A stretch of DNA of 64,000 nt from Limnothrix sp. BL-A-16 (GTDB lineage: Bacteria; Cyanobacteriota; Cyanobacteriia; CACIAM-69d). The notes beneath the pieces are model-generated. The model was given only the letters and a program-made list of their open reading frames with translations. It was not told the origin of the DNA and did not search any database. Every line of letters begins with the position of its first letter. Within the stretch, counting starts at the first letter, position 1. Shown here in pieces: positions 1 through 64,000 of the stretch. The stretch is from contig CP166615.1 of assembly GCA_041937175.2 (NCBI GenBank), positions 32,001-96,000 on the forward strand, given 5' to 3'. The translations under genes were made by a program, and so were the position numbers.

Positions 1-1369
<1,369 letters not shown>

Positions 1370-1411
1370 TCACAGGTAAAACGGTTGGTTTTGGGGGGCG
1401 GATGGTTGATC

Positions 1412-1439
1412 GTAGGGGCGTACGGCCGTACGCCCCTAC
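1412..1439. repeat. Perfect 28-bp GTAG-headed REP-like palindrome GTAGGGGCGTACGGCCGTACGCCCCTAC
   Basis: Read directly as a perfect inverted repeat; a related half-degenerate copy lies at 2034-2060. Confidence 0.8.
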
Positions 1440-1480
1440 CCGGATGTTTGCGCGCGATCGAACCCTGAATTTCGCTGAAC

Positions 1481-1927
1481 TTAAAAGGTCGATCGCTCCC
1501 AAATCGGGATCAGCTCAGCATCACGGGTGCGGCCATTGCAGTCGGTTTCCTCAAGCTGTTCGATCGGGGGTTGGGCAAACTCGATCGGCGCAGGATCGCT
1601 GGCGGGTAACAGGATGGCGGGACGGTTGCGGCGTTCGCGGGCGGCGGCCTTGGCGGCGAGTTCCAATTCCCGATCGGGGTCAAAGTCCAGCCCCAGCGCT
1701 TCGATCACCCGATCGGGATCGCTGCTGAGATCCACCAACAGCGGCATCAACTCCGTCACTCGTGGTTCCAGCACCGTCGCTGTCGCCAACAAAAAACTCG
1801 ACAGGGGGCGGCGGTGACCCAACTCGCTTTCTGTCCAAATGGCCATGCGGGCCAGCCAGGAGCGGTTATCGCGGTAATAGTCCAGCCACTTTTGACGGAG
1901 CGATCGGCGCAACTGTTCAACGTTCAT
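1481..1927 (-). CDS. Conserved cyanobacterial protein (DUF5331-like) between chlL and chlN
   Basis: MNVEQLRRSLRQKWLDYYRDNRSWL...RRPLSSFLLA...DPDRVIEALGLDFDP matches the family usually found in chlL-X-chlN loci. Confidence 0.75.
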   Translation of the reverse strand: MNVEQLRRSLRQKWLDYYRDNRSWLARMAIWTESELGHRRPLSSFLLATATVLEPRVTELMPLLVDLSSDPDRVIEALGLDFDPDRELELAAKAAARERRNRPAILLPASDPAPIEFAQPPIEQLEETDCNGRTRDAELIPIWERSTF

Positions 1928-2103
1928 AGGGCGGGAGATCGGTGGACTTTGGAGATATCAAACCTCGATCGAGCCTACTCGATCGTCCAACTCTCCTCGC
2001 GCGATCACTGGGGAGTAAGGGTAAGGCCCTGACGGAGGGCGCACCGCTGTGCGCCCCTACATTTCGCCCTGTTTTTGTCGATCGCCTACCCGATCGTCCA
2101 TCG

Positions 2104-2248
2104 TGGGAGCAAGGGGCTTAAGCCCCTTGTCTGGACTCGGATCCAGCCCTTACACCATCATCAATCAACCATCCTCGCGTTCCCCTTGGGAGCAAGGGGC
2201 TTAAGCCCCTTGTCTGGACTTGGGTTCAGCCCTAAACCATCATCAATT
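2104..2248. repeat. ~62-bp direct duplication containing CAAGGGGCTTAAGCCCCTTG and the last codons of chlL
   Basis: Copies at about 2104-2165 and 2187-2248 align nearly base for base. Confidence 0.8.
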
Positions 2249-3092
2249 CGGGTTCGGATTCCGCTGCTTTTGGTTCTTGTGGGTTCAGATAGAAGTCCGA
2301 CAGCATTGAGAACAACTCCCGATCGGGTGATCCATTGGGAACCACGCCCTCCGGCATCGCCAACAGTTGGTCGGCAATGTTCAGGTAATAGTCACAAACC
2401 GGCAGCAACGACGGGTCAGACTCCGCCATCTCAAACAGCGTTTTGCCCTTCACCCGCGAGACGCGAATATCTTCAATCAGCGGCAAAATCTCCAGCACCG
2501 GCATCGGTACCGCACTGACATATTTATCAATCAGATCCCGCTTGGAAGTCCGGTTGCCAATCAAGCCCGCCAGCCGCAGCTTGTGGGTTCGGGCCTTTTC
2601 ACGCACCGAAGCCGCAATCCGATTGGCCGCAAACAGCGCATCAAAGCCGTTGTCCGTGACGATCACGCAGTAGTCCGCGTAGTTCAAGGGAGCCGCAAAG
2701 CCGCCGCAAACCACATCGCCCAGCACGTCGAACAAAATCACATCGTACTCATCAAAGGCGTTCAGCTCCCGCAGCAGCTTCACCGTTTCGCCCACCACGT
2801 AGCCCCCGCAGCCCGCGCCGGCCGGCGGCCCGCCCGCTTCCACGCAATGCACGCCGCCATAGCCCTTGTGGATCACGTCATCGGGCCAAACGTCTTCGTA
2901 GTGATAGCTCTTGGCTTGCAGGGTGTCGATGATCGTGGGGATCAGGTAGCCCGTGAGTGTGAAGGTGCTGTCGTGTTTCGGATCGCAGCCAATTTGCAGC
3001 ACTTTTTTGCCACGACGGGCGAGGGCCACGGAGATGTTGCAACTGGTGGTGGATTTGCCAATGCCACCTTTGCCATAGACAGCGAGTTTCAC
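2232..3092 (-). CDS. chlL: Dark-operative protochlorophyllide reductase iron-sulfur ATP-binding subunit L
   Basis: [16 protein letters not shown]-loop, [15 protein letters not shown] and [11 protein letters not shown] motifs; likely GTG start at 3092. Confidence 0.97.
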
Positions 3093-4064
3093 GGGGGGAG
3101 TCCTCTGGGGAAATCTGGTTGGAACAGGACTGGAGCAGGAATGCAACGAGGATTTAGCCTCGATCAAGCTCAATCAATCTCGGTCAGTCTCAATCAAGCT
3201 CAGTCAGGCAGGGTCAATCTCGCTTAGTCTTCGCCAATCTCGGTGAGCTGCCCAATTTCTGAACCGGTAGACCGAGCGCGATCGAGCCGAGCGAGATGGC
3301 AAAACTCAAAACCGAAGCATTGAAGCCTGAGCAGAGGGGCCGATCGGGAATGGGATTGATCGGGAATGAAGCCAAGTGGTAGCGGAAATCGGGAATGCAG
3401 AGAAAAAACTGAGTTGGGGGTGGGCAGCCCTGGAGCGATCGCGGTTGGTTGCCCCACCGATGGCATTATCAGCAGATTTTTCCCGAAAGGAAAGCAAGGC
3501 TAATTTTGTCCGGCCGCGCCAGCAGTCTTGAGAATAATTCTGAATTTAAAAATTAGTCTTAAAGCTTTTCAAAATCAAGAAAACGCAGTTTTAAGTCAAA
3601 TTAATCAAATTTAGGGTCTTCTTTATATAAAAATAAAAACAAAACCAAAACATAAATTCCGAGACCAGCCCAATCCTTAATTCAGAGCCTGCTCGACTCC
3701 CCTGTCGATTTGGGGTTGTTCGGATGGGTGCGTGAGGGCGATCGCAACCCAAAACAGCCGGGCGATCGGGAAATTTGGCGCTGTTTGTTAAGAATTCAAT
3801 CAAAGCGGGGAGGGTTGGCAGGAAACCGGGCGACGGGATCGATCAACAACCTCACCCTTGGCAGCGATCCCCGATCGGGAGTTGCGCCCACTCGTCAGGG
3901 AAGCCAGAATCGATCGGCCGCTGGCGAGTGGTTTGTGGCAAATTGGTGGCAGCATCGAGCCGGTTGTGTTACGCCATCTGGTGTTGCCCAATAGTGCAAC
4001 GGCCCAAAACGCTTGCTGTTTTTGAAGTCTCTCCGAGTCCTGTTGTTGCCGAGGGTTGCCCGTT

Positions 4065-4487
4065 ATGTCTTTTGAGGTGTTGTTGATCCTGATCCTGGCG
4101 CTGATTTTTCTGTTGCAGTGGCTTGATGGACTCGATCGCGATCGACGCAAGGCAATTGAAGCGCGCCAAAAGGCTGAAGCGGATCTCCTCAATATGTTGA
4201 TGCTGCGTAAATCCTTGGCAGATTTGTTGAAAAAATTGGCGGCGAACCCTGGCGACATGGGCTTGCAACAGCAGATTTTGGCCTCGATGCGAGTGCAGGA
4301 GGATGCCAAAGGAACCGGCCTGGGTTATGGCTCCCTGTTGGCGCTTTTTGAGGCGAACTCCGGTGATAAAACCCTGCGCAAAACGGTGCTAGAGGCGGGC
4401 CGGATTCACTACGGCAAGATTGCGGGCGGGGTGGCCTCTTTGGACGATGAGCGCCGGGTCATGAACGATATTGCGGTGCGATCGTAG
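4065..4487 (+). CDS. Hypothetical protein with N-terminal membrane anchor
   Basis: ORF from ATG 4065 with a hydrophobic N-terminus followed by a helical region. Confidence 0.65.
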   Translation: MSFEVLLILILALIFLLQWLDGLDRDRRKAIEARQKAEADLLNMLMLRKSLADLLKKLAANPGDMGLQQQILASMRVQEDAKGTGLGYGSLLALFEANSGDKTLRKTVLEAGRIHYGKIAGGVASLDDERRVMNDIAVRS

Positions 4488-4773
4488 GGATAATCGCACG
4501 GGTGCTGAAGGTTGCTCCTCCGGGCGATCGCGGGGTGATTTGTCCCCTTGGAGGTCAAGGCTTTTGGCAGTAATGTTTTTAAAGTTTGTTTTTAGGATTC
4601 GCCCAGCACGCTGCACAGTCTGACTCGAAATTTTCCGGGAATTGGCGCTGGGACCATACTGGAAATGATGCCCGAACGCATTCTTGGAATTGCTTTGGGA
4701 ATCAGCTTTGAAAGTGTTGCTGGGGAAACTGTTTCTTCGATTCGCAAGCCGGGAAACCTGGTCTGAGCTGTTT

Positions 4774-5244
4774 ATGGTTTTGTCAAACCCTGCCCTTAAA
4801 TTGCCCGCTGCGATCGCCCTTGTCTGCGTCTTGACCGGTTGCGCCCAAAGCAAAGTTGCCCAATGCAAACAATTGGTGACCATTGCCAACTTGGCCAACG
4901 AAACGGCCCGGGAAGCCGCCACAGGCAAACCGGAGGCCATGCACCGCGCTGCTGAATCGTTCGATCGAGCTGCCCAGGATTTGGGCAAGTTGCCGCTCAG
5001 TGACACGCAACTAAAAGACCATCGATCGCGCTTGGCGGATATCTACACCGACACCAGCCGCAGCACCCGTGAATTTTTGACCGCCATTCAGCAAAAGGAT
5101 CGCAACCTGGCTGAAATTGCAGTGCAATCGCTGGAGCAGTCCGCCAACAATGAACGCAACCTGATCCAAACCATTAATCAAACCTGTCAGGTGGCTGAAT
5201 CTGCCGCCAGCAACCCGACCCAGCCAAATCCCCCAGCGCCGTGA
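4774..5244 (+). CDS. Hypothetical lipoprotein
   Basis: Signal-like segment ending in a VLTGC lipobox; helical body and Pro-rich tail. Confidence 0.7.
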   Translation: MVLSNPALKLPAAIALVCVLTGCAQSKVAQCKQLVTIANLANETAREAATGKPEAMHRAAESFDRAAQDLGKLPLSDTQLKDHRSRLADIYTDTSRSTREFLTAIQQKDRNLAEIAVQSLEQSANNERNLIQTINQTCQVAESAASNPTQPNPPAP

Positions 5245-5366
5245 GATCCGGTCACCGCTGATTACTTTCACCGCTGATTACTACTGATTACCGCTCAGAC
5301 GACCCACAGAGCGCGGGTTTCTAGAGGTTGATCGCGAGACGGATGGCCCCGCGATCAACCCTTGGA

Positions 5367-7628
5367 TTAAAACCAGTCGTCCTCATCGTCCCAATTGTCG
5401 TTGTAGGTCGATCGCCGATCGCGCGGTTGGCTGCTGCCGCCAATGTTGTTGTTGCGGGCTTCCCGTCGATCGCTCGATCGCCCTGACCCATCCTGGGGGG
5501 CGGGCCGACTGGGGCGATCGCTGGGGCCGCCGTAACCGCCGCCATAGCCCAAGTCGTAGGGATCGCGCGGTGCGGGTGCGGGGCGGCTGGGTTCCCGGCG
5601 GCGATCGCCCTGGCCGTTCGGTTCATTCCAACCCCGATCGCCGCGGCCTAAGTCACCGCCTCGGCCATAGTCATTGCGGCCATAGTCGTTACGACCGTAA
5701 TCATTGCGCCCGTAGTCCCGATCGAAGCGATCGCCCCCACCCAGCACCGCATCGCGCCCATCCTGGAAGGTGCGCCGAATTGAGCCGAAGAAGTTGTCGT
5801 CATCTTCTTCCGCATAGCGATCGCGCACATCCCGATTTAGGTTGTAGATCGCGTCTTGCAAATCGGCCTGGGTGCGATCGATCTCGATGTCGTCGCTGGC
5901 GGCGATCGCCTCGCGCAGGGCCTTGACGGATTTTTCGATCGCCCGGCGGTGAATCTCCACAAACTGCATCCCAAAATCAAGGGTCGCCTCCCGCAGTTGC
6001 CGTTCCGCTTGGAAAGTGAGGGCTTCGGCGCGGTTGCGTTTGTCCACCCGATCGCGCTGCGATCGATCCTGGTCGGCGAATTGTTGGGCCTCCTCGATCG
6101 CCTTGCGCACCTCCGACTCATTCAGGGTCGAAGCATCTTGAATAATCACGCTTTGCTCGCGGCCCGTGGTCATATCCAGCGCCGTCACCTGCAAAATGCC
6201 GTTCGCGTCGATGTCAAAAGCAACGCGCACTTGGGGCACACCACGCGGCGCAGGCGGCAACCCCTTGAGAATAAATTTCCCGAGGGATTTGTTGTTGGCG
6301 GCCATTTCCCGCTCCCCTTGCAGGATATGGATTTCCACCTGGGTTTGGTTATTTTCGCTGGTGGAAAACATGTCCGATCGCCGCACGGGAATCGTGGTGT
6401 TGCGCGGAATCAGCTTTTTCATCACGCCGCCGGAGGTTTCCAAACCCAAGGACAGGGGCGTAACGTCCAGCAGCAAAATGTCTTTCACCTCGCCGCCCAG
6501 AATGCCCGCCTGGATCGCCGCGCCCACGGCCACCACCTCATCGGGGTTGACGTTTTGGCTGGGTTCCTTGCCCACCAGCGATCGCACCACGTCCTGCACG
6601 AAAGGAATCCGCGTGGAGCCGCCCACCAGCACCACTTCATCAATTTGCGAGGGCCGCAAGCCCGCATCCATAAAGGCCCGCTTCAGGGGCGCGCGAATCC
6701 GTTCGATCAAATCGGTGCAGAGACCTTCAAACTGCGATCGGGTTAGGCGCGTTTCCAAATGCTTCGGCCCATCCTCCGTGGCGGTGATGAAGGGCAAATT
6801 AATTTCCGTCGCGCCCACGCCGGACAGCTCGATCTTGGCCTTTTCCGCCGCTTCCGTCAGCCGTTGCAGGGATTGGCGATCGCGCCGCAGATCCAGCCCC
6901 TCGGTTTCTAGGAATTGCTCCGCCAGCCAATCCACAATTTTGCGATCAAAGTCATTGCCGCCCAACTGCGTGTCGCCGCTGGTGGCCTTCACTTCAAACA
7001 CCCCATCGCCCACCTCCAGCAGGGACACATCAAACGTGCCGCCTCCGAGGTCAAACACCAACACCGTTTGGCTGCTAGCGCGATCGAGACCGTAGGCCAG
7101 AGCCGCCGCCGTCGGTTCATTAATAATCCGCTTCACATCCAGCCCGGCAATCCGTCCCGCGTCCCGCGTGGCCTGCCGTTGGGAATCGTTGAAATAGGCC
7201 GGAACCGTAATCACCGCGCCGGTCACGGGCTGGCCCAAATAGCGCTCGGCTTCATCGGCCAGCTTCCGCAAAATCATCGCCGACAGTTCTTCCGCCGGAA
7301 AGTCGCGCTGCAACTTGGGACACACCACGCGCACATTGCCCTCCTCATTGCGCCGAATCGTGTAGGGCACGCGCTTTGAGGACGGCGACAGCTCATCGTA
7401 TTTGCGGCCAATAAACCGCTTCAGACCATAAAAGGTGTTTTGTGGATTCAACACCGTTTGGCGGCGAGCCAACTGCCCCACCACCTTTTCGCCATCTTTG
7501 TTGAACCCAACGACGGATGGGGTGGTTCTCATCCCTTCGGCATTGGCAATAACGACGGGTTTCCCGCCTTCCATGACGGCCACGACGGAGTTGGTCGTAC
7601 CGAGATCGATGCCAACGACTTTTCCCAT
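5367..7628 (-). CDS. dnaK: Hsp70 chaperone DnaK (cyanobacterial DnaK3-like, long low-complexity tail ending DDEDDWF)
   Basis: [33 protein letters not shown] and [11 protein letters not shown] motifs. Confidence 0.97.
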
Positions 7629-7965
7629 TGCTTGGTTGTTTGTCTCTTGTTGCGGCTGCGAGGGGCTGAGGGCGATCGGGAAGGCCGTTCAGCCGAGTTG
7701 GATGGTCTGGCCAGTAGCGGGGTGGTGCATCGGCCAGCGCTTGGGGCAAGGGGCTTAAGCCCCTTGTCTGACGTGGCGGGGCCAGACTTTGGGTGGACAG
7801 ATTCAGCGCCCGATCGCGCGTTAAGAATCTTGTCGGCTTCATTCTATCCTGTGGCTTCCCATCCACCGAACCGAGAGGCGATCGAAACCGGGGTCAGTCT
7901 TGGTCAAAATCCTTTGCCAGAATGGAGACTGTTAGGCCGCAACCGATCGCCAGGAGCGCCGCCCC

Positions 7966-8652
7966 ATGCTGCCATCCTTCCTAGAATCATTGCCCAACGC
8001 TGACGAACTCCCCGATTCTTGCGATATTCCCGTGGATAACGAAGAACAAAATTTTATTCCCAACGTCCTCTTGTTCCTGCTGGAATACATTTGGAAGCAC
8101 CGGGAAGACTGGTTTTTTGCGGTTGATATGGGGGTTTACCACGCCACGGGGCCTCATCCGAAAGTGCCGGTGATTCCCGATGGCTTTTTGAGCCTGGGGG
8201 TCGATCGCCGCAAGAATGGTAAACCGCGCCGCAGCTACATCACCTGGACGGAAAACAACATTCCACCGATTTTGGCCCTGGAGGTGGTTTCCTACACACC
8301 GGGTGAAGAGTATGACGAAAAAATGGCAATTTACGCCCGACTGGGGGTGTTGTATTACGTGATCTACAATCCCGAATTTTGGCGGCGGGATGGTCACTTG
8401 CCCTTAGAGGTTTACAAGCTAGTGGAGGGAACCTATCAACTTCAGGTGGGTGAACCCTGCTGGATGCCGGAAATTGGCTTGGGAATCGGGCGCGATCGCC
8501 TCATCGATGACCCATTCGATCGCGAAGTGCTCACCTGGTACGACGCGCAGGGACAACGCTATCGTAGCGAGGCCGAGGTAGAGCGCGATCGAGCCGATCG
8601 CTTGGCCGCGCGGTTGCGGGAGTTGGGGATTGATCCAGAGGCGATCGAGTAG
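7966..8652 (+). CDS. Uma2 family (DUF820) putative restriction endonuclease, copy 1
   Basis: DNEEQ..., VIPDGFLSLGV, LALEVVS...EYDEKMAIYARLGVLYYVIYNP and the C-terminal RLRELGIDPE tail. Confidence 0.9.
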   Translation: MLPSFLESLPNADELPDSCDIPVDNEEQNFIPNVLLFLLEYIWKHREDWFFAVDMGVYHATGPHPKVPVIPDGFLSLGVDRRKNGKPRRSYITWTENNIPPILALEVVSYTPGEEYDEKMAIYARLGVLYYVIYNPEFWRRDGHLPLEVYKLVEGTYQLQVGEPCWMPEIGLGIGRDRLIDDPFDREVLTWYDAQGQRYRSEAEVERDRADRLAARLRELGIDPEAIE

Positions 8653-8693
8653 GTCATTGCTCGTTCTAGTGGGGAACGGCTCATGATTTGGGG

Positions 8694-9299
8694 TTAAAGC
8701 GTTGAGCGGCTGGCGCGATCGCATTGCTGCAAGAGGTGGTGCAACGCGCCCAATAATTCAGCCGGGTTGCGATTGGAATATAGGCCGGTTTCATAGACCT
8801 GGCCCGACCGATCGAGCCGATAAAACCGCCACCCATCGCCGTTGGTGACAATTCCCAACACCTCAATGGGGCGATCGCCGTTGCAATCTTGGCAGGCTTT
8901 CATTTCCACTAAGCATTGGGCTAATCCTTGCTCAAAGTCATCTTTTTTGGCTTCGACAATACACAGGAAGGGAGCCGCCACATAGTCTCGGCGCTCTGTA
9001 ATTAAGTAATCGACATTGCCGGTGACTTGTGCGGTTTCTAGCTTGACTCCTTTCCAGATTTTGAGATGTGCTAGGTCGGTGATTGCTTCTTCGCAAAAGG
9101 CATCAATCACCAGTTCTTTCGATTTTTCGCAGTAGCGCAGGTCAAAGTGCGCTTGGAGGCGGCGCAGGCGTTCCTGAAAGAAGGGGCTAGGCGATCGGGG
9201 TTGGCTTTCCAGTTCCCACAATTTCAGTTCGGTTAGGTTGAGATATTGATAAGCTTCTGCCAGGGCAAAGCTGGAGAAATTTTTGCGTTTTTTGATCAT
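8694..9299 (-). CDS. PD-(D/E)XK nuclease-like protein (HsdR-N-like fold)
   Basis: VDYL...CIVEAKK...GLAQC...GIVTNG..WRF motif pattern; ATG at 9299. Confidence 0.7.
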   Translation of the reverse strand: MIKKRKNFSSFALAEAYQYLNLTELKLWELESQPRSPSPFFQERLRRLQAHFDLRYCEKSKELVIDAFCEEAITDLAHLKIWKGVKLETAQVTGNVDYLITERRDYVAAPFLCIVEAKKDDFEQGLAQCLVEMKACQDCNGDRPIEVLGIVTNGDGWRFYRLDRSGQVYETGLYSNRNPAELLGALHHLLQQCDRASRSTL

Positions 9300-9348
9300 T
9301 GACCAAAATCTCTGAATTCCAGAAGTCCTTACCATTATCAATCATCCC

Positions 9349-9526
9349 GTAGGGTGCATGGGAGCAATCTCGAATTGTTATGAAATGTGCGGCTTCGTCT
9401 CCCATGCACCGTGGGTTGGGGCAACACAACCGATCGAAAATTATCGGTTTGTTGCGGTGGATTGCGGTGCATGGGAGATGAATGGAAATTGTCATTGCCT
9501 CCCATGCGTTCTCCCATGCGCCCTAC
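9349..9526. repeat. GTAG-headed REP-doublet/REPIN-like element
   Basis: Ends GTAGGGTGCATGGGAG and CTCCCATGCGCCCTAC are inverted; an internal inverted pair CTCCCATGCACC / GGTGCATGGGAG is also present. Confidence 0.7.
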
Positions 9527-9612
9527 CCGTGAAAAAAAATTGACCGCGCAGAGCGTGGGGTAAAGCAGAAGGGAAAAGAGGGAAAGAAGCGTAAAAGGGA
9601 AAAGAGTCCTGG

Positions 9613-11448
9613 CTAGGGCAAAGCGACAACCCGAAACCCAACGTGGCCGTAGATAACGTCGCGATTGACAGCCCACCACCCATAGCGATGCGCAGAGCGG
9701 CAGCCCAACGGAAAGTAGCTCCAAGAACCACCACGCAGGAGTTTGATTTGTTTATTGTCAAGATCAGTCAAATTCTGGAAAGCTCCATTGTCTATTTGTC
9801 CGCTTTCTCGAAATTGACTTATAAATAGTTGTTCATGTTTTAAATTGTCAAACCAAGGATGACCATTAACCGGTGCATTTTGATAGGTATTATGCCAATC
9901 ATCCAGACACCATTCCCACACATTCCCGTGCATCTCCTGCAAGCCAAAATCATTGGACGGGAAGCGACCAACCGGCGTGGTTCCAACACCGAAGGCTTGG
10001 CCATAGTGCGCTAAATCGTGGCTCAGGTTATTACCAAAATGAAACCGAGTCGTTGTGCCAGCGCGGCAAGCATATTCCCATTCGGCCTCGCTGGGCAGTC
10101 GGTAGCGTCGTCCCGTTCGCTGCCAGAGCCGCGCACAGAACTCCATCGCTTCAAACCAGTTCACCTGCTCCACCGGTCGATCATCGCCCTTGAAATAAGC
10201 AGGGTCAGGCTCAAGATCTCGGCAAACCTTGGGCCAGGCTGCCACGGCCCGCCACTGAGCCTGCGTGACAGGAAAGCGCCCCATATCAAACGCTGGCATA
10301 TCCACCCAATGTTGCGGCCGTTCATCTGGACTGGAACTCTCCTCCGACTCGGGCGATCCCATCAGAAACCGCCCTGCCGGAATCGGCAACAGTTCCAACA
10401 GTACCCCGCCGCCCAAATCCTCCACGATCGTCTGGGGCTTTGCTGGCTCCCTGTTCACCGGCTCCCCATGCTCAACAACTGGCTCAACCCGCTTCGGACT
10501 AGCAGGCACAACAACCGGCGACGGCGAGGCGTTGTGTTGTTTGCTCCGAAGTCGGAATAACGCCTCAAAACACTGGCGGCCCAACTTCCCCGCCGAGGCA
10601 ATATTGATCCGAATCCAGAGCTGTTCCGCGAGCTGCAAATCGCCCTCAAGTTCCGCCTGAAAAGCATCCGCCCGTAACTCTGCCCAGTCTCCCGGCTCCG
10701 ATTGGTGCGGAAACAAAATCAGGTGCGACTTGCGGATCGGCTCCACCACCGTATGCGGCGTTTGCCGCCGATCGCGCCCCACCAACTGCGGCACGCGATC
10801 GACCAAATAGCGATCCAAACTCGCCACCGTCGCATAGCCCCGCTGACTGCGAAACGCCTCCAACAGCGCATGGGTAAACGCCCCATGCTGCAATTCTTCT
10901 AGCTCATAGGACGACTCATAGCGACTGCAAGAAGCAATACTCACCACCCCCTTGAGCCGGCCCTGGTTCGCCGTGTCTTCGCCAACGCCCGCCACCCCCT
11001 TGGCCCCAGTCGATCGCCCCTCATCCCGACAGGCATCCAACAACAGCACCACATTGTCCGCACCGCACCGCCGCAACTGCTCCACCACGTAGGACACGCG
11101 GATCCCCGTTTCGGCCACGCTCATCGGCGAAGCTTCCATGGGCATCAGATAATCGCGCCCTTCCGCGTCCAACATTCCGTGGCCACTGAAGAAAAACCAA
11201 AAGTTGTCGCCCGCCGTCAGCTTGCGGTTGGCGGCAATTTGGCCCAGCAGTTCAATCACATTGGCCCGGGTCGGTTGCCGCAACCGATCGCCCTGCTGAG
11301 AGTCAAACAACCGCACAAATTCAAAGCCGATCGACTGCCAAAACGCCGCCATTTCCTGGGCATCGCGCTCGGCATATTTCAACGGCGGTAAGCGATCGTA
11401 TTGGTTCACCCCGATCGCGATCGCCCAGTTCCGCCCTTCAGCGCTCAT
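9613..11448 (-). CDS. Caspase-like peptidase C14 fused to an FGE-sulfatase (SUMF1-type C-type lectin fold) domain
   Basis: N-terminal AIAIGVNQY, FSGHG (catalytic His) and LDACR (catalytic Cys); C-terminal FLMGS, YRLPSEAEWEYACRAG, MHGNVWEWC, RGGSW and GFRVV. Confidence 0.93.
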   Translation of the reverse strand: MSAEGRNWAIAIGVNQYDRLPPLKYAERDAQEMAAFWQSIGFEFVRLFDSQQGDRLRQPTRANVIELLGQIAANRKLTAGDNFWFFFSGHGMLDAEGRDYLMPMEASPMSVAETGIRVSYVVEQLRRCGADNVVLLLDACRDEGRSTGAKGVAGVGEDTANQGRLKGVVSIASCSRYESSYELEELQHGAFTHALLEAFRSQRGYATVASLDRYLVDRVPQLVGRDRRQTPHTVVEPIRKSHLILFPHQSEPGDWAELRADAFQAELEGDLQLAEQLWIRINIASAGKLGRQCFEALFRLRSKQHNASPSPVVVPASPKRVEPVVEHGEPVNREPAKPQTIVEDLGGGVLLELLPIPAGRFLMGSPESEESSSPDERPQHWVDMPAFDMGRFPVTQAQWRAVAAWPKVCRDLEPDPAYFKGDDRPVEQVNWFEAMEFCARLWQRTGRRYRLPSEAEWEYACRAGTTTRFHFGNNLSHDLAHYGQAFGVGTTPVGRFPSNDFGLQEMHGNVWEWCLDDWHNTYQNAPVNGHPWFDNLKHEQLFISQFRESGQIDNGAFQNLTDLDNKQIKLLRGGSWSYFPLGCRSAHRYGWWAVNRDVIYGHVGFRVVALP

Positions 11449-11491
11449 GTATCCCAGGTTTGGTCATTGCTTTCACGCCACCATAACGGGT

Positions 11492-11956
11492 TTAGCCCTT
11501 CAGTTTCAATTCGATTGCGATCGTGCCCGTCATGCCGCCTTTCGCCCCCACCGCTTGGATGCCGATCGACCCCTCCGCCGAAATCCCCAACTGTAGCTGC
11601 ACCTTTTCGATCTCCAGGGTTTGCAAATCCGCCTGGGCGATCGCCCGTTGCATCAGGGTTTCAAACAACTTGATCTGCTGGGCCAACTGCCGCGCCGACA
11701 CATCCACCACCTTGGTGCTCACCCGATTGATGGTTTGGTCGATCTGGTCACGTATTTGACGATTTTGGGTTTCCTGCTGTTCATCGGGAAAATAGCTCAA
11801 ATTCCCCATAAAGTCCGAGATCACTCCTTTACGACCGGGTTCAGGATCAGCCGTTGTGAGATTCGCCGCCGGGGCGATCGGCTCATCCACCAACAGCACC
11901 AGCGACACAATGTCTTCAGACGAAGAGGATAAATTTTCAGGGCGATCGGGGGTCAT
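11492..11956 (-). CDS. Pepco/Trypco-like (peptidase co-occurring) small protein
   Basis: C-terminal helix plus beta-hairpin LEIEKVQLQLGISAEGSIGIQAVGAKGGMTGTIAIEL typical of Pepco/Trypco domains; 43 bp upstream of the caspase gene on the same strand; ATG at 11956. Confidence 0.7.
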   Translation of the reverse strand: MTPDRPENLSSSSEDIVSLVLLVDEPIAPAANLTTADPEPGRKGVISDFMGNLSYFPDEQQETQNRQIRDQIDQTINRVSTKVVDVSARQLAQQIKLFETLMQRAIAQADLQTLEIEKVQLQLGISAEGSIGIQAVGAKGGMTGTIAIELKLKG

Positions 11957-12073
11957 GCAATCCCTCCTACGGGGGGTGACAAATTTTGGCCAACCATTTG
12001 CCAAGATAGAACTATTGGGCCGCAATGCCAGGAGCGCCGCGCCGTGCTGCCATCGTCTTTGGAGTGATCTGCT

Positions 12074-12787
12074 GTGGATCCACTGTCCCCCGTTGACGAG
12101 TTAATCGATGCCGACGATACCCTTGTCGATAACGAAGACCAATTTTTTATTCCCACTGTGTTGTTGATGTCGTTGAACTACCTCTGGCGACATCGGGAAG
12201 ATTGGTTTTTCTCGGGCAATATGGGCATTTATCACATCACGGGTTCTAATCCGTGCATTCCGGTGGTTCCAAATGCCTTCTTGAGCATTGGGGTTGATCG
12301 CCGCAAAGATAGAAAATCACGCCGAAACTACGTTATTTGGACGGAAAACAACATTCCACCGATTTTCACCCTAGAGCTGGTGTCCCACAAGCCGGGCGGG
12401 GAATATGACAGCAAAATGGCGATTTATGCCCGTTTAGGCGTGTTGTATTACGTGATCTATAACCCCGAATTTTGGCAGCGGGACGGTCATGATCCCTTTG
12501 AGGTTTACAAGTTGGTTGATGGGGCTTATCAACGGCAAAGTGGTGAACCCTGTTGGATGCCGGAAATTAGCTTAGGGATTGGGCGCGATCGCCTCATCGA
12601 TGACCCGTTCGATCGAGAAATTCTCACTTGGTATGACGCGCGGGGCCAACGCTATCGCAGCGAGGCGGAGGTGGAGCGCGATCGAGCGGCCGCCGAACGC
12701 CAACGGGCCGCAACCGAGCGCCAACGAGCCGATCGCCTGGCGGCCCGGCTGCGGGAGTTGGGGATTGATCCTGAGGCGATCGGGTAG
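12074..12787 (+). CDS. Uma2 family endonuclease, copy 2 (paralog of 7966-8652; altered start)
   Basis: Near-identical C-terminal half to copy 1; in-frame TGA at 12065 just upstream of the GTG at 12074. Confidence 0.8.
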   Translation: MDPLSPVDELIDADDTLVDNEDQFFIPTVLLMSLNYLWRHREDWFFSGNMGIYHITGSNPCIPVVPNAFLSIGVDRRKDRKSRRNYVIWTENNIPPIFTLELVSHKPGGEYDSKMAIYARLGVLYYVIYNPEFWQRDGHDPFEVYKLVDGAYQRQSGEPCWMPEISLGIGRDRLIDDPFDREILTWYDARGQRYRSEAEVERDRAAAERQRAATERQRADRLAARLRELGIDPEAIG

Positions 12788-12878
12788 GACAGCGGGCGTG
12801 AATTTTCTTAAGGGATGGGAAATTCGCGGGGGCAACTGGCTAGACTGAGCGAGAACGGTTTCGAGAGCCAGGGGCACC

Positions 12879-13445
12879 ATGAGTGCGTTTGATTTTCAGC
12901 GATCGGGCGATCGCCCCCCCAGATTCAGCAAAGCGCCTAAGCCTCGGGAGTTGGGGTGGTCAGTGTTGGCTCCCTTGGACGATCGCGATCAGCACCCCTG
13001 TCCCATTTGTCGCCACGGACAAATCCAGCCGATGCCGATGATGGAGGATGCCTGGGCCTGCGATTTTTGTCGGCATCTGTTCACGCTGGATTTGCAATCC
13101 CGGATTTTGCGGGTGGAAGACAGCACCCAGCCCTTGCAGTGGCGTTGGTTGGGGCGATCGTGGCAACCGGTGCGCCACAGCAATGAAGCGCTCACGCCGA
13201 CCATCTGGCTGCTGGCGGTGATTTTGGCGATCGGGCCGGTGGGGTTGATTGGTTTGTCGCAATACCTCTTTCCCCCGTTGCCCGGCTCCCGATCGGTGGG
13301 ATTTGGCCAAGGGTGGTTAATTTCAGCGGCGATCGGGCATTTCATTTTGGCCGCCTGGTTGGTGCTGGAGCATTACCAGTGGCCGCTCTATGTGTCGTTG
13401 AAGTTGCGCTGGCAAGATTGGCGATCGAACCGTCGATTATCCTGA
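12879..13445 (+). CDS. Hypothetical membrane protein with CxxC...CxxC zinc-ribbon
   Basis: CPICRHG and CDFCRH motifs followed by two hydrophobic helices. Confidence 0.75.
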   Translation: MSAFDFQRSGDRPPRFSKAPKPRELGWSVLAPLDDRDQHPCPICRHGQIQPMPMMEDAWACDFCRHLFTLDLQSRILRVEDSTQPLQWRWLGRSWQPVRHSNEALTPTIWLLAVILAIGPVGLIGLSQYLFPPLPGSRSVGFGQGWLISAAIGHFILAAWLVLEHYQWPLYVSLKLRWQDWRSNRRLS

Positions 13446-13576
13446 CTGGCCATCTTGATCTGACTCGATCTGAATGGATCTGAATCATGCGGATTGAATC
13501 GGCGCGATCGACCGAAGCGCGATGCATAGGAGCGCAATGTATGGGGGCGATTAACCAGGCTGGCCCCATGGGCAAC

Positions 13577-14731
13577 CTAGGCCACCAATGAACCTTGACA
13601 GGTCTGGTCTGCCAAGTCCCGTTCCCACTGCTGGGCCTCTTGAATCGCTTGGGCCACCACTGCTTGGCAACTGTGGCCCGTTTCCACCTGTTGGAGCCAC
13701 TGTTGGGCGGCGTTGCCTTCCCGCAAAATGCGCTGTAAGGGTGACAGGAAGCAGCTAAACCCGCGCTCTTTGGCGATCGGGCGTAATTCCGCGTAGAGCT
13801 GGGCGATCCAATCCCTGGCCTTGATGGTGCGGCCATCCTGCCAATGGCGTAGGGATGCATCCAAGCTGTGGCGAGCGACGGCCATTTCGTTGGCCAGGGT
13901 CAACGACAATAAATCGTCATTGCGGGTGGCGGTTGGCAACAGGCTCGCAGTGAGTGGATCTAAGCTGGGATCATCCATCAGTTGGCACAGCCGAGCCTCC
14001 AGTAGGGCCGTGATCGCCAGCAGGGCCAAGGGGTCAATCACCGGGTCACAAATCCGCAGTTCCAATCGATTGAGGTTATAGGGCCGGCAATCGCCGTTGG
14101 GCCGCACGGAACTCCAGAGGTGGCGGACATTTTGCATGGTTCCCAGTTCCAATTGTTCTTCAGTCCAGCGAATGAAGTGCGCGTGGCTTTCAAACAGGGG
14201 CACTCGATCGGGCGTTTGGGGGAACAGATGCCAGCGGGTGGAATGGAATCCGGTTGGTTCGCCATCCAAGAAGGGAGAGGAAGCGCTCAGGGCCAAGTAG
14301 AGCGGTGCTTCCACCCGCACCAGCCGACAAGCCCGCATCAACAGTTCTGGATCGGCAATGCCAATGTTGATGTGAACGCTGGCGGTGACGACTTTGGTTC
14401 CGTAGGTGCGTTCAATGTAGGCGTGGTAAGGGTTGGCTGGGTCAGATCGGTAGAAGCGATCGCTTCCGCCCAGGGCTAATGTGCCGCCGGGCACTAGGGT
14501 GTAGGGGCCCAGGGTTTTCAGGTATTGGCGCAGGCGCAACCGAGGAACCAGTAAATCGCACAGCAATCGCTCATAGCTGCACAGGGGAGCGGTGGTGTAT
14601 TCCACATTGCGGCTGTCGGGTTCGCGCACAAAGCCGTCTAGGTTGGCGGTAATGCGATCGGACAGGCCCACAATTTGCCCATCGTGGGTGCCGGTATAGA
14701 TTTCAATTTCAAAGCCTTTGGACAGCATCAT
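13577..14731 (-). CDS. gshA: Glutamate-cysteine ligase, cyanobacterial type
   Basis: LSKGFEIEIYTG, EPDSRNVEY, ASVHINIG, VRHLWSSVRPNG and NRLELRICD. Confidence 0.92.
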   Translation of the reverse strand: MMLSKGFEIEIYTGTHDGQIVGLSDRITANLDGFVREPDSRNVEYTTAPLCSYERLLCDLLVPRLRLRQYLKTLGPYTLVPGGTLALGGSDRFYRSDPANPYHAYIERTYGTKVVTASVHINIGIADPELLMRACRLVRVEAPLYLALSASSPFLDGEPTGFHSTRWHLFPQTPDRVPLFESHAHFIRWTEEQLELGTMQNVRHLWSSVRPNGDCRPYNLNRLELRICDPVIDPLALLAITALLEARLCQLMDDPSLDPLTASLLPTATRNDDLLSLTLANEMAVARHSLDASLRHWQDGRTIKARDWIAQLYAELRPIAKERGFSCFLSPLQRILREGNAAQQWLQQVETGHSCQAVVAQAIQEAQQWERDLADQTCQGSLVA

Positions 14732-14982
14732 AGGGAGTTGTGAAGCAATTGGGCGCGTCGGTCTGCTCTGCCAGCCCGATTTCTATTGTCGCCTGCGGCG
14801 CGATCGCCCGAGGGCTGTTCTGCCGTTGCCGGGATTTTTTGTGTCTTGAAAGGGGCGATCGCCCGGCGGCTGTTCTGTCGGGTTCTGGCCTGGTTTTGTT
14901 GGATCGGGTTTTGCCCGGCCGGTGGGCAATATGTTGCGCGATCGCCCTTGCAGAGCATCAGTGGTTCAGAGGCCGTAGCAGC

Positions 14983-15900
14983 TCAGAGACCGTAACACTG
15001 GGCGACCTGAGCCGCTGCCCGGTGGATGAGGGCGTGGCGATCGACCAAGGCCGCCAAATCATCGCAGTAGCCGCCACCGATCGTGCAGGCCACCGGATAG
15101 CCCGCCGCCACACAGGTGGTCAGCACCTGCATATCCCGCCGAAACAAACCGGAATCGGTGAGGGCGAGCTTGCCCAACCGATCGCCCCCATGGGGATCCA
15201 CCCCCGCATCGTAAATCACCAGATCGGGCCGCACTTGGGCGAGCAAATCGGGCAGGAAGCGATCGAGCGTTTGTAAATAGTCATCATCTTCCATGCCTTC
15301 TGGCAATGCCACATCCAAATCGCTGGCCTGTTTGCGGGCGGGAAAATTTGCCTCGCAATGCATAGAAAAGGTGAAGACCTGCGGTTCGTTGCGAAAAATC
15401 CAGGCGGTTCCATCCCCTTGATGCACATCCAAGTCCACGATCAAGACCCGATCGACCAAGCCTTCGGCCTGCAAAACCCGGGTGGCGATCGCCAAGTCGT
15501 TAAAGATGCAAAATCCGGAGCCAAAATCGGGGAAGGCGTGGTGGGTGCCGCCCGCCAAATTGCAAGCCAGACCATGGCGCAGGGCCAGCCGCGCCGTCAG
15601 CACCGTGCCACCGACTGCCACACAGGTACGATTGGCCAAGGCCGGCGACCAGGGCAACCCAATTCGGCGTTGGGCTTTTGGATCCAAAGTGCCTTGGCAA
15701 TAGGCTTCCACATAGGAGCGATCGTGCACCAGCTCAATCCAGTCCTGGGGCGGCCGATCGGGCTGGTGAAACTGTTCGGGGGTTGCCGTGCCATCGCTGC
15801 GCAACCGGTCATAGAGCCTTGCAAACTTTTGCATCGGGAACCGGTGGCCGGGGGGCAACGGCGCGACATAATCGGGGTGATAAACTAGCGGCACATTCAT
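14983..15900 (-). CDS. Histone deacetylase family protein
   Basis: GHRFPM, GGTHHA, GFCIFND, DLDVHQGDGT and AGVD motifs. Confidence 0.93.
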   Translation of the reverse strand: MNVPLVYHPDYVAPLPPGHRFPMQKFARLYDRLRSDGTATPEQFHQPDRPPQDWIELVHDRSYVEAYCQGTLDPKAQRRIGLPWSPALANRTCVAVGGTVLTARLALRHGLACNLAGGTHHAFPDFGSGFCIFNDLAIATRVLQAEGLVDRVLIVDLDVHQGDGTAWIFRNEPQVFTFSMHCEANFPARKQASDLDVALPEGMEDDDYLQTLDRFLPDLLAQVRPDLVIYDAGVDPHGGDRLGKLALTDSGLFRRDMQVLTTCVAAGYPVACTIGGGYCDDLAALVDRHALIHRAAAQVAQCYGL

Positions 15901-16256
15901 CGCAATCTTGGCTCCGCAATCTTGGCTCCTGGGGCCGACCTGCGGTGGGTCGCCGGTTCATCGCTGGTTCAAGGTTGGTCAACAAGCCGGGGATGGCGGG
16001 GCGATCGACCCGGTTCCCATCCCAGAGCTGTGGGGCGAATCAACGGTTGATTGCTCCGGTTGATTATTCCCCAAGGATTGTCCCCAAACGCCTTCCTAGG
16101 GTAACGCTCTCGCCTTCAAGGTGCGATTCGGGTGATTTGGGCGACTTGGGTAATCTGGGCGATCGCCCCCCAAGGTTTAATTAACTGAAACTAATGAATT
16201 GAAAATAATTGAAAAATTAATTGTTCAATTAGTTCATGGGATTTTGAAACGGGATT

Positions 16257-16781
16257 TTGTCCGTGCAACCTTTCAGCGCAACTTGGCTTTACGGCAGCAA
16301 CGATCCAGAGAATGCCGTTCATTTTGAGACCATTCGCCAATGGTGGGTGAGCTTGACGGGAAAATCCGTGACTTGGCGACAGCGCTTGCTCGATCGCGCC
16401 ACGGATCCCCAGACCCTTGATTGGGATGCGGAGCGCTTCGACGATGAATTCACCATCCAAGGGCCGGAAGTTCGGGGCATCACGTTCTATTACAAAAAGC
16501 TGGGCAGTGATCTGGAGCGCAACACCACGCCCCAGTCCCTGAAGCTGTCAGCCAATGGGCAATATCTCTACATTTATCCCCAATCTCAAAATGATGTGGT
16601 GATTCGGGTGGGCCAGCCGGAAGCCCGCTTGGACACGATCGCCCTCACCAATCCCACCGCCACCGTCAAAACCGGTGGCGGCCAATGCATTCTCACGCTG
16701 ATCGATCGCCCAGCGGGCCAGGCTGTGGAAGTGACGCTGAATGCAGAATCCCTGCTGGCTCTCAAAAAGCTGTTGCCCTAG
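16257..16781 (+). CDS. Hypothetical protein
   Basis: 174-aa ORF with plausible composition, co-oriented with the next gene; start uncertain. Confidence 0.7.
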   Translation: MSVQPFSATWLYGSNDPENAVHFETIRQWWVSLTGKSVTWRQRLLDRATDPQTLDWDAERFDDEFTIQGPEVRGITFYYKKLGSDLERNTTPQSLKLSANGQYLYIYPQSQNDVVIRVGQPEARLDTIALTNPTATVKTGGGQCILTLIDRPAGQAVEVTLNAESLLALKKLLP

Positions 16782-16820
16782 ATCTTGCACCGAGATCTTG
16801 ATCAGCGAGGGGCCGATGCC

Positions 16821-17360
16821 ATGAGCCAATCCCGCCGAGGGCGATCGCCCCTGCAACAGCTCTGGATCGCCAGTTGGGCGATCGGGTTGGTGGGTTGCGC
16901 CAGTGGTCGCACCCTCAGCTTTCCTTTCGATGCGGCCGGAGCCAACCCCAACAGCCTCAACAGCGCTTTTTCGGAAACCAGCCCGGCCGTGGCGGGGCGC
17001 TTTTTGGTGTTTGTGTCCGATCGCCGTGGCAGCCAGGATGTGTTGCTCTATGACCTTCAAGAACGACGGGCGATCGAGCTGCCAGAGCTAAACGCCTTTG
17101 ACACGATCGCCGCCAGCCCCAGCATTTCCAGCGATGGCCGTTGGATTGCCTTTTCTGCCAGTCGCCAGGGCCGCACCGATATTTACCTTTACGATCGCAC
17201 CACCAATCAATTGCGCAACCTGACCCAAGCCCTGCAACTGGAAACCCGCAACCCGCAACTGAGCGCCGACGGCAGCCGCATCGCCTTTGAAATTGAACGG
17301 AGTGGCCAGTGGGACATCGCAATTTATACCCGCGATGGCCAGCCGATCAATGTTCCCTAA
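16821..17360 (+). CDS. TolB-like PD40 repeat lipoprotein
   Basis: LVGC lipobox; repeated PSISSDGRWIAF and PQLSADGSRIAF units. Confidence 0.85.
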   Translation: MSQSRRGRSPLQQLWIASWAIGLVGCASGRTLSFPFDAAGANPNSLNSAFSETSPAVAGRFLVFVSDRRGSQDVLLYDLQERRAIELPELNAFDTIAASPSISSDGRWIAFSASRQGRTDIYLYDRTTNQLRNLTQALQLETRNPQLSADGSRIAFEIERSGQWDIAIYTRDGQPINVP

Positions 17361-17979
17361 GCTAATGCCAGCGCACGTCAAGCCAGCTTTTTCGGCTGAA
17401 CTTGAATGAGTAGAGTGCCCAGACAGCCACAGAATCAGGGTTTCAGCCTATCCCGAACCGAGATCAAGCAACCGAGATCAAACAACCGAGATCAAACAAA
17501 GGATCCGCCCGATCATCACTCCCAAACAGCCAATGGTCTTGGGGATGAATTGTGGTTGATCCCGAATTTTTGGTTCTTAATCAAGATTTGAAATGGAACG
17601 GCACAAATTGCGAAGAAAAATTAGCAAGCTCGCTCATTTTCGATGAAATTCCATAAATAAAGATCACGAAAAATATCGAAGAGAGTCATGATTCTAAAGA
17701 CAATCTTCTAGTTTATTGGGGATGAAGATTGTTTGGCAAAAATGATAATTGATTTGGCAAAAATGATGATTGCCTCAGGTTTTGAGTCGTGGGTTAATCA
17801 TTGCCAGCAAGACTTCTGAGCGGTTTTCATAGCAATCAGCGATCGCCCCAAATAGGCGCACAGTTACCGAAGCATTCCGCGTCGAGTGACATTTTTGCAT
17901 GTCTCGGCAATGCCTATTTTCGGAGGGCTGGTGCTGACGATGACCGACTCATTCACTCCTCAATTACCCTTAAATAAAT

Positions 17980-18513
17980 ATGCTCGAACCCTTCATTGGA
18001 CAGCTCGAACTATATCCCTACAATTTCGCGCCCGAAGGCTGGTTGCCCTGCGACGGGCGATCGCTCCCCATCCGAGAGAATGAAGCCCTCTTCAGCTTGC
18101 TTGGCACCACTTACGGCGGAGATGGATATACGGTCTTCAACTTGCCAGATCTCCGAGGCCGTGTCCCGATCGGCCAGGGATCAGCACCCGGCCAAGGTCG
18201 AACCTATGACATCGGGAGAACTGGTGGACAAGCCCAAGTTACCCTGACGGTTGCCAACCTGCCCGCCCACACCCACACCCTCGCCACCGCCGACAGTTCC
18301 ACCACCAACAGCCCCAGCGGCAATTTTCTCGGCCCCCTCACCACCGCCGATGGAACACCCGCCAACGCCTATGACTCTACCCCCGAAGCCAGCCTAGCCC
18401 CGGGGGTGATTGCCAATACGGGCGGTGGCCAGCCTCACGAAAACATGCCCCCTTACCTCGCCCTGCAATGGTGCATTGCGACAATCGGCGAATATCCCAC
18501 CCGCGATTGGTAA
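17980..18513 (+). CDS. Phage tail-collar domain protein (MdpB-like), copy 1
   Basis: FIGQL...FAPEGWLPCDG...LFSLLGTTYGGDG...FNLPDLRGR...LPAHTH...HENMPPYL..WCIA. Confidence 0.92.
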   Translation: MLEPFIGQLELYPYNFAPEGWLPCDGRSLPIRENEALFSLLGTTYGGDGYTVFNLPDLRGRVPIGQGSAPGQGRTYDIGRTGGQAQVTLTVANLPAHTHTLATADSSTTNSPSGNFLGPLTTADGTPANAYDSTPEASLAPGVIANTGGGQPHENMPPYLALQWCIATIGEYPTRDW

Positions 18514-18565
18514 TGGCGCGCTTTTGTTGAATCCCGTTTCGTTGTCCTCTTCTTTCTCTTCAGCC

Positions 18566-19093
18566 ATGGATCCATTTATTGGACAGATTCAAGCCTTTGC
18601 CTTTCCCTTTGCGCCTCGGGGGTGGGCCCTGTGCCAGGGACAAGTATTGTCTATTAGCCAGAGTCCAGCGCTCTTCGCCCTGCTCGGAACGACCTACGGT
18701 GGTGATGGCAGAACGACCTTTGGCCTGCCGGATTTGCGCGGTCGCACCAATATTTCGCAAGGGCTGCCCTCGAATGGGTCACCGTACCTCATGGGGCAAT
18801 TGGGCGGTGCGCCGGAAGTCAGTCTGCTGACGACTCAAATTCCTGCCCACACCCACGAAGTCAAAGTTTCCTCAGATGCCGCTGCTGTTTTTCCGCAAGA
18901 TCGCTATTTCGGAACGCTCACGGCCAATGCCGGTGATGCGCCCAAGGGCTACGGCACGACGGCGGGCAAAGCCACTATTTCTCCAACAGCAATCTCAGCC
19001 ACCGGGAACAGCACGCCCTGTGACAATATGCCGCCCTTTTTGGTGGTGAATTGGTGCATTGCCACAACGGGAATTTTCCCGAGTCGGTGGTAG
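18566..19093 (+). CDS. Phage tail-collar domain protein (MdpB-like), copy 2
   Basis: MDPFIGQI...FAPRGWALCQG...LFALLGTTYGGDG..TFGLPDLRGR...NMPPFL; ATG at 18566. Confidence 0.92.
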   Translation: MDPFIGQIQAFAFPFAPRGWALCQGQVLSISQSPALFALLGTTYGGDGRTTFGLPDLRGRTNISQGLPSNGSPYLMGQLGGAPEVSLLTTQIPAHTHEVKVSSDAAAVFPQDRYFGTLTANAGDAPKGYGTTAGKATISPTAISATGNSTPCDNMPPFLVVNWCIATTGIFPSRW

Positions 19094-19263
19094 ATCGCAA
19101 GGCGGTTTGCATTCATTGTGTGGGCGATCGACCGGGTTCTTGTCCTCAGTTCTTGCCCTAAATGATTGGGTCATCATGGGGCTGATTGTGATCGACCAAC
19201 CTGGTTGGTTAAGGCTCTTTTTCAAGATCGATTACTGACCAAAACCGATTACCGAGGTGCTTT

Positions 19264-19782
19264 ATGATCGATGCCTATATTGGACAGGTTAAATCCTTTG
19301 GCTATAACTTTGCGCCAACAGACTGGATGCTTTGCGATGGACGGACATTGCAAATTGCTCAGTACACAGCGCTTTTTAGTCTGTTAAGTACGACGTTTGG
19401 GGGCGACGGCATAAACACGTTTAATTTGCCGGATTTGCGGGGACGCATCGCGATCGGCCCTGGCCAAGGCCCCGGATTGCCCAACTATCCACAGGGGCAG
19501 CGAGGGGGGAGCGAACAGGTGACGCTCACCGTTGCTCATTTACCCACCCACAATCACGCGATTAAAGCGTCTTCGGATTCGTCGGTTTCTACTCCGGCGA
19601 ATAACTTCATTGGCCCGGTGGACGATCGCTTCAAGGGTTTTGATCTCACGCCGGAAACTTCCTTGAATGCGGCTGCCCTATCGAAGGTGGGTGGTGGCCA
19701 ACCCCACAACAATATGCCGCCCTATTTGGTCACCAATTGGTGTATTTGCGTCCAAGGCGTATATCCGAGTCGCCCCTACTAG
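19264..19782 (+). CDS. Phage tail-collar domain protein (MdpB-like), copy 3
   Basis: YIGQV...FAPTDWMLCDG...LFSLLSTTFGGDG..TFNLPDLRGR...HNNMPPYL. Confidence 0.92.
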   Translation: MIDAYIGQVKSFGYNFAPTDWMLCDGRTLQIAQYTALFSLLSTTFGGDGINTFNLPDLRGRIAIGPGQGPGLPNYPQGQRGGSEQVTLTVAHLPTHNHAIKASSDSSVSTPANNFIGPVDDRFKGFDLTPETSLNAAALSKVGGGQPHNNMPPYLVTNWCICVQGVYPSRPY

Positions 19783-19830
19783 GACACGATCGCATCATGT
19801 TTTGATTGCTATCTCTTGAGGATTTGTTCT

Positions 19831-20058
19831 ATGTCATCAGAAACGGAAGATTGGGTAATTTACAAGGTTGTGATTAACCACGAGGAACAGTATTCGATTT
19901 GGCCAGTCGATCGAGAAAATCCGTTGGGTTGGAACGATGTGGGCAAGCAAGGCCCCAAATCGGAGTGCTTGGATTACATCAAGGAAGTGTGGACGGATAT
20001 GCGTCCACTGTCTCTCCGTCGCCGGATGGAAGAGGCCGCGCGTCTTTCGGGGGCATAG
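19831..20058 (+). CDS. MbtH-like protein
   Basis: [10 protein letters not shown]...PLGW...[17 protein letters not shown], the canonical MbtH signature with three Trp. Confidence 0.95.
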
Positions 20059-20195
20059 GGCGTGTCGTCAAATCACCTGAAGCCCTGATGCCACCGTTAG
20101 CAGATCGTGGGAAGGGGCTTAAGCCCCTTGTTACGACGACTGGGACATGGAAAATCAATCGTTTCCGCCTGATCCTAGGAAATGACGACAGGCCC
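20058..20195 (+). mobile_element. MITE copy A (TIR GGGCGTGTCGTC / GACGACAGGCCC, TA flanks, central palindrome)
   Basis: Imperfect terminal inverted repeats with TA on both sides; near-identical reverse-complement copy at 57270-57397. Confidence 0.85.
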
Positions 20196-20311
20196 TAGTC
20201 CCATTGCGATCGGCGGGTTAGGCGGAATCGGTCGCGAGGGGACGATCCTTGATAGCATGACGGTGGTATGCTACTGCCCTTCATTCGATTTCACGATCGC
20301 CCCGCGACCCG

Positions 20312-21406
20312 ATGGCTGAACAATATTTGCTCGATAAGCTGCAATCCGTTGAGCAAACCTTTAATGAGTTAACCCGCCGCCTTGCGGATCCTGACGTTGC
20401 CACGGATCCGACAGAATTTCAGCGAGTGGCCAAGGCGCGATCGTCCTTGGAAGAGACGGTGGCAACCTATGACGCATGGAAAACGGCCGTCAGCGATTTG
20501 GAAGGGGCCCGCGAGATCCTGAAGGAGTCGGGTGATGACCCGGAGTTGCGGGAAATGGCGCAACTGGAAGTGGAAGATTTGAACGATCGGGTCGCCCAGT
20601 TGGAATATCAACTGAAAATTTTGCTGTTGCCCCGTGACCCCAATGATGACAAAAACATCATGTTGGAAATTCGGGCCGGCACGGGTGGCGATGAGGCCTG
20701 TATCTGGGCGGGCGATTTGCTGCGAATGTATTCCCGCTATGCCACAACTCAAGGCTGGAAGGTGGCCTTGGTGAGCGAGTCGCTGTCGGAGGCAGGCGGC
20801 TTCAAGGAAGTGATCCTGGAAGTGCAGGGCGATCGGGTTTACAGCAAGCTGAAGTATGAAGCGGGTGTTCACCGGGTGCAGCGCGTGCCGGCCACGGAAG
20901 CGGGCGGCCGGGTACACACTTCCACAGCCACTGTGGCAATTATGCCGGAGGTGGACGAAGTGGAAGTTCACATCGACCCGAAGGACATTGAGCTAACCAC
21001 GGCGCGATCGGGCGGGGCCGGTGGCCAAAACGTGAACAAGGTGGAAACCGCCGCCGACCTGTACCACAAGCCGACGGGCATTCGGGTGTTTTGTACGGAG
21101 GAGCGATCGCAGCTCAAGAACAAGGAGCGGGCCATGCAAATCCTGCGGGCTAAGCTCTACGAAATGAAGATGCGAGAACAACAGGAGGCGGTGACCTCTG
21201 CCCGGCGATTGCAGGTGGGCAGCGGTTCCCGATCGGAAAAAATTCGCACCTACAACTACAAAGACAATCGCGTGACCGATCACCGTCTGGGCCAAAACTT
21301 CACCCTCACGGCGGCCCTGGAAGGTGACATTGACGAGATGGTTCAGTCTTGCATCACCCAAGATCAACAGGCCCAATTGGAAGAGCTGGCAGCCCAGGTT
21401 GGTTAA
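20312..21406 (+). CDS. prfA: Peptide chain release factor 1
   Basis: [16 protein letters not shown] and EIRAGTGG motifs. Confidence 0.97.
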
Positions 21407-21434
21407 CGTTATTGAGTTGTTTGCACCCGTAACC

Positions 21435-22163
21435 ATGTCCTGGCAACGTCCCGACGGTCGATCGCCCGACCAGCTCCGCCCCGTTCGATTCCAGCGCAAT
21501 TTCACCAAATATGCCGCCGGGTCAGTGCTGGCCTGTTGCGGTGACACGCAGGTGATTTGCACCGTGTCTGTGCAGTCCGGTGTGCCACGCTGGCTGGCGG
21601 ATTCAGGCCAGGGTTGGCTGACGGCGGAATATCGAATGATGCCGGGGGCCACGCCCGATCGCCAATCGCGGGAAACCTTCAAGCTGTCCGGGCGCACCCA
21701 AGAAATTCAGCGGCTGATTGGGCGGAGTTTGCGGGCGGCGGTGGATTTGCGGGGTTTGGGGGAGCGCACCCTGGCGATCGATGCGGACGTGTTGCAGGCC
21801 GATGCGGGCACGCGCACCACGGCGATCACGGGCTGTTATGTGGCGCTGGTGGATGCGTTGCGGTCGCTGGTGGATGCTGGGGAGTTGGCCGAGTTGCCGA
21901 TCGTCTCGCCCGTGGCGGCCGTTTCCGTGGGGTTGATCGAGGGAGCCGCCTATCTGGATTTGAACTACCCGGAAGATGTGGCCGCCGATGTGGACTTCAA
22001 CGTGGTGATGAACGGCGAGGGTAATTTAATTGAGGTTCAGGGCACGGCGGAATCGGGTAGCTACAGCCGATCGCAACTGAATGCGCTGCTGGATTTGGCC
22101 GAAAAGGGCATCGGTAAATTGATGGCGGCCCAAGCGGCGGCTCTTGCCGACTCAAATGGTTAA
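21435..22163 (+). CDS. rph: Ribonuclease PH
   Basis: RPDGR...GWLTAEY...[16 protein letters not shown]...[14 protein letters not shown] at 21435. Confidence 0.96.
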
Positions 22164-22175
22164 GAATTAAAGTTT

Positions 22176-22532
22176 TCAGGCGATCGCATAGCCTGAAAAT
22201 TGGCGGAAATGAGGTGGATGAAACCCAATCACAATATCTTCTTTGGGAATACCTCGTTCAACCAAATTCTGAGCAATATCCAGCTCGGTGTTATTGGCCT
22301 GGATCCAGATCTTGCCTTGTTTTAGATCCAGGTGGATTGAGCAACCATAAATTCTTTGTTTGTTGTACCAGCCGATCGCCAAAACCTGGTAGTGATCATG
22401 CTCGCTGTCAAACAGGGTTTGAATTTCGATGTCGCCATAAGATGGCTTATAGGCTGCATAGTCTGTCAGAAGCTGCCTAATTACAGCTCGATAGGCTTGC
22501 AGTTTCTCTGTCTCTGAATTTAAGGCTTCCAT
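22176..22532 (-). CDS. XisI family protein
   Basis: FDSEHDHYQ..GW...IHLDLKQGKIWIQ...GIPKEDIVIGFH. Confidence 0.92.
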   Translation of the reverse strand: MEALNSETEKLQAYRAVIRQLLTDYAAYKPSYGDIEIQTLFDSEHDHYQVLAIGWYNKQRIYGCSIHLDLKQGKIWIQANNTELDIAQNLVERGIPKEDIVIGFHPPHFRQFSGYAIA

Positions 22533-22933
22533 TCAAGAATTACCTCACTATCAACGTCGTAAACCAAGAATTTAAGTTGATATTTCTCAATCACCATCTG
22601 TGGAAATGCTTTTTGAAAAAAGGTTTCATAGGCCGTATCAGGAATAGCTAGAAAGAGTTCTCGCTGTGGCTCAAAAACCTCTAGTGCAACTCGATAATTG
22701 ATAAATTGTCCAATTGCAAGATGAAAATCAGAAAGGCCAGAAGTATTTATAAAGCTCTTGATTTCAATGGCAATTTTATGATTATCACGTTCAGCGGCGA
22801 GTAATTTTTCTGCCCCGAGATCAATGAAAAAATCAACTCCGCCAACTTTTAAAAATAGAGGATCATTTGTAATAGTCCACCCATCTTTGATCAAGGCTGT
22901 TTTAACTACGTTATGAAATAGGTCTCTGGCCAT
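22520..22933 (-). CDS. XisH family protein
   Basis: MARDLFHNVVKTALIKDGWTITNDP...IDLGAEKLLAAE...IAIEIKSF; overlaps the XisI start. Confidence 0.92.
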   Translation of the reverse strand: MARDLFHNVVKTALIKDGWTITNDPLFLKVGGVDFFIDLGAEKLLAAERDNHKIAIEIKSFINTSGLSDFHLAIGQFINYRVALEVFEPQRELFLAIPDTAYETFFQKAFPQMVIEKYQLKFLVYDVDSEVILEWKP

Positions 22934-23142
22934 TTTGTTGTGATGGTTGAGGCGGAGGTTTCCCGGTGAATGACTGGCGTGATGATGAGTCTGCGCTTGA
23001 CTGAATTTTAATCGATCGATTGTGGCAACTCGATCGATCAGTGGTGGGGGCAAGGGGTTTAAACCCCTTGTCTGTTGATGGTGTCGCGGGGTGTTGCTGG
23101 TCAGTGGAACAATAGAAACCTGTTCGCGATCGCTGAGGACTT

Positions 23143-23835
23143 ATGGCGCAGGTTTTGGTGCTGACGAATGATGACGGGTACGATGCGCCGGGGATTGCCG
23201 CGCTCGATCGCGCTGTTACGGAGTTGCAGTTAGGGTCAGTACGGTGGGTTGCCCCTGCTAATGAACAGTCGGGCTGTGGTCACCAGATTAATAACCATCG
23301 CCTGCTGGCGGTACAGGAGCGCGATCGCGGGTTCTCCGTGGCGGGCACACCGGCCGACTGTGTGCGGTTAGCGGTGAGCGAACTGGTTCCCGAGGTGAGC
23401 TTGGTGCTGTCGGGCATTAACGCGGGCGGCAACCTGGGCACGGATGTTTATAACTCGGGTACGGTGGCGGCCGCTCGGGAAGCAACGCTGCAAGGCCGGC
23501 GGGCGATCGCCCTGTCGCACTGGATCCGGCGGCCCCTGGAAATCGATTGGGACTGGGCGGCTCAGCAGGCGGTGCGGGTGTTGCCGTTGCTGCTCGATCG
23601 GCCCTGGGAGCCTGGCAGTTTCTGGAATGTGAATTTCCCGCATCTCGACCCCGGTGCTCCCGATCCCGAAATCGTGTTTTGTGAGCCTTCCCGTGACCCG
23701 GTTCCACCGATTTATCGGCGCACAGGAGAGGGCTATCAGTACAGCGGCACCTATGGTGGTCGCCCCCAAACGCCGGGAACCGACGTAGCTGTTTGCTTTG
23801 GCGGCGCGATCGCCATTACGCAGTTGCGGGTTTAG
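23143..23835 (+). CDS. surE: 5'/3'-nucleotidase SurE
   Basis: LTNDDG..APGI, GTPADC, SGINAGGNLG and SGTVAAA. Confidence 0.93.
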   Translation: MAQVLVLTNDDGYDAPGIAALDRAVTELQLGSVRWVAPANEQSGCGHQINNHRLLAVQERDRGFSVAGTPADCVRLAVSELVPEVSLVLSGINAGGNLGTDVYNSGTVAAAREATLQGRRAIALSHWIRRPLEIDWDWAAQQAVRVLPLLLDRPWEPGSFWNVNFPHLDPGAPDPEIVFCEPSRDPVPPIYRRTGEGYQYSGTYGGRPQTPGTDVAVCFGGAIAITQLRV

Positions 23836-23895
23836 GGAGTCGATCGCGGGCGATCGCTAAAATTGAAACAGCTCATCCCCCATGCGAGGCTGGTT

Positions 23896-24465
23896 ATGGT
23901 GCTTGCTGTCTCCCGCGATCGGGCCCTGTCGCTGGCTGAGTTTCTCGCATTGCCCGAAACTCAACCGGCCAGCGAATACATCAACGGCCAGGTTCATCAG
24001 AAGCCAATGCCACAAGGTCAGCACAGCTACTTGCAATCAGAACTTACTGCGGTGCTGAACAGTGTTTTGCGCAAAGCACGCATTGCTAGAGCCGGTGCAG
24101 AATTGCGTTGCACCTTCGGGGGGCGTGTGCTTGTGCCCGATATCGTGGTGGTCAAATGGGATCGAATTCCTCGCCAATCCGATGGCCGAGTCGCCAACAG
24201 TTTCGATTTTGCACCCGATTGGATTGTGGAGATTGCGTCACCACAACAGCCCTTGATTCGGCTGATCGAAAAGATGCAGTTTTGTTTGGATCAGGGCACA
24301 GAAATGGCTTGGTTGATTGACCCGGAGGATCTGTCGGTGTTGGTCTATCAAGCAGGGCGATCGCCTCGGGCTTTCGTAGACTTGGGCGATCGCCTGCCCG
24401 TGCCTGATTTTGCCCAAGGGGTGGCACTGATGATTGAGGATCTACAGAGCTTTTTGCTGGATTAG
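23896..24465 (+). CDS. Uma2 family endonuclease (different subfamily)
   Basis: LPETQPASEYING...KPMPQGQHS...ELRCTFGGR..VPD...APDWIVEI. Confidence 0.9.
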   Translation: MVLAVSRDRALSLAEFLALPETQPASEYINGQVHQKPMPQGQHSYLQSELTAVLNSVLRKARIARAGAELRCTFGGRVLVPDIVVVKWDRIPRQSDGRVANSFDFAPDWIVEIASPQQPLIRLIEKMQFCLDQGTEMAWLIDPEDLSVLVYQAGRSPRAFVDLGDRLPVPDFAQGVALMIEDLQSFLLD

Positions 24466-24559
24466 CCCAATTAAAGATGGTTCAGTTTTCCTGAATTTGA
24501 CCTGCCATTTTGAGTTGAAATGGCTCAAGTGATTCATTGGAGATTAATAGGAAACTGAC

Positions 24560-24886
24560 CTAATTCTTGGATGCTTCTAATTCTGCTTTCATGCGCTCCA
24601 AGGTGATGTGCATTTGATCAAACATCATTTGAGGAGTCATACCAAATTGCGAGAGGTGGGTTTTTAGTTGTTCCACTTGCATTTTGGCCATGAAGTCATC
24701 TGATAATTCAAATCGCTTCATGAAAATCCGATAGCGATCGAGCACGGTTTCCATCTGTTCGATGTAAAGTCGCTTTCCTTCGCGATCGAACTTGCCGTAG
24801 TCGCCTCCAAGCTGCACTAGGGATTGATAAGTGCCAAAAATTTCCCTAGCTTCCTGTTGGACAATTTCAGAATCAAAAATGCTCAT
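24560..24886 (-). CDS. DUF1825 family protein
   Basis: FDSEIVQQEA...YGKFDREGK...RYRIFMKRFELSDDF. Confidence 0.85.
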   Translation of the reverse strand: MSIFDSEIVQQEAREIFGTYQSLVQLGGDYGKFDREGKRLYIEQMETVLDRYRIFMKRFELSDDFMAKMQVEQLKTHLSQFGMTPQMMFDQMHITLERMKAELEASKN

Positions 24887-25340
24887 GTTTTATGCCTGGG
24901 TCATTGTTAACACCCATTTGTCTTTGATCTTAGCCGATTCTCCTCTGAGGCAAAACGCCCACCCAGTCGAGAGATCCGAACTTGAACGATCGGACTTTGC
25001 GTAGAGAAATTAGGGCAGTGAACAGGGGCGATCGATGGCTGGTTTGCTCGGTCTGCGGTTTCAATGGGTGTTCAATGGGGGTAACCGATGTTGCTTTGGC
25101 GCGCGCCGCCCCTCGACCCGCCAATTTGCCAACTATGATGAACAATGTGCGCAACATCGCTGTCACCAACTCAGCCAAGGGAGTTCAAGACCGGTGCTTA
25201 GTCCCCAGAGTGGCTTAGGCTTGGAAACGTCCAGCACTCTATTGTTGCCCTGTTTTTCCTTGCTTTTTCTGCGTTTCGTTGCTGAATCCGTTGTCTAACG
25301 AGTAACTTCCATTGCCAGCCAGTTAACTGAGGAGAGAACC

Positions 25341-25745
25341 ATGACGGAAGTGGCAGGAACCTTAACCCGACCCCGCAAGCGGACAATGGCCGTGGCCCTG
25401 GCCCTCACTTGTTTTGTGGTTCCCTTTGCATCAGGGTTGCACAAGTTCTATTTGCGGCAACGATGGTGGGGCGTGGCCTATTTTCTATTTTTTTGGACGA
25501 TGATTCCCCAAATTGCCAGCGCGATCGAGGCCATTTGGTATCTTTCCCAAGACCAAGAAGAGTTCGATCGCAACTTTAATAAAGGGCTACCGGCTGCCCA
25601 ACGAACTGTTACGGTTACTGTGCAACCGGAGCGGGTAAATGCGGTGGGGGATGCCCTGCGAGAGTTGGATCGACTTCGCCAAGAAGGATTAATTTCTGAG
25701 GCAGAGTTTGAACAAAAACGCCGTCTGCTGCTCGATCAGATTTAG
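25341..25745 (+). CDS. NINE/TM2-domain membrane protein with C-terminal SHOCT
   Basis: GLHKFYL...WGVAY...EEFDRNFN and LRELDRLRQEGLISEAEFEQKR. Confidence 0.85.
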   Translation: MTEVAGTLTRPRKRTMAVALALTCFVVPFASGLHKFYLRQRWWGVAYFLFFWTMIPQIASAIEAIWYLSQDQEEFDRNFNKGLPAAQRTVTVTVQPERVNAVGDALRELDRLRQEGLISEAEFEQKRRLLLDQI

Positions 25746-25959
25746 ACTGACTGTCATCAATCTTGCTTGAATCTAGACCCAATTTTGAGCATTAAGTTTT
25801 GAACATCCGTTCCATCATGATTCAATCTCAATTTAACAGTAACTTGGTCTTGGGTTTGACTTTGATCATAAGCTAGTAGCAACTTGGTTTCAGAGGATGT
25901 CTGAAAAGCCAGAACTGATACTCTGTATGCCCGATCGATCACCGGAAATAAGGGGCTTA

Positions 25960-26101
25960 GGGCCTGTTGTCAAATCGCCTGAGACCCTGATTTCACTGTT
26001 GGCGGATCGTGGGGGCAAGGGGCTTAAGCCCCTTGTCTAGGGTGGCCAGAGTATGGAAGATCAACCGTTTTCACTGGATCACAGAAAATAACGACAGGCC
26101 C
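25960..26101 (+). mobile_element. MITE copy B, inserted in a degenerate copy of the central palindrome
   Basis: GGGCCTGTTGTC ... ACGACAGGCCC; flanked by AAGGGGCTTA on the left and TTCAGTCCCTTG on the right. Confidence 0.78.
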
Positions 26102-26231
26102 TTCAGTCCCTTGCTGCCACGACTATTGGTGCTTAGTTCGGGCCGAAAGATCCTTTTCAGACATCCTCTTAGACTGTTCAAAATCTCAGTAGCTCAAATT
26201 TAGCAAGATCACTTAATTACCATAATTTCTG

Positions 26232-26822
26232 TTGACTGCTGTGCCTCAATTTTCTTCTCAAAATCCGATACTGAATTGGCTGACAGCGCCCTTTCAGCCT
26301 GCGAACCCAGCCCTGAAGGCAGCTCGCAGCAAAATCGCACATGATCCGTTTTGCCGATTAAATTCTGCATTGGAAGTGGCTGTGGCGGCCGAGATGGGCA
26401 TTGCAATTGATGCTAATCGCGCCAGTATTGACGATTGGTTACGATTACCGGGGCTGTCGATTCGGCAAGCCACCTTGCTGACTCAATTGAGTGCGAGTGG
26501 AGTGGTGTTTTACGGATTAGAAGACCTGGCTGCTGCTTTGGGGGTAACGGTGGCGCAGTTAGAGCCTTGGACACCGGTTCTGCGGTTTTATTTTTACGAT
26601 CCGGAGGCGGCTTCTTTTCAACGAACCTTGGATGCTAATCATGCTACGGTTGATGAATTGGAGCGGCTGCCGGGTGTCGATCGCGCCTTGGCAGAACGGA
26701 TGATTCGCGATCGCCAAGAGCGGGGTGCTTTTCGCAGCTTAATTGACTTAAAACGCCGCTTAAATTTATCTGGTGAACTGCTCGGAGAATTAATGCACTA
26801 TTTGCGGTTTCCAACGTCTTAG
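26232..26822 (+). CDS. ComEA-like helix-hairpin-helix DNA-binding protein
   Basis: IDANRASIDDWLRLPGL and DANHATVDELERLPGV HhH repeats. Confidence 0.85.
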   Translation: MTAVPQFSSQNPILNWLTAPFQPANPALKAARSKIAHDPFCRLNSALEVAVAAEMGIAIDANRASIDDWLRLPGLSIRQATLLTQLSASGVVFYGLEDLAAALGVTVAQLEPWTPVLRFYFYDPEAASFQRTLDANHATVDELERLPGVDRALAERMIRDRQERGAFRSLIDLKRRLNLSGELLGELMHYLRFPTS

Positions 26823-26993
26823 ATGATGTTTGTTTTAAGAAAATAAATTGAAAAATGTGATTTAAAAAATCCTGGTCGAACAATAATTGTGAATAACAAT
26901 TGATCGAAAATATTTTTATGAAAATGTTGTTGATACAAAATCTTTAAAATAACATTTACTTTAAAATAACATTTATCAGATGAGATTGATGAG

Positions 26994-27689
26994 ATGAACT
27001 TAATTGATAATTGGCCAAAAACGACAGAAGCCGCCAAAGAAGTTCAAAACCAACTGCGCGATCAAGTGATTTTGCAAGATCAATTCTCTGCCCCAAAATT
27101 GATTGGGGGCGCTGATGTGGGATTTGAAGAAAATGGCGCGATCGCCCGTGCAGCCGTTGTGGTTTTGAGCTTTCCCAGCTTGGAGCGGATCGAATTCGCG
27201 ATCGCCCGAACTCCCACACCCTTTCCCTATGTGCCGGGATTTTTATCTTTTCGAGAAGTGCCAGTGATTTTGCAAGCTTTTGATCAGCTTCAGCAAAAAC
27301 CCGATCTGATTTTGTGTGATGGTCAAGGCTATGCTCACCCGCGCCGGTTTGGGTTAGCTTGTCACTTGGGATTGTTGTTGAATCTGCCAACCATCGGTGT
27401 CGCAAAATCCCACTTGATTGGAACCCACGAGCCGCTAGATTTGGCGAAGGGAAGTTGGCAACCTTTGATCGATCGCGAAGAAACCATTGGCGCAATTGTC
27501 CGATCGCGCCACAATTGTCGGCCGCTTTATGTTTCCTCGGGGCATCGAGTGAGTTTGCCCACGGCGATCGAGTTGGTTTTGAATTGTACCCCGCGCTATC
27601 GACTGCCAGAAACCACCCGCTGGGCCGACGCGATCGCCTCTCAACGGGGGTCTTTCAAGGATCCTGGATCCGATAAGGTCAACCCATAG
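26994..27689 (+). CDS. nfi: Endonuclease V
   Basis: GADV, FPYVPGFLSFRE, DGQGYAHPRRFGLA, GVAKS and PLYVSSGH. Confidence 0.95.
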   Translation: MNLIDNWPKTTEAAKEVQNQLRDQVILQDQFSAPKLIGGADVGFEENGAIARAAVVVLSFPSLERIEFAIARTPTPFPYVPGFLSFREVPVILQAFDQLQQKPDLILCDGQGYAHPRRFGLACHLGLLLNLPTIGVAKSHLIGTHEPLDLAKGSWQPLIDREETIGAIVRSRHNCRPLYVSSGHRVSLPTAIELVLNCTPRYRLPETTRWADAIASQRGSFKDPGSDKVNP

Positions 27690-27873
27690 CCAAGTACAAG
27701 TAATCGTCAATCAACCCTGATTCGATCCTGACTCAAAATATTGCTGCGATATTAATTTATTGTTTTAGGTGTTGTTTTAGGTATTGTTTTAGGCGATTTT
27801 TGCAATGATGAGCTGGCGATGAACTCAAGGGGCTTGCTGAGCGATTTTTGAATTTCTGGGCCTAAATTTCAAG

Positions 27874-29070
27874 CTAAATTTCAAACTTCAGTTCTCGCAA
27901 AGTTTGGCGAATTCGCTCTGCTTCTGGTGACTGCTGTTGATCATATAATTCAACGGCTGTCTTGAAAGCTTTCAGGCTTTCGGGTACATTGCCCCCTTTT
28001 AAGAAAGCCGCGCCTAAATTTTGGTGAAACTCAGGTTTTTTGGGATCAAGCTCAATCGCTTTTTGATAATGCTCGATCGCCTCCACAGTACGGTTCATTG
28101 CGCGCAGGTTTGAACCCAAATTGTAATGGGCGATCGCAAAGTTGGGGTCAATGATAACTGCTTTACGATAGCTCTCATAGGCCGCCTGTAGGTTTCCTTT
28201 TTGGCGGTAAAGATTGCCTAAATTGATCAAAGAACCTAATTTCAAAATTGGTAATACTGGTTGACGCAAAGCCGCACGGTAATGGGCTTGGGCTAGATCG
28301 AGATTCTGTTGTTGATTATAAAAAATTGCCAGATGATAGTGCAGCTCATATAAAACTTCGGACATTTTCTCTTGTTCTGCCCGCTTGAGTCCGGTTTTTA
28401 AGAGTGCAATTCCCTGCTCGGGTTCCCCTAAGTCGATGAGAAGGGCCCCCAACTTGCTACAAACATAGGGATCCTCTGGATTTGCTTTCCAAAAAACTTC
28501 CATGGCAGCCTTGGCCCGATCGGCTTTGGAAGCACTGGCAATCCGATCGAGCCGATAACCATCGTGATCGATGGCCGGCATCGAAAGGGACACAATTTTC
28601 CAGTGGGGTTCCTGTTGCAAAAGTCGCACCACACTGTCATCAATAATGGCGTGGTAGGGGCGATCGAACTGAATTTCAGGATGCCGCCGAAACAAACGCG
28701 AGACCAGAGAATAGGGCGATTGCACTGCGCCCAATTCTCGACGCACCAAATTCACCACCAAATGCTCGGGATAGCTAACCGCTTCGCGAATCGGTTCGAT
28801 CGCTTCCGGCAGCAACCACTCATCCGCGTCCAACACCAACACCCAATCGCTCTCGATTTGTGCCAAAGCTGCATTTCGAGCGGCCGCAAAATCATTACAC
28901 CAATCGAAAAAAGCCACCCGCGCCCCATGCGATCGGGCCCGCTCAACGGTGTCATCGGTGGAACCCGTATCTAACACTAAAATTTCATCCACACAGTCGT
29001 GCACACTGTTGAGGCAGCGATCGATCTGATGGGCTTCATTTTTGACAATGAGCGATAAACAGATACTCAT
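27874..29070 (-). CDS. Family 2 glycosyltransferase with C-terminal TPR repeats
   Basis: SLIVKNE, DTGSTD, DFAAARN and LDADE; TPR motifs such as AHYNLG. Confidence 0.9.
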   Translation of the reverse strand: MSICLSLIVKNEAHQIDRCLNSVHDCVDEILVLDTGSTDDTVERARSHGARVAFFDWCNDFAAARNAALAQIESDWVLVLDADEWLLPEAIEPIREAVSYPEHLVVNLVRRELGAVQSPYSLVSRLFRRHPEIQFDRPYHAIIDDSVVRLLQQEPHWKIVSLSMPAIDHDGYRLDRIASASKADRAKAAMEVFWKANPEDPYVCSKLGALLIDLGEPEQGIALLKTGLKRAEQEKMSEVLYELHYHLAIFYNQQQNLDLAQAHYRAALRQPVLPILKLGSLINLGNLYRQKGNLQAAYESYRKAVIIDPNFAIAHYNLGSNLRAMNRTVEAIEHYQKAIELDPKKPEFHQNLGAAFLKGGNVPESLKAFKTAVELYDQQQSPEAERIRQTLRELKFEI

Positions 29071-29287
29071 GGCCGAAACACCGCGTGTAAATCTGAAGGG
29101 TAGATAATGCCGTTAAAATAACGAGATGATCGTTTGATCTTCGTCAATCTGGTCACTGATCTGATGCTGATCGATTCCAGATCGAACCAGATCTTAATCA
29201 GTCCTTAAATTGCAGTTTGCGCGCAATTTCCAATCACAACCTCCCGCTTTCATACTGGCTAAATCGTTTTCTAAATTGTCTCATCCT

Positions 29288-31066
29288 ATGCCCCAAGACG
29301 TTCCACTCGGCTCAGTCATTCAAGGTTCCCTTAGCGAAGGGCTGGAGGTGCGGCTCCATGCCGATGTTTCCGTGGAAGAGATGCGAGTGGGCAAATTTTT
29401 GGTGGTGCGGGGGCGACGATCGCACTTTTTTTGCATGTTAACCGATGTGGCGTTGGGAACCTCCAGCCAACGAATTACGATCGATCCGCCCCATCCCGAT
29501 GATGATTTTTTGCGCGATGTGCTGGCCGGTAGTGGCACGTTTGGGACGATCGAACTCGCGCCCATGCTGATGTTTGTGCCCCAAGCAGAGATGGATTGGG
29601 AAAATTTGCCCCTACCCGATCGCTTGGCTCCGGAACCTGCCCGATCGGCCCGTAAAAACGGCAAAGCTAAGGACAAAAACGGCAACCAAGCATCCAGTAA
29701 TTTAGCCTCCTTTGCGGCTAACCGCGATGCCAATTTGGAATTGTTGCCCGTGAAAACCATTCCTAGTCACTTCTCGCAGGTCTATGAAGCGAGCGATCGG
29801 GACTTTCGGATTGTGTTTGGTTGGGAAGACGATGCCCAGCGCCGAAATTTTGCGATTGGTATGCCGATCGATACTGATGTGCCCGTTTGCATCGACCTCG
29901 ATCGGTTTGTGGAGCGCAGTAACGGCGTTTTTGGGAAATCAGGAACCGGGAAATCATTCCTCACCCGTCTGCTGTTGGCGGGCACAATTCGCAAGCAAGT
30001 GGCGGTGAACCTCATCTTTGATATGCATTCGGAATATGGCTGGGAAGCCATGCGCGAAGGCAAAGGCATCAACACCGTCAAAGGCTTGCGCCAACTTTTT
30101 CCGGGGCAAGTGGAAATTTACACCCTTGATCCGGAATCCACCAAGCGCCGAGGTGTGCGCGATGCCCGAGAACTCTACATCAGCTATGACCAAATTGATG
30201 TGGAAGATTTGATGCTGGTGAGTGCGGAACTGAATCTTTCCGAAGCCAGCGTTGAAAATGCAATTATTCTGCAAAATGAATTTGGCAAATCTTGGATTTC
30301 ACGGCTCCTGAGCATGACCAATGAGGAAATTCAGGATTTTTGCGAAACCAAAATGGGTAGCAAATCTTCGATTATGGCGCTGCAACGGAAGTTGAACCGC
30401 CTTGATCAGATCAAATATATGAGAAATGCTGGCTCGGATTATATCAAGCAAATTTTAGATTCTCTGGAAGCCGGAAAGCACGTTATTATCGAATTTGGTT
30501 CCCAGTCAAATATGTTGGCTTATATGCTAGCCACCAATATTATTTCTCGCCGGATTCATGGCATCTATATGCGCAAAGCTGAGCGGTTCCTGCAAACCAA
30601 AGATCCCAACGACAAACCCCGCCAACTGATGATCACCATTGAGGAAGCACACCGATTCCTTGACCCCGCCACCGCCAAGCAAACTATTTTCGGCACGATC
30701 GCCCGTGAAATGCGGAAATATTTTGTCACCTTGCTGGTGGTTGATCAGCGTCCCTCGGGGATTGATAACGAGGTAATGTCGCAAATTGGAACCAGAATCA
30801 CGGCTCTGTTGAATGACGAAAAAGATATTGAAGCCATCTTTACCGGTGTGGCAGGAGGGCAAAGCCTGCGATCGGTTTTGGCCAAACTGGATTCTAAACA
30901 ACAGGCCCTAGTTTTGGGCCATGCCGTGCCCATGCCTGTGGTGGTTAGAACTCGTCCCTATGATGAGAAGTTCTATGCGGAAATTGGCGATACTTTTTGG
31001 GAAGAACTGCCCGATGAAATCGCGATCGCGGAAGGGGACAAAGCCAAGGCTGATTTGGGATTTTAA
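29288..31066 (+). CDS. HerA/FtsK-like ATPase (DUF87)
   Basis: Walker A GKSGTGKS, FDMHSEY, IEEAHRF, REMRKY and DQRPS. Confidence 0.9.
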   Translation: MPQDVPLGSVIQGSLSEGLEVRLHADVSVEEMRVGKFLVVRGRRSHFFCMLTDVALGTSSQRITIDPPHPDDDFLRDVLAGSGTFGTIELAPMLMFVPQAEMDWENLPLPDRLAPEPARSARKNGKAKDKNGNQASSNLASFAANRDANLELLPVKTIPSHFSQVYEASDRDFRIVFGWEDDAQRRNFAIGMPIDTDVPVCIDLDRFVERSNGVFGKSGTGKSFLTRLLLAGTIRKQVAVNLIFDMHSEYGWEAMREGKGINTVKGLRQLFPGQVEIYTLDPESTKRRGVRDARELYISYDQIDVEDLMLVSAELNLSEASVENAIILQNEFGKSWISRLLSMTNEEIQDFCETKMGSKSSIMALQRKLNRLDQIKYMRNAGSDYIKQILDSLEAGKHVIIEFGSQSNMLAYMLATNIISRRIHGIYMRKAERFLQTKDPNDKPRQLMITIEEAHRFLDPATAKQTIFGTIAREMRKYFVTLLVVDQRPSGIDNEVMSQIGTRITALLNDEKDIEAIFTGVAGGQSLRSVLAKLDSKQQALVLGHAVPMPVVVRTRPYDEKFYAEIGDTFWEELPDEIAIAEGDKAKADLGF

Positions 31067-32170
31067 AACATGCTAGTGGGACGTTAATTGGGATGTGAAG
31101 GATTGAGGTTATGGGACGGGCGCTTGATGGGGCGATCGCCCGCAGGATCTTGAGCACCTGAAACTTGAGTGTCCGAACTCTTTACAACAGCCATGATTTT
31201 TTCTCAACCCCCAAGCGACCAGTTATGGCCGCGTCCATGGCTGCGGCCACCGCTATCAGGGGCGATCGCGCGGGCCTGCAAGGCTTAACAGTGGTGTGAC
31301 AAAAACTTCGTATGACTGCCATGGCAATGTCGCACCCGCTGGCTATACCTAGACCATGATGCTGATCTTAGGAAGCAGCTGAAGGGGTTACCCGAATCCC
31401 AACCAAGTGCAGGGCGGGATACCAATCTTTCAGGTTCGGTTATTGCTCCCCGGTCTGTTGTACCCAATTCCAACTTTTGCGATCACTATGGAAAAAGAGT
31501 CGCGCTCAGAAACCTAAAAAGCCTGATTCTTCATTCAAATTTGTGGAGTGAATGACAGCAAAACTTCAGTGCCTCGGTATTTGTTTTGACCCTTAACGTT
31601 ACCGATCGAGCTGAGATCTTGCTTCTGGGAGATTCACCAATGAACTTCAAAGAAACTGAATGCCCATACCTCCCTTCGTGATCACACTCCAGCCTTTCTT
31701 GAATGGCTGATTTCTAGTTCATTTCTGGCTAATTTTGAGCTGATTTTGATGGATTCTGACTAATTTTCGGTTGATTTTCGATTGATTTCTAGCTGATTGC
31801 TGAATTTTCGGTTGTGGCCGGCTTTGGCTAACTGAGTTTTGGCTGGCTTTGGTTGCGTTTTTCGTGGTTTTGCGAAATTGTCGCCTAATGGCTCGCCATA
31901 CCTCTGCTGGGAACTGTTGCCCAAGGTTAATTTAATGAACTTTTTGCAATCCAAGACCGTCTAATTCTTTGTCCCTTTGAGTGTTGCCAGGTGGGTTTTG
32001 GCCGCTCTTGGTTTGTGGACTCTTGACCTTTGGATCTTCAGTGTAGATCCGAATTTGGAATTTGTGGGACTCGTTCCCCTGGGCGTTTTTTGAAACAGAT
32101 TTGCTCGTCAATGAACGCCGATAACGCTGACGAATAACGCCGACTCGCAAGCTCTTGTGCTCGCGTCTTT

Positions 32171-33187
32171 GTGATTGAAAATAGGATGCTGACCATGCCG
32201 ACCGCTATGACTCGCCCCCAAACGCAGCGATCCAAGTCGCGAGAAGGTGACAGTGCCGATTTGGTTCGCGCCTATTTGCACGAAATTGGCCGAGTTCCGT
32301 TGCTGACTGATGAACAGGAAATTATTCTGGGCAAACAAGTGCAGCAAATGATGCGGCTCTTGGACATTCAAGAGAAGCTGGCGGGCGAGTTGGATCGATC
32401 GCCCACGGAGCAGGAATTGGCCGCCGCTGCCCAGGTTTCGGTGGAAGATCTGCGCCAGCAATTGCGGATGGGCGATCGGGCTAAGAAGAAAATGATCGAA
32501 GCCAATTTGCGCCTTGTGGTTTCGATCGCCAAGAAATACCAAAAACGCAACCTAGAACTCTTAGACCTGATCCAAGAAGGCAGCTTGGGTTTGGAGCGCG
32601 GGGTGGAAAAGTTTGACCCCATGATGGGCTACAAATTTTCAACCTATGCCTACTGGTGGATTCGCCAAGCGATTACGCGGGCGATCGCCCAACAATCACG
32701 CGCCATCCGCCTGCCGATTCACATCACCGAAAAGCTGAATAAGGTGAAGCGGGTGCAACGGGAGTTAACCCAAAAACTGGGTCGATCGCCCAAGCTCTCG
32801 GAAGTGGCGGCCGAGCTGGAGTTGGAACCGGCCCAAGTGCGGGAATTCATGCTGATTTCGCGGCAACCGGTTTCCCTGGAATTGCGAGTGGGTGACAACC
32901 AAGATACGGAACTTCAGGACTTGCTGGAAGATGAAGGCGATCTGCCGGAAGATTACGCCAGCCGCGAGGCCCTGCGCTTGGATTTGCAAGCCCTGTTGGC
33001 GGAGCTGACTCCTCAACAACGGGATGTGATTACCCTGCGTTTTGGCCTCGAAGATGGTCGGGAACTGTCTTTGGCCAAGGTGGGCGATCGACTCAACATC
33101 AGCCGTGAGCGGGTGCGTCAGTTGGAACACCAAGCCCTGAAGCAACTGCGCCGTCGCACCGATGTGCGGGAATATTTGGCGAGCTAA
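32171..33187 (+). CDS. Group 2 sigma-70 factor (SigB-like)
   Basis: DLVRAYLHEIGRVPLL, ANLRLVVSIAKKY, YKFSTYAYWWIRQAITR and SRERVRQLE; exact start uncertain (several ATGs at 32186-32207). Confidence 0.93.
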   Translation: MIENRMLTMPTAMTRPQTQRSKSREGDSADLVRAYLHEIGRVPLLTDEQEIILGKQVQQMMRLLDIQEKLAGELDRSPTEQELAAAAQVSVEDLRQQLRMGDRAKKKMIEANLRLVVSIAKKYQKRNLELLDLIQEGSLGLERGVEKFDPMMGYKFSTYAYWWIRQAITRAIAQQSRAIRLPIHITEKLNKVKRVQRELTQKLGRSPKLSEVAAELELEPAQVREFMLISRQPVSLELRVGDNQDTELQDLLEDEGDLPEDYASREALRLDLQALLAELTPQQRDVITLRFGLEDGRELSLAKVGDRLNISRERVRQLEHQALKQLRRRTDVREYLAS

Positions 33188-33255
33188 CGGCCGCCTCAAT
33201 CCGCCTGCAACAAACCGATTGCGACCGACTGATTTCGACAAACGAATTGCAACAA

Positions 33256-33286
33256 AAAGCGGCGTTCCCGATCGGGTCGCCGCTTT
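33256..33286. terminator. Hairpin downstream of the sigma factor gene
   Basis: AAAGCGGCG...CGCCGCTTT inverted repeat. Confidence 0.5.
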
Positions 33287-33427
33287 CCAGTTCTAGTTGC
33301 GTCGTTTTAGTGCATCCGAGGAAACGAAAAATCTGTCGTGAGGCAAGCCGCGTCTCCCAAAACGCGATTGCATCAGGAATTCAATCTTCGCAGTGTGCTA
33401 TCCGGTCGGATTTGCTTCGACCTGATT

Positions 33428-33441
33428 GTAGCTGAAGATAC
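33428..33441. promoter_or_regulatory. Possible NtcA box GTA-N8-TAC upstream of the JAB/moeB genes
   Basis: GTAGCTGAAGATAC in an AT-rich intergenic region; no canonically spaced -10 box seen. Confidence 0.3.
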
Positions 33442-33568
33442 GAAAAATTTTGTAACATTTTTTTGCAAAATCTGGCCAAGATTCTGTAAAGAATTTGCAA
33501 AATCTCCAAACACCTGCTGCATCCCTCGCTTCTCCCAAAGCACCGGTAACGGCGATGGCTTTTGAACG

Positions 33569-34117
33569 ATGACTCTCAAACTTTCCCGATCGCTCCTGGA
33601 GCAACTTTGCCAAGCAGCGGAAGCAGCTTTGCCCTATGAATGTTGCGGCCTGTTGCTGGGCCGGCAAGTGCGCGCATTAGTTGAATCACCGGTTGAATTA
33701 CCGGTTGGCCTAAGGGATCCAGCCCCCGAAGCTTCCATGGGGCCGATCGAGGTGATTGTCCATGAGCTGTGGCCCGCCAATAACGACTGGGAACAGCTCA
33801 CCGATGAACCCTTTCGCACTTTGGATCCGATCCCCGCTGGCGAAACCAGCCCCGAGCGGCGCTACGCGATCGCCCCGACCACGATGTTGGCGGCCATGCG
33901 GGCCGGCCGTGCCCGTAACCTTGATATCATTGGGGTTTATCATTCACACCCGCAACATCCGGCCGTTCCATCCGAGTTCGATCGCGCCTGTGCTTGGCCT
34001 GACTACTCGTACCTGATCCTGTCGGTAAAAGGCGATCAAACTGTGGACTGGCAAAGCTGGCGACTCGATCCCGATCGCCAGTTTCAGCCCGAGCCGATCG
34101 TCCTCTGTGGATCCTGA
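33569..34117 (+). CDS. M67 (JAB/Mov34) family metallopeptidase
   Basis: PYECCGLLLG and YHSHP...PSEFD JAMM motif. Confidence 0.92.
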   Translation: MTLKLSRSLLEQLCQAAEAALPYECCGLLLGRQVRALVESPVELPVGLRDPAPEASMGPIEVIVHELWPANNDWEQLTDEPFRTLDPIPAGETSPERRYAIAPTTMLAAMRAGRARNLDIIGVYHSHPQHPAVPSEFDRACAWPDYSYLILSVKGDQTVDWQSWRLDPDRQFQPEPIVLCGS

Positions 34118-34289
34118 TTGTTGATCTCAACTGCCCCTGGCGCGCCCGGTTGCTTGCCACTGCGATTCGTTGATTTTCCCCCAGGTCAATTGCCCCCAAG
34201 GTGATGCCTGGATTGGAAACCCCTCACAGCGATCGAGGGCGCGATCGCCCCCCGCGATCGGGCATCGAACCCAAACCACCTCGCAACCT

Positions 34290-35453
34290 ATGCTGAATAT
34301 CGATACCAGCAACACACAACTCCTAAAAGAAGAGTACGAACGCTACTCTCGACACCTCATCCTGCCCGAAGTGGGACTGGAAGGCCAAAAGCGCCTGAAA
34401 GCCGCCAGCGTGCTCTGCATTGGCAGCGGCGGTTTGGGTTCGCCCCTGCTGCTCTACCTCGCCGCCGCCGGTATTGGCCGGATTGGCTTGGTGGACTTTG
34501 ACGTGGTGGACTACTCCAACCTGCAACGCCAAGTCATCCACGGCACATCCTGGGTTGGCAAACCCAAAATCGAATCCGCCAAAAATCGGATCCTCGAAAT
34601 TAACCCCTACTGCCAAGTGGATCTGTACGAGGCGCGGCTCAGTTCTGAAAACGCCCTCGACATCTTCCGCCCCTACGACATCGTGGTAGACGGAACGGAC
34701 AACTTCCCCACCCGCTACCTGGTGAACGACGCTTGTGTTCTGCTCGACAAGCCCAACGTTTACGGCTCCATCTTCCGGTTCGAGGGCCAAGCCACCGTCT
34801 TTAACTACGAAGGCGGCCCCAACTACCGCGATCTCTACCCCGAACCCCCGCCGCCGGGCATGGTTCCCTCCTGCGCCGAAGGCGGTGTGTTGGGAATTTT
34901 GCCGGGGATCATTGGCGTAATCCAAGCCACGGAAACCGTCAAAATCATCCTGGGCAAGGGCACGACCCTGAATGGTCGTCTGTTGCTGTATAACGCCTTG
35001 GATATGAAGTTCCGGGAACTGAAGTTGCGGCCCAACCCTGAACGTCCCGTCATTGAAAAGTTGATTGACTATCAACAATTCTGTGGGTTACCGCCCGTGG
35101 GCCAAGCCGAAGAAAAGCCCGACGTGGCCGAAATGAGCGTCACGGACTTGAAATCGTTGATCGACAGCGGCGAAGACTTCCTGCTCTTGGATGTGCGCAA
35201 CCCCAATGAGTTTGAAATTGGCCGCATTCCGGGATCGGTGTTGGTGCCGTTGCCCGACATCGAAAGCGGCAATGGGGTTGGGAAGGTGAAAGACCTGCTC
35301 AAGGGCCGCAAGTTGGTGGTTCACTGCAAGATGGGTGGGCGATCGGCCAAGGCCCTCGGGATCCTGCAAAAGTCTGGCATTGATGGCATCAACGTCAAGG
35401 GCGGGATCAATGCTTGGAGCCAAGAGGTGGATCCTTCGGTTCCCCAATACTAG
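34290..35453 (+). CDS. moeB: MoeB/MoeZ adenylyltransferase (ThiF plus rhodanese)
   Basis: RYSRHLIL, GSGGLGSP, SNLQRQ and DGTDNF; C-terminal DVRNPNE...HCKMGGRS rhodanese. Confidence 0.93.
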   Translation: MLNIDTSNTQLLKEEYERYSRHLILPEVGLEGQKRLKAASVLCIGSGGLGSPLLLYLAAAGIGRIGLVDFDVVDYSNLQRQVIHGTSWVGKPKIESAKNRILEINPYCQVDLYEARLSSENALDIFRPYDIVVDGTDNFPTRYLVNDACVLLDKPNVYGSIFRFEGQATVFNYEGGPNYRDLYPEPPPPGMVPSCAEGGVLGILPGIIGVIQATETVKIILGKGTTLNGRLLLYNALDMKFRELKLRPNPERPVIEKLIDYQQFCGLPPVGQAEEKPDVAEMSVTDLKSLIDSGEDFLLLDVRNPNEFEIGRIPGSVLVPLPDIESGNGVGKVKDLLKGRKLVVHCKMGGRSAKALGILQKSGIDGINVKGGINAWSQEVDPSVPQY

Positions 35454-35459
35454 TTCTTG

Positions 35460-35565
35460 ATCCCAGCTTGCAATCCCAGCTTGCAATCCCACTGAGTTGT
35501 GCGGATCTGGTTGGTACAAATCTGGTTGGTGCAAATCTGGTTGGTGCAAATCTGGTTGGTGCAAA
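35460..35565. repeat. Short tandem repeats: ATCCCAGCTTGCA x2+ and ATCTGGTTGGTGCAA x4
   Basis: Read directly downstream of the moeB stop. Confidence 0.85.
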
Positions 35566-35822
35566 GCGGCGGTTCATCTTCATGAAGAGGACTGCCGCTT
35601 TTGCATGGTTCGATTTCCTGAGCATCCTTGGGCAGAGGGCGATCGCCCCTCAGGGGTGATCGGGCTACCTAGACTTTTCAACCCCTTTCGATAAAATGGA
35701 AATTGAACGGTTCAGTAAAAACTCCTAGCCTCCATCGCTCGATTCGTCCATCGAGGGTGCGATCGTTCGGCGCTTTGGCCCTCCGGTCAGCATTACCCAA
35801 TCCCTTAACTTTCTTGGGTTAA

Positions 35823-36458
35823 TTGGCTGTCCCTGCCTCAGTTCCGCTCGGTATTTCTGGTCGTCCAAATGCTCTGTCTCCAGTTGTGATGGCCCCCACA
35901 GTTCGCCAAGAAAAACATCAGTGGCGCAAGCTGAGTTTCCCTTCAACGCTGCATTTGTGCCCTGTTCTGGATTTGTTAGTGGAAGATGTCCCGGAGCCTT
36001 GGCGCTTTGAAGTGCGCCTTGGGTTGCAGGAGGCTTTGGTCAATGCGGTGAAGCATGGTAATGGCCTTGACCCGGGAAAACGAGTGTGTGTTCACTTTTC
36101 CGCTCGCAGCCACCGCTACTGGTGGATGATTTCCGATCGGGGGGCAGGATTTAAGCCCCCCTGTTGTTGCCATGCGCCGCCGTTGCCACCTGTGGCCATG
36201 GATGCGGATCTGGATGATGTGACCATGGATTTGGATGCGGTGGAAGATCTGTTGCCGGGTAACGAGGGGGAATGCGGCCGCGGCTTATTCATCCTGCATC
36301 AAGTGTTTAATCGGGTGGAGTGGCAAGAAGACGGCCGCGTGTTGCATCTGTACAAGGAAACGGATCCGATCCGAATCTCGAAGCGGCAGCGATTGGCCCA
36401 AGCGGCCCAAGGTTTGCGGGCCAGTTTGCGAGAACGCTATGTGGCGTTCGTGCGTTAG
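35823..36458 (+). CDS. RsbW-like anti-sigma / HATPase_c protein
   Basis: LGLQEALVNAVKHGN, ISDRGAGF and GRGLFI; start uncertain. Confidence 0.85.
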   Translation: MAVPASVPLGISGRPNALSPVVMAPTVRQEKHQWRKLSFPSTLHLCPVLDLLVEDVPEPWRFEVRLGLQEALVNAVKHGNGLDPGKRVCVHFSARSHRYWWMISDRGAGFKPPCCCHAPPLPPVAMDADLDDVTMDLDAVEDLLPGNEGECGRGLFILHQVFNRVEWQEDGRVLHLYKETDPIRISKRQRLAQAAQGLRASLRERYVAFVR

Positions 36459-36751
36459 CGATCATGATCGGGGCAGGGCGGGGCGCTCACGGTGCGATCG
36501 AGCCATCCCGCCGCCTGCTGCAAATGCTCAAGGGCCATTTGGGGTTGGTCGCGCAACAGGGCCACCAAGGCTGCGGCCGCCTGCTCCCGGGCCCGGATCG
36601 ATCGATTCCCCTTTTGTCGATGCCAATCCCCGTTGCTCAGCGCCAACCGAGACGCGAGCACCTGGGCCAACTCCAAATCGGTCAGCTCCTGACAGGGTTT
36701 CGTTTCCAGGGGATTGGTAATTGGCTGATGGGCAAAAAGGGAAGGTTTCAT
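36455..36751 (-). CDS. DUF6439-like conserved cyanobacterial protein
   Basis: ELAQVLASRL...DWHRQK.NR..RAREQ...GWLDR...PPCPDH. Confidence 0.75.
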   Translation of the reverse strand: MKPSLFAHQPITNPLETKPCQELTDLELAQVLASRLALSNGDWHRQKGNRSIRAREQAAAALVALLRDQPQMALEHLQQAAGWLDRTVSAPPCPDHDR

Positions 36752-36892
36752 AGGTTGTTCGATCGCCCCGTCGAAGCTAAGGGGCAGGAAGTCAGGAAAT
36801 ATTGCCTTCAGTGTGGCGACCTTTCCCGGAAAAATCAAATCTAATTACTAATTCAAACCATCGGATCCAAACCATCAGTCCAAACCACTAGA

Positions 36893-37255
36893 GACAAGGG
36901 GCTTGGGGCATGTCGTCGTTGAGCACGAAACCCTAGATCTGCCGGGATCGTGGGGGACAAGGGGCTTAGGGCATGTCGTCGTTGAGCACGAAACCCTAGA
37001 TCTGCCGTTGGCGGATCGTGGGGGACAAGGGGCTTAGGGCCTGTCGTCGTTGAGCACGAAACCCTAGATCTGCCGGGATCGTGGGGGACAAGGGGCTTAA
37101 GCCCCTTGTTACGACCATTAGGGCACGGAAGATCAACCGGTTCGGCCGCCTGATTGAGCGCGTTAACCTCCCACCCTTGTTACGACCATTAGGGCACGGA
37201 AGATCAACCGTTTCAGCATCACCTCGATCAATGACGACACCCCCTAAGCCCTTTG
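36893..37255 (+). mobile_element. Nested/tandem MITE array (three left arms, one intact palindrome, two right arms)
   Basis: Left TIR GGGC(A/C)TGTCGTC follows CAAGGGGCTT(A/G) three times; the final right TIR GACGACACCCCC is followed by TAAGCCCTTTG. Confidence 0.8.
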
Positions 37256-37406
37256 CCCCCTCTGATCGCGCAATGGTCAGGGTTTTGGGGATCTGATGGC
37301 TGCTCTGAAGTCTCGTACCCCTTTGATCGCTGATTGCGCAGCGATCGGCAAGTTCGAGGTAGCTCAATTTCGAGGTGACGATCGGCTCAGATTGATGGTT
37401 GCGCAA

Positions 37407-37634
37407 TTACGATTCCACGATCGTTAATTCACCATCCCGAAAATGGCCGCGAAACTTCCCTTCAAATTGCACCAAAAAGGGAAAGTTGGCGCTGACGGGG
37501 CGGCCCTGGTGCTCAGTGACGATCGCAATGATTTCCCCTTCCTTGCCTTCCAGGTTGTAGGGTTTGCCCCGATGCTCCGGGTAGTGGTAGACCTCTACGG
37601 TGGTGCTGACACGCACGCGATCGCCGACTTTCAT
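37407..37634 (-). CDS. ftrV: Ferredoxin-thioredoxin reductase variable chain
   Basis: MKVGDRVRV...VYHYPEHR...GRPVSANFPFLVQF...FRGHFR..EL. Confidence 0.92.
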   Translation of the reverse strand: MKVGDRVRVSTTVEVYHYPEHRGKPYNLEGKEGEIIAIVTEHQGRPVSANFPFLVQFEGKFRGHFRDGELTIVES

Positions 37635-37821
37635 AACCTCTGACAGCTCGCTAATAAACTTGGGTGGTTGAGCACGATCTGGAATGCCCAGAACGCAGAA
37701 TTACCTACGTGGCGTTCGGTTCCAGTCGCGATTTTGGTCGTGATTCTGGATTTTCCCACACAAACCGCAGCGGAAACGGGTGATTAAGAGATCAATAACT
37801 AGCCATCAAAAAATTCACTGA

Positions 37822-39915
37822 CTAGGGGCCGGGAACGGGTAGTTCTTCGGTGGTGGTGCTGGGCGCAGGCTTGCCCGGCTGTGTGGGGCGGCTGGGCGAG
37901 GAGGGTGTACGGTTGGGATCGGGTCGATCGCCCCCGGAGGGACGCAGGGCGATGGCCAGGGCGATCACCCCCAAAATGACCAAGGCGATCGCGCCCAGAC
38001 CCATCCACTGGGGTTTGCCCAGTCCCGGGTGCGATCGGCGGCGACGCTGGGAACGGGGGGGACGGCTGGTGGTTTGCAACAGGGCTTGGGACGCTTCGGA
38101 CATTTCCGATTCCCAGGTGGCCGGAGCCAGGGCCACGGCTTCGGGGGCCGCAGTCCAGGGATCGGGAATGCCCACGTTCAGGGGACTGAGACGACAAAGC
38201 AGGGCCACGGCGGTGGTGTTGTCGCTGCCATTGGTGGCGACGGCGGCGGCCACCCAGGCTTTGAGGGTCTCGTTGAGCGATCGCGTGCCGGTCACAATCC
38301 CCAATCCGTATTCCCGCCAGGTTTGTTCCACCCAACCCCGATCGCTGAACCCATCGGAACAAAGCAACAGCAGCCCATCCTCATCCACAATCCAGCGTTG
38401 AACATGGGGGTGCAAATTCTCTGCTTCCTTGGCTCCCAGGGCTTGGGCGATCGCGCTGCCATTGGGTTGGTTCAGGGCTTCGCGATAGGCACGGAAACCG
38501 GTTTCTGCCTCGCGGCCCGCCAGGTCGTCATCCACCGTCAAGGGAATGCAGCCGCCCATGGAAATCCAATAGGCTCGACAGTCGCCCACGTGAGCAATGT
38601 AGAGATCGCGGGCAATGGTGGCTTGTTCCACGAAGGGGGGCCGCAGGGGTTGGGGCAGGGCGATCGCCAGGGCGGTGGTGGTGGCCATCCGCTGGCGGGC
38701 TTCCCGGCCTTGGCTGTCGTTTTGGGTGGCAATCAGATTGTTGGCTACCCGCAGCATGGCCCGAATCTGTTCCGTGGCGATCGGGGCTTCGATCGATTCG
38801 CCGCTTGTAATCGCCTCAGAAATCAGAGCTTGGGCCTGCAATTGCAATGACTGCATGGCCATTTGGCTGGCCACTTCGCCCCGTTCGCGCCCACCCAACC
38901 CATCGCAAACAATCGCCACGCCGGGATCAATCGCCCCCACGGGCGGCAAGGGCGAAAAGGTGTCGGGATAGCAGGTGTCTTCGTTGTTCGATCGCTGGCG
39001 ACCCGGATCCGTGAGGCCCGCTGCGGTCACCGTCAAATCGTATTGAGCTTGGGTTTCTTGGATCAGGCGATCGAGCAGGCTGGCCGCTCCGGCCGCATTC
39101 AACGCGCCTTGGCGAATTTGGGTACACCAATCCTGAAGCCGCACTCCCAGCAGGGCATCGGTTTCCGTCGAGACCTGTGGCAACCAACCGGTTAGCCAAG
39201 CAAACCACAAATCCCCCAACCGCCGAAAATTCCCTTCCCGATCAGCCTCATCGGCCATCAACTCCCGCAGCCACAAACGCCCCCCCTGAATCCGCACGTT
39301 TTGTAACGAAAGCAGGCTGGCGGTCACGCCTTCCGCTGCCAGGGCGGGCCATAGGTCTAACAGTTGTCGCAACCAATGGAGTCGCCGCAGATTTCGGGCC
39401 CCACCCCAAGCTTCATTAATGCTCGGGTAGGGTTGACCCTGATCGTTCAGGGGCGCGTTTTCCAGCAGGATTGTATCGGGTGACTGATCACCCATTAAGC
39501 AAAGACCATAAAACTGAGGCACGTGGCGGGCCCAGCGATGGAGCCGCAGATAGGGCAGGGATCGATCGGGCAGTTGGGGCGGCACATCGGGCGATCGGGC
39601 CGGTTCCGTCTCCAGCCACACAGACGGCGCTTGCACGTAATAGCGCCCGGCCACCATGCTGCCCACCGGAATCGCTGCCGCCACTTCTCCCACGGCCCAC
39701 AGGTAGCGATAGAGCAGCGGTGTTTGACACTCGCTACAGCGCTCCCGCCCGATCGCATTGCGAGGTTGGGCACAATTTGGATTTACGCAATAGATGGGCG
39801 GCTCAAGTCCGTTCATGGCTGGCAAGCACAGTAGCGGATACCGCTCGATTGTATCCCTGGAATCTTCCGGATCCCGCCGATCCACGGATCCCATTGATGG
39901 ATCAAGTTGAATCAA
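37822..39915 (-). CDS. PP2C-type Ser/Thr phosphatase with N-terminal 4-Cys domain and C-terminal TM helix
   Basis: YCVNPNC...CSEC; TDPGRQRSNNED, VCDGLGG, AHVGDCRAY, LLLCSDG and DN motifs; start uncertain. Confidence 0.88.
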   Translation of the reverse strand: MIQLDPSMGSVDRRDPEDSRDTIERYPLLCLPAMNGLEPPIYCVNPNCAQPRNAIGRERCSECQTPLLYRYLWAVGEVAAAIPVGSMVAGRYYVQAPSVWLETEPARSPDVPPQLPDRSLPYLRLHRWARHVPQFYGLCLMGDQSPDTILLENAPLNDQGQPYPSINEAWGGARNLRRLHWLRQLLDLWPALAAEGVTASLLSLQNVRIQGGRLWLRELMADEADREGNFRRLGDLWFAWLTGWLPQVSTETDALLGVRLQDWCTQIRQGALNAAGAASLLDRLIQETQAQYDLTVTAAGLTDPGRQRSNNEDTCYPDTFSPLPPVGAIDPGVAIVCDGLGGRERGEVASQMAMQSLQLQAQALISEAITSGESIEAPIATEQIRAMLRVANNLIATQNDSQGREARQRMATTTALAIALPQPLRPPFVEQATIARDLYIAHVGDCRAYWISMGGCIPLTVDDDLAGREAETGFRAYREALNQPNGSAIAQALGAKEAENLHPHVQRWIVDEDGLLLLCSDGFSDRGWVEQTWREYGLGIVTGTRSLNETLKAWVAAAVATNGSDNTTAVALLCRLSPLNVGIPDPWTAAPEAVALAPATWESEMSEASQALLQTTSRPPRSQRRRRSHPGLGKPQWMGLGAIALVILGVIALAIALRPSGGDRPDPNRTPSSPSRPTQPGKPAPSTTTEELPVPGP

Positions 39916-40064
39916 CTGGATTACTCCATCGATTCAACAGTGTTCACCGTTCACCGGAAACGAATCAACGGGCCCCCTCAACAGGACAGCCCAAAACCCG
40001 AAAGCTAGAATGGCCTCAGACCGGTCGGCTCTTGCCACCCCTCCCTTCTGAACAGCCGGTTCCT

Positions 40065-40508
40065 ATGTCCTTAACCACCCTTTGGATCCTGCTTGGTGCA
40101 GGGTTGTGTTTAGCAGAACTGTTTGTGCCCACGGCCTTTGTGGCGGCGGTGATGGGAGTCAGTGCGCTGGTGGTGGCTCTGGTGTCGGTGGTGTTGCCCA
40201 GTGCGCCCCTGCAAGTGGGGCTGTGGTTGGGGTTGTCGGTGGTGATGATTCGGGCGGCCCGGCAATGGCTCGATCGCCCCGCCCCGAAGCAACATTGGGA
40301 CGCGATCGAGGGGCAAACCCTCACCGCAATTGCCCCCGGCCAACCCGGCCGCGTCCTCTATGAAGGACAATCCTGGGCCGCCCGTTGCCAAGACACCAGC
40401 CAGGCGATCGCCCCGCAAACCCCTGTGTATATCGTTGGCCGCCAGGGGACAACCCTGTGGGTGCTACCGATCGAGCATTGGCCAGACAACCTAGAAACAG
40501 AGGCATAA
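40065..40508 (+). CDS. NfeD family protein
   Basis: Hydrophobic N-terminus, GRVLYEGQSWAA and VYIVGRQGTTLWV; abuts the SPFH gene. Confidence 0.88.
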   Translation: MSLTTLWILLGAGLCLAELFVPTAFVAAVMGVSALVVALVSVVLPSAPLQVGLWLGLSVVMIRAARQWLDRPAPKQHWDAIEGQTLTAIAPGQPGRVLYEGQSWAARCQDTSQAIAPQTPVYIVGRQGTTLWVLPIEHWPDNLETEA

Positions 40509-41447
40509 ATGAGCACTTTCTTGATCCTTGCCCTCGCCCTGGGCGGCACAGCCCTCTCGGGCATCAAAATCATCAACCAGGGTGATGAAGCCTTGGTGGA
40601 GCAGTTGGGAAAATACAAGGGAAAACGCCTGGAACCGGGCATTAACTACGTGATTCCCGTGCTGGAGCGTGTGGCCTATCGGCAAACCTTGCGGGAACGG
40701 GTGATTGATATTCCGCCCCAGCAATGCATCACCCGGGACAATGTGAGCATTACGGCCGATGCCGTGGTCTATTGGCGAGTGGTAGATCTCGAAAAATCTT
40801 TTTATAAGGTTGAAAATCTGCAAATGGCCATGACGAATTTGGTGTTGACCCAGATTCGATCGGAAATGGGCAAATTGGAACTGGATGAAACCTTCACCGC
40901 CCGGGAACGGGTGAACGAAGTTCTGCTTCAGGATTTGGACATTGCCACGGATCCTTGGGGTGTGAAGGTGACCCGGGTGGAACTGCGCGACATCATCCCC
41001 TCCAAGGCCGTGCAGGAATCGATGGAGCTGCAAATGTCCGCCGAGCGGCGCAAACGGGCGGCCATTCTCACCTCGGAAGGGGAGCGGGAATCGGCGGTGA
41101 ACTCCGCCCGCGGCCAAGCGGAGGCCCAAGTGCTGGAGGCGGAAGCTCGGCAAAAGGCGGCGATTTTGGCGGCGGAGGGGGAACGTCAGGCGATCGTCCT
41201 GAAGGCCCGGGCTGACCAAGAGCGACAGGTGCTGCAAGCTCAGGCTACGGCGCAGGCCCTGAAAATTGTGGCCCAGTCACTTCAGCAAGATCCCAAAGCG
41301 GCGGAGGCCCTGCAATTTTTGATCGCCCAAAGCTATTTGGCGACGGGCCAGGCGATCGGCAGCAGCAACAGCAGCAAGGTGATGTTCATGGATCCGCGCA
41401 ATATTTTGTCCACCCTCGAAAGTCTAAAGACATTGACGGGCGATTAA
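40509..41447 (+). CDS. SPFH/stomatin (band 7) protein
   Basis: [24 protein letters not shown] and [10 protein letters not shown]. Confidence 0.93.
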
Positions 41448-41783
41448 GCCTAGGGGGCGATCGGGCAGCGGCTCCAATGCGCGATCGGGCAGCGGCTCCA
41501 ATGCGCGATCAAGCCAATCCCTCAGCCCTTACCACTCATCAACAGTTCATTAACTTGCGCCAGTGGTCTCAGGCGCTTGGGCAATCTTCCGGCCCTGCGC
41601 TTAAATGGGGGCGGGACTTGCGGCGCTCGGCCTTGGATCGATCGGGATGGATCGGGATCGGTCAGGATCGATCGGGACTGGATGGATTCTGGGTTTGGAT
41701 CTGGACTCGGATCGAGTCGATCGAGCCGTGGCGACCATTTCCCAATCAGCTTCCCCGGGACTCAGCGAGGCATTAACCAAATC

Positions 41784-42722
41784 ATGAAATATGGAATCGA
41801 CATGGGCCACAACGCCCCTCCCGACACTGGGGCGCGCGGCATCCGGTTTGAAGATGAGCTGACCATCGCCGTTGGCACAAGGGTGATTAACAAGCTGCGA
41901 GCCTTGGGACACACGGTGGTCAATTGCACCCCCCGTAGCGCCTCCAGCGTCACCAACTCCCTTTGGCAGCGCTGTAACGTGGCGAATCTCAACCGGGTTG
42001 ATGCATTTGTGTCGATTCACTTCAACTCCTTCAACACGGTGGTGAATGGTACGGAAGTTTTTGCGGCCAGCACCACGGGCGAACGGTTGGCGGCTCCCCT
42101 ACTGCGCGAAATTGTAGCCCTGGGATTCAACAGCCGTGGGGTCAAAAATGGCGCGCATTTATACGTGATTCGCAACACGTCCGCGCCGGCCATTTTGGTG
42201 GAATGCTGTTTTTGCGATTCTCGTCGGGATATGGATTTGTTTGATCCCGAAAAGATGGCTAACGCGATCGTGAAGGGATTAACGGGACAATTACCCAAGC
42301 CCGAAGCCACCCCAACGCCAACCCCGGCGCAGTCCAGCGCCCAGGTATTGGAATTGCAGCGCACCTTGAACCGGCTCCGAATTTTAGATCGCAACAACCA
42401 GCGCCTAGCTGAAGATGGGTTCATTGGCCCGTCCACCACATCGGCCACCCAACGATTGCAGGCGATTTTGGGTTTGGTAACGGATGGAGTGGCGGGCGAT
42501 CGCACCTGGGTGAACATTCGGCAAATTTTGGCCAAGCCGATTTTGCGGCCCAACCAAAGCTCCGGCCCCGCCGTGCGCTACTTGCAATTTCGGGTGGGCG
42601 TGGCGATCGATGGCATCTATGGCCCCGGAACCCTGGAGGCGGTGCGCCGTTTCCAAACCCAAAACCGCTTGACGGTGGATGGCATTGTGGGGCCACAAGT
42701 TTGGGCCGCCCTGATTGGCTAG
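41784..42722 (+). CDS. N-acetylmuramoyl-L-alanine amidase (Amidase_3) with peptidoglycan-binding domains
   Basis: IDMGH, FVSIHFN and AILVECCF; DG..GP.T repeats at the C-terminus. Confidence 0.92.
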   Translation: MKYGIDMGHNAPPDTGARGIRFEDELTIAVGTRVINKLRALGHTVVNCTPRSASSVTNSLWQRCNVANLNRVDAFVSIHFNSFNTVVNGTEVFAASTTGERLAAPLLREIVALGFNSRGVKNGAHLYVIRNTSAPAILVECCFCDSRRDMDLFDPEKMANAIVKGLTGQLPKPEATPTPTPAQSSAQVLELQRTLNRLRILDRNNQRLAEDGFIGPSTTSATQRLQAILGLVTDGVAGDRTWVNIRQILAKPILRPNQSSGPAVRYLQFRVGVAIDGIYGPGTLEAVRRFQTQNRLTVDGIVGPQVWAALIG

Positions 42723-42780
42723 CGGAATGGGCCTCAAGGCCTGAGCAATTACGATCGCCCGTTCATGCGCTAGAAAACAT

Positions 42781-42823
42781 AAAAAGGCCGATCGATTGCG
42801 ATTCATGGGCAATCGATCGGCCT
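42781..42823 (-). terminator. Rho-independent terminator-like hairpin between convergent amidase and map
   Basis: AGGCCGATCGATTGC / GCAATCGATCGGCCT stem next to an A-run (U-run on the minus strand). Confidence 0.6.
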
Positions 42824-42952
42824 GCCTAAGGGCTTGGGTTTCCCAACCTTTGCTCGGTTATTGAGCAGTCGCCGAGACTGAATCCCAGCATGCAAGCCCG
42901 AAACTTTAAAATTGCAACTTCAAGGCCGGCTGCTGAATCGAGGGTGTCTTGA

Positions 42953-43256
42953 GGGTCTGTCGTCATTGCTTGAAATCAGGTGAAAACGGCTGATTCACCA
43001 TGCCCCCAGTGCCGTAACAAGGGGCTTAAGCCCCTTGCTGCCCACGATTCGCTAACGGTGGAATTAGGGTTTCAGGCGACATACCCCCAGTGCCGTAACA
43101 AGGAGCTTAAGCCCCTTGCTGCCCACGATTCGCTAACGGTGGAATTAGGGTTTCAGGCGACATACCCTCAGTGCCGTGACAAGGAGCTTAAGCCCCTTGC
43201 TGCCCACGATTCGCTAACGGTGGAATTAGGGTTTCAGGCAATTTGACGGCAAGCCC
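42953..43256 (-). mobile_element. MITE copy D with internal 81-bp triplication
   Basis: Ends GGGTCTGTCGTC and GACGGCAAGCCC; palindrome copies start at 43018, 43099 and 43180. Confidence 0.78.
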
Positions 43257-43300
43257 GCGACTCTGGTGTAAAGCTCTTGGTATGAAGCTCTTGGCGCGAT

Positions 43301-44143
43301 TTAAACCTTAGTGCGATCGGTCAAAATTTCAAAGCCATCCTCCGTCACCAGCACCGTGTGTTCCCACTGGGCTGACCAAGAGCGATCGACCGTTACGGCC
43401 GTCCACTTGTCACTCAAAATCTTGGTTTTCTTGGAACCCGCATTCAAAATCGGCTCGATCGCCAGGGTCATCCCCGCCCGCAGCCGCACATTCGGCAGCT
43501 CACGGGTTCGGAAATTAAACACCGCCGGTTCTTCGTGCAGATTGCGCCCCACGCCGTGACCGGTGAAATCTTCCACCACCGAGTAGCCATTGGCCTTCAC
43601 CACGTCCTCGATCGCCCCGGCAATGTCCAGCAGCGTTGCCCCCGGCTTCACCTGATAAATTCCCGCCATCAGGGACTCTTCCGCCACCCGTGCCAGGCGA
43701 TCGGCCTCCGGAGAGACCTGCCCCACCCGCACCGTCACACAGGAATCGCCATGGAACCCGTTGAAATAGGCTCCCGTGTCTACCTTCACAAGGTCGCCAC
43801 TTTGGATCGTCTTTTTCGAGTTGGGAATTCCATGCACCACTTCATTATTAATGGAGGCGCAAATGGAAGCTGGGAACCCGTGATAGCCCTTGAAGCTGGG
43901 CACGGCTCCCAGTTCACGAATTCGCTTTTCCGCATGGCGATCGAGGTCGGCCGTGGTCATACCCGGTTCTGCCAACTCCAGAATTTCCTTCAGCACCGTT
44001 GCCACGATCGCCGAAGCCTGCCGCATGATCTCGATCTCGCGCTTCGATTTGATTTCAATACCCCGGCGATTTTTTTGAATGCGCGGGCCCGTTTGCGAGT
44101 CGGCAGGCTTGGACTTGGGCAGCAGGTCGGCAAAAACGTTCAT
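43301..44143 (-). CDS. map: Type I methionine aminopeptidase
   Basis: [15 protein letters not shown]...GDSC, GHGVG..LHEEP, AIEP and SAQWEHT. Confidence 0.96.
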
Positions 44144-45124
44144 GGTGTTAGCAGGTGGTGTTAGCGATCGAAGCGACAGTGGGGAAGGCAATGTCCCTCT
44201 AGAGCTTATCAAAAAACTTTACAAGCCTGGGGGACTCTGGCCGGGGCTGGGTAACAGCCGGGTGCTTGCTGACTTAAGGCCCTGGCCGGCGCTGCCCAAG
44301 CCGGGGCGCACCCAATTCCCGTCAGCCATAGCCCAGCACTCAGCAATGGCATCAGGATCGATATCAGGATCGATCGCCCGATCGCTCGTTTGGCTGTTTT
44401 GAACCCCAGTTGCGTCTTAGCAAATAAGGTTGCCATTATTGGCGCATTGGAATCGATCAAAAAAATGTCAATTTCCGTAAGTTCTGAATTTTCATGATCC
44501 TAATTTCCCGATTCTCGAAAAAGTGATTCAATCAAACTGGGTTACCCCGTCATTTTCTTGATCTTTGATTAATCAACAAATCAATAACCCATTCAATGCT
44601 TGAAAAACAGTCAAAAACATCTTTCAAAACAAGATAAAAAAGCCTGAAGCTCGATTTTGGTAATGAATTGGATCGATTACCCTACTGCCCTAATTGTCCT
44701 AAATCTAGTGTAGGACGGGCTGGTGGCTTCACAAATGGTAAATCACTGGACAGGAGCGCGGTTACTGACTAAAAAACAAGATTGGAAAACCGCGTGCGAG
44801 ATCGATATTGGTGGATCGATCTCGCCAGGGTAAGGCATACTCAAAGTGACCCTTGACCATGCCACTTCTCCCGAACAGCCTCCCTGTGCTCTGAACAGTC
44901 TGCAAGAGCACAGCGTTTGTTGTCTAATTCCTGATGTAATGGAGGAGATCTGCATGATTGGCGGTAATCGACGGACTGTTGCGCTCATTGCCCTGGATGA
45001 TGCTGATGCTGCCAAAAGCGACTGGTAAGCTCCCGCTATCGCCCTGGTTCGACTGCGATCGACTCAATTTGGGTGCAGCCCGATTTCCTCTCCCTGGACT
45101 CTCGCGTTTTGACCCCTTGGCCCT

Positions 45125-46084
45125 ATGAGCGATATTCCCTCCATCCTCCAAGACCTCGCACGGGAGTTAGAACGCGACCCAGAAATTGTTCGCATTAAAA
45201 AACTGCTGCTGTTAGCCTGTACGGGGCACTGGGAAGGCGATAACCAGAAAATTGCCCTGCTCGATACGGGGCGGTTGCTGCAACGGCTGCAATCCTTATC
45301 GCCCACGATGAATCATCTAACGACTCGGTTAAACCGGGCAGCAGCTCACCTGAATAAGCCTCAGGTGTATGGGGTAATTGCCAGTCGCATTAGCCAGCGA
45401 TTGGGGAATCTTTGTCATGATCCGGACGGGGAAGCCACCCTTACCAGCACGGAACCGCGTTTGCCGGTGGAGTCTGGAGACGAGCGGACGGTGCTGTCTT
45501 TCCAAGGCCCCAGCCACAGTGCAGAACCGGCGATTGTGGCTCGGGATCCATCCCAGGACACCATGACCAATCGGCCGGTGATGAATTTGGCGGCCTACGA
45601 TTGGTTTGCGGTGCGATTTGAATTATTGCGGGCTACAAACCCGTTGCGGGTGAAAATTCTCAGCTTTTTCACGCTGGATCCCCAAACCAGTTTTAATGCC
45701 TATACTTGGGCTTCTATTAAGTCGGAATTGCTCGATCGCCTGTTGTATCGGCTTTGCGAAGCTTGTCCAACCCTGGATGATTTGGAAGAACGCTTGCAAA
45801 GCACGGTGAATCGCTTCCCGGAAGTGGAAGAATATGCCCAGGCTGCGGAGTCCATGATTCGCGTGCTCGATCGAGCCATCTATTCAGCGGATCCGGAACC
45901 GAAACCCCTGGCCCAAGAATCCTTTGGCGCAACGGGACGTTTTCCGGGCTTTGAAATGTTTGGCGAGGCGGCGGAAAAAACGCAACTTAGCTCTGGCTTA
46001 CCCATGGAAGCTGAGGATGAGGATGATGAGACAGAACGATCGATGTTTGCGATCGAAAATGTCTTTACCCGATCGCATCCCTAG
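45125..46084 (+). CDS. Hypothetical protein with two related helical domains
   Basis: 319-aa ORF; RIKKLL... and NPLRVKIL... segments are each followed by L..L....PT...L..RL. Confidence 0.75.
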   Translation: MSDIPSILQDLARELERDPEIVRIKKLLLLACTGHWEGDNQKIALLDTGRLLQRLQSLSPTMNHLTTRLNRAAAHLNKPQVYGVIASRISQRLGNLCHDPDGEATLTSTEPRLPVESGDERTVLSFQGPSHSAEPAIVARDPSQDTMTNRPVMNLAAYDWFAVRFELLRATNPLRVKILSFFTLDPQTSFNAYTWASIKSELLDRLLYRLCEACPTLDDLEERLQSTVNRFPEVEEYAQAAESMIRVLDRAIYSADPEPKPLAQESFGATGRFPGFEMFGEAAEKTQLSSGLPMEAEDEDDETERSMFAIENVFTRSHP

Positions 46085-46179
46085 GCACACTGAGGCTGAC
46101 CTGAGCGATCGCCCTTGGCCCAGCTCTGCGCGCGGCCTGCCACATTCCCTGTCTTCTTTCCTGGAAGCCCAACAGACCC

Positions 46180-47184
46180 ATGGACGCACAAGCCATCTTG
46201 CAACGCTACAAAGCAGGTGAGACCAACTTCAGTGGCCTCAACCTGAGCGGCTGCAAACTGATTCGCGCGGATCTCGTGGGTGTGAATTTCACCGGAGCCG
46301 ACCTCAGCCACGCCAATTTGATTTTGTCTTACCTCAATCGGGCGGTGCTGCGAGGGGCCAACTTAACCCACATCAAACTGAGCGGGGCCAACCTCGATCG
46401 CGCCAACCTGAGTGCGGCGAACTTGCGGGATGCGGACTTGCACGGGGCCCGGCTGGAAGCGGCCGACCTGCGCAATGTGAATCTTTCCCTGTCGATTTTG
46501 ACCGATGCCAACCTGGTGGAGGCGGACTTGCGCAACGCCAACCTTAGCGGCATCAATGCCCGAGGGGCCTGCCTGCGGGGGGCCAATCTGCGCGAAGAAA
46601 AGCGGGTCTATCAAGGGGCCAACCTCCGGGGAGCCGATTTGAGCTTTGCAGATCTGCAAGGGGCGGATTTGTCTGGGGCGGATCTGACCCGTGCGAATTT
46701 GACGGGGGCCAACTTGCGGGAAACCGTCCTGCGCGGGGTGAACTTGATGGAAGCCAACCTGAGCGGGGCCATTTTGTGTAATGCGGCCCTCAGCGACAGC
46801 AACTTGGAGCGGGCCACACTGCTTCAGGCAAATCTCACGAGTGTGCGGGCTGAGCGAACCATTTTCAATGAATGTAATCTCAACGGCAGTGTGTGTCAGA
46901 TGGCGCTGTTTGCGGATGCTAAATTTGCCCACGCCAAGATGTTGCAGTCGGATTTTTCCTATGCGCGCTTAACTCGGGCTGATTTGCGCCGGGCGGATAT
47001 GACCCGATCAAACCTGTCTCAGGCGGATTTGGTGGATTCGTTCTTGACGCGCACCAACTTGCGAGATGCCAACATGACCAAGGTGCTGTTAAATCGGGCG
47101 GAAATGAGCAGTGCAAACCTCAACGGCGCAAACTTGACCAACGCCACCATGCCCGACGGTCAAATTTATTATCAGAATTACTAA
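46180..47184 (+). CDS. Pentapeptide repeat protein
   Basis: Continuous A(D/N)Lxx repeats ending ATMPDG. Confidence 0.95.
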   Translation: MDAQAILQRYKAGETNFSGLNLSGCKLIRADLVGVNFTGADLSHANLILSYLNRAVLRGANLTHIKLSGANLDRANLSAANLRDADLHGARLEAADLRNVNLSLSILTDANLVEADLRNANLSGINARGACLRGANLREEKRVYQGANLRGADLSFADLQGADLSGADLTRANLTGANLRETVLRGVNLMEANLSGAILCNAALSDSNLERATLLQANLTSVRAERTIFNECNLNGSVCQMALFADAKFAHAKMLQSDFSYARLTRADLRRADMTRSNLSQADLVDSFLTRTNLRDANMTKVLLNRAEMSSANLNGANLTNATMPDGQIYYQNY

Positions 47185-47207
47185 CACTCCTCAACCGACG
47201 ACAGGCC

Positions 47208-47852
47208 CTAGGCCGCCTGAGCCAGGGCCGATCGCAGCGCGTCCAAATAGCCCCCCACGTTGTAGGTGTTTAGGCGGTAGCTGACCGGGTGGACAATGAG
47301 TCGGGCTGTGCTTTCAAACAACACCTCAATTTCCACCAAGCCGTTCTCCTTGAGGGTGCGCCCCGTGGCCACCAAGTCCACGATCGCCTCAGACATGCCC
47401 GTGATCGGCCCCAATTCCACGGAGCCGTAAAGGGGCACAATCTCCACCGGTAGATCCAACGATTGGAAATATTCGCGGGCACAGCGCACAAATTTGGAAG
47501 CGATGCGGCTATGGGCCGGCAGGTCGATCGCCCGTTGATAGGGCCCATCCGCCTGGACTGCCACCGACATGCGACAGCCCCCAAAGCCCAAATCCAGAAC
47601 GTTGGCAACGTTGGGCGCTTTTTCCCGCAGCACGTCGTAGCCCACAATGCCCAACTGCGCTTGGCCACATTCCACATAAACCGGCACATCACCATTGCGC
47701 ACCAGCATGGCCCGCGCCGTACCGGTGGGGTCGGTCACTTGTAGTTGGCGGTTGCTTTTGTCGAGCAGGACGCTGAAGTCTAGGCCCGCAGCGGCTAGCA
47801 ATTGCACGCTATCGGCCAGGAGGGAGCCTTTGGGAATGGCGATGGTCAGCAC
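47208..47852 (-). CDS. hisG: ATP phosphoribosyltransferase, short form
   Basis: [23 protein letters not shown] and [28 protein letters not shown] at 47852. Confidence 0.95.
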
Positions 47853-47977
47853 AGGGCGATCGGGGGGTGGGATGGGGCAAGGTTTCGCCCGCCTATTGTA
47901 TAGATCTATTTCCCGCGTGGCGCATCTTTTGTTTGGGTGCTCGTGTCCTTTGGGCTGAATTGTGGCCCAAGCTTGCG

Positions 47978-48205
47978 TTAACGTCGCTGACTCGATCGAC
48001 CGCTGGGCAACAGGGGAAACAGGCCCGCCGCCACCACGCCCGCCCCAAAGCCCGTGGCCAACAGGAAACCAAATGGCATTTGCACGGTGCGAGATCCAAA
48101 CCACTGCACGGAAACAAGGGTGGCGTTTTGGACGGAGATGAGGGCGATTCCGATCGTTCCTGTGGCCACAATCAGAGCGATCGCCAGGTTGACTAGTTTG
48201 CCCAT
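47978..48205 (-). CDS. LapA/DUF1049-like small membrane protein
   Basis: Two hydrophobic helices around ISVQNAT.VSV..F. Confidence 0.75.
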
Positions 48206-48316
48206 TTTTTACCTAATTTTTGACCTATTGTTTTGACTGAATTCGGTATTTTCCATCGAGTAATTCAACAATTGCTTGAAAACGTTGCCTGGAAAGCTAC
48301 CAATCTGCCTTAAAAA

Positions 48317-48784
48317 TTACCAAGTGCTGAAGGGGCGATCGGCTAAGGCAGAATTGCGATAGCGGGGATCGTGAGACACTTCTTCACCAATCCAGTCTGG
48401 TAACTGCACCGGTTGATCGGGGCGATCGAGTTCAATTTCTGCCACGATCAGTCCCGCATTGCTGCCAAAAAATTCATCGATTTCCCAGCAACCTTCCGCA
48501 CAGGGTAACCGATAGCGAATTTTGTCGATCGGGGGCGAAACACAGAGCGTCGCCAACATTTCCGTGGCATCAATGACGGGAATTTCGTATTCGTATTCCG
48601 ATCGTGCCAGGCCGTCGGTTTGGCCTTTGATGGTTAGAAATGCCCGATCGCCCGCAATGCGTGCCCGCACGGTGCGTAAGGGATCTGACCACAGATAGCC
48701 CTGTTGGTAGCGTTTGCCCGGCTGGACAAGATCGCGCCAACGGTTCGATCGCACCAGAAATTTCCGCTCAATCTCGATCGCCAT
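48317..48784 (-). CDS. CYTH domain protein
   Basis: EIERKFLV, QGYL, LTIKG, EYEYEIP and WEIDEF.G.N.GLIVAEIEL. Confidence 0.93.
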   Translation of the reverse strand: MAIEIERKFLVRSNRWRDLVQPGKRYQQGYLWSDPLRTVRARIAGDRAFLTIKGQTDGLARSEYEYEIPVIDATEMLATLCVSPPIDKIRYRLPCAEGCWEIDEFFGSNAGLIVAEIELDRPDQPVQLPDWIGEEVSHDPRYRNSALADRPFSTW

Positions 48785-48983
48785 GGGAAGTCGCTGTTGA
48801 TCAGGATATTGAGTCTGAATGTTCAGGTTTGAATATTCGAGCTTGAATATTCGGGTTTGAATATCTCGCTTTGAATATCCAGGACTGAGGCTTCAGATTT
48901 TCCCTAAATTTTCAGGGATCTCTTCAACCGTTTGGGTTTATTTTTAAGTTTATTGTTAGTTTGCTGTTCCTTGGGGAACGGGA

Positions 48984-49056
48984 TGGAGCTAAGCGGATTC
49001 GAACCGCTGACCCCTTCAATGCCATTGAAGTGCTCTACCAACTGAGCTATAGCCCC
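48984..49056 (-). tRNA. tRNA-Ala (GGC)
   Basis: Reverse complement GGGGCTATAGCTCAGTTGGTAGAGCACTTCAATGGCATTGAAGGGGTCAGCGGTTCGAATCCGCTTAGCTCCA folds as a cloverleaf with anticodon GGC and a G3:U70 pair. Confidence 0.96.
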
Positions 49057-49477
49057 GTTCAGCGAAGTCAATAATCGCCTAAAAGTTTGGATTCGTCAAC
49101 CCAATCGACCAAATTCTTTTTCGGCGGAATTGGGATCAGGTGCGCTAAGGTAGCACTGCTTCTGTAAAGAACCATTACGAAATTAATCCTCCCGCCGATC
49201 GCGCCAGTCCGACTAGCCAATGGCACGAGCCATCGAGTCTTGCGGGGCGATCGGCTCCGGCAGAACTGCTCCACAGCTTTAACTGCTCCCATCAACTGAT
49301 CGACCCATGAATAACCCTTCAGTTCCTCCAACGGTGTCCCTTGGGTTGCCGATCGGCTTGGATCGATCGCCCCAAAGGCGGTTTCGATCGGGTCTCTGTG
49401 GTGACCGCCCTGGCCCCTCGGCAAAGCTTGGGTTTGCAACCGATTCTGAAACGAATCCCCGCGTCAGGCTCGGTTTC

Positions 49478-50857
49478 ATGCCCGTGACGCGGGGGCAACG
49501 GCAATTTGGCCCACGATCGATTCATCGGCGGTGGCTCAGTGGCCTCTGTGGCTTGGCCCTGTTGGCCAGCGGTTGCCAAAACGCCATTCCCCCCAGCGAT
49601 GCCCAACCGGCCCCGCCGGGAGCCGCCGATCGTGCGGGGCCGCCTTCGGTGGACGTGGCCTTGGCCAAAACTGCCACTCAGCAAACCACCCAGGACTATA
49701 GCGGTACGACTCAGCCCGTTCGGGAAGTGGCCGTGCGATCGCGGGTGGAAGGCTACGTGCTGGATATGCGATCGGATGTGGGGCAACCGGTGCGCCAAGG
49801 GCAACTGTTGGCGCGGGTGGATGCGCGGTTGCTGACCTCCGAGGCCGTGGAAGCCCAAGCGGAGGTTTCCGCCCGGGAGTTGGAAGTGGCCAGCAACCAA
49901 GCCCAAATTGGCGAAGCTCAGGCCCGCGTTGGCGAAGCAGAATTGCAATTGCAACAGGCTAAGTCTGATCTTGATCGCCTAGAGCGCCTGTTTCGGGAAG
50001 GGGCGATCGCGGAGCAAAACGTGGAAAACGCCCGCACGGCCGTGGGAACCGCCGCCAAAGCTCTCCAGGCTGCCCGACAACAGGTGAAAACCCGCCAGCA
50101 AACCGTGGCCGTGGCCCGGCGCAGGGTGGCCGCCCAACAGGCGATCGCCGATCAGGCTCGCCAACGCCAAGATTTTGCACTGGTGCGATCGCCCCTCAGC
50201 GGTCGTGTGTTGGCCAAGCTGTTGGAACCCGGCAGCCTGGCCCAACCGGGCAGCGAAATTATTCGCATTGGTGACTTCAGCCAACTCAAGATTCTAGTGC
50301 GTCTGTCCGATCGATCCCTGGCGGGTGTGCGGCTGGGGCAAGGGGCCCGGGTGCGGCTGGATGCCTTGCCGGGTCAAGAATTTACCGGGCGGGTCACGGC
50401 CATTTCTCCCTTGGGCGATGCGGTGGCTCGGCAAGTGCCCGTAGAAATCACTCTTCCCAACCCCGACGGGCGCTTGGGGAGTGGTCTATTGGCTCGGGTG
50501 AGCTTTGCCCAGGCGGCCGCCGCTCGGGTCACCATTCCCGAGCGGGCCTTGGCGGTGGCTGATATGACCGATCGCGCTCCCGGTGGGGCAAGTGGTCGCG
50601 GGGGACGTTCTGCCGGAGCTGGGCAACCCGCCGCCAATGCGCCTGCTCCCACCCAAGGCACGGTGTTTGTGGTGCAGGGGGAAGGAGAAGCCGTGACCGT
50701 TGCGCCCAGGTTGGTGCAGTTGGGATCCCGGTTTGATGGCCAGGTGCAAGTGCTCTCGGGTCTGCAACCGGGCGATCGCTACGTCCTGCGCAGTAGCGGC
50801 CCTCTGGCTGCGGGCGATCGGGTGCGACTGAGTGCAATTTCTGAACCCGCGAGGTAA
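49478..50857 (+). CDS. RND efflux periplasmic adaptor (MFP) subunit
   Basis: LASGC lipobox, lipoyl-like VRSRVEG...GQ.V..GQLL, a coiled coil and VRSPLSG; start uncertain. Confidence 0.9.
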   Translation: MPVTRGQRQFGPRSIHRRWLSGLCGLALLASGCQNAIPPSDAQPAPPGAADRAGPPSVDVALAKTATQQTTQDYSGTTQPVREVAVRSRVEGYVLDMRSDVGQPVRQGQLLARVDARLLTSEAVEAQAEVSARELEVASNQAQIGEAQARVGEAELQLQQAKSDLDRLERLFREGAIAEQNVENARTAVGTAAKALQAARQQVKTRQQTVAVARRRVAAQQAIADQARQRQDFALVRSPLSGRVLAKLLEPGSLAQPGSEIIRIGDFSQLKILVRLSDRSLAGVRLGQGARVRLDALPGQEFTGRVTAISPLGDAVARQVPVEITLPNPDGRLGSGLLARVSFAQAAAARVTIPERALAVADMTDRAPGGASGRGGRSAGAGQPAANAPAPTQGTVFVVQGEGEAVTVAPRLVQLGSRFDGQVQVLSGLQPGDRYVLRSSGPLAAGDRVRLSAISEPAR

Positions 50858-50862
50858 GGCAA

Positions 50863-53800
50863 ATGTTTGATTCGCGGCCCACGGGCTTTAGTCTCAGCGC
50901 CCTATCGATCCGTCGTCACATTGCCACCTTGATGTTGGCGGTGGCGGCGATCGTCCTCGGGGGCTTTTTTGTCAGCACCATGCAAGTGGACTTGCTGCCC
51001 TCCATCACCTATCCCCGGATTGGCCTGCGGGCCGATGCGCCGGGCGTGTCGCCGGAAGTGGCGATCGATGAAATCACCCGTCCCCTGGAGGAGGCCCTGT
51101 CAGCCACCGAAGGCGTGGTGCAGGTTTATTCCCAAACGCGAGAGGGCAGCATCAGCCTGGACTTATATTTCCAGCCGGGCGGCAACCTAGACCAGGCCCT
51201 GAATGATGCAACGGCGGCCTTTAACCGGGCCCGGGGCCGGCTGCCGGACGCGGTGGAAAATGCGCGGCTGTTCAAGTTTGACCCCTCTCAGTTGCCGGTG
51301 TATGAGCTGGCGGTGACCTCGCCCACCCAATCCCCTGCCCAGTTGCGGGTGTTTGCCGATGAGGAACTCTCGCGCGAGCTGAATGTGGTGGATGGGGTGG
51401 CCTCGGTGGATGTGTCCGGCGGGGTGGAAGAGGAAGTGCGAATCACGCTGGATCTGCAACGGCTCCAGGCGATCGGGCTAGATCTGCAAACGGTGTTGGA
51501 TGGCTTGAGCGATCGCAACCAAGATATTTCCGGCGGCCGGATTTATGCCCCCGATGGGGAACCCCTGACCCGGGCCACGGGCCGGTTTCGCAGTGCGGCT
51601 GAGTTAGCCCAATTGCCCTTTGTGGTGCGGAATGGCAACGGCAGCGCCCCCACCCAAACGGTGACCCTCAGCGACTTTGCCACGGTGGTGGATGGCACGG
51701 CGGAGCAACGGGTGGAAGTGCGCCTGAATGGTCAGCCGTCGGTGAAGCTGAGTGTGCAAAAGCAGCCCGATGCCAACTCGATCGCCGTGGTGGCCGCCGT
51801 CAAACAGCGGCTTCAGGAACTGGCGGCCAATGGCACAATTCCGGGGGATGTGACCCTGTTGCCCACCTTGGACGAGTCGGTGTTCATTCAAAATGCCGTC
51901 TCCAACGTGATGTCCTCGGGCTTGATGGGGACGGGGCTGGCGGCCTTTGCGGTCTTTATCTTTTTGGGATCTCTGCGCCAAACCCTGATTGTGTCGATCT
52001 CGATTCCGCTGGCCACCTTGGCGGCGGTGATTTTGATGCGGTTTTGGGGCCTGACGATCAATGTTTTCAGCTTGGGGGGTTTGGCCCTCGGGGTGGGGAT
52101 TGTGGTCGATAACTCGATCGTGATGATGGAAGCGATCGTGGAAGGAACCCGCACCAATGGCCGAGAGGTGGAGCCAGCGGAAGTGGTCGATCGGGCGATC
52201 GCCAGCAGCCAAGCGGTGGAGTCGGCCCTGTTGGCTTCCACAAGCACCAACCTGGTGGCCGTGTTGCCCTTTTTGTTCATCGGCGGGTTCATCGCCCTGC
52301 TGTTTAATGAACTGATTTTGACCATCAGCTTTGCGGTGGCGGCCTCGATTTTGGTAGCGGCCACGGTGGTGCCGTCCATGGCGGCGCGGTTGCTGGCGGT
52401 GCGTTGGTCGAGCGGGGTGGGCCGTTGGTGGCCCCTGCGGGCGTTCGATCGCTGGATGGATGGGGTGATGGTCAACTATGGCCGGCTGCTAGGCGGGCTA
52501 ATGCGGGTGCGGCTGTTGGTGGTGTTGGTCATCGCCACGGCCCTCACGGTTAGCAGCCTGTCGGTGATTGGCTACATTCCCCAAGAAATCCTGCCGCGCA
52601 TTGCCACGGGCCAAGCGCAATTGGTGGCCATCTTTCCACCCAGCACCACCCTGGAAACCAATCGCCAGGTGATGGAACGGGTTGACCAAATTCTGCGCCA
52701 ACAGCCAGAAACGGAATACGCCTTCACCACGATCGGGGGATCCCTTTTTGGCAGCAACACCAACGAAAACCCCCTGCGCAGCACCAGCACCATCACCCTG
52801 AAACCGGGTGCCGATGTGGAAGCCTATGTGGAGCGGGTGAATGGGCAACTCCGGAAGCTGAATTTGGTGGATATTCGTCTGCGGTTGCGTCCCGGGGAAG
52901 TGCGGGGCTTGATTTTGAATAACTCGCCCGTGCGGGGGGCGGAGTTGGATGTGATTTTGCAAGGGAACGATCCGGCGGCCCTGGCGCGGGCCGGGCGGCA
53001 GGTGCTGACGGCCCTCGATGAGCAGGCCACGCTGGCGGCCTTTCGACCCGACGGCGATCGCCCGCAGCCGGAGGTGCAAATTCGCCCGGATCCCACCCGT
53101 TTGGCCGATCTCGATCTGGACATCACCGACATTGGCCAGGCGATCGAAACGGCGATCCAAGGCTCCGTGCCCACCCAATTGCAGCGGGGGAACCGGTTGG
53201 TTGATGTGCGCGTGCGGCTCGATCGCGCCGCCATCAGCAATCCCTCCCAACTGCTAGACCTGCCCCTGTTTGCCGGGGCCGATCGGCTCGTGCGCTTAGG
53301 CGAAGTGGCCAGCCTCGACAACGCCCAAGCCCCCAGCGAAATTCAGCGAATTAACCAGCGATCGGTGTTTTTGGTGGCCGGGAACCTGAATCCCGGAGCC
53401 AGCCTCAGCGATGCCCTCGCGGAAGTGGATCAAATCCTCAGCAAGCTGGAATTGCCTGCGGGGGTAACCCGGTTGCCCAGCCCCGCCGCCGAAAGCAATC
53501 GCCAAATCCAAGGAGCCTTGCCCCTGTTGGGTGGTTTGGCGGCCTTCCTGGTGTTTGTGGTGATGGCGGTGCAATACAACTCCCTAATTGACCCGCTGGT
53601 GATCATGTTTGCGATTCCCCTGGCCGTGGCCGGCGGGATTCTGGGTCTCTATTGGACGCAAACGGCGATCGGGGCCACGGTGGTGGTCGGTGCGGTGCTG
53701 CTGGTGGGAATTGTGGTGAACAACGCCATCATCATGGTGGAACTGGCGAACCAACTGCGTGAACAATACCAACTCACCCGCAAAGCCGCGATCGTCCAGG

Positions 53801-54159
53801 CCGCACCCCAGCGACTCCGCCCGATCCTGATGACCACGATCACCACGGTTTTGGGAATGTTGCCCATGGCCCTAGGGATGGGAGCCGGGGGAGAATTTCT
53901 GCAACCCTTGGGGATTGTGGTGTTTTCGGGGTTGTCTCTGGCCACGTTGCTGACCCTATTCTTGATCCCCTGCCTCTATGTGTTGATGCATGAGTGGGTC
54001 ACCTGGCCAGCAGCCTGGCTGAGCCGCCGACCCCGGGCGATCGCCCCGGTGATGGAAGGGCCCCTTGATGGCGAGCCAGAATTGGATCCGGTGACGGTTT
54101 CGATCGAACCGTCCGAGGCCGCCACAGCCGGAGACCGGCCGCCGGACTATACCCGTTAA
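50863..54159 (+). CDS. RND efflux permease (AcrB/AcrD/AcrF family)
   Basis: GIVVDNSIV, GIVVNNAI and RLRPILMTT; about 1100 aa. Confidence 0.95.
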   Translation: MFDSRPTGFSLSALSIRRHIATLMLAVAAIVLGGFFVSTMQVDLLPSITYPRIGLRADAPGVSPEVAIDEITRPLEEALSATEGVVQVYSQTREGSISLDLYFQPGGNLDQALNDATAAFNRARGRLPDAVENARLFKFDPSQLPVYELAVTSPTQSPAQLRVFADEELSRELNVVDGVASVDVSGGVEEEVRITLDLQRLQAIGLDLQTVLDGLSDRNQDISGGRIYAPDGEPLTRATGRFRSAAELAQLPFVVRNGNGSAPTQTVTLSDFATVVDGTAEQRVEVRLNGQPSVKLSVQKQPDANSIAVVAAVKQRLQELAANGTIPGDVTLLPTLDESVFIQNAVSNVMSSGLMGTGLAAFAVFIFLGSLRQTLIVSISIPLATLAAVILMRFWGLTINVFSLGGLALGVGIVVDNSIVMMEAIVEGTRTNGREVEPAEVVDRAIASSQAVESALLASTSTNLVAVLPFLFIGGFIALLFNELILTISFAVAASILVAATVVPSMAARLLAVRWSSGVGRWWPLRAFDRWMDGVMVNYGRLLGGLMRVRLLVVLVIATALTVSSLSVIGYIPQEILPRIATGQAQLVAIFPPSTTLETNRQVMERVDQILRQQPETEYAFTTIGGSLFGSNTNENPLRSTSTITLKPGADVEAYVERVNGQLRKLNLVDIRLRLRPGEVRGLILNNSPVRGAELDVILQGNDPAALARAGRQVLTALDEQATLAAFRPDGDRPQPEVQIRPDPTRLADLDLDITDIGQAIETAIQGSVPTQLQRGNRLVDVRVRLDRAAISNPSQLLDLPLFAGADRLVRLGEVASLDNAQAPSEIQRINQRSVFLVAGNLNPGASLSDALAEVDQILSKLELPAGVTRLPSPAAESNRQIQGALPLLGGLAAFLVFVVMAVQYNSLIDPLVIMFAIPLAVAGGILGLYWTQTAIGATVVVGAVLLVGIVVNNAIIMVELANQLREQYQLTRKAAIVQAAPQRLRPILMTTITTVLGMLPMALGMGAGGEFLQPLGIVVFSGLSLATLLTLFLIPCLYVLMHEWVTWPAAWLSRRPRAIAPVMEGPLDGEPELDPVTVSIEPSEAATAGDRPPDYTR

Positions 54160-54208
54160 ACTCAGAGATCAACGGCGATTGCAACAGCATTCTCTGGAGA
54201 TCTCGTCT

Positions 54209-55969
54209 ATGCCCACTTCCCTGCGCCGATCGCCCCCACTGCGATTTGGCCAGGCCCAGTCGATCGGGGCCGCTGCCACTGCGGCCCTGATTGTGCTTGT
54301 GGCAACCAGCGTGCTGGTCGGTTCCGAAAACCGCCAATTTCGCAGCCAGGAACGGGCCGCGGTACTCAGCAAACTCAGCACGGTTCGCGCCAAGCTCGAA
54401 GGCTATATCAACTCCCAACTGCTGCTGGCCGAGTCCTTGGCGGCCTATGTGGCCGCCAACCCCCAAGTAACCCAGGCGGAATTTGCCCGCATGGGTACGG
54501 TGCTGCTGGAAAAAAACAGCGGCATCCGCAGTGTCAACTTGGCTAAGAACTCTGTCATTAGCCATATTTACCCCTTACGGGGGAATGAGTTGGCCTTGGG
54601 ATTGAACTTGGTGGCCAAACCGGAGCAACGGGCCGCCGTGGAACGCGCCATTCAACAAAAGCGCTCCACCATTGCCGGCCCCGTGAAGTTGGTGCAAGGG
54701 GGAGTCGCTTTCATTAACCGCACCCCGGCTTTTGTGGTGGATCAACCGGGTTTGAACCCGTCACCGACCTACTGGGGGCTAGCCAGTGTGGTGGTGGATG
54801 AAATGGCGATCTATGAAGCGGCGGATTTGCCGAAAGTGAGCCAAGATTTGGCGCTTACCATTCGGGGCAAGGACGGCCTGGGAGAGCGGGGCGATGTGTT
54901 TTGGGGGCAGGCTCAGGTTTTTCAGCAGGATCCGGTGTTGGTGGGGGTGGCGATTCCCAATGGCACTTGGCAGTTGGCGGCAACTCCCCGATCGGGCTGG
55001 CGCGATCGATCCCCGATCGCGGGGGGGATTTGGCTGCTGGGCGGTGCGCTGTCGATCGGGGTGGGGGCGGTGGTTTGGAAGCTGATGGGCGAACCGACCC
55101 GCCTGCAACGGGCCGTTGACCAAGCCACGGCGGAGTTGCAAACGGCCCTACAGGATTTGCGCCAGGAAATGGACAACCGCCAGCAGGTGGAAGCGGCCTT
55201 GAGCAACAGCCAATTAGCCTTAACCAAAACCCAAGCGGAGTTAGAAATTGCCCATCGCTTACACAAAATGCTGCTGCCGCCCAAGAGCGAATTGGCGGCG
55301 ATCGAACCGTTAGAAATTGCCAGCTTCACGGCGGCAGCGGCGGAAGTGAGCGGTGATTATTACGATGTGATTTGTCAGGGCGATCACATCAAAATTGGCA
55401 TCGGTGATGTGACGGGCCATGGCCTAGAAAGCGGCCTCTTAATGCTGATGATTCAAATGGCAGCTCGCACCCTGCTGGCGGCCTGCGAGCACAACTCAGC
55501 CCGCTTTTTAAACACGATTAACCGTGCAATTTATGAAAATTTACAACGCATGAATTTGCACAAACATGCCACCTTGGCGCTGCTGGATTATCAAGGGGGG
55601 CGGCTGTGTTTAACGGGGCAACATGAGGAGGTGATTGTGGTCCGATCAAGCGGCACGATCGAACGATTTGACACGATGGATTTGGGCTTCCCGATCGGGA
55701 TTGAGCCGGATATTGCCCATTGGGTGCAGAAGGCCACCCTGGAACTTCAAGCGGGTGATGTGGTGGTGCTTTACACGGATGGCATCACGGAAGCCCAGGG
55801 CGATCGACAGACAGCCTACGGATTAGAGCGGCTTTGTTGGGTGGCTTGTCAGCAGCGCGATCGCCCAGCGGCCGAGATTTTGGAGGCGATTGTTGCTGAT
55901 TTACGAAGTCACCTCAATCACCAACAGCCTGAGGATGATATGACCCTGTTGGTGCTGAAGCAACGTTAG
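54209..55969 (+). CDS. CHASE-domain sensor with SpoIIE/RsbU phosphatase
   Basis: GPVKLVQGG CHASE motif between TM helices; SGDYYD, GDVTGHG, LYTDGITEA and DDMTL. Confidence 0.9.
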   Translation: MPTSLRRSPPLRFGQAQSIGAAATAALIVLVATSVLVGSENRQFRSQERAAVLSKLSTVRAKLEGYINSQLLLAESLAAYVAANPQVTQAEFARMGTVLLEKNSGIRSVNLAKNSVISHIYPLRGNELALGLNLVAKPEQRAAVERAIQQKRSTIAGPVKLVQGGVAFINRTPAFVVDQPGLNPSPTYWGLASVVVDEMAIYEAADLPKVSQDLALTIRGKDGLGERGDVFWGQAQVFQQDPVLVGVAIPNGTWQLAATPRSGWRDRSPIAGGIWLLGGALSIGVGAVVWKLMGEPTRLQRAVDQATAELQTALQDLRQEMDNRQQVEAALSNSQLALTKTQAELEIAHRLHKMLLPPKSELAAIEPLEIASFTAAAAEVSGDYYDVICQGDHIKIGIGDVTGHGLESGLLMLMIQMAARTLLAACEHNSARFLNTINRAIYENLQRMNLHKHATLALLDYQGGRLCLTGQHEEVIVVRSSGTIERFDTMDLGFPIGIEPDIAHWVQKATLELQAGDVVVLYTDGITEAQGDRQTAYGLERLCWVACQQRDRPAAEILEAIVADLRSHLNHQQPEDDMTLLVLKQR

Positions 55970-56004
55970 GATTCCTGTTAACAATCCAAACCCAAAATTC
56001 AGTC

Positions 56005-57150
56005 CTAAAAATCTACACCGCGCTTCAGATCCATGCCTTTTTCCGCATAGTGCTTGTGGCAAATCATCTCAGAATAAACGCTGGCTAGATTGAAGTAGGC
56101 CGGTGGATTCAGGCAACGGCCCGTGATGATAATTTCAGTGTCTTTGGGTTTGCGTAATAGGTCACGGGCGATCGCCTCCCCATCGAGCAATTCCAAATCA
56201 ACGGTGGGGTTGAGTTCATCCAGGACGATCGTTTTATATAACCCCGAGGCGATCGCCGCGCGGGCCAGTTCCCAACCGCGTTCTGCTTCGATGTAGTCCA
56301 GTTCCTGTTGCTGACCGCGCCAGACGATCGCATCGCGCCCAAACCGCAGATGATCCACCAGGCTGGGATAGCTCTGTTGCAGAGCGGCGATCGCGGCATC
56401 TTCGGTGTAGCCGCTGCCCCCTTTCAGCCATTGGGCAATCAGCACCCGGTGAGAGCTGTCCCGGCCAATGCCCCGTCCGATCGCCTGGAGCGCTTTGCCG
56501 AGGGCGCTGGTGGATTTGCCCTTGCCCGCGCCCGTGTAAATTTCAATGCCTTCAATGCCTTCCAAGTTCAGGTTGGGATCTAATTCCCGAGGGCGCATTT
56601 CCGAGTGCAAATCGGCAATGTCTAGCAGGGCCGTGGGGGCACTGCGGCCCGTGGCAATAATTTCCAACTCCGATGGCTTGTTTTTCAGGGTGCTGATCAC
56701 CTCGTCAAGATCCAGTAACCCCAAGTCCAAAACGGGGTTAATTTCATCCAACACAACGACGGAATATAGCCCCGAGGCGATCGCCCCTTTGGCCACGTCC
56801 CAACCCCGCTGGGCTTCCAGGCGATCGAACTTGGTCACACCTTCGGGCCCGAAATATTCCGATCGCCCTGTGCGTACCTGGTCAATCAGGTGGGGAAAGC
56901 CCCGCTGCAAGGCCGCGATCGCTGCGTCTTCGTCGTAGGGGCGATCGGGCCCCTTTAAAAACCGCAACAGTAAAACTCGGGTTTGCCAGTCGCTGTGGAT
57001 ACCCAAGCCAATCGATCGCAACACAACGCCCAAGGCCGCTTGCGATTTGCCTTTACCCGCGCCATCGTAGACGTGGATTTGCCCCAATTCCCGATCGTCG
57101 CGGGTCTGGGCTGTGCGAATACCAATGCCGTTTCGTGGTGCGGTTCTCAT
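56005..57150 (-). CDS. cobO: Cob(I)yrinic acid a,c-diamide adenosyltransferase (duplicated-domain cyanobacterial form)
   Basis: Two Y.GAGKGKS and two VLDE.N motifs; ends GVDF. Confidence 0.9.
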   Translation of the reverse strand: MRTAPRNGIGIRTAQTRDDRELGQIHVYDGAGKGKSQAALGVVLRSIGLGIHSDWQTRVLLLRFLKGPDRPYDEDAAIAALQRGFPHLIDQVRTGRSEYFGPEGVTKFDRLEAQRGWDVAKGAIASGLYSVVVLDEINPVLDLGLLDLDEVISTLKNKPSELEIIATGRSAPTALLDIADLHSEMRPRELDPNLNLEGIEGIEIYTGAGKGKSTSALGKALQAIGRGIGRDSSHRVLIAQWLKGGSGYTEDAAIAALQQSYPSLVDHLRFGRDAIVWRGQQQELDYIEAERGWELARAAIASGLYKTIVLDELNPTVDLELLDGEAIARDLLRKPKDTEIIITGRCLNPPAYFNLASVYSEMICHKHYAEKGMDLKRGVDF

Positions 57151-57269
57151 GCCGATGCTACAAACGTTGCTGAAGGTTACTGAAAAACCGGAATCTGAGC
57201 CATTGCTCAGGGGCCTGTGTCTGGTGCCGCTTGAGTCGTCAATGGGATAGGGAACAAGGCATCGCCCTA

Positions 57270-57397
57270 GGGCCTGTCGTGATCAGGCGGAAACGATTGA
57301 TTTTCCATGTCCCAGTCGTCGTAACAAGGGGCTTAAGCCCCTTTCCACGATCTGCTAACGGTGGCATCAGGGCTTCAGGTGATTTGACGACACGCCC
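57270..57397 (-). mobile_element. MITE copy E (reverse complement of copy A)
   Basis: Near-identical to 20058-20195 apart from a ~10-bp deletion next to one TIR; TA (CTAG) on both sides. Confidence 0.85.
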
Positions 57398-57625
57398 TAG
57401 GCTCCGGCTGCCGCTTTTCCCGCAGCGCCAGCGATGCAAACTGCCAGGCCATAATCCCAATGCCGCGCCCTCAGGATCTTAGACCGAAGCGCCCAGACCC
57501 GATCGCCCCGATCAGTTCGATCGGGATCCAACCACCCCCGATCGCTGAGAAGCTAGCCCGGTAAAATCAGCATTAACCGACCCCAACTCCCATCCTGCAA
57601 ACCCTGACAACCCCCGATCGCCCCT

Positions 57626-58207
57626 ATGCCTCTGATCTTGCCTTTGCCCACCGTTATTTTTCAGATTCTGTTTCTGTTCATCGCGATCGCCAGTGAAGCG
57701 GTGATCTTCAATCGGCTGGCGGGCATGAACCAGCGCCGCAGTGTGGAATATGCCGCCGCCATGGAACTGCTGGTGCTGTGCATGGGATGGGCTTGTTTCT
57801 TCACGGCCTATGAATTGTTTCCGCCTGCGATTCAAAACGATTTACAAGCGCTGATCTTGCAAGGCGTTTGGTCGAGTGAGCTAAATAATTGGTTATTAAT
57901 TGTTGTCCCGATCGTCTTTTTCCTGATCTTTGAACTGAAGTCGATCGCCGTTCAATTCCTAGACTTAATCTTGAAATATCCTGCCCCCGGTGCTGATTTA
58001 GGCATTCCGGAAGAGCCGGAAACCGAAACAACCCCCACCCTCACCATCACCATGCGCAAGCAGCTTCAGAGCTTTTTTCAGCGCTACCAATCCATTCAAA
58101 GTGAATTGGCCAAGAAAACAATTTTTTGGGGACATATTGCCAGCACCGGCATTGGCGCTTTGGTGATTGCCATTCAAAGTATTCTCTTCGCCCTTCGTCA
58201 GGCTTAG
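57626..58207 (+). CDS. fraC: Filament integrity protein FraC
   Basis: LPLPTVIFQILFLFIAIASEA...RRSVEYA...GW..F N-terminus; first gene of a fraC-fraD-fraE order. Confidence 0.8.
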   Translation: MPLILPLPTVIFQILFLFIAIASEAVIFNRLAGMNQRRSVEYAAAMELLVLCMGWACFFTAYELFPPAIQNDLQALILQGVWSSELNNWLLIVVPIVFFLIFELKSIAVQFLDLILKYPAPGADLGIPEEPETETTPTLTITMRKQLQSFFQRYQSIQSELAKKTIFWGHIASTGIGALVIAIQSILFALRQA

Positions 58208-58270
58208 GGTAATTCATCGAGTTCAAAGACAACCGTAAGTCCACCGTAATTTATAGGAAATTGACAGGCA

Positions 58271-58867
58271 ATGCTCAAAGAAATCAGCAGTGATTTTTGG
58301 AAAATTGTCCAACCCAGAAAAGCCTTTTCCTGGCAAACCTTGCTCTGGGTTAGCATTGGCTTTTTAATCTTGTCTGTGATGGCCCGCTTGGGAGCGAATA
58401 ACCTGGAGTTGCAGCGTACCTTTTCGGGGTTTAGTGCCTTGATGTTGGCCCTGTCTGGGGTGGTTTGGTCGATCGAACAAAAGCCAATTCAAATTCGAGG
58501 CGTTTCCCTCGGCCCTTGGATGGCCGGAGCCTTGTGCTCCCTGTTGCTCTATCGGTTCTTGGCGGATCCCAGCAGCGATCGCACCGATGCCCTGTACCTA
58601 GCTTGCTTAACCTTTCCGCTCAGTTCAATTACCATCAAAATTGTCCAAGACTTTCTCAGCAAGCCCACGGATTCTCGCTACAAAGTGCCAATCAAAGAGC
58701 GCATTCCTTTGGCCATGTGGTTGCTGGGACACTTTTTGCTAGCCTTTTGGATTCGGTTTGCTTTCATGATCCAATCCTGGATTGATCAGCATCCGGCCTT
58801 GAATAACAATGATGTCCGAGCCTATGCGGCGAGTATGTTTGTTTGGCCAGTCGATCTGTTCCAATAG
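58271..58867 (+). CDS. fraD: FraD/DUF5357-like septal membrane protein (short form)
   Basis: P.KAFSWQTL, SLGPWMAGAL and WIRFAFMIQSWIDQHPAL; follows fraC. Confidence 0.7.
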   Translation: MLKEISSDFWKIVQPRKAFSWQTLLWVSIGFLILSVMARLGANNLELQRTFSGFSALMLALSGVVWSIEQKPIQIRGVSLGPWMAGALCSLLLYRFLADPSSDRTDALYLACLTFPLSSITIKIVQDFLSKPTDSRYKVPIKERIPLAMWLLGHFLLAFWIRFAFMIQSWIDQHPALNNNDVRAYAASMFVWPVDLFQ

Positions 58868-59014
58868 CTCTGCTCCAATAGTGTTGATGGGGCTAATGAG
58901 CATTACTAATGATCATTAACAGAATCAAGGGTCAAGCGGTTTGGAATTAATCAGCATTGGATTGATCAAGGTCAAGTTTGTTAGCCTTGAATCTTCGTCT
59001 TGAATTCATTGGCT

Positions 59015-59070
59015 CTGGATTAGTTGATGTTGGATTAGTTGATGTTGGATTAGTTGGTGTTGGATTAATC
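59015..59070. repeat. 15-bp tandem repeat GGATTAGTTGATGTT x3
   Basis: Read directly in the fraD-fraE spacer. Confidence 0.8.
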
Positions 59071-59123
59071 GGCTTTGCCCTTTCTATCTTGTAGTCACGT
59101 TGCGTTCAGAATTCGTCAGGAAC

Positions 59124-59942
59124 ATGGGTCAATTAACAGGTTGGCGAGCATTCTTGGCTGGGTTCAGTGGCCAGCGAATTTGGGCGATCGCCCACAATGC
59201 TTTTTTGGAGGCTTGGCGCGCCAAAATCGGCTATTTACTTTTGGTCTATGCCGTAGCCCTGGTGCTGGCGATCGCCCTAGTGCCCTTAATTTCCGCTGGT
59301 GATTCCGCTGGCAAAATCGTGCTCGATGGCTGTTTGGCCGCCACCAGTCTGCTGGGACTGTTGGTGACAATTTTGGTGGGCACAAGGCTGATCGATCGCG
59401 AAATTGAACGCCGCACCATTCTGCTCGCGATCGCCAAACCCCTCAGCCGCACAGAATTCATGCTGGGCAAACACTTGGGTCTGTCGATGTTGTTGGCGGC
59501 TTGGGTCACGGGGGCCACGCTGGTGCAAACGGTGGGCCTGTGGCTGTGGGGACGGGCCAGCTTTGAACTCAGCGCCATGGTGTTGACGGCCCTGTTTGCT
59601 TGGTTGGAACTGGTGTTGATTGCGGCGGTGACCCTGTTGCTGGGATCCTTCACCAGCCCCCTGCTGGCGGTTGTGCTGACCCTGGCGATTTACCTGATGG
59701 GCCACATCAGCCGCAACCTGCTGACGATCGGGATTCAGCTTCAAGATCCCCTGATGCAGCGGCTGACAGAAATTCTCTATCTAATCCTGCCGGATTTGGA
59801 GCGGTTTAACCTCAAAAACCTCGCCGTGTATGGCCTGATTCCCGAAGGGCATCTGTTGATCGGTGATGCGGTGTATGGGGTTTTATACGCTGTGCTGCTG
59901 TTGTGTGGGGCAATTTTTGCCTTTTCGCGCCGAGAGTTTTAA
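59124..59942 (+). CDS. fraE: ABC-2-type permease, FraE-like
   Basis: IAHNAFLE, EIERRTI...AKPLSR.EF.LGK, LPDLERFNLKN and FSRREF; third in the fra cluster. Confidence 0.75.
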   Translation: MGQLTGWRAFLAGFSGQRIWAIAHNAFLEAWRAKIGYLLLVYAVALVLAIALVPLISAGDSAGKIVLDGCLAATSLLGLLVTILVGTRLIDREIERRTILLAIAKPLSRTEFMLGKHLGLSMLLAAWVTGATLVQTVGLWLWGRASFELSAMVLTALFAWLELVLIAAVTLLLGSFTSPLLAVVLTLAIYLMGHISRNLLTIGIQLQDPLMQRLTEILYLILPDLERFNLKNLAVYGLIPEGHLLIGDAVYGVLYAVLLLCGAIFAFSRREF

Positions 59943-60258
59943 GAGGATGTCTGAGCAGTGGCTGGGGGAGCTTGCAAAGGTGCTAGTAGCCTTAGGAACA
60001 AGGGGCTTAAGCCCCTTGTCTGCGTTGATCAATCCAACTCACCAGGCGACAATTTGAGCTTTTCAGATATCCTCTAGCGGCCATCCTCCAGCTCAGGAGG
60101 CGATCGCCTATTCAACACATCCCCACGCGAATCGCCAATATACGCATACAGGACGAGAGACCTCGAGTTTTTCAAGAATCTCCCCTAAATCGATTGGAAA
60201 TGTGTACTTTCGGGAACCCTTTGGCTTATCCTGAAAACGACTTCGTTGCAAAATCCCT

Positions 60259-61104
60259 ATGACCGCCAACGCAACTTCCCGCCGTCCGCATCGCCGCTGG
60301 GCCTGGCCCCAGAACCTCTCCATTCCCTGGCAGGTGACGATCGGCTACATGTTGCTGCTGTTGCTGTTGCCCTTTGCGGCCATGTTCAGCAAAGCCAGCA
60401 CCCTCCCGATCGAGAGCTTCTGGGAAACGGCCACCGCCCCGATCGCCCTGGCCACCTACCAAGCCACCTTTTTAACGGCTTTTTTGGCCGCTGCGGTCAA
60501 TGGTCTGGCGGGGTTTATCGTTGCCTGGGTGCTGGAGCGCTACCAATTTCCCGGTAAGCGGCTGCTGGATGCGGCGATCGACCTGCCCTTCGCCCTGCCC
60601 ACCGCCGTCGCTGGCCTGACCCTGGCGACGGTTTACAGCGAAACGGGTTGGCTTGGCTCCCTGTTGGCTCCCTTCAAAATCCGCGTTTCCTTCACTATCA
60701 CTGGGGTTTGGGTAGCTATGCTCTTCATTTCCCTGCCCTTTGTGGTGCGCACTTTGCAGCCCGTGATTCGGGAAATTGAATCGGAACTGGAAGAAGCGGC
60801 CTGGAGCTTGGGGGCTTCCCCTTGGCAAACCTTCACCCGAGTGCTGTTGCCGCCCCTGTTGCCCGCCACCATCACAGGGGTAGCCCTGGGATTTGCCCGA
60901 TCGGTGGGGGAATTCGGCTCAGTAGTGCTGATTGCCAGCAACGTGCCTTTCCAAGATTTGGTCGCTTCCGTCTTGATTTTCCAAAAGCTGGAACAGTACG
61001 ACATCGAAGGAGCCACCGTCATTGGCACCACCATGCTGCTAATTTCCCTGGTCATGTTGTTGATCATTAACTTGCTGCAAGCTTGGGGTCGCCGCTACGA
61101 CTAG
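60259..61104 (+). CDS. cysT: Sulfate ABC transporter permease CysT
   Basis: DLPFALPTAVAGLTL, LPFVVRTLQP and FARSVGEFGS. Confidence 0.94.
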   Translation: MTANATSRRPHRRWAWPQNLSIPWQVTIGYMLLLLLLPFAAMFSKASTLPIESFWETATAPIALATYQATFLTAFLAAAVNGLAGFIVAWVLERYQFPGKRLLDAAIDLPFALPTAVAGLTLATVYSETGWLGSLLAPFKIRVSFTITGVWVAMLFISLPFVVRTLQPVIREIESELEEAAWSLGASPWQTFTRVLLPPLLPATITGVALGFARSVGEFGSVVLIASNVPFQDLVASVLIFQKLEQYDIEGATVIGTTMLLISLVMLLIINLLQAWGRRYD

Positions 61105-61249
61105 TTTTTTCCCAATGGAAGCGACCGCCGCAACCATCGCTCGCAGCCCTTCCACGATTAATCGTTAAAAGTGCGTCGCGCCTGCTGCCACCAGCCGCAC
61201 GCCACTCCTTCGTCAATCCACCTTTGCGAACTTTTCCCCGTCGGTCACC

Positions 61250-62116
61250 ATGGCTTCGACCCCTCTGAATCCCCCCAACGCTCCCCAGTCCTTGCCCCAA
61301 AAAAAACTCAAAGTTGATTGGGTGAAACTAGCTCTCATTTTGGGAGTTGCCGCCTACCTGCTGTTGGTGCTGGTGATTCCCCTGTTGAATGTGATTTACC
61401 AAGCACTCGCGGGCGGTTTCCCGGGGTTTTGGGCTGCGCTGCAAGAGAGCGACTTTCAAAAAGCCGTTCTGCTGACGTTGTTGATTGCGGTGATTGTGGT
61501 TCCTTTGAACACGGTTTTTGGGCTTTGTGCAGCTTGGGCCTTGACTCGGCGTAACTTTCCCGGCCGGGCCTTTTTGTTAAGCGTGATTGACCTGCCCTTT
61601 TCCGTGCCGTCGGTGGTGGCGGGGTTAATGTTAGTGCTGCTCTATGGGCGGGAAGGTTGGTTTGGCCCCTTGCTCCAAGAGTGGGATGTCAAGATCATCT
61701 TTGCGGTTCCGGGAATCGTTTTGGCTTCGGCCTTTGTGACCATGCCCTTTGTGGTGCGGGAAGTGTTGCCGGTGCTGGAGGATTTGGGCAAAGACCAAGA
61801 GGAAGCCGCCCGCACCTTGGGCGCGAATGAGTGGCAAATTTTTTGGCGAGTGACGCTGCCATCCATTCGCTGGAGCGTGATGTATGGGGTGATTTTGACC
61901 AATGCTCGCACCATGGGCGAGTTTGGGGCGGTGGCGGTGGTTTCCGGCAGCATTGCGGGCAAAACGCAGACTTTGCCGCTGTATGTGGAGGAAGCCTATA
62001 AGCAATATCAGACCCAAGCGTCCTATACGGCGGCGTTGCTGTTGGCTTGCTTGGCGTTGGTGACGTTGGTGCTGAAAACGGTGCTGGAGCGGCAAACTCA
62101 AACAGGGGATGAGTAG
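61250..62116 (+). CDS. cysW: Sulfate ABC transporter permease CysW
   Basis: IDLPFSV..VVAG, PFVVREV.P, ARTMGEFGAV and TLPL.VE. Confidence 0.94.
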   Translation: MASTPLNPPNAPQSLPQKKLKVDWVKLALILGVAAYLLLVLVIPLLNVIYQALAGGFPGFWAALQESDFQKAVLLTLLIAVIVVPLNTVFGLCAAWALTRRNFPGRAFLLSVIDLPFSVPSVVAGLMLVLLYGREGWFGPLLQEWDVKIIFAVPGIVLASAFVTMPFVVREVLPVLEDLGKDQEEAARTLGANEWQIFWRVTLPSIRWSVMYGVILTNARTMGEFGAVAVVSGSIAGKTQTLPLYVEEAYKQYQTQASYTAALLLACLALVTLVLKTVLERQTQTGDE

Positions 62117-62169
62117 CCGATCGAGCCGATCGCCCCGAGCCGCCATGGGAGAACAGCCTTGAGCCATCC

Positions 62170-62325
62170 CTAGCCGAATTTTTTCTTGGCGGCTTCGTAA
62201 ACTTCAACGGTGATGGTGGTTTCACCGGCTTCTTGGGCAAATTTCTCGATCTTTTTGCGGGCGGCGGGCCGGACAAAAAACGGAATTTCTTTGAGCTTGG
62301 CTTCGGCTTCGGGAGTCCAGTTCAT
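62170..62325 (-). CDS. Stand-alone PCP_red (ChlB C-terminal-like) small protein
   Basis: MNWTPEAEAKLKEIPFFVRPAARKKIEKFA...IT.E. Confidence 0.85.
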   Translation of the reverse strand: MNWTPEAEAKLKEIPFFVRPAARKKIEKFAQEAGETTITVEVYEAAKKKFG

Positions 62326-62464
62326 AACTAAGCAAATCAGTAAGCAAATCAAGACCAGCAAATTAACAAGATTACCCTGAGGGCAAGGGGATTCACGGCC
62401 GGCCAAGCGATCGCCACCCGGAACAGCGGCAACTGAGGGCGGTGGCAACCGGGCCAGTTGGCTC

Positions 62465-63676
62465 CTAGGCCATCTCTTCGGCCAGGGTGCGGGCGATCGC
62501 CCCGAGGTTAAAGCCCGATGGGTAGCAATGTTCGGCTTTGCACCGCTTCAGTTCCGTTTCATTAATCACGATTTTGAGCCGCTGCATGATTTGGCGGGTG
62601 AGGTCGGCGCGATCGAGCGTGCCCACCACGGAGCCGATCGGACTCAAAACCACCAACCGTTGCACCTGCCGTTCTTCCATCAGCAGGGCTGCTTCGGCCA
62701 GGGTGGCGCTGTCCGCGATCGAGGTGAGGCGGTCAATGGGTTCAATGGCATCCACCACCCGAATCCAGGGCCAGCGCTCATGGTCAATGGCTTTGAGGCT
62801 TTCGGGATCAATCCGGCCCCGATCGCGCCCATCCACGGCCACAAAGTATTCCGGGCGATCGGCCGTCAGCAGGTAGTTATCCACAAAATCCCGCAGGCTC
62901 AGGTGACCATCCACGATCCGGAATTCCCGGGATTGGGCATTGGCCACCCGTTCATTCACCAGAGCTTCCTGCACGGTGGTCAGGCGTTCGTAACTGGCGG
63001 CATTGCGCAAACAGAACCAGCCAATTAACCCAATCCACCAGCCCTGGAGACCGCCGGGCACAAACAGGATCAGGAAGGCAGCCAAGCTGATGCCTAACCA
63101 GCCGATCGCCTGGCCGGCTTTGGCGGCCCAACGCACGCCCGTAAACCGGCTGCCGGTGGCTTTCCAAACCAGTGCCTTCAGCACCTGGCCGCCATCGAGG
63201 GGCAAACCGGGAATTAGGTTAAACACCGCCAGCACTAAATTAATCCGCGCCAAATTCAAGCAAAGGATGGTGAGCGGGCTGGTGGGAGCCAACCGCCCGA
63301 TCGCGGACAGCAAAATAAACAGGCTCAAGCTGACGAGGGGCCCCGCGATCGCCACTTGCATCGCGCCGCCGGGGGTTTTGGATTCCCGGTCGATCGCGGC
63401 CACGCCGCCAAACATGAACAGGGTGATCGAATTCACGGCGATGCCTTGCGATCGGGCCGCCAAGCTGTGGCCCAACTCATGCACCAGCACGGAGCCAAAG
63501 AGCAACAAAGCGGTCAGCAAACCCAACAGCCAGGTCAGCCCCGCGCCCCAATCGGGATAGCGGTTCGCCCACTCAACACTGTTGGCGGCCGAAAACCAAA
63601 CCAAAATTAAAAACCACGATGGATCGACTAGTAGCGGAATGTTAAAGATCGACCCCACGCGCCAACCGCTTTGCAT
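62465..63676 (-). CDS. Site-2 protease (M50) with CBS domains
   Basis: HELGH, AGPLVS and FNLIPGLPLDGG. Confidence 0.93.
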   Translation of the reverse strand: MQSGWRVGSIFNIPLLVDPSWFLILVWFSAANSVEWANRYPDWGAGLTWLLGLLTALLLFGSVLVHELGHSLAARSQGIAVNSITLFMFGGVAAIDRESKTPGGAMQVAIAGPLVSLSLFILLSAIGRLAPTSPLTILCLNLARINLVLAVFNLIPGLPLDGGQVLKALVWKATGSRFTGVRWAAKAGQAIGWLGISLAAFLILFVPGGLQGWWIGLIGWFCLRNAASYERLTTVQEALVNERVANAQSREFRIVDGHLSLRDFVDNYLLTADRPEYFVAVDGRDRGRIDPESLKAIDHERWPWIRVVDAIEPIDRLTSIADSATLAEAALLMEERQVQRLVVLSPIGSVVGTLDRADLTRQIMQRLKIVINETELKRCKAEHCYPSGFNLGAIARTLAEEMA

Positions 63677-63815
63677 GGTAACCGCCTCAATCGATCGAAC
63701 TCTTTCTTCCAGGGTAACGCGCTTCCTTGGATCGACTGAATCGACGCACGGAAATTGATAATTATCAGCTTTACAATCTCGTTAGGCTCCATTTTCCAAT
63801 TCCTTTTCCCCTACC

Positions 63816-64000
63816 GTGACTGCGATCGCCCCTGAACTCACCCAGTTTTCCGCCACCGATGCTTGTCCCTATGTTTGGACTTGGCAAGGCCATCGCATTT
63901 GCTATCAGCATTCGGGTGATGCTGGCCCCGCTGTGGTTTTAATCCACGGGTTCGGGGCTTCCTGGCGGCATTGGCGTAAAAATATTCCCTTTTTGGCGCA
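63816..64000 (+). CDS. Alpha/beta hydrolase (5' part, truncated by window)
   Basis: Manual translation gives ...WTWQGHRICY..SG..GPAVVLIHGFGASWRHWRKNIP. Confidence 0.85.
   Translation, partial: MTAIAPELTQFSATDACPYVWTWQGHRICYQHSGDAGPAVVLIHGFGASWRHWRKNIPFLA

Follow-up and report, generated by a model that had tools for sequence, protein, structure and literature searches.

In a 64,000-nucleotide stretch of the genome of Limnothrix sp. BL-A-16 (the window; contig CP166615.1, positions 32,001 to 96,000), a gene for a small protein is followed by a gene for a caspase with a lectin-like end and by a nuclease-like gene. The initial annotation read the three as one candidate conflict module. The locus raises the question which of these genes form a functional unit, and what the caspase may do to its small neighbour.

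Organization of the locus

The three co-oriented minus-strand genes of the initial annotation were confirmed as open reading frames, and the 43 nt reported between the stop codon of the first gene and the ATG of the caspase gene was found again on measurement. The genes lie in the following order.

7966..8652, plus strand: Uma2-family gene, left edge of a variable slot
8694..9335 (start at 9335 or 9299), minus strand: PD-(D/E)XK nuclease-fold protein, HsdR-N-like, 213 or 201 aa
9340..9530, no strand: dispersed hairpin repeat (MITE-like) in the caspase/nuclease interval, outside the module
9613..11448, minus strand: orthocaspase (Peptidase_C14, residues 6-234), linker and FGE/C-type-lectin domain (residues 353-608), 611 aa
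11492..11956, minus strand: Pepco (PF24393), predicted effector by profile match and sequence features, 154 aa from the ATG
12074..12787, plus strand: Uma2-family paralogue, right edge of the variable slot

The ~280-310 nt between the caspase stop codon and the nuclease gene contain a 3′ signal of the diversity-generating retroelement (DGR) type and the hairpin repeat. The segment 9340-9480 folds with z = -5.8, and the repeat has five matches of at least 80 nt in the genome, its own copy counted. Promoter and terminator scans returned chance-level results only, and three RNA runs contained 6-7% of the sequence words. At the syntenic site of a congener, Pepco has an internal deletion and the caspase is truncated, a joint loss, and XisH/XisI occupy the slot.

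The nuclease-like protein gave no match in Pfam or NCBIfam and matched PADLOC PD_DExK at 7e-39. It belongs to a multi-copy family with 7-9 paralogues elsewhere in the genome. The gene was found at two of 80 Pepco loci, adjacent at neither, and eight distinct sites with close homologues of the nuclease had neither Pepco nor caspase nor FGE in the surrounding 1.5-4 kb. The proposed three-gene module is thus not upheld, as the nuclease linkage is not conserved, while the reservation made at the same time, that the nuclease may be unrelated cargo, was well placed. The module consists of two genes, Pepco and caspase-FGE, and the nuclease is likely independent cargo of the variable slot between the two Uma2 genes.

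Conservation of the Pepco-caspase pair

Gene neighbourhoods were inspected at 80 of 112 listed Pepco places, from 67 genomes and 41 genera. A caspase gene on the same strand was present at most 700 nt downstream of Pepco at 56 of the 80 loci (within 100 nt at 51), and at 31 of these 56 the caspase carried an FGE domain; the pairing pointed out in the initial annotation is indeed conserved. At a further 10 of the 80 loci the caspase was located upstream of Pepco instead, and in two Pepco was fused to GUN4. The distribution of Pepco is patchy (81 of 201 genomes), and it was not found in either of the two same-genus genomes searched. A metagenome scan with the Pepco query yielded no loci. The caspase-FGE query yielded 79, mostly representing distant FGE proteins and including four that are caspase-FGE by profiles; two of the loci had Pepco and none the nuclease.

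The caspase-FGE protein

Profile matches of this protein were obtained with Peptidase_C14 (E 2.6e-23) and FGE-sulfatase (E 1.2e-46). The residues of interest in the caspase, and the corresponding site in Pepco, are as follows.

11029..11181, minus strand: catalytic dyad, His90 (11179-11181) and Cys140 (11029-11031)
11035-11037 and 11362-11364, minus strand: likely acidic S1-pocket residues Asp138 and Asp29
10996..11007, minus strand: G148-A149-K150 / G151, where the caspase linker is predicted to be self-processed; similar to the Pepco site
11825..11836, minus strand: G41-R42-K43 / G44, caspase cleavage site in Pepco predicted from conservation

The His-Gly and Asp-Ala-Cys-Arg motifs are intact, as previously noted, with His90 in SGHG and Cys140 in DACR. 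Both catalytic residues occur without exception in the 55 partner caspases aligned, and so do Asp29 and Asp138, the likely acidic S1 pocket looked for in an Arg/Lys-specific enzyme. Asp29 aligns with the Asp of the metacaspase C-x-x-D motif. The pocket Cys of TbMC2 is replaced by Ala26, and loss of this Cys lowers metacaspase activity. The nearest solved relatives of the caspase are metacaspases and MALT1. A basic site was present in the linker of 54 of the 55 caspases, a count made with a loose pattern and without shuffle control. Among orthologues the caspase domain is 96% identical and the linkers drift.

The Pepco protein

The assignment of the small protein as Pepco-like was borne out by a Pfam search: residues 69-151 matched PF24393 at 47.5 bits (cut-off 27), with Trypco1 remaining below cut-off (E 0.029). 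Its Atlas neighbours are Pepco clusters (0.90-0.91). The protein is built of an N-terminal strand (residues 16-22), an acidic linker, the basic site, a strand, an amphipathic helix (residues 88-108) and a three-strand Gly-rich meander, with four residues only beyond the last strand motif. In the family, hydrophobic and charged columns alternate along the strands, the helix is amphipathic, and the tail beyond the last strand has a median of 6 residues (82 of 84 sequences; 102 held-out). Basic residues are retained at the family C-terminus and offer an alternative cut site. The Pepco of the window is divergent, sharing 18-33% identity with the wider family, and has lost several lumen-side charges that the family carries; past the basic site its core is 98% identical among seven orthologues.

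The AlphaFold2 model of this protein was poor (pLDDT 48) and was left out of the fold search. For a relative typical of the family the model was better (pLDDT 74): the N-terminal strand is part of the sheet (block pLDDT 80) and the basic site sits in a disordered loop. With this model, Foldseek returned no matches at E 0.001 and VIA-align found no solved fold (best Z 3.3). A PDB sequence search gave no match either, and none of these blanks amounts to a new fold. Comparison of the Pepco family profile with nine Trypco2 rows by hhalign gave a probability of 4.5%. A pore function of the Pepco family is suggested by analogy, from the grouping of Pepco, Trypco1 and Trypco2 in a preprint (Evans et al. 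2025; PMC12642450) and from the sequence pattern.

A conserved basic site in Pepco

At the site column, 74 of 79 Pepco sequences have Arg or Lys, and 67 of 79 have Gly two positions earlier. The motif was found without alignment in 67 of 79 sequences, compared to 27.7 ± 4.2 (maximum 43) in 1000 linker shuffles. In a held-out set, ranked by a profile that itself includes the motif, the numbers were 87 of 124 versus 39.4 ± 4.6 (maximum 55). Lys43-Gly44 is unchanged in all seven close orthologues, in which the flanks are 65-70% identical, and in a pooled alignment of 232 rows the site column is entirely charged. In the linker ahead of the site, 28% of the residues are acidic and 5% basic; the linker is otherwise rich in indels. 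Nine Pepco loci retained the site with no caspase within the examined stretch. The family site, G-x-[R/K]-small with Lys43 in this protein, would suit Arg/Lys-specific orthocaspases, and Pepco is predicted to be activated by N-terminal cleavage. The earlier suggestion that Pepco is substrate or co-effector of the caspase is supported, and a role as substrate and death effector appears likely; it agrees with the work of Evans et al. (2025) and with the conserved basic site.

With a site-picking rule that was composed after the sequences had been viewed, the choice between Lys and Arg at the Pepco site matches that at the linker site of the partner caspase in 44 of 54 pairs. By alignment column the agreement was 78% of 37 rows, versus 31-57% at six other Lys/Arg columns. 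On phylogenetically independent pairs the co-variation was not significant, in an underpowered comparison of five pairs (2.3 same, 0.4 opposite).

DGR marks on the lectin tip

Two features at the 3′ end of the caspase-FGE gene bear on the initial proposal that the caspase may be DGR-diversified.

9643..9720, minus strand: DGR-type variable region in the lectin tip (residues 577-602), with low identity and A-biased mismatches
9520..9612, minus strand: DGR-target 3′ signal with conserved 3′ flank, pyrimidine tract, GC hairpin and T run

The mean identity of the variable region is 43% (six orthologues), versus 96% for the caspase domain (83-96% over the regions compared). Compared to nine foreign sequences resembling template repeats (TR), 17-23 of 26-33 template-A sites differ, versus 19-31% of other sites. 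The 3′ signal contains a short GC hairpin at 9544-9560 with one stem mismatch, and its layout matches four verified DGR targets and the relatives G001 and G003. In nine of the 80 Pepco loci a DGR template is adjacent, forming A-specific pairs of variable region (VR) and TR by Pepco-caspase-FGE. Four of these nine have Avd and reverse transcriptase (RT) in the examined stretch, with 19/20, 19/20, 14/15 and 11/12 mismatches at template A.

The genome of the strain, 100% complete in two contigs, gave no matches with the RVT_1 and Avd profiles, and no cognate TR was detected by blastn. Because RVT_1 also gave no matches in five relatives, DGR RT proteins were added as queries, again with no match in this genome. 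An exact-pattern search for the TR in a collection of genome contigs, with one pattern, found none. One of eight same-family genomes has an RT (G007), and the G007 contig examined has no template matching this variable region. The same variable-region allele recurs in several lake metagenomes.

Of the initial proposal, the DGR marks on the tip are present, and these sequence signs indicate that the tip was diversified in the past of the lineage; current diversification is not borne out, as RT, Avd and TR were not found in the genome. The gene is for that reason regarded as an orphan rather than a remote DGR target, with a sensor that is likely frozen at a single specificity. This orphaned copy indicates that such sensors can outlast the loss of their retroelement.

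Proposed mechanism and alternatives

Pepco and caspase-FGE would together act as a protease-effector module. The lectin-like tip is likely to sense an invader molecule, upon which the caspase would cut itself after Lys150 and the neighbouring Pepco after Lys43. The N-terminal strand would keep Pepco autoinhibited until this cut, and the freed core of helix and β-meander would form a membrane pore that probably kills the infected cell, with a presumed role in phage defence. Resting on sequence comparison, this pathway is considered rather probable, if by a modest measure. A wider proposal, tentative and somewhat short of even chances, is that caspase-linked Pepco represents a second, gasdermin-like mode of activation, in which the N-terminal strand is removed at a G-x-[R/K] site co-evolving with the self-cleavage site of the caspase. 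In many cyanobacteria it would be wired to a DGR-hypermutated lectin, so that two genes would hold a full pathway from a somatically diversified receptor to a pore.

It is unlikely, though worth weighing, that Pepco is instead an adaptor or built-in inhibitor of a caspase that kills via other proteins, with no pore. The basic site, which resembles the caspase's own linker site, would then dock in the active site, or be cut to release the brake. Trypco1 and Trypco2 were named adapter domains by Dore et al. (PMC10907252), homology of Pepco to Trypco2 was not established by the profile comparison (nine Trypco2 proteins), and the two GUN4-Pepco fusions also fit an adaptor. However, the strict alternation of hydrophobic and charged positions and the amphipathic helix match the barrel of Evans et al. 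(2025), and the strong identity of the core past the site also speaks against this reading.

Slightly less likely still is that cleavage and pore formation do take place, but as part of a host programme such as stress-induced death or filament breakage rather than of phage defence. Cyanobacterial DGR targets including orthocaspases were read as regulatory by Vallota-Eastman et al. (PMC7517822), and one allele persists in several lake metagenomes, where a fast arms race predicts otherwise. Against this, the patchy presence of Pepco, including its absence from the two same-genus genomes, the loss in the congener, the variable chromosomal slot and the DGR targeting all suit conflict systems, and the characterized Pepco acts with the phage-sensing Avs4 (Evans et al. 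2025).

There is little probability that a Pepco pore is activated by trimming of its short C-terminus, or without cleavage, with the N-terminal site incidental. A C-terminal cut, exact in position, activates the Pepco known as SsPepco (PMC12642450), and most family members have basic residues past the last strand, but this protein ends just four residues after the motif of that strand, and the N-terminal site occurs far above shuffle expectation despite the indel-rich linker. That the module is a decaying relic, non-functional since the loss of its retroelement, is very improbable: the missing RT, Avd and TR, the hairpin mismatch, the divergence of Pepco and the destroyed module of the congener fit decay, but both reading frames are intact, and caspase domain and Pepco core are conserved among orthologues whose linkers drift. 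A nuclease acting as second effector of a three-gene system hardly deserves credence and is largely refuted by context: it is next in line on the same strand and PADLOC lists its family as CRISPR-associated, but its rare and never adjacent occurrence with Pepco, the eight unlinked reverse sites, its paralogues, XisH/XisI in the congener slot and the hairpin repeat between nuclease and caspase speak against it.

Comparison with known systems

Pepco has been found with cysteine proteases, in cyanobacteria and beside proteases fused to FGE (Evans et al. 2025; PMC12642450), and caspase-CLec proteins have been published as DGR targets (PMC7517822). The initial view that a pairing of Pepco with a possibly DGR-diversified caspase is uncharacterized is therefore too strong, as both halves are in print. 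In the available text of PMC7517822, PMC10907252, PMC7159879 and PMC8195603, Pepco is not named as partner of caspase-CLec targets, and no experimental test of a caspase-linked Pepco was found in the literature searched. The Pepco-protease pairing, FGE fusions included, is already known. Of the predicted N-terminal cut no published mention came up in the literature searched; the supplement of Evans et al. or Nicastro et al. (2023) may mention the site.

As described in those papers, cyanobacterial CLec/FGE-orthocaspase DGR targets share with the present protein a C-terminal VR, a pyrimidine tract and a GC hairpin in the 3′ flank, and A-biased divergence from templates; what sets it apart is that neither RT nor Avd nor TR turned up in its genome. 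With orthocaspases, metacaspases and MALT1 (C14B) it shares the dyad of His and Cys and the pair of acidic residues in the pocket, and it differs in the replacement of the pocket Cys by Ala, the FGE fusion and a predicted dedicated substrate next door. In the EACC1-caspase modules, the caspase frees EACC1 by removing an N-terminal fragment that is paired with C-terminal strands (PMC12642450); removal of the N-terminal part of the effector is likewise predicted here. The EACC1 caspases are said to co-occur with DGRs and the EACC1 cut is predicted after Asp, while the LcHydrolase of an α/β-hydrolase-caspase module is cut by its caspase at R-G sites (PMC12642450). In the present module the effector belongs to PF24393 and gave no EACC1 match, and the caspase scored 80.6 against the EACC1-type model NF047832, below its cut-off of 140.

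SsPepco, of the trypsin-linked SsPepco-SsAvs4 system, forms a β-barrel pore upon removal of a 2 kDa C-terminal tail (~20 residues) after Ile97 (PMC12642450). In both systems a small Pepco gene immediately precedes the gene of a protease-sensor fusion, and both effectors, SsPepco being compared by its description, have an amphipathic helix and alternating β-strands; the SsPepco barrel is nonameric or decameric, and it is the sequence pattern that was compared here. The protease is trypsin-like in SsPepco and Peptidase_C14 here, and the sensor is a STAND ATPase there and a DGR-type lectin here. The present family lacks a tail of such length and has, unlike SsPepco, an added N-terminal strand, an acidic linker and the conserved Arg/Lys site.

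For the output triggered by DGR-diversified lectin tips of cyanobacteria, the module would supply a direct read-out, consisting of a named substrate, a scissile bond predicted at Lys43-Gly44 and a cell-death phenotype, which would make ligand screens with different variable regions feasible. Within the most abundant protease-effector family, the branch linked to caspases is predicted to be activated from the end opposite to that of the one member tested so far.

Gene content and proposed mechanism

The initial annotation described three co-oriented minus-strand genes, Pepco-like, caspase-FGE and nuclease, and these open reading frames were confirmed:

7966-8652 (+), Uma2 gene
8694-9335 (-), PD-(D/E)XK nuclease gene
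9340-9530, hairpin repeat
9613-11448 (-), caspase-FGE gene, 611 aa; variable region (VR) of the lectin tip at 9643-9720
11492-11956 (-), Pepco gene, 154 aa
12074-12787 (+), Uma2 gene

The 154-aa product scores above the Pfam cut-off for Pepco (PF24393), and the 611-aa protein consists of Peptidase_C14 and FGE-sulfatase domains with His90 and Cys140 preserved, so that both proposed identities hold. The third protein has no match in Pfam or NCBIfam and matches PADLOC PD_DExK; in protein clustering it falls near HsdR-N-like clusters, a label taken from 19% of the members of whichever named cluster lies closest. Limnothrix is the source label of its nearest orthologues that bear a name. The three genes are flanked by the two Uma2 paralogues (72% identity over 300 nt), which enclose a slot of varying content between congeners (locus L230). 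Upstream lies a gene which we take, from a reading of its sequence, to be dnaK-like. The hairpin repeat (z -5.8) occurs several times in the window's genome and also in congeners; in genome G002 one copy again adjoins a nuclease homologue.

From the observed domains, pairing, site conservation and diversity-generating (DGR) marks of the module we infer, with somewhat better than even confidence, a two-gene mechanism for sensing, cleavage and defence. Ligand binding by the lectin tip would probably cluster the caspase, which would process itself after Lys150 and cut Pepco after Lys43. Once its N-terminal strand is gone, Pepco could use the released helix and meander to build a barrel, or to open one, leading to cell death.

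Possible pore formation

A pore role for the window's Pepco would follow by analogy with a related, differently activated protein, SsPepco, which is encoded beside a trypsin-Avs4 and, according to the available text, assembles 9-10-mer beta-barrels (Evans et al. 2025, PMC12642450). Strand columns of the window's family alternate between hydrophobic and charged residues and its helix is amphipathic. Simple transfer of pore function is weakened because hhalign of the family to nine Trypco2 rows gave a probability of 4.5% and several of the alternating charges are missing from the window's copy. An adaptor or inhibitor role of Pepco, with the hhalign result in its favour and the strand pattern against it, is considered unlikely.

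DGR history of the lectin tip

Four relatives share the gene order Pepco, caspase-FGE, Avd (DGR accessory protein), reverse transcriptase (RT), template (TR), and their mismatches fall at template adenines in 19/20, 19/20, 14/15 and 11/12 cases. A systematic test found adjacent TR/VR pairs at 9/80 Pepco loci, a tenth match, a non-FGE repeat, being excluded. Five loci (L059, L097, L098, L101, L117) are read as template-only cassettes: a TR lies a few hundred bases 3' of the caspase-FGE target, and the fetched sequence yielded no RT motif.

Among six orthologues (of eight rows, two being excluded as partial or distant) the VR is 43% identical; the corresponding values are 96% in the caspase domain and 83% in FGE outside the VR. 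Where the VR departs from nine foreign templates the bias is towards A, and the 3' side carries the flank, pyrimidine tract and hairpin of verified DGR targets, with one stem mismatch. The suggestion of a possibly DGR-diversified caspase was thus borne out for the tip, a typical VR with a DGR 3' signal, but not for the machinery: RT, Avd and TR were not found in the complete genome of the window, and RT occurs in 1/8 genomes of the family. The window allele was recovered with 0-2 differences on contigs, which conceal rare variants, of four metagenome runs from four studies (whole VR in two, part in two); one run may be the window's source, and other alleles are present as well. The tip is best read as a DGR target, orphaned and fixed. 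VR length differs by three codons among orthologues (P0008-P0015), which suggests slippage in a template AAC run, or two templates. Outside the window (G000:C1:227884-235579), a tandem pair of FGE genes, both with a VR-like tip, precedes an open frame of 1652 aa whose N-terminus resembles a caspase; they are read as further orphan targets because TR and RT are absent.

DGR targets with FGE/CLec fused to caspases have been described, and in the accessible texts invader sensing or regulation was proposed for them (Kaur 2020; Kaur 2021; Dore 2024, PMC10907252; Vallota-Eastman 2020, PMC7517822). A death programme other than defence, with regulation and the fixed tip on its side and the diversified relatives on the other, is a little less likely still than an adaptor or inhibitor.

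Basic site and predicted caspase specificity

R/K occupies the site column in 74/79 Pepco rows (two GUN4 fusions removed), and an alignment-free G-x-[R/K]-small motif occurs in 67/79 against 27.7 +/- 4.2 in shuffles. In a held-out set of 124 (150 library representatives, less 22 that shared at least 70% identity with the initial sequences and 4 missing the N-terminus) it occurs in 87 against 39.4 +/- 4.6, the ranking profile itself having contained the motif. The window's site is G41-R42-K43-G44; K43-G44 is unchanged in 7/7 orthologues, with site flanks 65-70% and core 98% identical. A model of a typical family member (pLDDT 74) places the first strand within the sheet and the basic site in a disordered loop; the model of the window's own Pepco is poor. 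Past the last strand motif the family tail has a median of 6 residues (82 of 84 rows; 102 held-out rows, of which 5 exceed 15) and counts four in the window. C-terminal activation, as in SsPepco, or activation without cleavage is set against these short tails and the basic site, and is improbable.

Non-animal C14 proteases were reported, in the accessible texts, to cleave after Arg/Lys via two Asp residues (PMC5756287, PMC6426788). Asp29 and Asp138 are invariant in 55/55 partner caspases, a neighbouring pocket Cys being replaced by Ala. The window's linker past DACR reads G148-A-K150-G151, and 54/55 partners have a basic-small pair there, a loose pattern counted with no control. Lys or Arg at the Pepco site matches the partner linker in 44/54 pairs, under a rule devised with the data already in view that leaves one row without a site. 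Scored by alignment column, 78% of 37 rows agree, versus 31-57% at six other K/R columns; the agreement persists after correction for overall Lys use, and on the tree independent pairs are too few for significance. Co-variation of site and linker is suggestive.

Pairing and the third gene

Pepco is present in 81/201 genomes of the class. Of 112 places listed, the analysis covered 80, chiefly those with the highest scores (67 genomes, 41 genera); in 56 of the 80 a same-strand caspase lies <=700 nt downstream, with FGE in 31 of these, which agrees with the proposed conserved pairing. The caspase is upstream in a further 10/80, and at 14/80 none lies within the fetched stretch, 3 of these being <=200 nt from a contig end. 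Nine such loci (L065, L066, L075, L102, L103, L105, L107, L112, L118; two near a contig end) retain the basic site and may be cut in trans; several adjoin phosphonate ABC and EF-G genes. At L137:5226-5843 and L138:5287-5913 Pepco is fused to a C-terminal GUN4, beside an Hpt-domain gene.

In a same-genus genome the inter-Uma2 slot holds a Pepco with an internal deletion, a caspase reduced to its first codons and, where the nuclease would lie, XisH/XisI; Pepco and caspase are therefore lost as a pair, and the third position can change its content. That the window's module is a relic is very improbable, both reading frames being intact and the caspase domain and Pepco core well conserved among orthologues. 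Least probable of all is the three-gene system, contiguous as the genes are: the nuclease family occurs in 2/80 Pepco loci, adjacent in none, Pepco, caspase and FGE were not found near its close homologues (0/8 distinct sites), and 7-9 paralogues lie elsewhere in the genome, in line with the earlier remark that it may be unrelated cargo.

Comparison with known systems

The available text of Evans et al. (2025, PMC12642450) describes Pepco as accompanying proteases of the serine or cysteine class that carry fused sensors, FGE among them. The combination found here is a known kind because such pairings and caspase-FGE/CLec DGR targets are in print; of the initial claim that no Pepco/DGR-caspase pairing was characterised, what stands is that no experiment on a caspase-linked Pepco was found in the accessible literature. 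That paper's spreadsheet supplement yielded no Pepco entry. Lys43, Cys140 and fragment 44-154 allow an exact, cheap test, which would tie DGR-diversified sensors to a death effector.

Trypco2 genes at L145-L149 have long helical C-terminal extensions, possibly a further activation type, upstream of proteins that look CHAT-like by eye. Trypco2 proteins adjoining trypsin in the same phylum start with a helix and end with a tail; residue numbers in the paper point to SsPepco being of this type. PF24393 proteins, in contrast, open with a hydrophobic strand, followed by an acidic, indel-rich linker and G-x-[R/K]-small. SsPepco was reported, in the available text, to become toxic once its C-terminal tail of 2 kDa, which follows Ile97, has been removed (PMC12642450), whereas the window's family has no such long tail, while sharing the alternating strands and amphipathic helix of the SsPepco barrel.

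Follow-up and report, generated by a model that had tools for sequence, protein, structure and literature searches.

Limnothrix sp. BL-A-16 carries, in the 64,000-nucleotide stretch of contig CP166615.1 analysed here (the window), a caspase-like gene fused to a C-type lectin (CLec) whose 3' end resembles the variable region (VR) of a diversity-generating retroelement (DGR). The initial annotation, made from the letters alone, had read this end as the hypervariable head of a remote DGR target. The locus raises the question of where its VR came from, whether it is still being rewritten, and what the lectin controls.

A caspase–lectin fusion with a DGR-type end

The features of the locus are collected in Table 1. 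In a sequence search, the caspase–CLec protein matched the DGR target TvpA (PDB 2y3c, E 7e-15), which together with the PF03781 match places the VR at the 3' end of a gene of CLec fold. The His90/Cys140 dyad of the Peptidase_C14 domain was intact, and the loop past the catalytic Cys contained Gly-x-Arg/Lys motifs. The closest named homologs of this protein and of the Pepco protein encoded upstream were from Limnothrix. AlphaFold2 models were of low confidence (pLDDT 41 for caspase–CLec, 49 for the Pepco monomer), and structure was not used as a basis for what follows.

The codon pattern, the GSW, CRSA, R and GFRV anchors, the stop codon and the downstream motif, pyrimidine tract and hairpin all lay where the initial annotation had placed them. 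Between GGSW and GFR, 21 of the 27 VR codons ended in C or T, compared with 261 of 576 codons in the remaining gene. The motif after the stop codon, CCAGGACTCTT (9602–9612), was IMH-like, and a role as IMH would follow from the account in the available text on the Bordetella phage BPP-1 DGR (PMC5758913).

Table 1. Features of the caspase–CLec locus (positions within the window)
Feature	Position	Strand	Basis or remark
Caspase-like protease + FGE-type C-type lectin fusion, 611 aa	9613..11448	-	ORF; Pfam PF00656 E 3e-23, PF03781 E 1e-46
Peptidase_C14 domain, aa 6-234	10747..11433	-	Pfam; predicted protease
FGE-sulfatase/CLec domain, aa 353-608	9625..10392	-	Pfam PF03781
DGR variable region (VR), aa 577-603, 15-codon loop form, orphaned	9640..9720	-	Comparison with L076 template; differs in every ortholog lineage
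Constant 3' end + IMH-type motif	9602..9639	-	VR form: G where L076 template has C
Pyrimidine tract	9560..9601	-	Conserved in sister loci, 5-locus alignment
GC-rich hairpin	9544..9558	-	Differs by one substitution from each of the 4 sister loci
T-run past hairpin	9531..9539	-	Homology to intact L076 cassette stops about here
GTAG-type REP-like repeat element	9349..9526		Sits where Avd starts in intact cassette; 9 further genome matches
Pepco gene, 154 aa, likely protease-activated effector	11492..11956	-	PF24393, 47 bits vs cut-off 27
Candidate Pepco cut site near Lys43	11825-11836	-	Motif analysis; putative site

An intact cassette in a relative

We found a complete and apparently intact cassette at L076:5548-9770, in a relative whose flanking housekeeping genes were 77–84% identical to those of this genome, kinship being judged from these flanking genes only. 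Its gene order was recA, Pepco, caspase–CLec, IMH/hairpin, Avd, RT and template repeat (TR). Avd scored 125.6 bits against a cut-off of 80, and RVT_1, Pepco, caspase and FGE domains were also detected. As in a complete DGR, the VR of L076 differed from its own TR at 14 of 26 adenines and at none of 79 non-A positions; the template could encode about 8e14 protein variants.

Compared with the same TR, to which the window was homologous over 9602–9741, the window VR differed at 17 of 26 adenines but also at 9 of 79 non-A positions and had three extra codons. The L076 template, three codons shorter and with these nine non-A differences, is thus not the exact cognate of the window VR. It was nevertheless the closest of six TRs, the other five giving 19–31 non-A differences. 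A Fisher test for the adenine bias returned p=2e-7, an inflated value given that non-cognate VR/TR pairs reached 1e-8. We rejected this p value as proof on its own because such pairs also score low, and relied on the non-A count as the discriminating measure, backed by the lineage-specific codon core and the non-coding block in common with L076. By the non-A count, the sister VRs L072, G001 and G003 differed from the L076 TR at 0, 5 and 12 of 79 positions, respectively. L072 and G003 were of the Pepco–caspase type, G001 had a SAV_2336-type N-terminus, and no Avd lay downstream of L072. The L072 contig, 3109 bp long and holding Pepco and caspase–CLec genes, is either recently orphaned or genuinely a remote target. 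VR indels and non-A changes are known from DGRs (PMC5758913, in its available text). Judged by sequence comparison, L076 preserves intact the template lineage from which the VR descended, and the matching template in a complete cassette bears out the DGR origin that the initial annotation had proposed for the segment, its IMH and its hairpin.

The non-coding block showed the same ancestry, with one substitution in the hairpin. One position of the IMH-type motif distinguishes VR from TR in L076, and there the window carried the VR form, not the TR form. The annotated hairpin CCGCGC-AGA-GCGTGG was present, but it was imperfect and weaker than in the sisters: read on the plus strand, the stem contained a G-T wobble, which on the coding strand becomes an A-C mismatch, with energies of -2.5/-4.9 kcal/mol, compared with -7.8 to -8.2 in L076, L072, G001 and G003, all four of which had a perfect 6-bp stem. 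The window thus retains the arrangement of a DGR target, an IMH distinct from IMH* with a GC-rich inverted repeat downstream, the hairpin being weakened by one substitution.

In G001, the same REP-like element followed the hairpin beside a REP-associated tyrosine transposase (NF047646 over cut-off), and in G003 a GTAG repeat followed it. A GTAG-type repeat at the Avd start position, common to the window, G001 and G003, may have caused the loss of the retroelement. CLec/VR ends also appear to be swapped between effectors: at L011:1498-3846 (G001), a gene with a SAV_2336-type N-terminus carried a VR of this lineage together with its 3' non-coding block, followed by REP repeats and the transposase.

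No retroelement detected in the genome

The assembly comprised two contigs with no N and was 100% complete by markers. An RVT_1 profile search of the genome returned nothing; tblastn with three cyanobacterial DGR RTs gave a best E of 0.27, and the L076 RT yielded no candidate (best E 0.5). For Avd, the best genome profile score was 14.9 bits against a cut-off of 80, and tblastn gave no match at E<=1. The blastn search of the whole genome for a template, which the initial annotation had suggested, produced only A-rich chance matches, and an adenine-tolerant 45-mer scan of both contigs revealed no template among the matches listed, which were on C1 only. None of the RT, Avd and TR of an active DGR was therefore found in this genome, and the designation as a remote target could not be upheld. 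The gene is a DGR target by descent, most probably an orphan and not a remote target of an active DGR.

Two paralogs at C1:228-230 kb were rejected as template or co-targets: they were coding, differed from the L076 TR at 30 of 79 non-A positions and had neither an IMH-type end nor a hairpin. The fourth FGE match in the genome belonged to another protein, whose end did not look VR-like on inspection. Among the eight family genomes (this one included), a DGR RT was found only in G007, which was 72% complete; none was found in either genome of the same genus, or in G001 or G003. The G007 element (L021 and L085), a second DGR of this family, belongs to another template lineage and has two or more targets. 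As a source of the window VR it was ruled out by 31 of 81 non-A differences to its template.

VR alleles of the orthologs

We compared seven close ortholog clusters with the window protein, 15 sequences in all with nine distinct VRs. Identity to the window was 93–97% in the caspase domain and 80–88% in the CLec core (51% in P0014, which has another CLec), whereas the VR matched at 8–12 of 23–27 residues (33–50%). Position-restricted hypervariability, which the initial annotation had proposed to look for across strains, was thus present among the orthologs, at the protein level only. Absence of a template and RT, or evenly spread ortholog differences, had been named there as evidence against its reading. 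The first held in part: this genome yielded neither TR nor RT, and of eight family genomes one had an RT (G007, with a template of another lineage). The ortholog variation was concentrated in the VR.

Within clusters, the VR was identical in eight of nine pairs, two of which differed elsewhere, at 3 and 10 residues, and P0009/P0133 was the exception with different VRs; the pairs lack independence, and in some of them a single organism may have been sequenced twice. Most pairs of near-identical alleles share one VR, and "hypervariable" is not supported as a description of the segment in this organism. In nine of ten ortholog VRs, 0–3 of 23 codons were unreachable by A-only change of the L076 TR (five in P0014). 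Distant caspase–CLec controls, of which 99 of 112 could be parsed, had 3–9 unreachable codons, with five or more in 90 of the 99. On this protein-level evidence, the ortholog VR alleles are many, A-mutagenised and each stable within its own lineage, and the VR looks to have been diversified earlier and to be frozen now.

The 15-codon loop also occurred in P0010 and P0012 with different residues, so a longer template variant probably existed. We did not find this cognate long template with one exact 3'-end pattern, which can miss it, in metagenome, genome or viral contigs (yielding 8, 4 and 0 loci, respectively), nor among the 30 loci returned by BLAST of 401 class genomes. Lake metagenome contigs from four of 17 runs were compatible with a frozen VR but weakly informative: one spanned 9509–9886 without a gap, its 10 differences being close to the background rate (10/606, 12/646, 8/426), and two joints skipped the VR, although at 80% likeness they may derive from other organisms.

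At the syntenic site of G002 (L097:1270-1600), only a remnant was present, with Pepco internally deleted and the caspase cut after residue 34. Two small genes follow it that we take to be XisH/XisI-like.

The Pepco partner

Upstream of the caspase–CLec gene lies a Pepco gene, which the initial annotation had not mentioned. Its homologs were 78–98% identical, and Pepco was found in 60 of the 151 genomes searched. Both genes were intact here and in several orthologs, and a Pepco gene directly upstream of a protease–sensor fusion with intact catalytic residues is the layout of Pepco–protease modules. In the available text of the preprint that describes these modules (Evans et al. 2025, PMC12642450), Pepco is a protease-activated, pore-forming effector, and FGE sensors and cysteine proteases are named among its partners. 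Pepco is likely the substrate of the caspase–CLec protease.

The tested Pepco is paired with Avs4, which is trypsin-like, and a tail of 2 kDa is removed from its C-terminus after Ile97 (PMC12642450, available text), whereas the window Pepco has no such tail: it ends about four residues past the last strand, leaving nothing removable after a conserved Ile of the serine-protease type. Across the 16 parsed Pepcos that are linked to caspases, the tail measured 4–11 residues. The window Pepco had a strand at its N-terminus as well as an acidic linker and a Gly-x-Lys site, and an alignment of 34 Pepcos (the best 30 loci by score and four of the window group) had Arg or Lys in one column after the N-terminal strand and acidic linker in all 34, mostly as Gly-x-Arg/Lys. 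A similar motif lay just after the catalytic Cys of the caspases that partner these cyanobacterial Pepcos (L104–L133). Cognate Pepco/caspase pairs were more alike than shuffled ones (12.6 vs 9.8, p=0.011; 16 of 33 pairs parsed, kin not independent, alignment gappy there). These motifs suggest that caspase-linked Pepcos may be cut at the N-terminal Gly-x-Arg/Lys site; EACC1, armed by removal of an N-terminal fragment, offers a precedent (PMC12642450, available text).

Neighbouring and related loci

The module lies between two Uma2-family nuclease genes in direct orientation (window 7966-8652 and 12074-12787), which share 72% identity over 801 bp. The minus-strand ORF at 8694-9341 (215 aa) had no Pfam or NCBIfam match at E<=0.1, and its homologs in G002 and G003 lay at other sites. 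Farther along the plus strand (17980-19782) are three tandem small genes that we take to resemble phage tail-collar (microcystin-dependent-like) proteins, followed by what is presumably an MbtH-like ORF. At L001:7891-15583 of the same genome (C1:227,890-235,582), a tandem pair of CLec-only genes, nearly identical at their 3' ends, lies with a Trypco1 gene and a caspase-nSTAND5-TPR gene containing many near-identical TPR repeats. That region is likely a second defence locus.

Discussion

The locus is best explained as a two-gene protease–effector module, Pepco followed by caspase–CLec, and the tip of its CLec is most probably a DGR variable region left without its retroelement. The cassette would have been present in, or encountered by, an ancestor, and the CLec tip would have been rewritten from a template variant three codons longer. 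Avd, RT and TR would then have been lost, or the gene would have arrived without them, the allele would have frozen, and the hairpin substitution would have been taken up after freezing. In operation, a foreign ligand, most likely a phage product, would bind the CLec tip and activate the Arg/Lys-specific caspase, which would cut Pepco; cut Pepco would form membrane pores, and the infected filament cell would die. By analogy with the tested Pepco, we lean towards such a ligand-triggered cell-suicide defence. The function is drawn by analogy only, because the partner of the tested Pepco is a serine protease, and the cut falls in a C-terminal tail without counterpart here.

More tentatively, and with less confidence than in the suicide switch itself, these cyanobacteria may maintain a population-level library of frozen, DGR-written sensor alleles set on a Pepco switch. 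The Avd–RT–TR generator would persist only in rare lineages and the others would hold one fixed VR each; VR-bearing CLec ends would be swapped between different N-terminal effectors, and the N-terminal Gly-x-Arg/Lys cut in Pepco would mimic a self-cleavage loop of the caspase.

Several other readings compete with this. A real though lesser possibility accepts the same orphan VR but assigns the module to stress signalling or regulated proteolysis instead of invader-triggered death, or regards it as decaying. The remnant in G002 suits decay, and the literature found held no phage test of a caspase–CLec/Pepco pair; yet neither gene is damaged here or in several orthologs, and patchy presence is also typical of defence genes. 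Regulatory roles are argued in the available text of PMC7517822, whereas the one Pepco tested proved to be a death effector (PMC12642450, available text).

That an active DGR elsewhere in the strain, on a missed replicon or hidden by misassembly, still rewrites the VR is very unlikely. The IMH-type end is intact and the hairpin still partly foldable, the sister target L072 matches the L076 TR at every non-A position with no Avd downstream, RT-like sequences of cyanobacterial DGRs occur on plasmids (eight records matched), and remote targets are common in cyanobacteria (PMC7517822, available text). All of this would suit a remote target, but no RT, Avd or TR was found in the two contigs of the complete assembly and no RT in either same-genus genome, the hairpin is substituted, and the VR is fixed in all but one of the close pairs. 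Least probable of all is a pattern mimicked by ordinary diversifying selection acting on the binding loop of a lectin: adenine positions are enriched in non-cognate VR/TR pairs too, because template adenines mark variable residues, and other CLec paralogs of the genome vary in the same loop, but the non-coding elements here (IMH, tract and hairpin) recur at a proven DGR target, a lineage-specific core of three AGG-derived codons, then GCT, is shared with the L076 template, third codon positions are retained where first and second both changed, and the C1:228-230 kb paralogs, at 30/79, are without the downstream elements.

Parts of the orphan-target reading have precedents. Orthocaspase–CLec targets, remote targets and removal of the machinery after selection are already known from the available text of Vallota-Eastman et al. 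(2020, PMC7517822), which suggests for Nostoc all3226 that diversification components may be removed after a variant is selected. Those cyanobacterial systems share with the window the C-terminal FGE-type CLec, the 3' VR, the orthocaspase fusion and dispersed targets, but their genomes retain DGRs, whereas no RT, Avd or TR was found genome-wide here. The modules of Evans et al. likewise place Pepco directly upstream of a sensor-fused protease, and the available text states a DGR link for EACC1, not for Pepco. This preprint was the only relevant paper on Pepco that we found, and its figures or supplements may show Pepco–DGR neighbourhoods or cysteine-type cut sites.

The DGR-diversified conflict sensors of multicellular bacteria (Doré et al. 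2024, PMC10907252; Kaur et al. 2021, PMC8195603), in their available texts, combine CLec/FGS sensors with caspase or trypsin effectors and Trypco adapters, and MITE-like elements near decayed DGR parts recall the window. Unlike them, the window yielded neither a MoxR/vWA nor a STAND component in the scanned flanking genes, a part of its ORFs; the word Pepco is absent from the main texts of both papers. The BPP-1 DGR (Wu et al. 2018, PMC5758913, available text) has, as here, a VR, an IMH unlike IMH* and a GC-rich inverted repeat downstream, but is a complete, active, phage-borne cassette that diversifies a tail fibre. We found no paper joining Limnothrix and diversity-generating retroelements in a search whose coverage left out most subscription journals.

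The locus is a well-controlled case of a DGR target outliving its retroelement, with a living template lineage for comparison. RT-anchored surveys miss remote targets (PMC8144416, available text), and they also miss VR-like ends in RT-free genomes. As an orphan target can sit in such a genome, VR-like ends there should not be taken as ongoing hypermutation. If N-terminal cleavage of Pepco proves true, the mechanism known for Pepco would also cover its cysteine-protease branch, a common one in cyanobacteria. The locus also joins a sensor written by a DGR to an effector, Pepco, whose killing mechanism has been tested. This link means that a two-gene construct and the nine natural VR alleles could be used to test the immune role proposed for cyanobacterial DGR targets.
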